A stretch of 53,057 nucleotides of DNA, filler included, from Dirinaria sp. TL-2023a (Eukaryota), in the NCBI GenBank assembly GCA_051941275.1. It is 3 parts of 3 records of this genome, joined end to end, with 100 filler letters (N's around TTAATTAATTAA, not from the genome) between each part and the next. Parts side by side here need not be neighbours in the genome. Positions count along the whole stretch, not along the records: positions 1 to 17,627 come from JAVEBF010000420.1; 2 more parts are not named here. One strand, written 5' to 3'. Below the pieces are notes generated by a model that saw only the letters and a program-made list of their open reading frames with translations, did no database searches and had not been told where the DNA came from. Below are positions 1-53,057 of this stretch, in pieces (positions within the stretch are counted from its first letter, which is position 1; the number at the start of each line of letters is the position of its first letter). Made by a program: the position numbers and the translations under genes.

Positions 1-25
1 CCCCAAGCCCTCCCGAATAGCAAGC

Positions 26-2305
26 TCACATCTTCTCTGCTGTAGCCATCAAGGAGCCTGATAAAAAAAACCTCCACGCAAATCGCGCGGTGGCGTGTCA
101 GTATAACGTCTTCACATACAGATATATATAAAAACAACAGAAAAAAGAAGAAGGGGGGGGAGGAGAAAGGGAGAGCCACTCACCGATAAAAGTAACCACC
201 AGCCTACTCCTGACCTGGCAGATATCCTCAGGCACAAGCCAGATCGTGGCGCCCATCTTGCGCGCGATGCTGATGGCCAACTTGGCATTCGCGTACGCGT
301 CCTCGTCCGTCTTGCCGGGGGTCACGAGCTCGTAATCGACATAGCTGCTCTTCATGCCGTTGAGGACATCGAGCAAAAACACCCCGGAGCCGATGGCCTG
401 GTCTTTGAAGCTGCGGATGGCGCTGCCGCGGCCGCCCTTGGCCGACTGGTCATTGGCCCACTTGATCATTTCCGGGTCGGAGATCTCGCGCTTGCCGAGG
501 CGGTGCGCGAGCGCCGACAGCGTCTCCGAGATGTCGCGGCGCATGAGCTGCCACACGAGACCCAGGGTGAGGGTGCGCTGGCCGTCGGTGATGTCGGCCC
601 CCTGCACGCCCACGAGCGAGAAGCGCATCTGCTTCCCCAGCTCGATGGCGTAGTTGGTGTTCTCGACCGCTTTGAAGCGCATCAGTTCGCCGCCCGACGC
701 CGGGGGTTTGTTGACGTGCCGCCAGTTGACGCTTCCCGGAATGACTTTGTCGTAGGCTTGCAGCAGGATTGTGCCGTCGCGGAGATCATCGAAGAGGGAG
801 TTGACGGCCGGTCGCACGTCGAGGGAATTAAGCCATAGGGTGAAGACGCGGGCTTCGCGCTCGCCTTCGGCGTCGAAGTCTTCGACTTGGGCCTTTTCTT
901 CTTCCGTGATGGGGTCTAGGCCGGGATGCGTGTTGAAAAGATTGGCGACGAAGGCGAGGTTCAGTTTCGGGTTGCCGGCCACGAGGGAGGTGGGGGAAAG
1001 GAACTTGCGGCATTCAAGCTTGTCGGCGTTGTCCAAGACTTGCTCGGCTCGCTGGAGGAGATCGCGGGTTTGCAGTGGCGAGCGGCTGCAGAGATCAGGT
1101 GCAAGTTGATTGAGGAGGACAGTGTAGTTCTCGCCGTCTTTGACATCGTGGGAGAAGTTTTCAACTCTGCTTCGATTAGTGCGGTACACGGATTACTGGA
1201 AGTCGGAGTCTACCTTCTATTCCACTTAGCGTTTTTCAGGTGATAGTTGAACCATCTCAGCAGTATTTGCTCTGGCGGTAATCGCAGGAATTGCTCCAGG
1301 GTCTCATCATCCTCCAAAAGTCTGTATAGCTCGGGATGCAGCTTGATATCAATCTTGCCTAGCAGGCCTCTCCGAATGATCTGCCATATCAGACCAAGGA
1401 TCAAATGTTCTCGCACTTCGATGATATCCCCACTTCCAATATTTACCACAGAGCAGCCGATACCTTTTGCAGAGTTAATGACGATGTTGTTGTTTTCCGT
1501 CATGTGGAATGCATTGAGCGACTTGATCTTCTTCCCCGGCCTGTTCAAAACACGCTCATCGATCGTATCTGGCACGCTGTCGTTGATGAGCTTTGCCAGC
1601 ACCAGACCGTCCTTGCATTCATCGAACATCTCAAAAGTATCGGTGGGGAAAGGCAGGCGGTTGCCGATATCTGGATCCCCGGCCAAGACCGCATTGATGT
1701 GTCTTGTGAATTCCGTTCGCTCGTCCTCGTTGATGGTGTGTGTGACATTGGCAGAGGAGCCTTGGACTTGTATTCTCCCGGACACACTTCCTTTAGATTG
1801 ATGACCGGGCGAAGGTGTGTCGTTGCTGTTGTTGGCGGCATCACTCATGCCACGGACCCTCCCAGTCGACATGCGCTTTTGCGCTGGCGATGACCCACGA
1901 ACTTTAGAGATGAGCTGTATGACCAACTTATCAGCCATCTACCTTGTCGAAGCAGTCTTGCCCACCATTTGCACATACATCGACATAGTCATCCAGCTCC
2001 ACCCGCCTCGAACTATCCAGCTCCACCTCCTTCAGCGCCTGCCTGACGACATCGTACGGCTGCCGCTCTGAGGCTTGCGTGGCTTTGATCACGGTGGCTT
2101 CGTCAATATAGCCTCTGTCTTCGACATCGAGTTTTCGGAAGGCATCTTGGAGGCTGAATATGTCGGCTTGCTGGAATTGAGGATATTTCCTGCAGCTGTG
2201 TCAGCCGTAGGCCCAACGACCCTTCTTTGCACCGCATTTATGGAAATGATTGAGCGCTCAAACTTAATCTTGGAGTTTTTACCTCTGTAGCTTAATGACG
2301 TTCAT
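26..2305 (-). CDS. SAC6: Fimbrin (EF-hand plus two actin-binding domains/4 CH domains), 5 exons
   Basis: Spliced reading MNVIKLQRKYPQFQQADIFSLQDAF...; CH motifs FDECKDGLVLAKLIN, LVAGNPKLNLAFVANLFN, ARKMGATIWLVPEDI; last exon GSLMATAEKM*. All four introns are GT-AG. Confidence 0.96.
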
Positions 2306-2734
2306 GGTGGTAGCTGGCGCGATTGTGAGAAGATTCTCACTTCCGCGCAAGAATGAAGGAGGGGTGCGGCGGAGCGGGGCAGCGGCGGCGGATGATGGAA
2401 ATTTTCAATTCAATTATAGACTGCTTTCACAATTATGGCGCGAGCATTGAATCTCGAAAGGATGATGCCTGAGATCGTGAAAAGTGGCTCAGCCACATTG
2501 GCCACCCTTCAGTGAAAGGCACGAGGGGCAACTACTTACTTACCTGAGGCCGCGCGGAATGAACGTGGTGGGGCTGTGAAGCACAATTCCTGCCTAAGGC
2601 AACACCGTTTCTTGACGAGAATAATTTACGCAATCATTGAAGGCTATTGAAGGTTATCTACAGTACATGTATACTGACTGTGCTTCTATGCCAAACCGAT
2701 CAGCGATGCATTTATGCCATTCTACTCCCAGCAA

Positions 2735-3820
2735 TCAGTAAAACGTGAACGGACACCCTTTCGCTGCCGAGTCACTATATGTCCTCTCTTTCACTACCTC
2801 TCTCGTCAGCTTCATCAACTGCTCTGCCAGGTCCGTGTTCTGTGATAGTGCGCTCCCCTTCTCAGGCACTGCTGGCGGGCAGATATATTGCCCACTCTTC
2901 GTCGTTGTCGTCGCTGCAAAAACAGTGCTAACAGCGCCCTGGAATTGGCTCTTCTGAAAGGGTTTCAGGCCGGCTGACATCGCATAGCCGCCTAATGGAA
3001 AGGGTTCATGGATGTGATCTGTCGTCATTCTGGTGTCCACAATCCCAGGATGCGTGGCATTCGCTAAGATATTAGGGTGGGCAGATGTAAGATGCCGATT
3101 CAGGTAGCGGGAGTAGAGAACATTGGCAAGCTTCGACCTCGAGTATTGAGCATTGGCACCAAGGTCTTGATTCAGTTCGTCCAGGGACTCGAATTTGGTA
3201 TCTGATGGTGAAGATTCGTGTAAGTTCGAAGCCTGGTTGCTAATGCGAACGGTGTTGCCCTGCGATGCGGTCTTCTTTAGTATCGGCAACAGATGGCTGG
3301 TCAAAACCACGTGACCAATGTGATTTACCGCCATCTACGCGAGGGAGTCAGCTGTGAACTCTGCCCATTGATAGCTCCTGCTTACGTGTCTGTCAACACC
3401 ATAGCTGGTGAGCTGGTAAGTCATAATTCCTCTCGCAGCGTTGTTGATCAGGATATCGATGCGGTCTGTACTGCTAGCAATCTTGTCGGCTACCTCCTTC
3501 ACTCCGTGCCAGTCAGACAGATCACATTGTAACCATGTGACCTTCTTCGCAACGTCCTCACCCATCTCCTCTTTGATAGCATTGGTGGCTCCGTCGACAA
3601 CCTCCTTCGACACCGAGAGGATGAAGAGCTTGCTGATGCCTTTGGATAACAGGGTATGGCTGACGCCATAGCCAATACCTTCGGAACCACCAGTAATAAC
3701 GGCAACCTTCCCGTCCAGGGAGGGGGTTTGCTCGAGTGCGAACTGCTGATCCTCGGAAACGAGCTTGTGGCTTTCATCGCTGCCCAAATTTTGAGCAATT
3801 GTTTGCTTTATTGTCTCCAT
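2735..3820 (-). CDS. Short-chain dehydrogenase/reductase (retinol dehydrogenase-like), 2 exons
   Basis: TGGSEGIG Rossmann motif, DILINNA, YSRSK catalytic YxxxK, HPGIVDT; GT-AG intron at ~3335-3385; start METIKQ at 3820. Confidence 0.92.
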
Positions 3821-4465
3821 GATTATTGGGGTTGATGTGTATGGCCTAAGACGGCAATATAAAACAGGACTTGGAATTTTTTTCTGAAAAAGATTGGTAG
3901 GAACAATAATCCGGGGTGCTCTTGAAAGACTTGGACGGAGAGAGAACAAGAGCTTCATGCCAAAATCCTCCAAATCAAGGGAGGGGAAACCCAATAATAA
4001 TGATGATGATGAGTGATGATGTATTTTGCGTCAAACCAATTACGATGGCTGTGATTGGTGCACCTGAAACTCGTCACAGCGTCATCGATCGCACAGGGCG
4101 CGGCTCCGACGTGCTTCTGACTTTCCCTAAGGACTAGGTCCTACCCGAAATATAAGTATGAGAGATCTTATATACATATAAGTAAGGTCTAAAAAAATGT
4201 CAGATTGTATGGACATAGAGCAGGAAGGCAGGAAAAGAACCGCAGCAACCAATTTCGCAGATTTTCTCACCTGGAATAGGCGAGAAAAGAAAGGTATGTA
4301 GTTGAAATAATCTGCAACAGCAAGTCTCAAAAGAGGTAGTGAAGGCGCTTCACCTGAATCACCTTGGAGACCCTTGGAGCTTGTGGCATGCATCGTATTG
4401 GTATTTTGAGCAGGCCAGACGCATGTTGGGACCCACGACCGAGCACTCAATGGGGCACAGACCAC

Positions 4466-5485
4466 TTATTGGAATTCTTGCTCCTTCTTTTCCAACCGAA
4501 TGGTCGTCAACGCTGAAATTAGCCTACACATCTGTGTCGCGTCTTGGCCTACCTCTTCCCACAAGCGGCCAACGTCGCTGCCGATACCACATTGTTCAGC
4601 CGTCTTGAGGCTACGCGGGTCAATGAACGGAGCGAGGGCCGGCCATACCGCCTGGGCAGTGTCGAAAAAGATGTCGGACCCCACGTTACCGATGCCTTTG
4701 ACGCCTTTGATCATATCGCGCACTTTCGACGGAGACGATTCCGCATGCTTAATCATATTGTTCAGGTCCCCGTCTAGATACATTGGTCAGTAAGCAGTCA
4801 AATCTAGGTTTCTAAGCCTAAAGTTTACATGGACCACGATGTGAAGCCTCTCAAAGAGAGAAGGAGGCAACAACGTACCGTATTGCTCAATTACGAAATC
4901 GGCCAATTCCCCTAAGGCTGTTGCGGTTTTCTCGCGATACCTCGTGTATCCACCTTTCGTCAGAACCTCAGTCCTGCTCTGCCAGCTACTGTTCTTCAAA
5001 GTATACACATCATGATACCCGGCTTCAATCAAACATTTGACGCTCTTGTATGCCAGATCATGGGAGATTCGTGCCGAAGTCAACATAGCATGAAAGACGA
5101 AGGCGAGAATGGTCTCCGGAGTCGCTTCAGAGGCTTGCTTGAGGCCAATGTCGGAAAGAGGCAGATTACCGTATTTGGACAGAATGGCTTGAACTTTAGC
5201 GACATCAGCCGATGGTTTTGCGTCACTTTCGTTCTCAGGTTCTTTGGTTTGTGTGCCAGAATCCGGATTTCCGTGCTTGGTCTTCTTTGTTGGCGGAGCG
5301 CTGGTGTCATCGTGCTCGACCGTCGAGGTGCCATTAGCCACGGACTCTCCATCGGTGTGACTCCGTTTCCGCGTAGCTTGGCCTCGATCCGACTTTGTCA
5401 CTGTCTCGCTCTTTAAGTCCTTCTTGGGGCCTTTTCGAGACCCCTTTTCTGCTACCCCATGATCTCGTGTCCTCGTTTGCACCAT
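4466..5485 (-). CDS. Uncharacterised HhH-GPD/DNA-glycosylase-fold protein with basic N-terminal extension, 2 exons
   Basis: Two ORFs are joined in frame by a GT-AG intron (~4774-4878). Motifs LTSARIS, GGYTRYREKT, helix-hairpin-helix IKGVKGIGNVGSDIFF and downstream PFID. Fold assignment is from motif recognition only. Confidence 0.7.
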
Positions 5486-6295
5486 TTTGAACCGTTGATG
5501 CAAATAGACTGCCGGTGCGACCTTGAATATATCAATCGAAGTCCTACCTCAGGCAAATCGAAGTGAATGAATTTAGGAGCCTCAGTCGCACGGCATCCGC
5601 ATACGTCATACCTAAGGCCGCGCCAGGGGCCAAAGCGCGATTATCCCATTAATGCCCAATTAAGAGCGAGCTGAGTTGCACCAATTGTGGTTCGAGACAG
5701 CCAGACAGAATTCAGCTACACGAATGTAGGCTACCCACTATAAACGCATTGCTGTTTTGTTGTCTGTTTTAGTGGGAGCTGAAGGAGTGGTTGAAAAATC
5801 GTCATTCAACATACTCTTGCAAAGAATGCACTGTTTAATCAAAGTCAGGTTTCTTGGTCCTCGCATCTGAAACCAAGAGATTTCGAGTAATGGTCAACTC
5901 GAAGCTGTACTGTAGACCACCGCAGTGCCGTAACACATTGAGGGGTGCCAGGCGTATCATGGCTCGAATAACAACTTCGAAGCGCGAGAGACGCGGCGCT
6001 TGTCGACAAATCTTCATTTATAGGGTTTCACTAGGGCTTGAAAGGAGAGTCCTCATTGTGAAGGGAAATGGATTGATCTTCGAGACTGATTTTCTAGAGG
6101 CAGACACCGACGAATGAAGCTGTTGAAGTTCTGATCTCAATTGCAGCAGTCGAGTAGACCATACAAATTAGAGGCCTTTATCACAGATTTCGAACTTTAC
6201 GCTTTGGACAAACGCTTGGTTCGCTGATCGCGTTCAATGTTCAAGTACCTCAGATAATGTTGGGTTCCCAGAAAATGGCTCGAAATGCGGCATTA

Positions 6296-7898
6296 TTACA
6301 ACAGATTTTCATGTTTCCACTTCCTTCCTCCCTCACCTTCGAAGTACTCGCCCGCGACCTGTCCCTCCCCTCTAATGCGGTACTTGTAGATCATCAAACC
6401 TTCTAGCCCCACGGGTCCTCGAGCGTGGATCTTGTTCGTGCTGATCCCCACTTCAGTTCCGAAGCCGAACCTCATTCCGTCAGCCATTCGTGTACTGGTA
6501 TTCCAGAAAACACAGGCACTATCTACGCGGTCGAGGAAGCGGTCGGCGACCTCCTCCGTAGAGGTGAGTATGGCGTCTGTATGATGCGACGAGTGGCTGT
6601 TAATGTGCGCGCTTGCCAGGTCAACCGCAGCGTTGGCAGAGGAAACTTTAGGAATTGTTTTGATTGCGAGGATGAGGTCGAGGAACTCGGTGCTGAAGTC
6701 AGATTCTGACGCGTCTTGTAAAATGGCGGCTTGTGCTTTAGGGAGGATTTTCTCAAGTGCCATCCTCGAAACTTTGTCGCAGCGAAGTGATACGCCCTTC
6801 TCTAATAGCGCTGAAGCGGCATTTGGCAGTAACGTTGTAAGAGCTGCTTCGTCAACAAGTAAGGTCTCAACTGAGTTACAAGCAGCGGTGTAGCCTAATT
6901 TGGCATCGAGAATGACTTTGACTGCCATTTCAGGGTCCGCATCTTTGTGCAAATAGATGCTGCAAAGCCCATCTGCGTGGCCTAGCACCGGAATGGTAGT
7001 TTTGCTTTTGACAGTGCGGACGAGGTCGTTGCTTCCTCGAGGGATAACGAGATCAATGTATTGGTCAAGAGTTAGCAGAGAACCGATATCCTGGCGAGAG
7101 ATCACAAGCTGAATTGATGCGTTGGGGACGGATGTCTGAGAGAGGGTTGCAGATATGACAGACGAGATGGCTTTGAAAGATTCGATTGACTCTTTGCCTC
7201 CTGTTGCGGTTTAGTCGATTTGACTGGAAGCTTGATGGATAGCTGACCCTTTAAAATGGCTGCGTTGCCGGATTTGATGGCTAAAGACGTGATATTTGCT
7301 ATGACCTCCGGTCGTGCTTCGAAGATGATAAGAAGTACCCCAATTGGGCACGTTCTTCTTTCCAGGATGAGACCATCGTCGAGCTTAGTTTTGAGAGTTA
7401 CTTTGCCAACTTCCGGGCACAGCGCCACAAGAAACGTGCACCACAGTGTAGAACTAAACTCGGCACAGCACCAAATCTAATATGTAAGGCAAAAAACGAG
7501 AATCATCTGATAGCCTCCACTGTGGTGCAGCGCTCCGCAGCTACCGTACCTCTAGTCAGTTATACCGCATGCGTCCAGTGCTTGCATACAAATTTACCTG
7601 GATCATCAAGCTCTTGGACATCGATTATTCCTTGAAGCATATCCTCAAATTTGCCCTTTCTCCCCAGATCCAGCCTTTTGATGATGGCTTGACTGAGCTC
7701 GCCGTTGGCGGCAGCTTGGGAGGCGGATACAAGATCCTTCCTATTTGCTTCTAAGATTGTGTCTTTAGCATGTAAAAGAGCTCGATGAATGGCTTTCAAT
7801 GCATCATTCCGATCTTTGGCAGAGAGAACTGCAAGATTGCGTGACGAGATTGATGCCGCCTTAGCGATTTCCAGCGGAGTGGAATCGGTTAACGACAT
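6296..7898 (-). CDS. PRO2: Gamma-glutamyl phosphate reductase (glutamate-5-semialdehyde dehydrogenase), 3 exons
   Basis: PIGVLLIIFEARP, KSGNAAILKGGKES, DLVIPRGS, catalytic ACNSVETLL, FGFGTEVGIST, HARGPVGLEGL; introns 7410-7597 and ~7201-7247. Confidence 0.96.
7416..7550 (-). other. Long intronic RNA hairpin between branch point and distal 3' splice site of PRO2 intron 1
   Basis: Perfect 12-bp inverted repeat TGCACCACAGTG (7437-7448) / CACTGTGGTGCA (7518-7529). On the transcribed strand it extends with G.U pairs to arms 7550-7511 and 7456-7416. Confidence 0.75.
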
Positions 7899-8196
7899 TG
7901 TGGAATTCGGACTATGCTATCTTTGGAGAGAATAGCTCATTCTTCTAATGAGAATCTGGTGCTCCATAAGTAGATGCTGCAGGAACGGGGCGAGGGGAAG
8001 TGAGAAAACCATGTAATCCCAGATCAACGGTCTCGGACCGGCAAGACCGGCTAAGGCTGATAGCACTAACCACATTCACGGATATATCTCGGCCTGAACC
8101 TCGGTCCACAAGTGACGAACTTGAGGATGCTTCATGTTCTTTTCATTGCTTCAAGAGTTTTGAGCCTTTAATGCTTGTTCTCTGTCTCGCAGCCAG

Positions 8197-9922
8197 ATGG
8201 ACGGCGTACTACCAAAGTTACTTTCATTTCCGCCCCATCCTCCTCCCCCCATCCCTCTTTCTGATGCCGATTATGATACCCAGATAAAAAGCGTGCTGCA
8301 GCTACTCAATGAGACTTCCGCCCGGAAACTCACTGCGGGTGTGTCTGGAAGTGGAGACCTGCTGGATGTAAGCCTTGGTACTATGCAATGGACCAATCTC
8401 TCTGTCTAACATCAGCTAGATCTTGGATCCATCAGTCAATACTCTGCCTTACCTCTATGCTCTGCTTGCCCACATAAACGGCGCATCCAGTGGGAAGCTC
8501 GCATTCGGATCCGCGAATACAGCTCTGCTGCCGGGCGGTCGGTTATGGGAGCCCATGTTGACTTTTATGGATCGCTTCGACCCCATTCAGATCAGGTACT
8601 CTGGACAGGAATTCAGAAACTTGATTGCGGCTGTTGAGAAAGCGGCACGCCTGGCCCAAATGGTGAATCACAGCCTCCCGCGACGGATAGAGGACCTCGT
8701 TGACTTGTTTTATGGCAGCCATCGATCGCTATACGGCCGATTCGATCAGCAATCCTACGCCTCGACCCTTCCGGTGCTTGTTTCACATCCATCCTCCTTA
8801 TCTTTGTTCGACTCTGTCTTGAGACCCGTGATTTTGAAGCTGCAAAACCCGTACTCGACAACGATATCTTCACCTTCCCCACCTCGTCAGATAAAGTGGC
8901 GTACAACTCGCTTCATCCGTACCCCTGTTCAACCCATGATTCTAGTTCGACGTTCATCACATATTTCTCAGGACTTACGGACAAGTTGTCGTACAAGGAC
9001 CATCTTCTATACTTCCTCTTAGGTGGCATGATTTACACCGGCTTGAAAGATTGGGACCGCGCTCTACACTTTTACGAGATAGCGATCATGGCCCCTATCA
9101 TTAACGCGCCAAGTATGATCCAAGTAGAGGCGTACAAGAAGCGTGTTCTTGTGGGAGTTCTCGCTGAAGGGCGCGTAAGTGTCCCAGTTCCAGACAGGGA
9201 ATAATGAACCCGACTAATAATGCTACTAGTTACTTCCCATGCCAAAGAATACCATCAACAACGCGAGCAAGTGCTACCGAGCGCTTGCTAGAGCTTATGA
9301 AGCTCTCGCCGAGGTCTTTCAGCAGTCTATCGCCAATGAGTCGGACGTGTCCGAAGTCCTGAAGGAAGCGCAAGCGGCTCACCAGATCTGGATTGACGTA
9401 GGTTTAAGTGCATGTCGATCCATTGCCAGATAACGCTAACGCGGTGTCAAGGATACCAACTTGGGGCTCGTCCAGCAGGTCTTAGCGGCCTTCCGCCGCT
9501 TCTCCATCCTTAGGCTTGGAAAGACCTACGCAGCCCTAAGGATTGCTGATGTCTTGAGGCAGACTAGAACAGCTCCTGCAGACTCTGCCGAGACCGCAGC
9601 ATACCTCAAGAGTCTCATTGCGTCTGGCCAGCTAAAGGCGAGCGTCACCGAGACTGGCAGCGACCCAGGTTTCTGGGTCTTGCGGTTCGCGGAAGAGATG
9701 GCGGAAGCTCCGTCTGAAACTCAGATATACGAGGATTTCACCAATGTACAGGGGCGACTGAAGAAACTTGCTGCCCATCTCAAAGAATCGGATCGCAAGC
9801 TCAGCCTCACCCGGGAATATTTGGACTGGGCCAAGAAGATGGAGAAGAGTGCGGCCGTCGGCGCTGGTGCGGATGCGGATGATCTCGCAGCTGCCGATGA
9901 AGATGTGATGATGGATACATAG
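8197..9922 (+). CDS. CSN3: COP9 signalosome subunit 3, 5 exons
   Basis: FDPIQIRYSG, HLLYFLLGGMIYTGLKDWDRAL, SMIQVEAYKK, LGLVQQVL...ILRLGKTY (PCI region); four GT-AG introns join the ORF pieces. Confidence 0.88.
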
Positions 9923-10510
9923 GCCCGAGGATTTGACCACATGGCCGTCTCAGGAGCATCGGGTAGTTGATGATTTGATTAAGTCTAAGCGAGCATGAGC
10001 GACGAAGTCCAAGATGAGCATAGCAATGGCGTTGACGAGGGAGGCAAGACGCTGCATGGACAAAAGCTACTACGTCAAAGTGTAGTCGAGAGTCTATAAA
10101 GGAGGCTCAGTAGTCTAGATATTTCGACATGTTCAGAACTACCTTAGAACTGTATAGCGTACTGCAGGGCTGTTCCAAGTACCTTAAAATAAGGTAATCT
10201 CGCCTCCATCTCCGAGTCCTCCTAGTTGCTACCTTACCTGAAGGTGCTCTTGTATGGTATAGTAATGTAAGGTATCCTAGGTACATGTACCTTAGGTAGG
10301 TCTCAAAAAGGGCGCTAACCCTGAGTTAAAGAATGCTGATTGGACATTGATCTCATCACGTGCTACGCCACTTGCCGTCATCGTCTATCACATGATCTTA
10401 CCTACCTCAACAACCTCCCCTCCACACACTACTAGATTTACCTCCCTTATTAATTGAACCTACAACAACCATCAACCGACTCACTATCACAGTCATACAA
10501 AGTTTGGAAC

Positions 10511-11232
10511 ATGGCTACAGCACTCAAAAGAACGCTCGCCACAGCGCCTCTCGCCGCTCATCGCGTCGCCTCCATCACCGCTCGCTCCTCAACCCTCTCC
10601 CCATTCTCCAAAGTTTTTGCGCCATCCAGCACCCCGTTACGCCGATCATATCATGAAAAGGTGCTCGACCACTACTCTTCCCCACGCAATGTGGGGTCGA
10701 TGAACAAGAACGACGGCGACGTGGGCACAGGTCTCGTCGGCGCACCCGCGTGTGGGGACGTGATGAAGCTCCAGATCAAAGTGGACAAAGACAGCAACAC
10801 CATCTCGGACGTGAAGTTCAAGACATTCGGATGCGGGAGCGCAATAGCCAGCAGCTCCTACCTGACCGAGTTGGTGCGCGGCATGACGTTGGAGGATGCA
10901 GGCAAGATCCGCAATACGGAGATTGCGAGGGAGCTGTGCTTGCCACCGGTAAAACGTGAGCTACTTACGTCTCTTTTGCGTCGCTTTCGGATGATTTTTA
11001 TTGGATGGGAAAGATAGGATCTCCTATGAAGGCGTGTTGGCTGACACCCTTGGATATTGTAGTGCACTGCTCGATGCTGGCTGAAGACGCCATCAAATCT
11101 GCTATCTCAAATTATTACACGAAAAACCCTAAAGCTGCTGCGACCGACCTCGGAGGAACGGCAGCATCGATGCCGAAGGTGGAAGTCGAGACCGTGGTAG
11201 AGACTCCGTCACAACAGCCTGCTATGGCTTGA
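10511..11232 (+). CDS. ISU1: Mitochondrial iron-sulfur cluster scaffold protein IscU/Isu1, 2 exons
   Basis: YHEKVLDHY, GAPACGDVMKLQI, FKTFGCGSAIASSS, LPPVK|LHCSMLAEDA across intron 10956-11062; basic Ser/Arg-rich presequence. Confidence 0.97.
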
Positions 11233-12844
11233 GTAGCAAGCGCGAGATGTGACGGACTTGAAAATGGGAATAACGCCACTGGTTGGTCTTCATGGCAGGA
11301 CGGGGGCAAGATCAGGCATGGAAGCGTGTTTGGGGGAATATCAAATTGGCGTTCCTGGGGTCAAAGAATGCGAGCGTAGTCGACTACATGTAAGAAATTA
11401 GCAGAATGGAAGACTGAGCTAGCTGAACTCGCTTGAGAAAGTCGCATAGTTTTGACCCCTTGCGAAGACATATCTTTAAGCTACTGACTTCCACTCAAGA
11501 CTCTTCGCCACGAGTATTTGATGAGTCGCGTACACCGTTTCATTAGCTTATAAAAGCCACTCGGAAAGCAATGACTACGGTATTTGGATAACACAGATAC
11601 CAGGGAGGGGAATGACCATTAGTTCCGCAAGAGAGGCTATTGCCTGACAGTGGAGTTCATCGGTGATTTGATGCTTATGACTAACAGTGGCTATGTGGAT
11701 ATATTCGTTTGAAACAGCGCGGCTAATTTGACACCTTAGGGCAACAGTATAACCATATACTTCGACCTGGTGTTCGGAGGGGCATCTCGAACAGAAGTGC
11801 CTTCGACAATTCTCATCGTCGCCTGGACCAGCTCTTTTGTTGGTGCTCTGCTCGACAAGCTCTCTTCGCCTGCATGAGGGGTGCTGGGCGTGCGTGCCAA
11901 GATTCGAGCATGATTTCTCGTTCTCACCTGGCTTGGATCTCGTGGCCGGGGAAAGAATGGAGTTCGAGTTGTTATATCGCCTAGCTGTGGAATTTGAGGG
12001 TTCTAGGGTCACTAAAGAGAGAAGACTAAGGTGGTATTCCTGACATGGAGGCAAACGTCATAGCCGAAAGATGGCTAGTTTTCTTCGTGGACAATGTATC
12101 CGATGCCATATATGGAGCTTATCTTACCTGATATTGTAGGAACTCGTGGCAAAAACGTATCGACGAATTGACGACGGGCTAGTCCGTCATTGTCAAATAG
12201 GTCAGTTGTGAATTTGTGCTGGCATTCGGAGAACCCAGAGAGTCATCCGCGAAAGGAAAAGAAACGAAGTGTCGCACCGAGGGAATGACGACCCATTCTT
12301 ACTAGTGTTTTGAATGGTTATATTGAGCTTGAACCCGAGGGACCTTTGTCCCAGTCTTATTGTTTGGATGGAGTTGAGCACTTCAGGCCCAACTACTTCT
12401 ATAAGGTACAACCGCATGCGGTCTGCTGACACCTTAACAATAGCCCTGGATTGTATCTACGTCTCCAGGCATCTTCTTACTGCGGCACAGCTTCCCGTGC
12501 AGTATTATCCGAGACATCAGAATTGAAATCGTCAAACACTGAAGGTACCTTCACTCTCATCCAGGGCTTCATTCGCGTCATCACGCACTGATCGGTCTTT
12601 GAATACTGAACAGGGGCTGTCGACTAGATTCAGTTATGGAGTTACCAGTGTCTCTGTGGACGGTTTCAGCATAGCGTTAGGCCGCGAGTGAGACAAACAA
12701 CTTGTTTTTCCTCCTTGCATTCCAGTTGATTTTTTTTATGCGAGAATCCTTGCTCTCCATTTCTGACCCTTTCATTCACCATCCTAATTCCTGTGGCCTC
12801 TCTCTTATGAGCTATTGCGCACTGAAATCTTGACCAGTAGCAAG

Positions 12845-13470
12845 ATGCATTTGGACTCACTTTCAACTCTCGCTTTTCTTTTCCTTGCTTCCATGGCTAC
12901 AGCGCAGGACGATACTAATGGGCAATCCGCTGTAAACATCATCCTTCTCTAAGCCCTTCATATGAAAAGAGATCGAACCATCGACTAATTACTCTTTAGT
13001 CATCTCAGGCAGCTGCTGCCGCTTCCTCAGCCCTCGCCGCCGCCTCTGGCTTCACAGACAGCTCCATCCCTGCCTCCCTATACTCCGCAGTAGCTTCCGA
13101 GGTCAGCGTAAACAACGCGGGCAACCCCGCTATTCCATCTGACCTCAGTGGCGTCTTCGACACCCGGAGCTTGTCAGATCTGACTGGCACTGGCACAGCA
13201 ACTGGGCAGAGTGGGGGTGCTGGAGGCACGCTTACCGACTTAGCAGCTCCGGGGGCAACGACGAACACGGGCAGCACGGTTATGAGCACAGGGGTGAATG
13301 CGATGACTGGCGGGACATCGACGAGCACGACTTCGAAGCCATCGGGCTCGGCCAAAACGCCAACGCCCACCAGTACCAAACACACAGGTGTGGGTGCTCG
13401 TGCCACGGCCGGCGTCATGGCAGTGGGTGCAGGAGCTATGGGTGTTTTGGGAGTTGCTGCTATCCTTTAG
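12845..13470 (+). CDS. Secreted Ser/Thr/Gly-rich, probably GPI-anchored cell-surface protein, 2 exons
   Basis: Signal peptide MHLDSLSTLAFLFLASMATA-Q. A phase-0 intron (12932-12999, GTAAAC...CTAAT...TAG) joins in frame to ORF 13171-13470, which ends in a hydrophobic tail AGVMAVGAGAMGVLGVAAIL*. Confidence 0.8.
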
Positions 13471-14346
13471 GATTTTGGGAATGGTGGAAACAAAATTGGG
13501 TCCTTGATTTGGAGCACAGATATAGACCAGTTGCAGAGTACCAGTGTCTTAGTAGTAGTTGCGATCTGTAGTCTATCCATACTCCAGCCTTACTCTGCAA
13601 ATTTTCACTGCTATGGTAGACGCCTGGATGGGCAGCATTTTGATACGACACCGCCCTGATGATGCTGGAGTATTTTCCATTTTGGTTTTCATTATTTTGG
13701 GTTGGAGCTTGGCATTTTCTTCTTTTTTCTCCCTTTTTTGAAAAGTTTTCCTTTTTATTTTTTCTTTTTTCTTTCTGCTCGTCGAATGGACCCCCACTCT
13801 TTCGTGCTTTGAGACGGACAGCGCATGATGCGAGCATGATTCAATCTGTGCATTGACCTGTCATGATCGACGGGGTATACATAGAGTTAGGTATGTATTG
13901 TCGATTTTTGCTGCTCGATCATGCATTGATTTGCAGATTAATTGCATGTGAACCGCCGGGTCATCGGCCGCCCTCAGCCGAGATTCTAGATTCAGCTAGC
14001 GCGTTGAAGATTGCACAGCAAGGCTTTGGCAGATGTGACCAGCTCTCCCAAATTCCCTATGATACAGTCAAGAGGCCAGACGTACTCGCTCTCTTCCAAT
14101 TTCATGGACATCATCTCCATATCTGTAGCGAACTCCTTCCTTTCTCCGTCGCCACGTCGCTCTAGATCGCATGCTCACCTCTTACCGCCGCCTCCCTGCC
14201 CCCTGTTTGTGGCTCTTGCACAACGGGTAAAAATAGCACCACAAACACTCCCCTCAAGGCCGTAATTGTCGCATGCAACCTGCCAAAAGCCAATGCTCGC
14301 GCTATAATCCAACGTCTGTTGCAATACCTTGCCGAAAGTTTTCACC

Positions 14347-15566
14347 ATGAGCTTAGAACGCAAAGCTCCTTCGCCGGTTCCGGAGGCCGAAGGAGAAAAA
14401 GTCCCAGAGCCGATATCGCGTCTTATACTACTCCGGCATACCATATCGCAGCCGGTGTTTGCGGCTTTCTTGGCTGGCGGTATGGCCGGTGCTGTATCCA
14501 GAACGGTGGTTTCACCATTGGAACGCCTGAAAATTCTGTTCCAGATACAAAGCGCAGGGAGGAATGAGTATAAGATGTCCGTTGGGAAGGGATTGGCGAA
14601 GATGTGGAGGGAGGAAGGCTGGCGGGGTTTCATGAGGGGCAATGGCACGAATTGTATACGCATCGTTCCGTACTCCGCAGTACAATTTGGGAGCTATAAC
14701 TTCTACAAAAGAGTACGTGTACGGGAATGGCCTTACAAAGTGCCTTTCTAGGATGGCCCGGTTCTCTTGTTTGAGGAAGCTGATGGTTTATTGCGCTAGT
14801 TCCTCGAACCTACACCTGGCGCTGACCTGTCCCCCATAAGACGATTGGTCTGCGGAGGCGCAGCCGGCATCACTTCTGTCACAGCCACTTATCCCCTTGA
14901 CATTGTCCGGACGAGATTATCCATACAGTCTGCGTCCTTCTCGAACCTGAAAGAAGCGTCCCAGAAGAAGCTCCCGGGGATGTGGGCCACCATGGTCATG
15001 ATGTACAAGACGGAAGGAGGGTTCCTTGCTCTGTATCGAGGCATTCTGCCCACTGTTGCTGGTGTAGCGCCATACGTGAGTACTGAAAGGACGCATATGC
15101 CAACACAAGAGCTCTGCTGATTCCACGATAGGTCGGCCTCAATTTCATGACCTACGAATCCGTACGGAAATACTTCACCCGGGAAGGCGAGAAGAACCCT
15201 CCCGCCATGCGCAAACTAGCTGCTGGAGCGATCTCGGGCGCTTTTGCGCAGACATGCACCTATCCATTGTGAGTTTGCTCCACTATGCTCCTTCTTCCCG
15301 GCATCGTTGTAACGCGTTCTAGCGACGTGCTCCGTCGAAGATTCCAGATCAACACCATGTCCGGGATGGGCTATCAGTACCGGTCAATATGGGACGCCAT
15401 TACGGTGATCATAAGCCAGGAGGGCGTCATGGGCCTTTACAAAGGCATTGTGCCCAATCTCCTGAAAGTGGCGCCCAGTATGGCCAGCAGCTGGCTGAGC
15501 TTTGAGGTTACGAGGGATTTCCTGATCAGCCTGGATCAGCCTGATGGTGCACAGGCCGCAGTATAG
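14347..15566 (+). CDS. Mitochondrial carrier family protein (YPR011C/SLC25A42-like adenine-nucleotide-type carrier), 4 exons
   Basis: Three Px[DE]xx[KR] signatures (PLERLK, PLDIVR, PFDVLR); MRGNGTNCIRIVPYSAVQF; RRRFQ; three GT-AG introns. Confidence 0.92.
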
Positions 15567-16156
15567 AGGCGGAGGGGAGGCGGAGGTTGGAGGCTCGGTT
15601 TGCTTAATACATAGACACGGCTCTCTATAAAAAAGGTAGGTTGCTAACGGCATTTCGACTGGGCGGCTGCATTGTATATCCCGGAGGGACCAGGCGCATA
15701 GCGAGAGCATGGGATTGATTGTTTATGGGCACGCAGGATTGATGCTAGATGCGGACATACAAGCTAGCTTGCCAGGTAGTGTATTATTCTTAGAGGCTTT
15801 AGACCATCAGAGAGCAACTATCAAGCCTTTTGGATTGTCTGGAAGGCAAAACTCCTGGAATCTAATTCGGAGGTAGGCCGCGAGAGAATCGCACAGCTCC
15901 CAGACTATTTTGTAGCGTTGTAGGCTGAATTTGAACAATGCCCTCATTCATCACTCATTCAAAGACAGGGACGTCGGTGCATCTAGCATCCAACTCCTAA
16001 ATGTACCGCTTCTTATGGAGCAGCAGACGCTAAAATAAGCGAGCCCACGACACTTTGGCGCTAAGGAATTTCGGCCTCTGCTCGTACCCTACGAACTCCA
16101 ATCTCAACTTCAATCCCACAAACCGACGATCCAATTCTCCCCGAAAGGCCAGCAAG

Positions 16157-17204
16157 ATGGGTGAGTTACGCCGAATCTCCTATCCCCACGTCTTATTCGC
16201 CCTCTACATACACCAGCCATATCCTGCGTTGGCGGTGTAGTACTCCGCGCAGCAGCACAGGCCCCGTTTCCAGCTGCCACACCACCTTCGCTCCCCAAAT
16301 GTCATCACACTCGCACCTTAAGATCAACTGCTAATTGAAGTGCTTCAGGTATCGACCTCGACAAGCACCATGTGCGGAGCACCCACCGCAAGCAGCCGAA
16401 GAGCGACAACGTCTACCTGAAGCTGCTCGTCAAGCTATACCGTTTCCTTGCACGTACGTCTTTCCCAGTCCCATCCATCCATCCATCCTCCACATCATCG
16501 TAAAACCCGCAAGAAACAAACCTCCCCAAAATCCAAAGCAACATACCTACCTACCTACCTACCCACAATCTCATCCTACAAAAAAAAGCGTCCGCAAACC
16601 CAACTAATTAAAAAAACAATTATTGGGGCACGTAGGCCGCACAGACGCCGCATTCAATAAGGTCGTTCTCCGCCGCCTCTTCATGTCGCGCATCAACCGC
16701 CCCCCGCTATCCCTCTCCCGCCTCGTCAAGCACTCCTCTCCAACCACCGACTCCTCCAAGAAAACAATCGTGGTCGTCGGCACCATCACAGACGACACGC
16801 GGCTGCTGTCCGTGCCGGCCATGACCGTCGCAGCGCTGCGCTTCACGGCGACCGCGCGCGCGCGGATCGAGAAAGCGGGCGGGGAATGTTTGACGCTGGA
16901 TCAATTGGCGTTGCGCGCGCCGACGGGCGCGAATACGTTGCTGTTGAGGGGACCGAAGAATAGTCGCGAGGCGGTCAAGCATTTCGGGTTCGGGCCGCAT
17001 AAGGGGAAGGTGAGTCCCCCTTCCCTCTTGAATTCCTTTCTTTCTTTCTTTTTTCTCGATTTTTTTTTTTCTTTTTTGCGGATTGGGTGGGGGTTGGTTT
17101 TTTGGCTGATGATGATGGTGCTTCAGAAACCGCTCGTGGAGAGCAAAGGCCGCAAATTCGAACGCGCCCGTGGTCGGAGACGGTCCAGGGGTTTCAAGGT
17201 CTAG
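16157..17204 (+). CDS. RPL18: 60S ribosomal protein L18 (eL18), 4 exons, 186 aa
   Basis: Exons 16157-16160, 16349-16453, 16636-17009 and 17127-17204 give [39 protein letters not shown]...[15 protein letters not shown]. Confidence 0.97.
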
Positions 17205-17627
17205 AAATTATTTCCCCATAAATTTCAGACCTAAGGTAGCTAGACTTTTATGCGCAGAGCGTCGATATCGGCTCTTCTCAAGTCCTGAGTTTAGCAAATA
17301 CAAATACAAAATCACCAAAAAGGCTGTTCAAACCTCTACCCTCCCTCCCCTCTCTCTCTCTCTCTATCCATGCATACATACACACATGCATGCAATTAAC
17401 CCATTTTCCTCTTTTCAAAATCGTATATCGTTCTGCATTACTGTAGTAACCAAGTATATCCTCTTCGTTCCATCTTTCCCATACATAGATATAAGGTACC
17501 TCTACAGTCTACTAAAAACTCGGGCAACATTTATGTTGCTGCTCATGCTTTCTCTCAAAAAAACAAAAAACAAAAAAAAAAAAGGGGCAGGTATTGAATT
17601 CCCTTTTTGGAAAGGAAAGAAGAATTC

Positions 17628-17727
17628 NNNNNNNNNNNNNNNNNNNNNNNNNNNNNNNNNNNNNNNNNNNNTTAATTAATTAANNNNNNNNNNNNNNNNN
17701 NNNNNNNNNNNNNNNNNNNNNNNNNNN
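17628..17727. other. Artificial contig linker (44 N + TTAATTAATTAA + 44 N)
   Basis: Exactly 100 nt; the 12-mer places stop codons in all six frames; identical layout at 35354-35453. Confidence 0.97.
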
Positions 17728-17756
17728 ACCTCCCCCCCTCCTCGGTCCAAAAACAG

Positions 17757-18288
17757 GAAAATCCCCTACCGCCTGTCCGCGCCCCAAAAAGCTCGGCACC
17801 GCAAAAGGCTGCGCATGGTCGACAACGTGATCGCGACGGTGGAGAGCGCGCTGGCGAAGCAGGGGCAATCGAGCCGGCCCGTGGAACGGTGGAAGGCCGA
17901 GATGCCGCGCGAGGAGGAGATGCCGACGAGGGATAAATATACTGTGTTTGATCGCAAGGAGAGGAGGTATCGCAAGGGGATTCATAGTGAGTCTCTTTTC
18001 TCTCACGGGGTTTTTTGGTGTTGGTTGGGGGGGAAGGCGGAAAGAGAGGCGGTTGGAGGAGGAGAGGCGGTTAAGGGATGGGTTTAGAGGGTGGATTGGG
18101 TACACGGGTGTGGAGGAGGGAAGCGTGAAGGGTTGGAGAATTCGGAAAGGCGGGTTTCATTGGGAGCTACGCTTCGCGAAAGCCGGCGGAGGGGTGCGTC
18201 CAGGAGTTCTGCGGCTGACAGGCGGTGAATTGTAGGAGTACCCAAGTGGACGCGAGTCAGTCAGAGAATCAACCCACCGGGCTTCTGA
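17757..18288 (+). CDS. MRPL31: Mitochondrial large-subunit ribosomal protein L31 (mL60), 5'-truncated by the gap
   Basis: KIPYRLSAPQKARHRKRLRMVD...MPREEEMPTRDKYTVFDRKERRYRKGIH, GT-AG intron, then RVPKWTRVSQRINPPGF*. Confidence 0.9.
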
Positions 18289-18783
18289 GGGAGATTCGAC
18301 ATTGTGTTGAGCATGAATGGGGACACGGTGCAAAGAAGAGGGAGAATTCACATCGATGCATACAATGGCGGCGTTATCGATATTTAATTGGAGAAGAGTC
18401 AAGGTGCAATGGCATTTTCTATAGCTGTGCCTTCGGAATCACGTAAACTATCAATACCTACCTAGGGATATCTCGCCAAAAATTAAAATTATCATAGCAA
18501 AGCGAACGTCGACGCAACTAGATTACAAGAAAAGAAGTGCCGCGCATGAGTTGCTTCAGATGCTCCGAGGCAGCGAAAGTCCGAGGCGACTGTTCGCCAA
18601 TCGCTCTATTTGGAGGCGCGGAATAGGACGTGATTTCGTGATCCATGTACTTGGGAGCTCGGCTTCACACCTCTTCTAAGTTTTTTTCGGTATCGCCATC
18701 GAGTGAGCGCCATACCACCTACTTTCGCCCACTAGTCTAGCAAACCGTACAATAATCGGTGTTAGACCTTAAGCAGGGATATC

Positions 18784-21700
18784 TCACAATTCGTCCTTAA
18801 CCTTTCCGGTAGCAGCGGATGCTGCGCTGCTGACGCTGCTCGCCATGTTCTCCACTCCACTCTTGATCTTCTCGGCGGCATCGGTAGCCCCCTCCTGGCC
18901 TACCGAAGACAATTCGGCAATCTTGGCTTTGGCACTCTCTACAACAGCTGCCAATCTCGCTGAAGCACTCTCCACAGCACCTTGCTCAGGGCCGAAGATC
19001 GCTTCACTAACTGTGGCCTTGCTGGCCTCCATGGCAGAGTTGGCTGATGCCATCTTTTCCTTGGCGACTTCAGTGGCCGAGGAGTAAGCATTCGCAGCAG
19101 CGCTAGTGACGCTTTCTGTGACTCCGGTAGAGCTCCCATAAACTGCAACTGAGAATGCTGCCTGGGCGGATGACGCAACATCATCGAGGGACTTGCTTAT
19201 GGAAGCCATGTAGCCTGCTTGGGTACCGTAGACTGCCTCGCTCGCACGAGACTGTGCAGAGGATGCCGCAGAAGATGCTGCGGAAGTAGCTTTCTCATAG
19301 GTTCCTTTGCTTGATCCATAATATTGGACACTCGCAGCTTCGATGGCCGCATTAACGCTATCGCTCGCCTCTTTCAATATAGCTTCGAGCGTAGCAGGCG
19401 GGGTAAAGTGTGTAGAAACAACAGAAGAAGCTGAGGCATAGGCTTCGTTGACATAGCTTGATGCGGTTGATGCAGCGCTTACGTGATAGCCGGTATGGTA
19501 GACGGAGCTAAGTCGATTCATCACGCTCTCTGTAAAATCAGGTTCGCGGCCCTTTACAAGGTCGGAGAAGAGGGCTTGGACGGCTTCGAATTGCGCAGCT
19601 GCACTGTCAGTGGCTTGTGCCGCATATTCACCTGTCTGAGCCATGAGAGATTCGGAGAATGGGGTTGGGGCTCCGTAAACCTGCTCGCTGGCTTTAGCGA
19701 CAAGGGCTTCCCAGTTTTCGGAAGCTTGACTGGCTATAGACTGGCTCCAAGGAGTCTCTGAACCTGCAAGAGCTGTGCTCGCTGCCGATGTTATTGATCC
19801 AACCTTCTCTGACGCCATTGAAGCAATTGACTCGGCTGTGCCTTGAGGAGACCCATAGACCCCTGTGCTAGCCGCGGCCGAGGCGGAGGAAAGATGGGCA
19901 GATGCGGCGGAGACAATTGAGCTGTAGTGTGACGATGCTGAGTCCAGAATGGATTGCGCGGGTGATTTGCTCGTCTTTCCTGCGGCGGAACTCGCAGAGC
20001 TGAGTATAAGCTCTAGATTATCTGATGCTGCACCAACAATGCTGCTGTACTGCTCTTGAGCCGCATTCAGGAGGCTCTGATATGCTGGGGTTGGGGTTCC
20101 GTAGATCGACTGGGATGCAGCACTGGCAAGGCTTTCATAGACAGGCGTAGGTGTGCCATACACAGCACTGGAGGCCGCGATCACAAAATCTGAATACCTC
20201 TCATGCGCTAAGCCGACAGCCTCATAGTACCTTCGCTGTCCTTCCATGATATAATGCTGGTGGACGGGGGTGGAAGTGGCACCAGCCGCAGACTTGACGC
20301 TCGAGTATTGCGCGGAAGCAGCGGCTAGGCTGTCAGCGAGCCGAGCAGAAGCCATTGCAGTTATCGACTCCATAACTCCTTGGCTGGGCTTATGGATCGC
20401 TTCGCTCGCAGCCTTTGTCGCAGTGACATACGCAGCGCTTGCGGCGCTGGACAGCTCCGAGTATCTCTCATTGGCTCTGGACATGTAACTCTCGTAGCCG
20501 GACGCTGTCGTAGCGCCGATGGCGCTTTTGGCAGATTCGTATTGAGACGAAGCCACTCCTAATGCATCAGAGTATTTTTGACTGGCAATCGAAAGAGCAG
20601 ACTGTTGAGGACTCAAAGGCGTCCCGTACAACGCCGTCGAAGCGCTGTCGATCACGGACTGCATGCGTCTACTAGCTCCATCTAAGGACTCTGAATACGC
20701 CTGCTCTATTGAAGCAAACATTTGCTCATGTACAGGCTTCGGTGAGTCCGAAATCTGCTGTGAGGCGATTGACTTAGCTTGAGAGTATTGCTCTTCGGCT
20801 CGACTGGCTGCCTGGGAATAGGCTGCAGATGCTGAGGCCACAATCGACTGAGCTGTTGGCGTTGAGGGTCCGTAGATTATCGAAGAAGCACTAGGAAGCA
20901 TTAGCCACACCCAGCTATGATGAAGCCAGAAAGCTTACGCTGCAACAGCTTCGGCATATTTAGCAGAGGCTACACTAGCTACACTCTCCCCAGCACCTTG
21001 CTCGGTCCCGTAAAGAGCACGTGAAGCTGCCGCGAGTGCACTGGAGTACCGGTCATCTGCCAGAGAAGTGATACTTTCCACTGAGCCCTGAGTGCTCGTC
21101 GGCTTCAACATTGCTTCACTGACGGCTTTCGTGATATCGGCGTACTTGTCGCCGGCTTGTTCCACGATACTTTGCAGTTTCTCTGAGTATGTTGCGTCTT
21201 CATCTACAGTATCGTCCAGAATAGGCTTCTGCTCGCCCACTTTTTGCGCCATAGCTCCAGCAAACACCTTTTTAGAGGCTTCGGTCGCCGCAGAGGAAGC
21301 ACTGGAGCTTACAGAATTCGCACCATCTGCCAGGCCGTCCACCGCTGGATTGGAGGAGCCGGACACGGTATCTACAATGGCAGAGCTGGCAGAGCTCAAA
21401 CCTTTCGAGACTCCAGAGGAGACGGACTTTTGCTGAAGATTAGGGGCTTGGCTTGCAGCGTCGCTCACCTCTTGTGCGGCTTCAATGGCTTTGTCTTCCA
21501 AAGAGCCGGCCTTCTCGCCCATGCCGGCCTCCGAGCCAACAACGCGAGATGAGATGCTGGCGGCAATATCGGCCGCGCCTTTCTTAGCTTCCGATATCAT
21601 GGACTGTGGAGCACTCTGTGACGACCCAACAATTTGCTCGCTTGCTGACTGAACGTTGTCAGCGGCCTTGCGCGTGGCTTTTGCTGCTTCGGGCGGTAAT

Positions 21701-23521
21701 TGCTTCGGAGAGAAATCTTCTGAATCGTCCAATGCCTGGATCTTCCATGTACCAATATCCTTCAATTGACGGAGTTTGCTCGCAGTGTCCTCGGCCACCA
21801 TCATGCCATAAGACTCAATATCGTCGCCGGCCTCTTGGGCCTTTTCCAGCCCGGGGTGTTGCTTAGCTACAGCTTCGACCTCTGAAGTCCACTTGTCGAA
21901 ATTAGATTTGACTTCGTGATACTTTGACCAGTCTTTGTACGTGACACCATCCATCCATGCCCACCGCATGCCAATCTCTTGTAGTCCGAGGCTACTGATG
22001 TTATCTAGAACATCCAGCGTGGACTGTGAAGCGGCAGATACCAACGAGGCCGTCTCTACGACGTATTCCTGCTTCCACTTTCTCAGGGCTTGTGCCTTGT
22101 CTTTGATCACCATACCAGCCTTCTTGACCGCTTGTGAGATTGCTTCTTCCGCTTTTCCAACAGTCGCTTTATCAGCGTCCTCTGGAAGTGACTTGACGAG
22201 TTTCACGATTGTCGACTTCAACTTGTCAATTTCGGAAGTTGATGTCTCCTCCAGCTGGATGATCAGAGCGTTGCCGACTCCGTTGGCTCGATCAGAAATC
22301 TGACGATCCGTGATCTCCTTCACCCGCTCTTCCAGATCCTCGGTGCCCTTATCTGCTGCTTGCGCAAATTTGTCTTGCCAATTCTTGAGATCCGAGGCAA
22401 TCTTTTCCCTCGCATTGGCAATTTTCTCTTCGGAGGTAAGCACGGCCGACGGGCTAGAAGATGGCTCGGAGCTAGTAAATGATGAGCTTAGGGCTGTGGT
22501 TTGTTCAGGTGAGGAAGACATGGAAACATCGGAAGTTGCAGATATTGCCTCAGATGATCTAGAGCCAATGTTAGCCAGTGGACCATCACAGTCTTTATGT
22601 CACGCGCACGATTGTATCTCCTCCATGGCGGCTTGAAGCCTTTTGCCGTCCCGATATCTGCCTAACCGCTCCCCGATCCGAATCAGTTGAGGTTCCACAT
22701 TCTCACCGTACAGAATCCTCATTTTAGGCCACAGTGTGCGGTCAACGAATCTAACGGATGATTTCCATGCGGCTTGAAGATATGGCAGACCGGTCTCCAT
22801 CACAGCACTATGTGCCACTGAGTAAGCCTTCTCGGCATAGGGCCGGGAAACGGTGTAAGCAGGTAGCAGATGGTTGTTATACACGGTCGTCACTTGTTCC
22901 CTGCTCGAGGTATAATAGGGCTCCACGACGGCGGACACCTTAGCAACCTGTGGCGCCAAGGAGGCATCGTATTGATCCCTGACTTGTTTTTGAGTGGCAT
23001 CCCATTGCGGCTTGACAGTCTCTCGCCACCGCTGAGCGCTATATGAGCGGATTTCCGCAACACGTGGTGCGCCATATGCCTGGTATGTCTGATTGCCGTA
23101 CTTGATCGAGGGGCTCAGGAGCCTTTTGTCGAAGCTTTCGACGTAGGGGCGTGCCGAGTCGACGTAAGGTGCCGCATAGGTATTGTAATATGGCTCTAAA
23201 TATGGGCTTGCATAGCTTCTCGCTGTCAGGTAAGGCTTGCACACTGATGAGGATTGTCCTGTGACGTCGGCGATGGAGGAGGGGCAGCGGAAGAGAGCTG
23301 TCACGACCGTATACCACACTAGCAATCTACATCATGCGTCCGTCAGCCAATTCTACTGGCCGAGCCGTCCATTCTACATACCTTGCAACGACACTGAAGC
23401 TCCTCGCGGCGAGGCCTGGGACGGGTTTCTGCTTTATCTTAGGCAACTTGGTGAGGGTGCCGTTGGGCTGGCCATTGTATTTCGATGGGCCTTTGGCTCG
23501 TCCATTTTGCTGCGCAGCCAT
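18784..23521 (-). CDS. Large Ser/Ala-rich type II membrane/ER protein ending in KDEL (She10-like fungal family), 4 exons, ~1527 aa
   Basis: Exons 23521-23382, 23326-22610, 22558-20939 and 20890-18784 sum to 4584 nt in frame; N-terminal TM (RLLVWYTVVTALFRCP); LGLQEIGMRWAWMDGVTYKDW motif; many S-x-x-YG[TS]P repeats; C-terminal KDEL. Confidence 0.85.
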
Positions 23522-24033
23522 ATCTACATACGACGGCGGTCGCGCGAGGTGGTTAGCGGACTGAGGAAGGACGTTGAGCAGCACAGCAAGCGCTGAGCGT
23601 TGCAGGCTTACTGCAGAAGCGTCCAGACGCGTACTCGTACGAGGGACTTGGTACTGCGGTCTTTCACTAAGCGGAGTGTGGGATTATTAGTTCGGAGCTC
23701 GTCGAGATATCATTCCGCTTCAGGATCCTACTCTCTGAGGGTCCTGATGAATGCTTTTGTGCCCAATATTATTTCATCTTGTACAGCAGTAGTAGTAGTA
23801 CGGGGGGGAGAACTGGGAAGAGATAATCCCTGTTGCCCTGATGCCCAGTAATCCAAGTGCCAAGCCAGCAATGATGTCGCGTGCACGGGCTAAAGTAAGG
23901 TAAGGTAAGGTAGAGCAAGGCAGAAGTACTTCAGTACAGATAAGGCGTGATATGGGTACATAGTACCTCATGTACCTTATGTACGTGTTGTACTCGTACC
24001 TCTACATTAGCATTGATTCATCCATCACACCCT

Positions 24034-24047
24034 TTTTCACGTGAAAA
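24034..24047. promoter_or_regulatory. Palindromic E-box (TTTTCACGTGAAAA) in a divergent promoter
   Basis: Perfect 14-bp palindrome with a TCACGTGA bHLH-type core, midway between the start codons at 23521 and 24556. Confidence 0.35.
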
Positions 24048-24555
24048 CCGACCCATGTTCTCCTTTCCTTGCGTCATCCCTCCCCTTCAGTTGGTTCCAG
24101 GCTTGGCACCATTTTCGCTGACGTAAGCTGAAAGGACGTCGTAAAGTACTTGACTAAGGTAAGGTCTGGTTCTTCCATGTGAAATCTCACCAGGCTAAAC
24201 CCTAGGTACCTACATATTCCGCTGGTTTTACCTCAGGAACCCATGGAACCCTAAGAATAATAAGAGTCGCAGTAGTAATCTTACCTACCTTAGAAACGTC
24301 TTCACCTCTTTCTTCAAAACTTCCTCTATTCTCCATCTCCCCACCTCGCCGCCATCCTTCCACCTATTACGGTCCTTACCTGTTCCTTGTATCTTTCCCC
24401 AAGCGACCATATCACCATACCACCACCATCTCCGCGATTACCACGTCTACTTTCCAGTTGCTCGGGTGCAGTCATTGATGACCGCCTGAATCCTAATTAC
24501 ACATGTGTACAAACGGTCTGACCAGAATGGCCGAATCCTAGACATCCCCGACCAA

Positions 24556-27500
24556 ATGGAGGGTCCGAGACCGCTCGGGAGCCCACTGCACAGGCCAGTG
24601 GGCGAGCCGGACATTATGAACGATCCGGCCTTCGATAGCAAGCACAAGAGCATGGAAGACCAGGACACTTGCAGAATATGTCGTGGCGAGGGCTCCAAAG
24701 AGGAACCTCTGTTCTACCCTTGCAAGTGCAGTGGTAGCATCAAATTCGTTCACCAGAACTGCTTGGTCGAATGGCTGTCCCATTCGCAGAAAAAGCATTG
24801 CGAGCTGTGCAAGACACCCTTTCGCTTCACCAAACTCTACTCTCCACAGATGCCCAACACCGTTCCAATCCTCATCTTCCTGCGTCAGGCCGCCGTCCAC
24901 ACGTACCGTAGCCTTCTGACCTGGTCACGTTTCCAGATCGTCTTCTTTGTGTGGGTTGTCTGGTTGCCGTGGTCGATGCGGTCACTATGGCGGGGGTTGT
25001 TCTGGTTTGGCGACGGCGGCTGGATTACATGGCAGGAAGCCGAACGACGAGCAATGTCTGTGGCTCGAGAACAGATGGACAAGCTCGCTGCTGAAGGAAC
25101 CACCCCCGCTGGGCTGGATGTATTTGCGTCTAGAGAGACTGCTGCTGCTGCCGTGGTCTCTCAGGTGGCAAATGCAATACCACATTTTCTATCCCCACTA
25201 TCCACTACTTTGAATTACAGTGGTGGCCCGCTTGTGTTCAGGTTCGGGAAGAAGCTCTTTCGTATTATCACAGGCATGGCCTCCAATCAGACGAGTCCAA
25301 TTGGATCTCAACCCTCGCCAGTGAATTACACCAATGCCACAAATCTCGACCAGTACCCTTCGACCTTGCTTTCTGATTTTATTTTTCTACGGAACTTTAC
25401 GCGGTTTCCCAAGGTCAATCGCATGCTCATTGATATGCTCGAGGGGCAACTCATCACACTCTTTGTTGTCGTAGCGTTCATCCTAATTTTCCTCATTCGC
25501 GAATGGGTCGTGCAACAGCAACCTGCAATTAACCTCCCAGCAGCTATTGATGCAGGCCCTCCGGAACAGAGGAATCCGGCGGCGCTTGAGCAAGCCCCAG
25601 TGCAGAATGCAGAACCACAGGCCGAGGTCCAAGTAGACGAACAATCAGCAGAGACTTCCAACCAAGCGCTGGATGCAGAGTCAGAACAACCAATGCAGGA
25701 CTTACCTCGACAAGCACGCTTGCAAGGGAATCTACATAGAGGTGAGGCCAGTGAAGGCCCAGACGAGGAATCTCTCAGTAGGACGCCCAGGCAGGATACC
25801 GAGGCCGCGGAGCTTCCCCCCCTCGGTCAAAAAGATGCTGCGGAGCTAGAGCAGGTGGTGCGTGAAAATTTAGGCACGATTTCGCCAGTAGACGCTGAAC
25901 TTTCTGGTGCTCAGCTAAGGCCCAGCATGCCCAGCAGGGATTCCATCGCCAGAGCTGCGGAAATTCGGCGTACGCTTGACGAGGAGTCTCGAGCCTCTGG
26001 ACAAAAAGACTGGCCTGGTTTAAGAATCTTCATGGACCTTTGGACTCGTGCTGAACGAAAGCCGAGCGAGGTACTCAAGATCATCGATGAAGAAGGTCGC
26101 ACTGAAGAACTTCGATGGATCGTCAACGCGATGAAGAAGTTGGAAAACGGTCGGAATACTGAGGTTGCCTCGCCCGTACATGACACCGTCGATGCGAATG
26201 CTTGTCAAGAGAGGGTGGACAATATGGAGCGCCAGTCCGCAAGTGAAGATGAAGGAGAATCTATCAATACGGCTTCAGAAGACTTGAGGGATGATTTCTG
26301 GCGAACCGTGAGAGTGGACGAGCTGTCTGCGGAGACCGAAAACAGTCGCAAGTCTCGATCGAGTCCATTTTCCTATTCTAATATCAAATTCGGAGAAGAA
26401 ACGGGAGAAGGCCAGCATGCTAGCCTAAGAGATATCAGTAACCAGCAAGTTGATGGAAATGCCTCACCGCCACCCTCACATCGGAGTCATTTTGTGAAAG
26501 GTGATTCAGATAGTGATTTCGTCGTCGTTGGCAAAGCCAGCCAGGGTTCAAGTGCCTCAAGCCCCTTCCAACCGAATACGCCTGCAATAGAAAACGAAGA
26601 TAATCCATTCAATCCGGAGTCGTTCGAAAGTACAGCATCTGAAACTGTGGCACCGATAGGCAACATCAATGCAGATCTTATAACAGACATTCGCCAACAA
26701 CTTGAGGATCAAGAGCAAGACATTTTGACACAGCCAGACGAGCGGAATCTTCTACAATCAAACCCTAACGAAGACACCGATGCGCATGTGAACCAACAGC
26801 CGGATATTATCTCTGAAGAAAGCCCTACCAACGAAGCTCCTCGTGCGTCTGAAACAAGGCCGGGTTATATCGAGCTTATAGTAAATTGGCTATGGGGGGA
26901 AGTACCGTCCTCCCCAGAGCGCAATCATCAAAACCAGGGTGCAGACGATGAGCGCGTGGTGGACAATATCGACGAAGAGGCACCATTCGTGCCGGTCGCC
27001 CATGGACAGCCTGTGATTGGGGATGGGGATAATCAAGGACAAGCAGAACCCGGCCCCGATCCTGAAGTCATCAATGCTGCATTAGCGGCCGGAGTTGACC
27101 CCAACGAAGCTGAAGCCGTAGAAGACGCCGAGGATTTGGAGGGAATCATGGAGTTAGTCGGGATGCAAGGACCTATCGTCGGTCTTATTCAAAACGGCAT
27201 GTTCTGTGCGGTCATTGTCTCCCTGACGATATTCTTCGGCATTTGGATCCCTTACATGGCCGGCAAGGTTTTCCTGGTCTTCTTAGCCAATCCAGTCTCG
27301 CTACTTATCGTGACACCTCTGCGATGGGCTTCCGGCTGTGCGGATTTTGTCATCGATGTCCTCATGTTCGGCGCCGGTTGTTCATATTATTGGATCGACG
27401 TCGTAATACGTTTCCTCTGCAGTCCCTTGGGGGTAATCATCCCACCACTAGGTCAAATCAGTCAGAATGGGCTTCTAGCGGAGAGTGCTAAGGGTATTGC

Positions 27501-29865
27501 TGAAAATGCGCTTGACCGTCTTGCGAGGTCGTTTGTCTCGATGAGTGGGAGCATTTTGGAGTCGGATATTCCAACCTTCTCGGTAATAGCTCGTGAATCA
27601 CTCCACACCATCCAGCAACGGGGCACGGATACTGTAAGCGCCGTCACCAACTCTTTCAACGACATATTTGCCGCCCCTTTCTTAAGTGGTGTCGCTGGAA
27701 ATCTTCTCACAATTGGCGATGGTATAAGGAATAACACTATCGTGCTTACCAGCCTACTCGCGACACAACTATCTGGCTGGAAGCCCACCATACATTCCAT
27801 TGACCTTCTGAACCCACTCAACATCAGTTTATCCGTTCCATCACGCACGATACCTTACGACTTTACGCTAGCATGCTGGGATAGCAAAGACCGGGCAATT
27901 GCCATAGTTCTTGGGTACGTCTACCTCGGTTTGGCGGGTCTTGCATACCTCGACTTCAGTAGCGCAATGCGCGGGAAAAATGCTGCCGGCAAGGTCGAAG
28001 GCACAATAGCAGACATCCTGTACCAGGCCGGAGGTGTGCTTAAAGTGATTCTAATTATCAGCATTGAGATGATTGTGTTTCCGCTCTTCTGCGGCCTACT
28101 CCTTGACGTGGCGCTGCTGCCACTTTTCAGAGACGCAACTCTCATTTCACGACTCGACTTTTCTCTGACATCGCCATACACGTCGCTGTTTATCCACTGG
28201 TTCGTCGGTACATGTTATATGTTTCACTTTGCACTCTTCGTCTCCATGTGCCGCGGTATCATGCGTAAAGGAGTACTGTACTTTATCCGGGATCCTGACG
28301 ACCCTACATTTCATCCTGTACGGGACGTGCTGGAATGCAGTGTCATAACCCAGCTTCGCAAAATTATCTTCAGTGCCGTCGTGTATGGCGGCTTGGTTTT
28401 GATATGCCTCGGTGGCGTAGTCTGGGGGATCTCTTACTCCTTTCCAACCCTTTTCCCCGTTCACTGGTCATCTAATGAACCGGTGCTGGAATTCCCCGTC
28501 GACCTGATTTTCTATAACTTTTTGATGCCCGTGGCTGTGAGGGTCTTCAGACCCTCTAACGTGCTTAAACAGATCTACACATGGTGGTTCCGCCGATGTG
28601 CGCGTGCGCTGCGATTGTCAAACTTTCTCTTTGGGGAGAAGAAAGACGACGAAGAGGGCCATCACGTGCGACGAACCTGGGGCGCTTCCTTCTACCGCCG
28701 CAAAGGAGATCCGGCTCGGCCTGTGATAGACGAGGACCACCGCATTCTCCTCGAAGACCGTGGCACGGACGTTTATTTCCTGCACGACGGTCGATATGTG
28801 CGTACGCCTGCATCCGACCAGGTGCGTATGCCGAGGGGTGTGCCTACTTTTTTGGAGGTCAGCGAGGATGATATCCGGCTTGATGGTCTCGAGGATAGGA
28901 TGCAGGGGACGCACGGGAAGGAAAACGGACAATTCTGCAAAGTTTACATTCCACCATTTTTCCGAGTGAGGATATGTGCCTTCATTTTCCTCATATGGCT
29001 GTTCGCCGCTACAACGGGTGTTGGTGCTACAGTGTTCCCTCTCGTTATCGGTCGCTCCATTTTTAGGCAGCTCATGCCAGAAGAGGCTGAGATGAACGAC
29101 GTCTATGCTTTCAGCATTGGCATCTACCTCGTCGGCGGGCTTCTCTATGCAAGCAGGCACTGCCGCACAATCATAGCTTCGTTGCGCACCAATCTTACGC
29201 CCTCACCCGCTTCGAACACAGCGACTTTCTTCCACCGCTTCCACACCTACGCACTCCGGACCGCCTCGGTGGTGTATACATACACAAATTTCCTCCTTGT
29301 CTTTCCACTACTATTCTCCGCGTTGCTCGAAGCCTACATATTCATACCGCTATTCGTTCATTTTTCTGACCACCCTTCTAAACCGCCCAGGCCAAACTCA
29401 ACTCACACCATATATCTAATTCAGGACTGGGTCCTCGGCATACTCTACGTTAAAATCATCGGACAGTTGGTCCTATTCTTCGAGCCAAACCGACCAGCAA
29501 CAGCACTCCGGGGTATCGTCAGGAGAGGGTGGACGAATCCTGATGCTAGGCTTGCGACTCGCGCCTTCGTCCTGCCTGCCGCGGTCTTCATGACGGTGGC
29601 ATTGGGCCTTCCCCTGGGACTGGGCTGGATGGCAAACACCGCCTTTTTCCAAGGGAGCGAGGACACGGTGCGCAGTAACGTGTACCGGTATAGTTACCCC
29701 GCTGTTCATGCTACCGTCTTGATAGCAACCAGCGTGTGGGCGCTTGGCAGAGTCTTCCAGAGCTGGAAGGGAAAGATTCGGGACGAGGTCTATCTCATTG
29801 GCGAACGCTTGCATAATTTTGGGGAGAAAAGGGTTCCTGGGGGCCGGCGGGTTGATACAAGGTGA
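24556..29865 (+). CDS. DOA10: ERAD E3 ubiquitin ligase Doa10/MARCH6, intronless
   Basis: RING-CH CRICRGEG...PCKCSGSIKFVHQNCL..W...CELC; TEB4-Doa10 domain LFIHWFVGTCYMFHFALFV...GVLYFIRDPDDP; C-terminal IRDEVYLIGERLHNF; many TM segments. Confidence 0.96.
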   Translation: MEGPRPLGSPLHRPVGEPDIMNDPAFDSKHKSMEDQDTCRICRGEGSKEEPLFYPCKCSGSIKFVHQNCLVEWLSHSQKKHCELCKTPFRFTKLYSPQMPNTVPILIFLRQAAVHTYRSLLTWSRFQIVFFVWVVWLPWSMRSLWRGLFWFGDGGWITWQEAERRAMSVAREQMDKLAAEGTTPAGLDVFASRETAAAAVVSQVANAIPHFLSPLSTTLNYSGGPLVFRFGKKLFRIITGMASNQTSPIGSQPSPVNYTNATNLDQYPSTLLSDFIFLRNFTRFPKVNRMLIDMLEGQLITLFVVVAFILIFLIREWVVQQQPAINLPAAIDAGPPEQRNPAALEQAPVQNAEPQAEVQVDEQSAETSNQALDAESEQPMQDLPRQARLQGNLHRGEASEGPDEESLSRTPRQDTEAAELPPLGQKDAAELEQVVRENLGTISPVDAELSGAQLRPSMPSRDSIARAAEIRRTLDEESRASGQKDWPGLRIFMDLWTRAERKPSEVLKIIDEEGRTEELRWIVNAMKKLENGRNTEVASPVHDTVDANACQERVDNMERQSASEDEGESINTASEDLRDDFWRTVRVDELSAETENSRKSRSSPFSYSNIKFGEETGEGQHASLRDISNQQVDGNASPPPSHRSHFVKGDSDSDFVVVGKASQGSSASSPFQPNTPAIENEDNPFNPESFESTASETVAPIGNINADLITDIRQQLEDQEQDILTQPDERNLLQSNPNEDTDAHVNQQPDIISEESPTNEAPRASETRPGYIELIVNWLWGEVPSSPERNHQNQGADDERVVDNIDEEAPFVPVAHGQPVIGDGDNQGQAEPGPDPEVINAALAAGVDPNEAEAVEDAEDLEGIMELVGMQGPIVGLIQNGMFCAVIVSLTIFFGIWIPYMAGKVFLVFLANPVSLLIVTPLRWASGCADFVIDVLMFGAGCSYYWIDVVIRFLCSPLGVIIPPLGQISQNGLLAESAKGIAENALDRLARSFVSMSGSILESDIPTFSVIARESLHTIQQRGTDTVSAVTNSFNDIFAAPFLSGVAGNLLTIGDGIRNNTIVLTSLLATQLSGWKPTIHSIDLLNPLNISLSVPSRTIPYDFTLACWDSKDRAIAIVLGYVYLGLAGLAYLDFSSAMRGKNAAGKVEGTIADILYQAGGVLKVILIISIEMIVFPLFCGLLLDVALLPLFRDATLISRLDFSLTSPYTSLFIHWFVGTCYMFHFALFVSMCRGIMRKGVLYFIRDPDDPTFHPVRDVLECSVITQLRKIIFSAVVYGGLVLICLGGVVWGISYSFPTLFPVHWSSNEPVLEFPVDLIFYNFLMPVAVRVFRPSNVLKQIYTWWFRRCARALRLSNFLFGEKKDDEEGHHVRRTWGASFYRRKGDPARPVIDEDHRILLEDRGTDVYFLHDGRYVRTPASDQVRMPRGVPTFLEVSEDDIRLDGLEDRMQGTHGKENGQFCKVYIPPFFRVRICAFIFLIWLFAATTGVGATVFPLVIGRSIFRQLMPEEAEMNDVYAFSIGIYLVGGLLYASRHCRTIIASLRTNLTPSPASNTATFFHRFHTYALRTASVVYTYTNFLLVFPLLFSALLEAYIFIPLFVHFSDHPSKPPRPNSTHTIYLIQDWVLGILYVKIIGQLVLFFEPNRPATALRGIVRRGWTNPDARLATRAFVLPAAVFMTVALGLPLGLGWMANTAFFQGSEDTVRSNVYRYSYPAVHATVLIATSVWALGRVFQSWKGKIRDEVYLIGERLHNFGEKRVPGGRRVDTR

Positions 29866-30321
29866 TGGATGGTCAAACAGTTGGGGGCGTATCGGTGGAT
29901 CGGGCATGCATCATATGGTTTCGCTCTTGTGTAGCAAGGTGCAGTACAATGAGGGGAAGACCTCTATATTCTTAGCTGAAGCTAAGATTCCAAGGCTAGA
30001 AGCACATTTAAGTCCGTTGTTCATGTGCCGTAAAGTGTATGTCAGTATTTTCCTTTATGCAAGTAAGATTATAATCAGGCGTGATTTACTGACTGAAGCA
30101 GGCAGCCCTTGATCTAGGGTTCTTTCAGGGCTTTGCGGGTCAATCACCTCCAGCTCAGATGCACAACCTCGACCATTCACGTACTTGTACCAATCTGAAG
30201 TTCATAATAAGATCAAGGTCATCAGCAATTGCTACACAGACTACTGCAGAAGTAGCACTCGGCTATGTAAGCAGATTCTCGTGTCCTTGGTTCCACGTAT
30301 TGCTTGAGCCGGTGGTTGTTG

Positions 30322-31896
30322 ATGCCACGCAAGAGAGCGCCCAAGTACACCAAACCAGCCACAGCTCCTCATCCATCTCTTACATCGTCCCTCAACAGCA
30401 AAGATAGTCCCCGCGCATCGGCAGCCGAGTCAAGCCCCAGAAGCAGCTCTGTCAACGACCTCATACAGCAATACCGTCGCAACCATGTCTCCAAGCTACC
30501 GGAGCAAACACGAGATGACGTCAATCCGCATACCGTTCACCCTTCCCTCAGAGCGATTCTCCATGTACCTGACACACCAGCACCCCGACCTCGGCCCGGC
30601 ATGCGCGTCGTCGGTGGTCGACGTGGCAGACTCCCGGCAGGACCTCCACCTCCGCACAGCTGGCTAAGGACCGGGACTCGAGCATCAACCGGTTCTTTCA
30701 AGATAAGAGACGGAATGAACAAGTCCGCACTCAAGCATGTCGGTAGTCTTCCTGATCTAAAGCTGCCCGAAAAGAGGTCACTCTTGGACATGACGCTGAA
30801 GGCACTGGCGCGAAATTGGTCCTGGCATCAGGAATATGATCAGTTCTACCTTGCCACGTTACCAATACGCCACAAAGAGGCACTTATTGCCTACATCGCC
30901 TTTTATAATCCTCAAAACCTCGATTTCAGGGGTTTGGATTTGCTGTTTTTGGATGACGAAGAACTGGAAGATGCAACAGGAAGCGAAACCGTGACTCATC
31001 TCGACTTCGCTTCGGCCATTGGCGCTGCTATCAATCTAAGAGATATGCCTGGTTTCTTAACCAAGAAGCAGCCGGTATCGGGGGCAAAGCAGGATACATT
31101 GCAGCATGGAGACGTTCCAGAATCATGGGACACCTTTTCAGCAAACATACCGGCGGCAATCTCTGTCTCACGATTTCCCTCCCTAACCCACCTTTCACTG
31201 GCCCATGCGGCTGAACCTTCATGGAAACGGCTTTTAGCCATCTCGCCGCACCTAGTGACTCTGACTCATCTCTCGCTTGCATACTGGCCTATCCCTTCGT
31301 TGACTCCAAATGCGATTACTGCCTACCGAGAAACGCCTGCTGGTAACGTTGATTATGGGGCGTCGAACTTCTACAGTCTATTTGATGGTGACCTTGATGA
31401 GGCCGCGGGCGTTCTACGACGATTAAGCAAAACAACCTATTGCCTCCAATGGCTCGATCTCACTGGGTGTGGTGGGTGGATACAGGCACTGGCGCGGGAA
31501 GATGGAGCAGATTGGTGCGGTGCCTGGCGTGGGTTAGAGACTGTCAAGATAGGGCAAGGCTGGTTGCCAAGCATCATCGAAGAAGAAGGACCTCGATGGC
31601 AGGCGGTCGCTGAACGGAAGTTATCTGAGGACGAAGCGAGAGTGACCGGGGTGGGGAAAATGAGAGCCGAATTGAGTACATGGGTGAGTGGTGAAAACAT
31701 GATAAGCCGAATCGACAGAATTGTGAATGCTATGAGGTTGCACAGAGGGAACTCGTCCTCGACTGGCCACAACGTTGGCCCGAGGTTGAGCATAATTGAC
31801 TTTGATAGGGGATGGGATGATTGGTGGATTGCAGATGCTTTGACCAAGATTCAGTTGATGATGGCGACAGGCGAGGCAACGCAGATTGCTGTGTGA
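30322..31896 (+). CDS. Fungal protein of unknown function with LRR/RNI-like repeats, intronless
   Basis: 524-aa open frame from MPRKRAPKY; repeats VTHLDF, LTHLSL (twice), LQWLDL, LETVKI; Pro-rich GPPPPHSW. Confidence 0.8.
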   Translation: MPRKRAPKYTKPATAPHPSLTSSLNSKDSPRASAAESSPRSSSVNDLIQQYRRNHVSKLPEQTRDDVNPHTVHPSLRAILHVPDTPAPRPRPGMRVVGGRRGRLPAGPPPPHSWLRTGTRASTGSFKIRDGMNKSALKHVGSLPDLKLPEKRSLLDMTLKALARNWSWHQEYDQFYLATLPIRHKEALIAYIAFYNPQNLDFRGLDLLFLDDEELEDATGSETVTHLDFASAIGAAINLRDMPGFLTKKQPVSGAKQDTLQHGDVPESWDTFSANIPAAISVSRFPSLTHLSLAHAAEPSWKRLLAISPHLVTLTHLSLAYWPIPSLTPNAITAYRETPAGNVDYGASNFYSLFDGDLDEAAGVLRRLSKTTYCLQWLDLTGCGGWIQALAREDGADWCGAWRGLETVKIGQGWLPSIIEEEGPRWQAVAERKLSEDEARVTGVGKMRAELSTWVSGENMISRIDRIVNAMRLHRGNSSSTGHNVGPRLSIIDFDRGWDDWWIADALTKIQLMMATGEATQIAV

Positions 31897-33020
31897 CTGC
31901 CAAAAGTATCCCACTTACCAGCATTCAGTAGAACATTTCTAGTCAAAGTGTGGCATAATAAATGGGTCTTCGTCCTACAAACCTGCGTGAAAAAAGACGC
32001 AGCGTCGAGCCGTCGAACTAACACAAGTAGTCATCACTAGACCAAGGTTCCCGATCATGAGCTCTCAACCGCCTGCATGGACGCAATAAGATTCGTATGA
32101 GCTTGCAGCCGTCCTTCTACTGGATTTCCAAAATACTCATCTGGAACATCTAGATAATGATACAAGACAACATTGAGAGTACAGATCTTGAAAGATGTGA
32201 TATCAAAGGATCAGCGTAAGTGCTTTTCCATGCTAATGCGGAAAAGATACAGTAAACAGTACCGACTTAGTTCAAAGTTGAAAGGAAAAACGGATGCAGG
32301 GAGCGAGAAACCAAAAAAACACTGTTAGAGCAGACACCAATCAATACGGCCCTTTTAAACGGTTGGAATGACCGACAGACTCAAGAGACTTGATGGAAAG
32401 ATAGTATAATCGATGTGATCCTACATCTCAGCCAATTGTTCGTCGCACTCTACGCAGCGTACAATATCCACAGTAGGCATCTGTATCAATTTGCGCTCTG
32501 CACTTACCTGATCGTTTTGTGCTACTTTACCGGCGAGGAGCTGGTTTTTGGCACAATGAAAATTGGGAGAGAGAGTGTGTCTTCGTTGTTTGTGGTAAAT
32601 ACCAGCGTCGTCTGGATGCTGAGCCAGTGATCGTTCTATGTGGAATGAACCCGTCGGTGAACCTCGAATCAGGACTGAGAAACCTCAAATATTTGGGAGT
32701 TCTCAGCTGAAAGCTCCAAAAAAAATAGCGAAGTTTGAAATTGTGTGCTGGTTTAGAACGTCTACAATAATTCGCTCCGGATATAATTTCGTGTCTATAA
32801 GAGAAGTGCTGATATTTGCTCCACTTAAGGACAGATTATGAATACACCGAAGATTTTGCTTCGAGCACAAAGATTATGAAGCTCCATTGATACCACAGGA
32901 AACAAAAATTCTTGGGCAAGAAATATAGATACATCACCAACCGAACTGGGATGCTCAGGAACGAGCACCGGTTTCTTTGCAGGGACATAGATTCTTCGGG
33001 TTTTTACTGCCTAGAAACCG

Positions 33021-33673
33021 ATGGCACTAGCACAATATAGGAGCACAAAACATCTGCTAAGCGATTTTGAGACGTTTCCTAGACCCAATATGGAGATAAC
33101 TGGAGCAAAGATTGGGGGCGACCATGATCTAAGATCTGCGAAACACTCATCTCGACCTCGGCTGGCGTGCTTGTGAGACTGTATACCCTCGTCTTCACAG
33201 TCCCGTTGGCAATTTAGAGAAGTAAGGCAAATAATCAACAAGTATAAGTTCCCATATCATTATTGAGACATTTCTCCTCCTTGACTTCAGGACGGGCCGA
33301 ACACTTGTAGAGTACCTTAAGTACGGACTACACGTAAAGAGGACAATGAAAAAATTAGCCCGCGAAATCGAAGCGCACCAATCGCAGGGCCAACGGCGGG
33401 AGTGGCCTCGCCTCTTGAAACCGTAGGTCAGATTACACTTCTCTTTCTCCCATTTTGTGTTTCAAATTCATGTCTTCATTATTTATATTTAGTATGTACT
33501 CAGACGATGAAGAACTTGAGCATCGAATTTCTCCGCAGCAAGAGCTTGACACAATACGGAAATATGTCGCTCATGAAAGATATGAGTAAAATCCAGCGTC
33601 TACCAGCCTTATTGAGGAGCGCACAGATCGCGCTCTCTGGACTCCAAAAAATCCAATTCACAGATCCAAACTT
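33021..33673 (+). pseudogene. Probable decayed multi-exon gene of unknown family
   Basis: Two phase-2 GT-AG introns (33242-33290, 33423-33492) join one frame of ~180 codons interrupted by single stops TGA (33174) and TAA (33587); further donor GTGAGT at 33674. Confidence 0.35.
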
Positions 33674-33897
33674 GTGAGTGAAATACTTTTGTACATATAG
33701 CCTAGATATATGCAAGATGTGCGTATATACTCAAAAACCGCAATGCCGAAGAAAAAGAGAGGACGTGCCGTACTCAGCACCAAAAAGCCAATAAACTACA
33801 ATACCCGATTGCATCATCGAACGCAATTCCCATCATTAACCACCCTTTTGTCCCCCTCGCAGTCGCCCACCCATCGTCGGTTATGCGATCACCACAA

Positions 33898-34356
33898 TCA
33901 ACATGCCACATACAAACAATTCTGGCACTGGCAGCCGGGCTGATAGTACTGCGACGGGGGACCACACTGCAAGCATCCCGAGGCATCGGTGCTCGCCCCG
34001 CTGTAATTCGAGCTCTCGCCTTGAACAGCGCCGGATGTAGGTGCGGTTCCGGAGGTAGATTGTCCGGCGGCTTTGCCTGGATGCAATAATGAATCAGCTC
34101 TTTCTCTCCTCTTACTCTCCTTTTTCCCTTTTCTCCTTCTTCATCCTCTTCTCGTCCTTCTTTTGAGCAAGAATAAATGAGTGAGGATGTAACGTCACGT
34201 ACAAGCAGCAAGAGCATTATTCAGCGCCGTCGTATCCCCAATCGCGGCCGCGTTCGTTGCCGCGGTGCAATCGCCGAACGTCTGCGCGGGCAGAGCCATA
34301 GTGGCGGGAGCAAGCAGGAGCGCTGCGAAGAAGGGGGCGAGGGAGGCGGTCTTCAT
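33898..34356 (-). CDS. Small secreted cysteine-rich protein (110 aa, 8 Cys), 2 exons
   Basis: Exon 34356-34203 (MKTASLAPFFAALLLAPATMA-LP signal peptide), intron GTACGT...GCTGAT...CAG, exon 34076-33898 ending CLQCGPPSQYYQPGCQCQNCLYVAC*; 333 nt in frame. Confidence 0.85.
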
Positions 34357-35126
34357 TTTTTTTTTCCCCCTTCTAAGTTTTCCTGCGAAGGTAAGGCGGT
34401 TTGGAGGGTTTTGAGAAATTTAGGTGCGGTGGAATGGTTTCTGTGACGCCGCTGGATATTCGTGGAGGTGCAAGAGAAAGAGAGAGAGAGTGTGTGTGTG
34501 GCTTTGAAGACTGATAGCAATGCTACTTCGAAGACGAGGCAGAGAGCTGCCTCTTATAACCCACAGATGATACCATTCCCTCCCCTGCATTCGAAAAAAA
34601 ATCATCTTCATAAGACCCCAAGCGCACCCTCACCATCTGCCCCCATCCCTACTTCCTAGTAAAGCAATGCACTTCACGCCTCAGCTCCAAATCAGGGAGG
34701 GCATAAAACAGCAATGTTCCACTCTGAAGCCCGCGGGACACGTTTCGAAACCCGTATCTCCTCTGCTAGCCCGCGCAGGTCCTGCTTTCCCGTGAACTCA
34801 TTTCAAAGCTGATCCTCTCGGTCAGGGTATGGTGATTTTTGGGTCTGGTATGCAATAATGCACGGGCTATGGGTGTATTGTTCTACTTCGAGACGGGGGC
34901 TCTGAAATGAGGGTCATGTTTTAGAAGGGGGGTTTTATGGCTGGTGGTCGTGGGGGGTAGGTTAGGGTTTGAAATCTTTAGGAGGGAGGGGCGGGATATA
35001 TGTCTTTTTTTTATTTAATGAATAATAGGAGATTGAAGATACAAGCGTGCTAGGCTTATCTAATACAGTGATTGATCTATAAATATATCTTACGAGTACA
35101 TACAATTTCACAAACCATGGGAAACC

Positions 35127-35159
<33 letters not shown>

Positions 35160-35353
35160 CTGGATCCCGGTCATTTCTCTCCCTCCCTTTCGCCATTCCC
35201 AATCAACCACAACTATCAAACCTCACCAGAGATTCAAAACCCTCCTCTACTTACGCTCAGAGGAGCGGTCACAAAATGTCTAAGATCTGAATGCATAAGA
35301 TACAGCGGGCTGAAACAAACAGGCTTGAGGAATGAAGGGGAACGGGACGGGAC

Positions 35354-35453
35354 NNNNNNNNNNNNNNNNNNNNNNNNNNNNNNNNNNNNNNNNNNNNTTA
35401 ATTAATTAANNNNNNNNNNNNNNNNNNNNNNNNNNNNNNNNNNNNNNNNNNNN
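35354..35453. other. Artificial contig linker (44 N + TTAATTAATTAA + 44 N)
   Basis: Same 100-nt design as 17628-17727. Confidence 0.97.
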
Positions 35454-35989
35454 GCATAGTCAACATCCTATCGACGAGCGGGATCTTCGAAGAGATCGAC
35501 CGCCCCAACAACATCATGATGGCGACGCGCGCGTTCTCGAACCTGTTCGAAACCGCCGCCGGGCGCGAGCTGGCAGATAAGTCCTACAGCAAGATCCACA
35601 ACCTCGTGCAACAGTCGGCCGCCGAGAGCGCGACTGCTTCGTCTCCTTCTTCATCCAACCGCGCGCTCTCCATAGCCATCGCAACACTCTACGTCAACTA
35701 CGCCGTGCTCTTCACGCAGCAGAAGTCGTTTTCGTCCGCGTCCATCGAGCGTGGCCTGGAGCTGGTACACGATCTCACATCGATGATCCGGCAGAACTCC
35801 GACGCCGAAGCCGTGTACAGGGCCCTGGTCGCGTTGGGGACGCTGCTCACGCTCGGCGACGAGGTCATCAAGCGGGCCGCAGATGAGATCTGCGATGCGG
35901 AGGGCGCGCTGAGGAAGGCGGAGCAGTCGGTCAGGGAACCCAGGGTCAAGGGCGTCATTGCCGAGATCAGGGCGCTGCTGAAGGGATGA
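35454..35989 (+). CDS. DOA1: C-terminal PUL domain of Doa1/Ufd3/PLAA, 5'-truncated by the gap
   Basis: NNIMMATRAFSNLF, IAIATLYVNYAV, DAEAVYRALVALGTLL, EPRVKGVIAEI are typical PUL-domain segments. Confidence 0.85.
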
Positions 35990-36292
35990 GAAAGTATGTA
36001 AGTAAGGGGAAGTAGTGGTGGTAGTGGTAGTAGCAGCAGCGACGGCATTGTATTCGAAGCTTCGATAGACAGACAGACAGCAATTAATTGCACAGTAGAG
36101 AACTGTTTTTTAGAATGAAGATGAGATCATGTGTTGGCATTTTTTTGGTGACTTGTTCCTACATCTAAAACGAACGGGCTGATTCTGCTTTGCTTTGCTT
36201 TGCTATACATTTCAGAGCCGCCTGATACATACACACCTATGCAATCCTCTGACAGCTTCAGTATCATCAGCTCGACAAATTTTCCGGCCTCA

Positions 36293-38715
36293 TCAAGCCT
36301 GAGTCTTCATCCGCTTGCTCTGCTGCTCAGGATCGCCCGCCGCTTGTTTCCCCGCTCCTTCGATCGTTTTCGTAGGAGTCCCACTGCTACGATCATCCAT
36401 GCCAACTCCATCGCCGCCGTCCACCTGAGATGCATCCTCCCGGACCCTATCACCAGTTCCACCACCCTCCAATCCTCCGCGTGAGTTATCGCCGACATTG
36501 CTATCACCGTCATGCTGGCGCTTTCCGGGGCCCTTGAGCGTCAGATTGTTGATGCCGTGATGGAGACCCTCGTCGTCTTGGTCCTGGCTCGGGATCAGAT
36601 CTTCGATTGCATCTTGATCGTCTTCGCCCAGATGGGTCTTCAGATCTGAGTCGTCCTTGTCCCATTCGTCGTCTGCATCGCTGCTTGTATCTGCATGATG
36701 ACTGACGTTGATCTTTGTAAAGCCGTGCTTGGGCCGATCTGGCGGTGTAAATTTGGGAGATTTGAAAGCGGCGTTTCTGTCAGGTGCTTTTGATTTTCGT
36801 TGCTTGTCGGAGTCTTTGACTAGGTTCTCAGGACCAGTGGGGGAGATCGCGGTCGATTCGTGAGCCTTGCTTGCGCGAAGGTCTACTTGCTGAATATCAG
36901 GTCGACTGTGCAGTACCAAAGCTTTGTCGTTCTTAACAGGTGCTTGATCAAGTGACGCTGCTGGGTATTTAGAATCTGTAGCAGACGATGATGCGGTGTC
37001 CTCCTCCTTAGAGTGCCTAGAGCCGAGGTACTGGGCCCTCCCTTTGAGCGCATCTTCGTCATCCCTGTCACGGTTCAGATGCTGGCTGGTATCTGATAGA
37101 TCTATTTGCTGGTGTATTGATGTAGGGTCATGAGCTTTGACACCTGCTTCTTCCAGACGACCAAGTGCATTGGAGCGCCTGGCATTAGGACCTTTGGCCA
37201 ATCTTCGATGCTCGATTTGGTCCTCATAAGATACACCTTCATACCTTGCTGACTTTGGGGTCAAAGGGAGGCCTCGGGCAATGCTCAATGGGACTTTGCT
37301 TGAGAAATTCGCATCTATCGGTCCGCGCGTGCGATGTGAATTTTCCGGCGACCGTGGGAATTCTGGTATGAGTTTCTCAAGTATTTCTATTGAAACGTAG
37401 CTGTCAGCGCATAATCGGTTGGCTCAAAAAGTGGACGTGTAAAGACAGGCGTCAATTGCCGAAAGCCTACAGGCATAGACTTTACGCAAGCGTTAAAATT
37501 TGAGAGTTCAATGGCCATGGCATGATGGTGATCTAGTATCAAAACGAAAACATCCTGAGAGAGGCGACGCACCTTGGCTGCGGTAGAAGAATTTGAAGCT
37601 AGCAAATGGCCTCTCATCCTTATTGTATAGTTCGTAGCTAACGACAGGGACATGGTTTGAACAGTTGGTTTTGGTTTTGGCAACGCTAACAGTATCAGTC
37701 AGGAGCTCAAACATTTGTTCAACTGGAACTGACCCAGCAGTATGTGTCAATCCTATAGTTGTCCCACTCATGACTGCGTCTTCTGCCTCACCCTCCCGGT
37801 GCTTCGGCTGATAATCATAGTTTGTCCATTTTCTTCGTAGGACAACGCGCTCAACTATGACTTCGATTTGGCCCACACCCTTTTTCCCTTCTCTTTCCAT
37901 ATCGTTCTCCGGGTGGAGAGCAGCAGTATTCATGGCAGCTGTTAGTTCGTCTTCGGCCTCCATCTCTGCTTGATCTTCTGATATGAATAGCGTATTCAAG
38001 ATAATGTCAATACCAATTTCATTGAATACCCAAGCATGTTCTTGTATTGTACCGTCTTCGGCTCGTACTAACCGAGACGTCAGCATTGACTTGCCATCTG
38101 CACTGAAATCCTCATGTTCTGGATCCAGATAGACAATCACTCTGCGCTCTACTTTCCGCCGTCCATCGAGGTAGAGAGACGCAAGGAAGTGATATGGCGG
38201 TGGTTTCCCATGAGGTGAAGGAATATGGATAGGGGAAGGAACACGGATAGGCGATGAGGAGTACCGCGTTCCTCCATGTCTGAATTGGCATGAATCTCCG
38301 TCATTGTTAGTTAGATCTTGGGATCTGTTGCCTGTGTGATGGCTGTAAGACTGTTTGGGGTTTCGAAGCGAGGTACGAGATTCAAGATCAGGATAAGAAA
38401 CATGCCGATGCCCTATATTGATGGAGTTAGCATAGCTCGTACGAGCGGCTTGTGTTAAGTAATGCCTCTACGATTACCTCGCCCAGAATTACACTGGCCG
38501 CCTTCGGCATCCGTACGTCCCGTAGGTTGACTTGCTATGTCTTCATCAACGTACGGAATCTTGGCTTGCACAGCGACTTTAAATGTCAGATTTGACTGGG
38601 CTTTGATGTAAGCCGAAACCTTGTTGTGCTTAGGAAAGTGCTGCACAGCCCATTCTTCCAGTTCTTGTCCTTCGGCATCAGTGATATGAACACTCAGATT
38701 CCGCAACTGAGGCAT
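36293..38715 (-). CDS. Fungal hypothetical protein (beta-rich N-terminal domain, long disordered acidic C-terminus), multi-exon
   Basis: ORFs 38715-38455, 38140-37508 and 37288-36293 lie on one strand with GT-AG introns between (e.g. ~37388-37571). Segments ELEEWAV...VSAYIKA, PYHFLASLYLDGR, VGQIEVIVERV and PFASFKFFYRS read as one domain. Exact exon borders are uncertain. Confidence 0.7.
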
Positions 38716-39449
38716 GCTGATCTAGAATAGCAGCGACCAGACTCATCGATCTGTTGCTGTACCGCCTTTATAAAGCGCTGCGCAGACCCAGACTGTGGCT
38801 CAATCACGATCTCGACGATGATCACCATAGTCCTTTGTGCATCGCCGGTACTTTTTATGGGCGGAAGGCAAAGCTCTGGCGATGCTGAGTCCGCATGGTT
38901 TCCTGTTGTAGAGTGAAGGCAATCAGAGCAAAGTCTAGCAAACACGAGTTTCATGTGAGAGAAAGGATTCCGCAAGCGAAGGAAAGAACTAGAGAAGGCA
39001 AAGGCAACAGCGAAGCCCAAGGACGACCCCAGATCCTCCAAAGTGATCACATGGACCCCACAACACACTCATTGTTGTCAGTATAGCCACCTCCTTCAGA
39101 CATCTAATCTGACCAGCTACAGCTGCAAACTTGATACTGTCTATTTTCGGTGGAGAGCCTACTTATCTTATAGCCAAGCCGCAAAATGGCAAAAAACCCT
39201 TACAGAATAAATGATTAGCCGCCAATAAGCAGACCTAGCAACTTGTTGGATTCCCAACAAATACGTAGCTTCACAAGCTCTATGAGATATCCTACTGTGA
39301 TCCAAAGCACAGACAATGGAAGACTCCTTACTCTCCTCATACCAAGCAACATTTACGCTTCTAGGGGTATCTTCCAAAATCTGAACATTTCCAAGCCGCC
39401 GCCCTTTATACCAATTCAGTAGTTCAAATAAATTCACATCTCTCACTTC

Positions 39450-41595
39450 TCACTTTCCAATGCCGATTTCGTAACCAAGAAGGACTTCCGTCGAGCTCCC
39501 TTCCCAGCCACGGCTGCCCGCGGTTGAAATCATATACCTACATGTTGGGTCAAGATAAAGCTGAGAGATTACCCCAGTCCGATGACCAGGAACAATCAGA
39601 AAAGGAACAGTAGAGTGTTTGAATGTCTGTTGCTGTTGCAAGTCGTACAGGCGTAGGATATCGTAAGAAGCACTGACTTCAGATTAGCGTAAAGCATCGT
39701 TTGTCCATGTTCACCAACCAGATCAAATGCCTTCCATTGGGCATAGCTCGAACAGCACTGACCGGTCCGCTACCGTTAGGAAGTTTAAACGTCCGTTCAG
39801 CACCTCTCAGTCCTTTATGCAGGCTGAATTCCTCGACAGTACCGTTTCTCCGACCAGCGTAGATAAAATTTCCATCCGGTGACCAACAGGCGTTCATGCA
39901 CCATGGAGGGGTATTCCGGGGCAGGATCTTAGCGACAGCTGTTGCTTGCCGCTTGTCCCACACCCTCAGGGTACCGTCCATGGAAGCTGCAAGGAAGGTG
40001 GAGCCAGGGGAAGGCACTTGAGGGAGCTCTGGCAAGGCTTCGGTTCCACCACTAGACTGATTAATAGAATCATCGGAATGAGGCAGTCCATTCGGAACTT
40101 TTATCTCTGCTCTGTCGCTTTGCTTTCCAAGTTCAACAGCAGAAGAGTTTTGCACAGTGGGAGGCCCACTCAGAGATGTGTCTCCGGTTGCCGGTTTAGC
40201 GTCAGTCATGTCGATATCACCTTGAGTGTCGGCGTTCTCCTGCTCTTGTATCCCGTTCGCAATTGCTAGAGAGAACTCATCATCCTCCGCATCGACAGTA
40301 AAGTTACCAGTCGAAGGAGCGCCGACCTCGCCGTCATCGTTATCTCCAAAGAGAGAATCGGCCTCGCCACCAACAAAGAGGGAGTCTGTTGGAGATGCTT
40401 CTCCAATCTCGAGCCCATCTTGCAGAGACTCTTCTTTAGGCTCTACATCGAGAATATCCTGAGATAAACCGTTTGGCCGTGGTTTGCTCAGACTGTCTGA
40501 TGCTAGAGTGCCATTGGTTAGCGGGACATCACCACACGCTTCGGGTACGGGCAGGCTTGAAAGTGGCCGAGTTTCCAAAGCAGAGATTTGCCCTCCGCTA
40601 CCCTCGAAGGTGCGTTTTGCCTTCCCTGTGTCGAGGTCCCAATCGATGACAGTCTTATCCCAGCTTCCAGACAAGGCCGAACGCTCGTCCTGGCTTAAAG
40701 TAAGGACTGATACAGCAGATGTGTGCTTCCTCATACTGTGTATGAGCTTGCCTTCGTCGTGTCTTATCGACTGGAGATTAATCCCACCCGATTCAAGTCC
40801 TGATAACAGCCAAAGTCCCTCATTGTGGACGGCCAGTGAATATACGGCGGAGATTGCTGGCCCATCACCAGCCATAGGTGCCTTCGCTATATGTCATGTT
40901 CAGCGTGAGCTCTCCCAATAGCAGCGACGGAAATCCATACGTTGCTGATCTTCATTCTCCCAGTAGCTCATGAGTACGCCTGCTTTTGTCACACTGTCGA
41001 CGAATGGGTGCTTCTGCGCCACAGTGAGCATGGACTTGCCATTGGCAGTTTCGACCCAATTAAACTTTCGTATGTAGCCATCCGATCCACCGCTGAAGAC
41101 CCAGCGCAGATCTGGCGTGGCAGTTATTGCATTGATAGACGTACTATGTGGAGCTGCAATTGTCGGCACTATGTCGTAGACAGGCGCCGTCAAGGCCTCC
41201 GGTCGGACCAAAGGTGTGTTCGGATGGAATGCTGAGGGTTGGAGCGCAGCTGGGTTCGGATGCGAAGTTGGCCCTGCAATCGTAGAAGCTGCCGGTCCAG
41301 AGGAGCCTTGTGTCGATCTTTTAGCCAAGAGGGACGGTTGAGAAGTCGTCATAGACTTGGATCCCAAGCCATTGATGCCTCCAAAGGAGTCCTGAGAGCC
41401 TTCTTGGTCCGGCTCATCCTCCTCCTCATCGTTATCATCGTTGTCTTCCTCATTGTCAGCTTCTCCTTCGACCTCTGCATCCGCAGCCCCGATGGTCTCT
41501 GGATCACCCTGGCCAGCTGCATCTTCGTCATCAAAACTCCCTTCAGGTGATCCAGGGCTATCCCTCTCGTCCTCATCTCCTCCAAAAGACTGCAT
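39450..41595 (-). CDS. SPT8: SAGA complex WD40 subunit Spt8, 3 exons
   Basis: Acidic N-terminus; YDIVPTIAAPHSTSINA, VFSGGSDGYIRKF, LTVAQKHPFVDSV, PPWCMNACWS, VPFLIVPGH, AGSRGWEG. Confidence 0.95.
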
Positions 41596-42278
41596 GTCTG
41601 CGTGTTGGGACCATGTAGGGTGTTCCTCAATTCGGTCATACCATGCCTGTAGAGGGGAAATGGGACCCTGCTGCTGCTTGCACTATCAGTACACTAGGTA
41701 TGTAGATCTCATTGTCTGGTTTCAGGGAGTAGTCTCAGCAAAGCTTCATGCCTCTATTATATTAAACGTCCAAAAGTGCTGGGAGATTGGAAGAATGCAG
41801 TAGTGACTTTGTTGAACTACTCTAACCCAAGCCACTCACTCCTTCCTCCGGCAGAAGCCTTTAGTCTTCACTAGTCCCGCCTTCCTCCCACTGCTTGCGC
41901 CACAAACATCGCCACCATCCGCCACCAATTGCCGGAGATTAACCTAAAACGTTCCCTCTTCAGGAATCGCGCCCGGCTTGTAGCGCACAAACATCTGAGA
42001 GTTTGTCATGACCTTCTTCCTTCCTGCTTCATCACCTGGGCCTTTTAGTAGCTAGACAACAAGAACAAACAGACTCAGATGGTTGGCACATACTTATATC
42101 AGTCTGTTGAAGGCCACAGGAAAAAGCCTGGACAAGGACCGAACAAGCCCAATCTCCCCGGTGGATCGCTAGGCCAAACTCAACTTCTCCTTTGTTAGTC
42201 ACACCAAAATCCAATTTGGTGTCATAATCTCCTTACCTTTACTTGCTTCCGGAACCACCTGTGCTATTGCAAGCCAAA

Positions 42279-42761
42279 ATGAGCAGGTATACGCCACTCC
42301 AGGATCACCGGGATCATATGGCCCTACAGGATGCCGGTATGGATCAAAGTGACCGAGAGCTAGAACCCAGAATTAGCAGACCACGCGGTAAGTAGCAGTG
42401 CTACATTCAGTCCTGAGCAATAATTTCCAATTTTACCCAACATCTAGTTGGACACTTTCTATGTTGCTGCCACTTGTGTCAATTTCTTTTTTCCACATCT
42501 CTTCTCCAGCGCATTAGAGGAAGATCTCTACTGCACCTGCAGGGTGAGGAGCAAAGCCGGACTCGATACTACCTTACTTTCAATTTGGATTGCAAGAGCT
42601 TGATCACAGTTGCCATCATGATTTCACTCGGGCAGGCAATTGTGAAGAGACAAGAGTATCTTGCAGAAACTATTGAGAGACTGAAGAGCATTTGGAAGGA
42701 ACTTATGAAAAGACGAGATGAGTATTTAGGAGACAAGCATCATGTTGTGCTGGAACTGTGA
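42279..42761 (+). CDS. Possible small orphan gene (140 aa) or distal first exon of the downstream helicase
   Basis: ATG in aaaATG context; exon 42279-42387 ends at a strong GTAAGT donor (phase 1). It is in frame both with the acceptor at 42447 (ORF to 42761) and with the helicase acceptor at 43684. Confidence 0.3.
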
Positions 42762-43204
42762 ACACGGACCATGACATTATGTCAACCACAGTGGCTCTTT
42801 AACCTACGTAGGAGCTAAAATGACAAGATCTTACTGCTCATTTCAACTGCCGCTTTCCGCTTAGGAGAAGCCACTCAGATCTCTGAGAGAAATTTTGGTG
42901 TCAAGTGTCACATCTCATGTGAAGCTGCACCGGTGAGTGTTAAATATCGAGTACTCTAGCTGGTTCTCAAATGCAACCACCTCAATGTCTTGGAAAGAAA
43001 GTATCAAGAAATGGGAGAGGTATATGGAGTTCGCCCTTTATGATACACGTGAACTATTAGCGGTTCAGCGTAAGTTGAAGTCCTGTCGAGGCTCCTCGAT
43101 CCCTATCGGCGAGCTAATCCGACAAGAGACAAGACCTTGTACTTAAATCGATCATCTCGCTTACCTTCAACCTGACAACCTCCTTTACTTACTGAACTCA
43201 ACAC

Positions 43205-46200
43205 ATGTACACCCGTCGGCATCACAGCATGCTATCAAATTTCACCAGGACTCCGTCCTACATTGCTTGGGATATTGTTTCGGATGGGCCGCCTTGGCGG
43301 GTGATTGTTCCTACATCGCCCAGCGAGGGGGACATTTCCCCAACCGGGTTGGAGCCTTCCTGGATGAATACTCTTGAGCCGCCGCCACGACAGAGTGCTC
43401 TACGTAAGTTGCTTGTCAACGTAACAGCCGCTTTAGATCTGGCATAAATCTGCAACAATCAGAAGTGGTTCCGCGTTTCGAGCTACCGCCGCCGTTGCCC
43501 GATATGAACTCACTAACTATACCCCGGCGCTTGGCTACTGCCAAGGCTCACCGGTGTACACGGTCTCATATCTTTGATTTTTCTTTCACCTGTGCGAAGT
43601 TTTAGTAGTGCAAACCCTCATGCTTGATTCCTTCTTACTACATCCTGATCGATGTTCCGACCGCTAATTGAATTCTACTTCTAGTCAGGAATAATCTCAA
43701 CGTCCGTGTCCGCGAATACGTGCTGTCAAACCCAATCGACGGAGACTCCCCGTCCTGGGTCTCCAAGAGAGAGATTCCCTCGTCAGAAGAAATTCGAGGC
43801 GTTGACGACAATTCTCGAGTAGAGGACGAGATTGAGGTACCTGTCAATAGAGTTCAAGAGCCATGGGAGTCGAAGGGCTTTTACCTAGAGTCCCACTACA
43901 AATTGTTGAGAGAAGACGCGGTCACTCCGCTCCGTGATGCTGTCGCTGAAGTACGCTTGAGACCATATTTGATCGAGAAAAACTCCGTCGAAAATGCTGC
44001 GGTCTACGTCAAAGTCTTTATTGTCGGATTTACGTTTGCAAACTCCGGCATAGCTGCACGGATTTCATTTTCTCTAGAACGTGTAGGGAAGAAAATAATC
44101 TGGCAGCAGTCCAAGCGACTTACTTCAGGCACGATCGTTGCCCTCTCGACCCCACAGGACCACTTTCAGAGTATTTGTATTGTGGCCGTAGTTGCAGCCA
44201 GAGCCCTGGCCGGTTTAGAGCTCGATCCTCCCGAGATCGACATCTTCTTTGCGAGTCCAGACGAGATAGAGATCGACCCGCAACAAGAGTGGATCATGGT
44301 CGAATCTCGCAATGGGTTCTTTGAGTCGCATCGGCACACTCTCAAGGCTCTGCAGAAGATGTCGAAGGAGAGGTCGGTTCATGAGCTCAAGCAACGGTTG
44401 CACTCTTGTAGCTAATTAAGTCACCAGTTTCCCCCTCTCAGACCATATTGTTGGCTTAAGCAAGGAGATCAACGCTCCAGAGTATCTTGTGCAGCAGCCA
44501 CACAAGGATTTGTCGCACATATTTAGGTCTGAGGGCAAGGATTTTCGCAACGTTGATGTACTACAGGAATGGCCTGAAGATGCCGAAAGCGACTTGGACG
44601 TGTTTCAGCTCGATGCTCTCCGACGTATACTGACAAAGAGAGTCGCAATTGTTCAAGGGCCTCCAGGTACAGGGAAGACCTTGTAAGTTACGAATTTCTT
44701 TTCTTGCGGTACTCGACTGCCCCCGTTCCTCACCACCCCGCGGAGCCCGAAAGAAATCCAGGAAGCTTTGCCATCTACAAATAGGCACTATACATTGTAG
44801 ACTCTCCGGCGGTAATACTGGAATCGACCGAGGTTTCGAAACCACATCCTCCATGTAGACTTAAAATCAACAACCTTAGGTCGGAACACGAGCATAGAAA
44901 AGGAAAGGCTGACTGTTTCAGTGTTTCTGTGAAGGCGCTTCAAACTCTCCATGGGAATTTGAAGCCTGGAGACCCCCCCATTTTGGTGGCATCCCATACC
45001 AACCATGCCTTGGACCAGCTACTTCGACATATCAAGCATTTTGACGAAGATTTCATCCGTCTTGGGGGCTTCACGACGGACCAGGAAAATATCAAGCCAA
45101 GGACAATGTGGGAGGTTAAGCAGGCCGTCAAAAAACCTGATGCACGTTCTCCCATTTACCCTGTTTCTATAGTAGCACCACTCTCTACCAAATTTTGGTT
45201 TTTGTTCAACAGAAGAATACTGTAAAAGACTTGTGCTGACCCGAGAATCTTCTAGATCCCAGGTGGCGCCAGAACCCCTGCTCTAGCTCAAATGAGGCGC
45301 TTGACCAAAGAGCTGAGCGATTTGCTAAAGCCATTAACATCATATGGCGACGACGACGAGCCCAAGCCTATCGATTCAGAAGTCTTTGTAAAGTATGGAG
45401 TCATCACGGAACCGCAGCGCGAGTCCCTGATTGAAGAACTCGAGAACTGGTTCAGCCACGGCGAACCTATGAACGATCTCGAGACCTGGCTTGGGCGAGA
45501 CTTGATCCCGTTCGTACCTTCCGATCACATGCCATTGTTCGCCTTCGTATTCGAGGAAATGGACCTGGAATACGAACAGCTCCAAGAAATGGAGGCTGAG
45601 GCTAAGGCCGACGAAGACGAAGACTTCGATACATTAAGGGGCCATGCAGTGCGCCTTGATGAGCCTTTCATCGGAAACAAGAATCATACTAATTTCACCG
45701 ATGAGAAAATCGAAGAATTATTGCAAGAGCAGGATTTGCACAAGATTCCACGTAAATACCGTGGTCCAATCTACCGCTGGATGCAACGGAAGCTTAAAGG
45801 AGCAATACGAGACGCCTTTCGTCAAAAAGCACGCCAGCATACCGAGCTCGTGCAGCAGCTCAAGATCGGACGATGGGAGATAGAGTCCAATTTCTTGGAG
45901 CAGGCAAAGATTGTGGGGATGACAACAACAGGTCTCAGCAAGTACCGTGGCCTTCTCCAGAGCGTAAAGCCCAAAATCGTGATGATCGAAGAGGCCGCAG
46001 AGACACTTGAAGCCTTTGTGACCGCCGCATGCATGGACACTATAGAACATATCATCCTTGTTGGCGATCATCAGCAGCTACGTGGGCATTGCTCCGTCCC
46101 AGATTTAGAGGGAGTTCCTTTTTTCCTGGTACGTGCTCCTCCGAAGATTTTCCTAGGTCGTCCAGCTTTCACTGCTTTGTTTTGGTTTTGATAGCTCGAA

Positions 46201-47778
46201 TCTCCTCATAAGCAGATCTCTGAGAGCCAAGTGCTGACTTGAGAACAAAAACTCCTGTAGGACGTTAGCATGTTTGAACGATTTGTCGTCCATACGATAG
46301 GCCATACACAGCTGCAGCTCCAGAGGAGAATGATTCCAGAGATCCGTCGTATCGTCATGCCTATCTACCCAGGTCTCAAAGACCATCCATCGGTACTGCA
46401 GCGAGAGCCTGTTCCGGGAATGGGAGGAGTCAACAGCTACCTTTTCGTTCATAACTGGCTCGAAGACGCTGATTCCCAGTTCTCGAAAGTCAACGTTGAA
46501 GAAGCAAGAATGCTAGTTGCCTTCTACAACTACCTCGTAGATGCTGGCGTGAAAACGCCAGAAATTTCTGTCCTCACTTTTTACAACGGGCAGCGAAAGC
46601 TCATCCTGAGGTCTCTACGTCGGCATCCTAATCTTCAAGGCCATAGGTTTAAGGTTGCTACAGTGGATGCCTACCAAGGGGAAGAAAATGGCATCGTGCT
46701 GTTGTCACTTGTGCGCAACAACCAAAACGCCAACATCGGCTTTCTATCAGTCATTAACCGAGTTTGCGTTGCATTGTCTCGAGCTCAACGTGGTTTCTAC
46801 ATCTTCGGGAACGCCCATTTTATATGTCGCTTGAACGTGAAATGGTTTGAACTCGTGCAGGCTATGGGCAGTAATCCCAAACGCCTGGGCTATCATCTTC
46901 CCATAACCTGTGACATGCATCATAAGAAGCAATATTTCCAAAGTAAGTCCACCACAGTCATCAACTAATTTGACATTTACTGAATATGCTACAGAACCAG
47001 AAGACTTTGATAACGTCAACGGGGGCTGCTCAATGCCTTGCAATGAAGAACTTCCCTGCGGGCACTTGTGTCCGCTTTTCTGCCATTCGTACGTCGCAGT
47101 GACCCTTAACCGCGAAAGCAGTGCTAAACATACTATAGATTCGCTCATACAGAGGTCGTTTGCAAGAAGCCATGCACTCGCCACCGTGAATGCGGCCATC
47201 CGTGCCTGGAGCAGTGCTATCTTCCTTGCCGCTGCATCTGTGGTAGTGACGCAGCGCCACCCGACGCAGGAATGCCAGCTGTCAAACTTCCATCCGGACC
47301 GTCTCCTGGGGGCTCTCGGTCCCAATCCCAAGTTCGCCAGGTGAACAACCGCTCTTCCCAAACAAACCTTCCGGCCGGCACATCATCCAGTCAAATGAGC
47401 GCCAAGCAGAAGGCGGACCGGGTCGAAGAGTTCCAAGAGTTTGCGCAAGGTGGGCATTTCGAAGCAGACAAAAAACTCGATGCGGCTGCAAATAAAGAAG
47501 TTGCTGTCGCCGTGGATGAAGATGCAAAGAGAAAATTGCAAAAGTTGGATGATGAGATGGCAGCCGCGTTGTTTGGAGATTTGGACGACGCTGCCGCTCG
47601 TACCGACTCGCCGAAGAAGCAGAGCCTATCCCCCAAGAAGAAGGAAGGTGTGGTCTTGGTGCGACGCTCCCCGGACGGGAGGCGTGGTGTCTGGAGAGGA
47701 ACGTATGATCCGATGGTCAAATCCGAGGACGAGGAGAAGAAGGAGTTCAAGGGCTTCGAGAAGAGTCTACTGGACTGA
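43205..47778 (+). CDS. HRR1: UPF1-like SF1 RNA helicase with NFX1-type zinc finger (Hrr1/SAD-3/ZNFX1 family), multi-exon; 5' end uncertain
   Basis: HYKLLREDAV, WQQSKRL, QGPPGTGKT, TNHALDQ, IEEAAE, VGDHQQL, SMFER, TVDAYQGEE, NRVCVALSRA; CSMPCNEELPCGHLCPLFCH. Confidence 0.9.
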
Positions 47779-48670
47779 GTCGGGCGGGGTAGAAGGGAGG
47801 ATGGATGGATGCGAGAGAGAGATTGAACTTTGATTTGCACTCAGCCGGTTATACGAGATTCAATTGCATTGTAGATGATGAAGGGGAGAAAAGCACGTTA
47901 CGGTCGGCAATATTGGGGGGGGGGAGGGGCTTTTCTCTCTGTTATGCCAGAGATGGGCATATGTCAGCCAAATTAGCTTGAGCGCTGTCAGTCAGCAGTT
48001 AGCAATTATTACCCACCCAGCTTCGAGCAAAATGTATCAATAGAAAGAAAGAAAGAAAGAAAAAAAATTCAAAATCTGTTTTGCCACCTTCCTCGCTAAG
48101 CCTAATTCTTCTTGGGCAAAAAACATCGTATTGAAGTGAAGCTAGTTCATGATATGTGTACTTTAGGCAGAGAGAGATATATATATATACACAAGCGGCT
48201 CCTCTGGTCTATCTATCTGTCTGTCATAAAGAAGAGACTCGTGATCCAAAACCCCAGCCCCCAATCCAGGTAGGCAGGCAACAAAAGCCATGAAAAGTAG
48301 GTAGTGTCCCATTTTCAGTAGTAGTGTTTCTCGTAGTCGCACCCCAAAAACAGCGCAAGCAAGCGGAAAATGGCGACTTACTACAAGCGAGAGAATTTGT
48401 CACCCAAGAAAAAAAAAGGTCCATGGGGATAATAGGTAGGTACGGAGTAGGTAGGTAGGGAGGTAATATTGTTGGCGAGAATACTTTATATATATATATA
48501 TGGCTCATACGCGGCCTCGATAGCTGTAGATCACGCTTCTATAACCCGTGAGAGAGAAGGGATATTCATGACCACGCCCATCTTTTGTGACGCTGTTGGA
48601 AATCCCCCCCAAAACTTCCTCCATAGTAACCAACCAATCCATGCCAAAAAAAAAGCCAAAATTTCCCCCA

Positions 48671-49532
48671 TCAATCATCACTGAACCAAAGCAACTTCGC
48701 GCTCTGCCCGGACGTTCCCCCCGTCCGGTTCACGCCCGCAGCATCGTTCTCGACCCCTTGCTTCAACTGACACACGCCCGCGGCCGTGACCGTGATGCCG
48801 CTGCAGAGGTTGTAGAAGCCGTAGCCGCCGCCGCCGGCCGGGTACTGAATGTTGAAGACGCTGCACGCCTGGATGCAGCTGCTGAGGTTGCTGTTGGGGA
48901 TGTACTGCACGTCCGTGATGTCCGAGGAAGCGAAGTACGTCTTGTTGCAGTGGATCGTGTAGGTGAGGGTGGTGCTGTTGAGGAAGTAAGCCGTCGAGCT
49001 GGAGGTGTGCGAGGGCGGCGTGTAGACCAGGGTGTCGTTGGCGGGGCAGGAGACGTTGTCGCTCGACGACGGCGTCGAGGTGGAGGTCGTGTGTGCCGCT
49101 GCGGCGGTGGGGCGGGAGGTGGTTTTGAGGTGCTCGTTTTCGGGGATCGTGGGTGTCGGGTTGGTGCTAGGTGTGTCAGTTGCAAAGGATATGGAGTGTT
49201 GAATCCGTTTCGTACCTGGCCGAAGCCTTGTCATTTGAGTTTTTCTTTGATAGGCCTGCTCCCAGACCTGCGCCGAGGCCGGCGGCAAGAATGAGCACGA
49301 TGGTCAGGATCAATATCCAGAAGACCAGCGGGCTGACTCCGCACACTCGCCGTCGAGCCGGGGGGTTATGGGGCGGCGAGCTGAACGCGTTCTTCTCATC
49401 TGGCTCTGGCGTTGGATAGAATTGAGGCTCGTTGGGCGTGACCACTTCGAGGTCGGCCGACGGGGGGTGATAGACCTCCGGCTGCGTGCTCAGCTTGGTA
49501 TAGTCGCCCACGTTCTCTTTGGACGAACTCAT
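48671..49532 (-). CDS. Type II single-pass membrane protein with Ser/Thr stalk and Cys-containing PAN/Apple-like ectodomain, 2 exons
   Basis: RRRVCG followed by TM LVFWILILTIVLILAAGLGAGLGAGL; intron 49215-49167 joins in frame; 6 ectodomain Cys including SCIQAC and CSGIT...CQLK. Confidence 0.8.
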
Positions 49533-52500
49533 CACCACTGTACGATCTGCTCGCTCTCCTGCACCTCGTCGTCAGGGCGCTTGCACAGAAGGTCGTGCTC
49601 CGACGAAGAGCGAGGACGACGGCGACGAGGTCGAGAGTTGTGACCTCGCCACCGTACGGGCGGGATCTCGAGTATCGCCATATTGCTGCAAAATGGGGGC
49701 GGGTCTTGGCCGTGGCCGGTGTTTTTGCTCAGCCGCACGTAAGGCGTCCCACTCTGAAAACCCAGCAGATTATCATCGTCCAGTTTGGTGGTATCGCATT
49801 GGCTGAAACCTCCCCGTAGCGAAATTAGACTCGCTGACTCATGTAAGGTGCTGGATCTGATCACGCAGTGGCGTTAGAGTTTGAGTTCTGCTTGTAGACT
49901 TCCACTTCGAGACATCGTTCAAGGTGAAGAACAATAACGGTGGATGCAACGAGATCGAGATCTCATAACGGCATTATTATTACTGTCGATGAAGCGGCAG
50001 TTATCTGTTTAGCATCACTTGCTAATTCCTTCGTGCAAGCGTAGCAGTATTGATTATTGACCGTCTCTTCATTCTGTGGGATCACAATAATACTCCGGCG
50101 ATAAGAATTATTGAGGTTTCTGAAACGCGGGATGATGGCCATAGTGCTCAGTAGCGCCGGACCAAGTCATCCTGGCTCCCTGGCTCATTTCATCCCAGCT
50201 CCAGGCCTTACCACGTTGCGACAAGAGACATACCGGGTTGCCGCGTGCAGAAATCGTTCGTTGGAAGAATCCAGCGCTTATGGCTCTCCTGAGTCGTGTG
50301 GCTCAAGACTGCATGCAAATGCAGCCGTCGATGGTGTTGTTGATCCCACATGAGTCGATACATAACAGCTTCTGAAGACCATCCTCCCCACAATTGCGCC
50401 AAAAACGTGGAATTAGCAGCAAAGGGTTTATTTACATCAATGCTCAGGGACACTGACATTGTTGAATTCACTGACGAAATGGAGAAATAATGAAAGCTGC
50501 TTTTGATAGGCCTGCCTTCGGCATTTTGGCAGCGCTGTATTGGTATTCGAACAGTGGAAGTAGCATAGAACTCACTCCTCAATCACAATTTTGACAATGG
50601 AATTCCCTGACCTCAACACTTCGAAGCCGGACGGTACCATGTTCTAGGTCGTTCTCTGGCATTATTGGCATTGACTGTATAGTGCTGAAGTTGAGCAGTA
50701 TCTAGTGACGGCAGCTGCAACCATTCATTATTTTACCTACATGTACGAGTACCTCACCTAACCTACTCCATGTAGGTCGCTAACGTACCCCTACACGGTA
50801 CCTTGGTCTCCAACTCATTTCCAGCTTTCCCATTATTTTGAGGGTGACCACAATAACAATGTTCCTGAGAATTGCGCAAATACTACGATGGTTCGTGAAG
50901 CTCTGAGGTGCGATTTGACTACTTTCAAGGATCATAGCAGGCTTTCCAATCGAAGTGATCTGTTGCCCTTGTCACCTCCCTGTCCGCGCCCCGTGGTAAG
51001 CTGCGCGGCTGCTTGCCCTTGCACACCTTCTCTCCGATCGCCGCAACCTTACAACAGTAGTGCGTCAAGCTTGCGCATCTTCTCTATTCGGCATTAATGT
51101 TGATATTAAGATGTACAGCATGTACATCGAAGCATGCACTTCTATCGATACCCCACGACGGCATGAACGAGCACACACTCAGCGTCAGCGATATCCAGAA
51201 AGCGTAAAACCGAGGCATCTGCCAAGACCAGAAGAATCACACGTGAAGTGGCTTGCGCAACCTAAGATAATGATGCTCAACAGAAAACAAAATCATAAGG
51301 TAACGATCGGACTCGCAGGCAGGTGCTTTACCCTACTTTACTTGGCCTCCATATGGTGATACCTGAACGTGAAGGGAAAGAAGCTCTCACAAGGCGGATT
51401 TTTGCAAGTGGCACACAGCCAGTACTGCTTTCCTAGGCTACTGTGCGAGGTACGTTACAACATCGCATCTCCAGCAAACGGCACAAATCCCTTTCGAGTC
51501 ATTATTATTATTATTATTCTCGGACCCTATTCAGAAGACGCATCGGAGTGTCCCAGACAGCATATGTCGTCACCGAGGTCGTCTATTAGGGAACACGCCC
51601 GTCTCAATCCAAGCGGTCACAGCATATCCACTGCGATGCGTGATTAGTTCCAGGGTCTTGACCTGACCTTACACGTTCACATCATTATTACCTCACTGTT
51701 CCTTGCCGACTTGCCATAAAACTCGATTGCGCTCCTGCCCGTTCAAGCACGAGCGTCCCTGGTTTGTTTCTCTACACTGCAGCACCTGAAACCGGCATCT
51801 TCGGTGGTCGTCCTGCCACGACCTGAAAGCGGGGTAATATCCTGATCTGCTGATACATTATTGGTGCACGGTCGGAAAGAACTCCCAAAGTGTCAAGAGC
51901 AGAGCAAGAAGGCGCAGTCTTCCTGACTACTGCTGCCACTGGAAGTCATCAAGAGGAGTATCATCGTCAAGTCATCACAGTAAGAGGTACAGTACATTTG
52001 TTATTGTTACTTCCACTTACACCGAGCTGTCAGACGTGCAATCCCCCCCTGATCCTTGTGATGCGCATGGCGCGATCCATCAACGGAGTCTAAGCAGGGT
52101 TGCCTCCGCCTTGCTGTCTTGGCACTTGGGTGTGTACTGTAGTGGATGCATTATTGCATGGACCGTAAGATACCATATGTCGGCATGACAGCTCTGACGC
52201 GTCGACTCCTTTTAGGAAGCATTTTATTATCAGCAAATTCGGGTTTGACGGAAATTCCAGGTCAGTACCCACAAAAGTGCATCCTCTTGGCAAATCACTT
52301 CGCGCTCTTTTCGCCAGTCTCTCCCTCCTCCGCCCGCCCATTTGCCAGTAGTCGTGCAGCCTGCAGTGCCCAATGGTGCTAAGCTGTGTGTCTCGGCAGT
52401 TGAAAGGGCGCCATTTCTGCATGGCTGACGGCCATGCGTTAGTCTCAGCCGAGGGGGTTAATTGCCTTCAAGCATCATCCCTGTCGCTTTTAACGGTTCT

Positions 52501-52636
52501 TGTTTCTGCCTCCTGCTTCCTTCACACGGTGGGGGTGGGTTTTTTCCAGAGAAGCTCGGACAGCCCTGGGAGTATTATTGTTTCCCCCTGCCGACTCGAG
52601 GTACGAACGTGGATCTCTCCATCATCCATGTGATCG

Positions 52637-52693
52637 CTGTACAGTACAAGTGGACTGTACAGTACTGTAGACTCATAGACTGTAGACCTGTAG
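52637..52693. repeat. Short degenerate CTGTA(C/G)A repeat cluster
   Basis: CTGTACAGTAC twice (52637, 52655), CTGTAG three times; includes the palindrome TACAGTACTGTA (52658-52669). Confidence 0.5.
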
Positions 52694-53057
52694 CCAGAAC
52701 GAGCTACGGTGTCTGCATGCAACAGCTTATTTGACACGAGAAGCACGTTTTTTGATTTTTCTTGGGCACGTTCTGCCCCTGCGGAGATCACAGGCCAAGC
52801 GCGTGGAATTTGCACGAAGCCATCATGGATCGAGTCGTGGGCGCTGATTGGTCCACAGCTTCTCCCTATCAAGCACCGCGACGCCTGCAACTTGCTCTCC
52901 CATTTGTCTCACAGCCAATTATCGGAGTGGATGCAGAGTTGCACCTACCCGACGCTCCGCAACCGATATTTGGTGGCGTTGGTGACTGGATTCGAAACAA
53001 CCGTAGCACGCAACTCTGACTCTTCCAGCCATCATATCACACATTCAAACGAGTAAG

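Follow-up and report, generated by a model that had tools for sequence, protein, structure and literature searches.

The first intron of a ProA/PRO2 gene, which serves proline synthesis and lies on the minus strand of a 53,057-nt stretch of DNA from a lichen-associated fungus (the window, along which all positions are counted), is likely to be a distant-branch-point intron that needs RNA structure for its splicing. The putative branch A is followed by 146 nt before the acceptor, which on sequence grounds would place the intron beyond the limit of some 45-50 nt (>~45-50 nt to the used 3' splice site) from which a branch point is regarded as distant. A stable stem is predicted to shorten the effective distance between branch site and acceptor, and the same predicted stem would mask the cryptic 3' splice sites in between. 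The bridging arrangement is probably constitutive, and it is old.

The identity of the gene was established with exon 3 alone, which reaches 324 bits in the equivalog model NF001221 (glutamate-5-semialdehyde dehydrogenase), where the curated cut-off is 289. Exons 1 and 2 extend the same proA profile (TIGR00407), and exon 1 also matches the gamma-glutamyl phosphate reductase of PDB 1vlu with an E value of 2.1e-10. The parts of the gene are as follows.

7598-7898, minus strand: exon 1, with the ATG at 7898-7896, ending ...GAT GAT CCA G in phase 1 and covering TIGR00407 positions 5-81
7410-7597, minus strand: intron 1, 188 nt
7592-7597, minus strand: 5' splice site of intron 1, GUAAAU (DNA GTAAAT), from the sequence and the GT..AG ends of an RNA contig
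7248-7409, minus strand: exon 2, beginning UU GGC AAA GUA, that is (V)GKV, and covering proA profile positions 83-135
7201-7247, minus strand: intron 2, an ordinary intron of 47 nt (GTCAGC...CAACAG), given for contrast with intron 1
6296-7200, minus strand: exon 3 to the stop codon, from the open reading frame and NF001221

The donor at 7597 and the acceptor at 7410, as proposed in an initial annotation of this DNA, agree with one RNA-library contig from run X1 (282 nt, depth 8.76), which joins 7598 to 7409 exactly, with 188 nt skipped and GT..AG ends. The ProA profile is continuous over this junction, with position 81 of TIGR00407 at the end of exon 1 and position 83 at the start of exon 2. 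Intron 2 is joined in an RNA contig of run X2, given as 7199|7247 "(cut +1)". The RNA evidence on intron 1 derives from these two small library runs (X1 and X2) of one sample, the contigs of which hold the productive joint alone and no alternative intron 1 junction. An X2 contig continues past the start of exon 2 to cover 26 nt of intron 1 (7410-7435), and because it crosses the boundary, the X2 library must contain unspliced or differently spliced RNA, or else DNA contamination. Depth gaps over the interior of intron 1 were seen in the contigs of both runs and carry no evidential weight.

Exactly one CTRAY motif is present in intron 1, as had been claimed, namely the CTGAC at intron positions 39-43 (7559-7555); no CTRAY-like motif was found after position 43, and the last 26 nt of the intron contain no A except in the AAG. 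Among the 12 AG dinucleotides of the intron (ending 7581 to 7410), that ending at 7410 is the only one to restore LDDP-V-GKVTL, every other leading to an early stop. The earlier statement that 7410 alone keeps the frame thus stands within the intron but not beyond it, for an AAG ending at 7401, 9 nt inside exon 2, would also be frame-keeping with the loss of three residues. Five intervening YAGs had likewise been said to give premature stops; the stops are there in every case, within 18 codons, but the YAGs number six, the CAG ending at 7520 having been missed.

In the minimum-energy fold, four helices (P1-P4) join 7550-7518 to 7448-7416, and the uppermost of them is the perfect 12-bp core (UGCACCACAGUG/CACUGUGGUGCA) recognised from the outset. 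The arms had been drawn longer (7550-7511 and 7456-7416), and the apical pairs beyond P4 are absent from this fold. The elements from the branch site to the acceptor are listed below.

7555-7560, minus strand: branch-site motif ACUGAC with the putative branch A at 7556, the sole CTRAY, proposed as branch point from consensus and conservation
7518-7550, minus strand: hairpin 5' arm, with P1 7550-7543, bulge A 7542, P2 7541-7537 and P3 7536-7531
7530-7518, minus strand: upper part of the 5' arm, with bulge C 7530 and the P4 core 7529-7518
7449-7517, minus strand: apical region of about 69 nt, with small local hairpins in the minimum-energy fold
7416-7448, minus strand: hairpin 3' arm, with P4 7448-7437, P3 7436-7431, bulge UU 7430-7429, P2 7428-7424 and P1 7423-7416
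7410-7415, minus strand: unpaired tail CGGAAG with the used 3' splice site AAG (7412-7410), from the reading frame, the RNA contig and the fold

The whole of intron 1 folds at -72.7 kcal/mol (z = -3.61; equalled by one of 200 shuffles). For the segment that begins at the branch site and ends at the acceptor, the value is -65.5 kcal/mol (z = -5.82), which none of 200 shuffles equalled. The stem had been described as favouring the transcribed strand, which is so in the window, where the antisense of this segment reaches -34.5 kcal/mol and is 31 kcal/mol the less stable, but not in general, since the antisense of orthologue L015 folds better and both strands of L004 fold equally. In the predicted fold, the branch A is separated from the stem by 5 unpaired nt, and the stem in turn from the G of the AAG by 6, a total of 11 that reproduces the estimate made beforehand. 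Three cryptic AGs fall within the 5' arm, namely a UAG (7543-7541), correctly said to be buried, a GAG (7535-7533) and a CAG (7522-7520). Across the ten AGs between branch A and acceptor, nine have at least their G paired in the predicted hairpin, and the tenth is an unpaired UAG 4 nt past the branch A. Under the thermodynamic model, the six basal base pairs of the window have a predicted pairing probability of at least 0.98 from 5 to 65 °C, and the stem base of L016, L025 and L005 is predicted to be paired at 0.94 or above up to 65 °C.

In the mechanism proposed here, U2 would recognise the sole consensus branch site, 42 nt from the donor, and the four helices are predicted to form, after transcription of the 3' arm, a hairpin of some 133 nt (7550-7416). 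Of the 146 nt by which branch A and acceptor are separated, 133 would thereby be looped out. With the spacer looped out, the AAG would lie only 11 unpaired nt from the branch A; nine of the intervening AGs would have their G, if not both letters, paired within the hairpin, and the remaining UAG would be too close to the branch A. Exon ligation to 7410, the junction shown by the RNA contig, would follow from the acceptor being brought near while the intervening AGs are either paired or too close. Intron 1 without 7550-7416 is a canonical 53-nt intron, and the hairpin probably originated as a palindromic segment that entered such an ordinary intron of about 53 nt, downstream of its branch site and upstream of its acceptor. 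It would then have been locked in, because PRO2 is an essential biosynthetic gene and, if the pairing were lost, its splicing would shift to AGs that break the frame.

The arrangement was followed in 80 loci retrieved with the exon-3 protein, of which L020, L021 and L060 were left out for want of upstream exons, 28 are fungal loci of metagenomic origin with intron 1 at the same codon phase, and the remaining 49 are intron-less and prokaryote-like. The initial claim that a hairpin bridges the branch site to the productive acceptor is supported by a plan shared by 23 of the 28 fungal loci (13 distinct introns), in which a CUGA at 34-42 nt is followed by a hairpin and then by 5-7 nt to the AG. 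When the window is included, all 14 distinct hairpin-type introns carry the CUGA 34-42 nt from the 5' splice site, with its distances to donor and stem conserved and the surrounding 5' segment not, and all 14 fold better than their shuffles (z -2.8 to -5.8). Unpaired nucleotides between branch site and acceptor add up to 9-14 in these introns, while the linear distance spanned is 59-171 nt. The two hairpin-less intron types give z values of +1.1 and -0.3 and have CUGAC 8 nt before the AG. The hairpin bearers form one clade (support 94/97), the sister clade of which has the ordinary hairpin-less intron.

Long hairpin forms are present in both sub-clades, from which it follows that the 100-nt form is a secondary deletion. 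In this short clade of five sequences, P4 and the apical region are absent and the loop is 5 nt, with P1-P3 and the spacing of branch site and AG retained. P1-P3 are kept by all hairpin bearers, and P4 and the apex are dispensable, as one sub-clade has deleted both. The apical region is unalignable and not conserved between lineages, which, with its absence from the short clade, tells against the earlier suggestion that the apical loop is a sensor. The AAG acceptor is not conserved either, relatives using CAG or UAG, and a GUACG stands 7-9 nt before the AG in relatives. Decoy acceptors 12-40 nt past the branch A lie within the 5' arm in every lineage and all lead to early stops. A 4%-divergent relative (X4) has kept the whole intron with 13 differences, of which one, a G.U to A-U change, falls in the 62 stem nucleotides and four in the apical region, a stem depletion that amounts to a trend only (Fisher p = 0.064).

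At four-fold degenerate sites, the window has only 21-32% identity to each of the other lineages, which amounts to saturation, and despite this the hairpin arms can be aligned from sequence alone. These sites were used as the neutral yardstick in place of the identity between 5' splice site and branch site (0.56 vs 0.64 in the arms), which is uninformative because optimal alignment of 30-nt pieces inflates identity. In the consensus structure, 94.4% of cells pair, as against 31-49% after the 3' side is slid by 1-3 columns. The 10-bp core of P4 (UGCACCACAG/CUGUGGUGCA) is identical in all 20 letters in the window, L001, L006 and L015 lineages, an identity that is left unexplained by a purely structural role given the saturation of their four-fold sites.

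Formal covariation among the orthologues, a check recommended in the initial annotation, is weak. On the sequence-only alignment it is not significant, with both-sided changes in 2 of 29 pairs, a number reached by 686 of 1000 column shuffles. An alignment-free swap of the P1-P3 arms favours cognate combinations (mean -23.4 vs -19.0 kcal/mol for non-cognate ones; 94 of 20,000 permutations as good). In a table indexed by own fold, both-sided changes occur at 9 of 21 P1-P3 positions, such as G-C/C-G at the basal pair, a count that leans towards structure because the table is fitted to each sequence's own fold; both pair counts (9/21 and 2/29) were made with custom scripts. RNAalifold returned 18 pairs for the five short introns, none with a both-sided change, and 0 pairs on the MAFFT whole-intron alignment, because that alignment misplaced the 3' strand of the short introns and put the arms of the L001 group out of register with those of the window. 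A search with a covariance model of the five short introns recovered no sequence besides these five; the long apical insertion was left unbridged. Indirect evidence that use of the distal acceptor requires the pairing comes from retention of the hairpin in 23 of 28 fungal loci, from the arm swap and from the natural both-sided changes.

The bridging design itself is already known from yeast, structure-bridged distant-branch-point introns having been demonstrated in budding and fission yeasts. In S. cerevisiae, the introns of COF1 and UBC13 (155 nt from branch site to acceptor in the latter) depend on a stem of this kind, as compensatory mutants showed (Gahura et al. 2011, PMC3239191). The PRO2 intron is similar in its long spacer (146 nt) and in a stable stem that is predicted to cut the effective distance and mask cryptic AGs; breakage of the stem, shown to activate a proximal CAG in UBC13, is predicted to do the same here. 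Unlike these two, the PRO2 intron belongs to a lichen-associated filamentous ascomycete with normally short introns (intron 2 has 47 nt), the function of its stem is read from sequence and predicted fold, and the design, which includes a 10-bp invariant core, has been traced through a clade in which synonymous sites have reached saturation. "Downstream stems" that occlude cryptic 3' splice sites are given for 21 of 88 probed yeast introns in a recent study (PMC12350175, Nat Struct Mol Biol 2025). In a further report (PMC9508853), intron 2 of S. pombe rap1, a structured branch-point-distant intron, behaves likewise, and the structured introns of this yeast have 39-nt spacers and weak, heat-sensitive folds dependent on Sde2, Cactin and Tls1. 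The PRO2-type introns differ from these in a spacer of 59-171 nt and a helix predicted to be very stable.

RPS23B and APE2 are said to have been described by Meyer et al. in 2011, APE2 reportedly being a thermosensor. Thermosensing of the APE2 type needs marginal stability, whereas the PRO2 stem should, by prediction, still be folded at 65 °C; an APE2-type thermosensor was rejected, as the thermodynamic model predicts a stem too stable to melt in the physiological range, which leaves the earlier idea of stem melting by temperature unsupported. Fungal TPP riboswitches control alternative splicing, and the PRO2 intron is like them in that intronic RNA structure is predicted to decide between productive and unproductive sites; unlike them, it has no Rfam-recognised aptamer and its apical region is not conserved. 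The Rfam search advised in the initial annotation found no riboswitch or other credible match. Over 7000-8000 at E<=10 it returned two chance-level matches only, mir-2 (exon 2/intron 2, plus strand) and snoR9 (almost all in exon 1), and nothing appeared at E<=1 in five orthologous loci. An intronic snoRNA or miRNA was rejected for lack of a credible Rfam match, and so was a known riboswitch aptamer, the apex being also unalignable and missing from the short clade.

The initial annotation had gone on to propose a switch by which temperature, osmolyte, proline or a protein diverts the mRNA to NMD isoforms, a claim that gained no support from the analyses, the productive junction being the only one in the two small runs of one sample. 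More generally, were the hairpin remodelled in response to temperature, to desiccation or the osmotic state, or by a metabolite or protein, UAG 7541 and CAG 7520 would be exposed and PRO2 transcripts turned into frame-shifted NMD substrates, which would tune proline synthesis. The presence of good 5'-arm decoys in every lineage, all leading to early stops, would suit such regulation, as would the resemblance of the P4 5' strand CACCACAG to a strong acceptor, the invariance of CACCACAG and its complement in four saturated lineages (a constraint beyond the needs of pairing), the X2 k-mers that span the exon 2/intron 1 boundary, and the temperature-dependent acceptor choice conferred by weakened stems in yeast UBC13 mutants and in S. 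pombe. A regulated switch is nevertheless considered unlikely, since the stem base is predicted to remain paired to 65 °C in the window and in L016, L025 and L005, any sensor is dispensable in the short clade through its loss of P4 and apex, neither the apical loop nor the weak AAG acceptor is conserved, the window intron and five orthologous loci have no Rfam match, and the one RNA-library joint across intron 1, in a single X1 contig, is productive. It is rather unlikely that P4 combines a decoy acceptor, CACCACAG, with an anti-decoy strand and that drying or osmotic stress leads to its opening, through a trans-acting factor or by co-transcriptional kinetics, so that PRO2 would switch between a productive and an NMD-targeted mode of splicing. 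The 20 invariant core letters could point to a job of the hairpin's own, chiefly of P4, as a sequence-specific protein platform, as an RNase III/Dicer substrate from which the excised intron would yield a small RNA, or as a palindromic site acting at the DNA level, with bridging as a by-product, and the roughly equal folding of sense and antisense in several lineages is as for a DNA palindrome. That the short clade deleted P4 and kept P1-P3 and the spacing makes this quite improbable, as do the absence of any further copy of the core motif from the 53-kb window and from the 80 loci, the lack of an Rfam family and the more stable sense strand of the window.

Branch motifs are degenerate in filamentous fungi, which, with the GUACG near the acceptor of relatives, would favour the use of a cryptic non-consensus branch point near the acceptor, the upstream CUGAC being irrelevant and the hairpin merely tolerated. 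Such a branch point is very improbable in view of the A-free final 26 nt (AAG excepted), the lack of a CTRAY-like motif past position 43, and the conservation of CUGA with its distances to donor and stem in 14 of 14 hairpin-type introns, when the 5' surroundings are not conserved. Nested splicing of the stwintron type, with the hairpin removed first as an internal intron, or a recent selfish insertion of a young mobile palindrome (MITE or introner-like) would accord with the canonical 53-nt remainder, with the hairpin-less sister clade and with the symmetrical proliferating introns of Hypoxylaceae (PMC8469720). The internally symmetrical stwintrons and introner-like elements described there exist in many copies that spread recently, with terminal repeats and a symmetry unneeded for excision; the PRO2 intron shares with them its nature as a fungal spliceosomal intron with long inverted repeats and a predicted hairpin. 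Its hairpin differs in being single-copy in the data examined, ancient and wholly between branch site and acceptor. A stwintron was rejected, there being no consensus donor inside 7550-7416, relatives of 100 nt too small for an internal intron and a single 188-nt excision in the RNA contig. Given also that no MITE or introner copy was found elsewhere in the 53-kb window or the 80 loci and that the element is older than lineages with saturated synonymous sites, nested splicing or a mobile element is extremely unlikely. An ancient insertion as the origin of the hairpin is compatible with the explanation by a distant branch point, which is retained.

Full-text searches of the literature found no description of a structure-bridged intron in a filamentous or lichen-associated ascomycete, nor for PRO2; what is new is the recurrence of the same intron position and plan in 23 of 28 metagenomic fungal PRO2 loci. 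Together, the invariant 10-bp core, the sub-clade that cleanly lost the upper helix and the sister clade with its ordinary intron make a natural series that reveals which parts of the stem are kept by selection. In the genomes of lichen fungi, this exon junction may be modelled wrongly by gene predictors that look for a YAG and for a branch site close to the acceptor. If a switch were true, RNA structure would be linked to osmoprotectant synthesis in desiccation-tolerant fungi, and the decoy reading of P4, if true, would mean that structure-gated unproductive splicing controls proline synthesis and has been kept across a clade of lichen-associated fungi.

The hairpin lies in the first intron of a three-exon ProA/PRO2 gene on the minus strand (6296-7898), encoding glutamate-5-semialdehyde dehydrogenase (gamma-glutamyl phosphate reductase). 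Exon 3 alone scored 324 bits against NF001221 (NCBIfam; cut-off 289), the proA profile being continued by exon 1 (positions 5-81) and exon 2 (positions 83-135), and among solved structures exon 1 is closest to 1vlu, a 'gamma-glutamyl phosphate reductase'. The gene is laid out as follows:

7898-7598, minus strand, exon 1
7597-7410, minus strand, intron 1 (188 nt)
7409-7248, minus strand, exon 2
7247-7201, minus strand, intron 2 (47 nt)
7200-6296, minus strand, exon 3

A divergent neighbour (8704-9201, plus strand) resembles COP9 signalosome subunit 3, with N-terminal helical repeats (PF22788, E 5.6e-27), and the downstream ORF at 4790-5548 (minus strand) had no match in a Pfam search. The window also holds four runs of 44 N (17628-17671, 17684-17727, 35354-35397 and 35410-35453), in two pairs 12 nt apart, read as masked or unresolved sequence.

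The donor GTAAAT and a single CTRAY motif (CTGAC, 7559-7555, with its putative branch A at 7556) were present as the initial annotation had described. The AAG at 7412-7410 does restore the frame ...LDDP-V-GKVTL..., but it is not the sole frame-keeping acceptor as had been thought, an AAG ending at 7401 also being in frame with the loss of three residues. The intervening YAGs all lead to a stop within 18 codons, though they number six rather than five, the CAG ending at 7520 having been overlooked. Parts of PRO2 were found in six public sequencing runs (five labelled lichen metagenome), four of which were compared over 7000-7900. One RNA-library contig from run X1, 282 nt long at depth 8.76 and 95-99% identical, has 7409 joined exactly to 7598, with 188 nt skipped between GT..AG ends, and the AAG acceptor is therefore used. 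A contig from X2, a run of the same sample, lacks intron 2 but extends 26 nt beyond 7410 into intron 1, to 7435, so that the library contains some RNA, or DNA, unspliced at intron 1; this being a de Bruijn contig, it does not prove both features to be on one molecule. A further run, X6, matches 7525-7737 with zero differences and is unspliced.

Folding of intron 1 yielded -72.7 kcal/mol (z = -3.61; equalled by 1 of 200 shuffles), and the 145 nt from just past the branch motif to the acceptor yielded -65.5 kcal/mol (z = -5.82; equalled by none of 200). Four helices are predicted:

7550-7543 with 7423-7416, minus strand, helix P1 at the foot
7541-7537 with 7428-7424, minus strand, helix P2
7536-7531 with 7436-7431, minus strand, helix P3
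7529-7518 with 7448-7437, minus strand, helix P4, uppermost

The perfect 12-bp core of the initial annotation is borne out as P4, and its suggested preference for the transcribed strand holds in the window, where the sense fold is 31 kcal/mol better than the antisense. In the predicted fold, 5 unpaired nt lie between the branch A and P1 and a further 6 lead from P1 to the G of the AAG, while at least the G is paired in nine of the ten intervening AGs, the tenth lying 4 nt from the branch A. An 11-nt piece of the apex above P4 (7452-7462, RNA sequence CGAGUUUAGUU) and the beginning of exon 2 (7380-7390) show 91% complementarity and could form an alternative pairing. A small 8-bp hairpin is also predicted between donor and branch site (7565-7591).

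Scanning metagenome contigs with the exon-3 protein retrieved 80 loci; three (L020, L021 and L060) lacked the upstream exons and were left out, and 49 were intronless and prokaryote-like. In all 28 fungal loci (exon 1 identity 61-70%) an intron occupies the identical phase-1 site after D/E-D-P, and 23 of them share the plan of the window in 13 distinct intron sequences of 100, 183, 208 or 212 nt: CUGA(C/U/A) 34-42 nt from the donor, a 4-7 nt spacer, a long hairpin, and 5-7 nt to the AG. The branch-to-acceptor distance across these introns is 59-171 nt when measured linearly, versus 9-14 nt of summed unpaired sequence in the predicted folds. The remaining five loci (two distinct sequences, the L033 and L042 types) carry an ordinary intron, in which CUGAC precedes the YAG by 8 nt. 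Against dinucleotide shuffles, z ranged from -2.8 to -5.8 in all 14 distinct hairpin-type introns, the window included, versus +1.1 and -0.3 in the ordinary types.

The exon-3 protein tree groups the hairpin bearers in one clade (94/97), whose sister is the hairpin-less pair (95/96). Both sub-clades include long forms (window plus L001 group, 98/96; L006 plus L015, 96/92) and the five 100-nt forms are a single nested clade (99/97); the long form with P4 is therefore ancestral, and the 100-nt form arose by a deletion that removed P4 and the apex but spared P1-P3. Single metagenome assemblies contained two to four PRO2 lineages (among loci L001-L025 and L042-L044; for instance L001, L010 and L015 in one, and L005, L012, L024 and L042 in another), so several fungi were in the same samples. 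In L001 (2605-2787), L006 (2573-2784) and L015 (2578-2785) the branch CUGA and the acceptor UCAG are complementary, and the minimum-energy stem reaches both splice signals, which may be a chance outcome of two consensus sequences. An apex AAG at intron position 146 of L006 would, if used, add 22 in-frame residues with no stop, and is the only intervening AG without an early stop across all lineages compared.

Between lineages, exons 1 and 2 show saturation at four-fold degenerate sites (21-32% identity, window versus every other lineage), yet both hairpin arms are alignable from sequence alone. RNAalifold on that alignment gave 29 pairs with 94.4% of cells pairing, falling to 31-49% when the 3' side was slid by 1-3 columns; column shuffles gave 92.7 +/- 0.7%, and 12 of 1000 reached the observed value. 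The window, L001, L006 and L015 lineages have one and the same P4 core, UGCACCACAG/CUGUGGUGCA, which has no other occurrence in the 53-kb window or the loci. Formal covariation was weak: both-sided change was seen in only 2 of the 29 pairs, no more than in shuffles (reached by 686 of 1000), and in none among the five short introns alone, partly because the sequence-only alignment puts the window and L001-group 5' arms in the wrong place. When every sequence is numbered from the 3' foot of the stem in its own fold, both-sided changes appear at 9 of 21 P1-P3 positions (for example G-C versus C-G at the basal pair, C-G versus U-A in P2), a count to be read as fitted to structure. Cleaner is an alignment-free swap of every P1-P3 5' arm against every 3' arm, in which cognate duplexes were favoured (mean -23.4 versus -19.0 kcal/mol; equalled by 94 of 20,000 permutations), a result somewhat inflated by relatedness. 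At closer range, run X4 (kind 'DNA?') represents a 4%-divergent relative (32 differences and one gap in 796 nt) with the whole of intron 1, and differs at 1 of 62 stem nt versus 12 of 126 others (Fisher p = 0.064). The sole stem difference (G to A at 7538 on the RNA) converts a G.U pair to A-U, one further difference is in the UU bulge, and the remainder fall outside the stem; four of the 13 lie inside the small hairpin at 7565-7591, one disrupting a pair, and that hairpin thus looks unconstrained. The combined comparative evidence indicates that the main hairpin is a selected feature, kept mostly because its sequence is conserved or changes in ways that G.U pairing allows, along with some compensatory change.

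The best-supported reading is that intron 1 works like the yeast COF1 and UBC13 introns, for which the mechanism is proven (PMC3239191); when the UBC13 stem was broken, splicing moved to a CAG lying 38 nt from the branch point, and was returned to normal by compensatory changes. Such 'downstream stems', occluding cryptic sites, are reported for 21 of 88 yeast introns by in-vivo probing (PMC12350175) and are also at work in S. pombe (PMC9508853). Beyond the observed junction, conservation and fold statistics, this would entail branching at A7556, folding of the hairpin inside the cell and splicing dependent on the stem. The regulated splicing switch envisaged in the initial annotation has low odds and is currently unsupported. 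In its favour, the invariance of P4 exceeds pairing needs, the 5' strand of P4 resembles a good acceptor, and the X2 contig reaches into intron 1; against this, the basal pairs keep a predicted pairing probability of at least 0.98 up to 65 C, the suggested sensor loop shows no conservation and is missing from the short clade, most relatives have CAG or UAG in place of the weak AAG, and the Rfam comparison of the window intron and five orthologous loci returned no matching family.

Searches of openly readable full texts turned up the yeast precedents and no account of an intron of this kind from filamentous or lichen fungi, or from PRO2. Removal of 7550-7416 leaves a canonical 53-nt intron, which suggests that the hairpin may be an ancient palindromic insertion that later became indispensable. 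The hairpin of PRO2 intron 1 is confirmed and shown as an old, conserved design with a mechanism of an already known kind.
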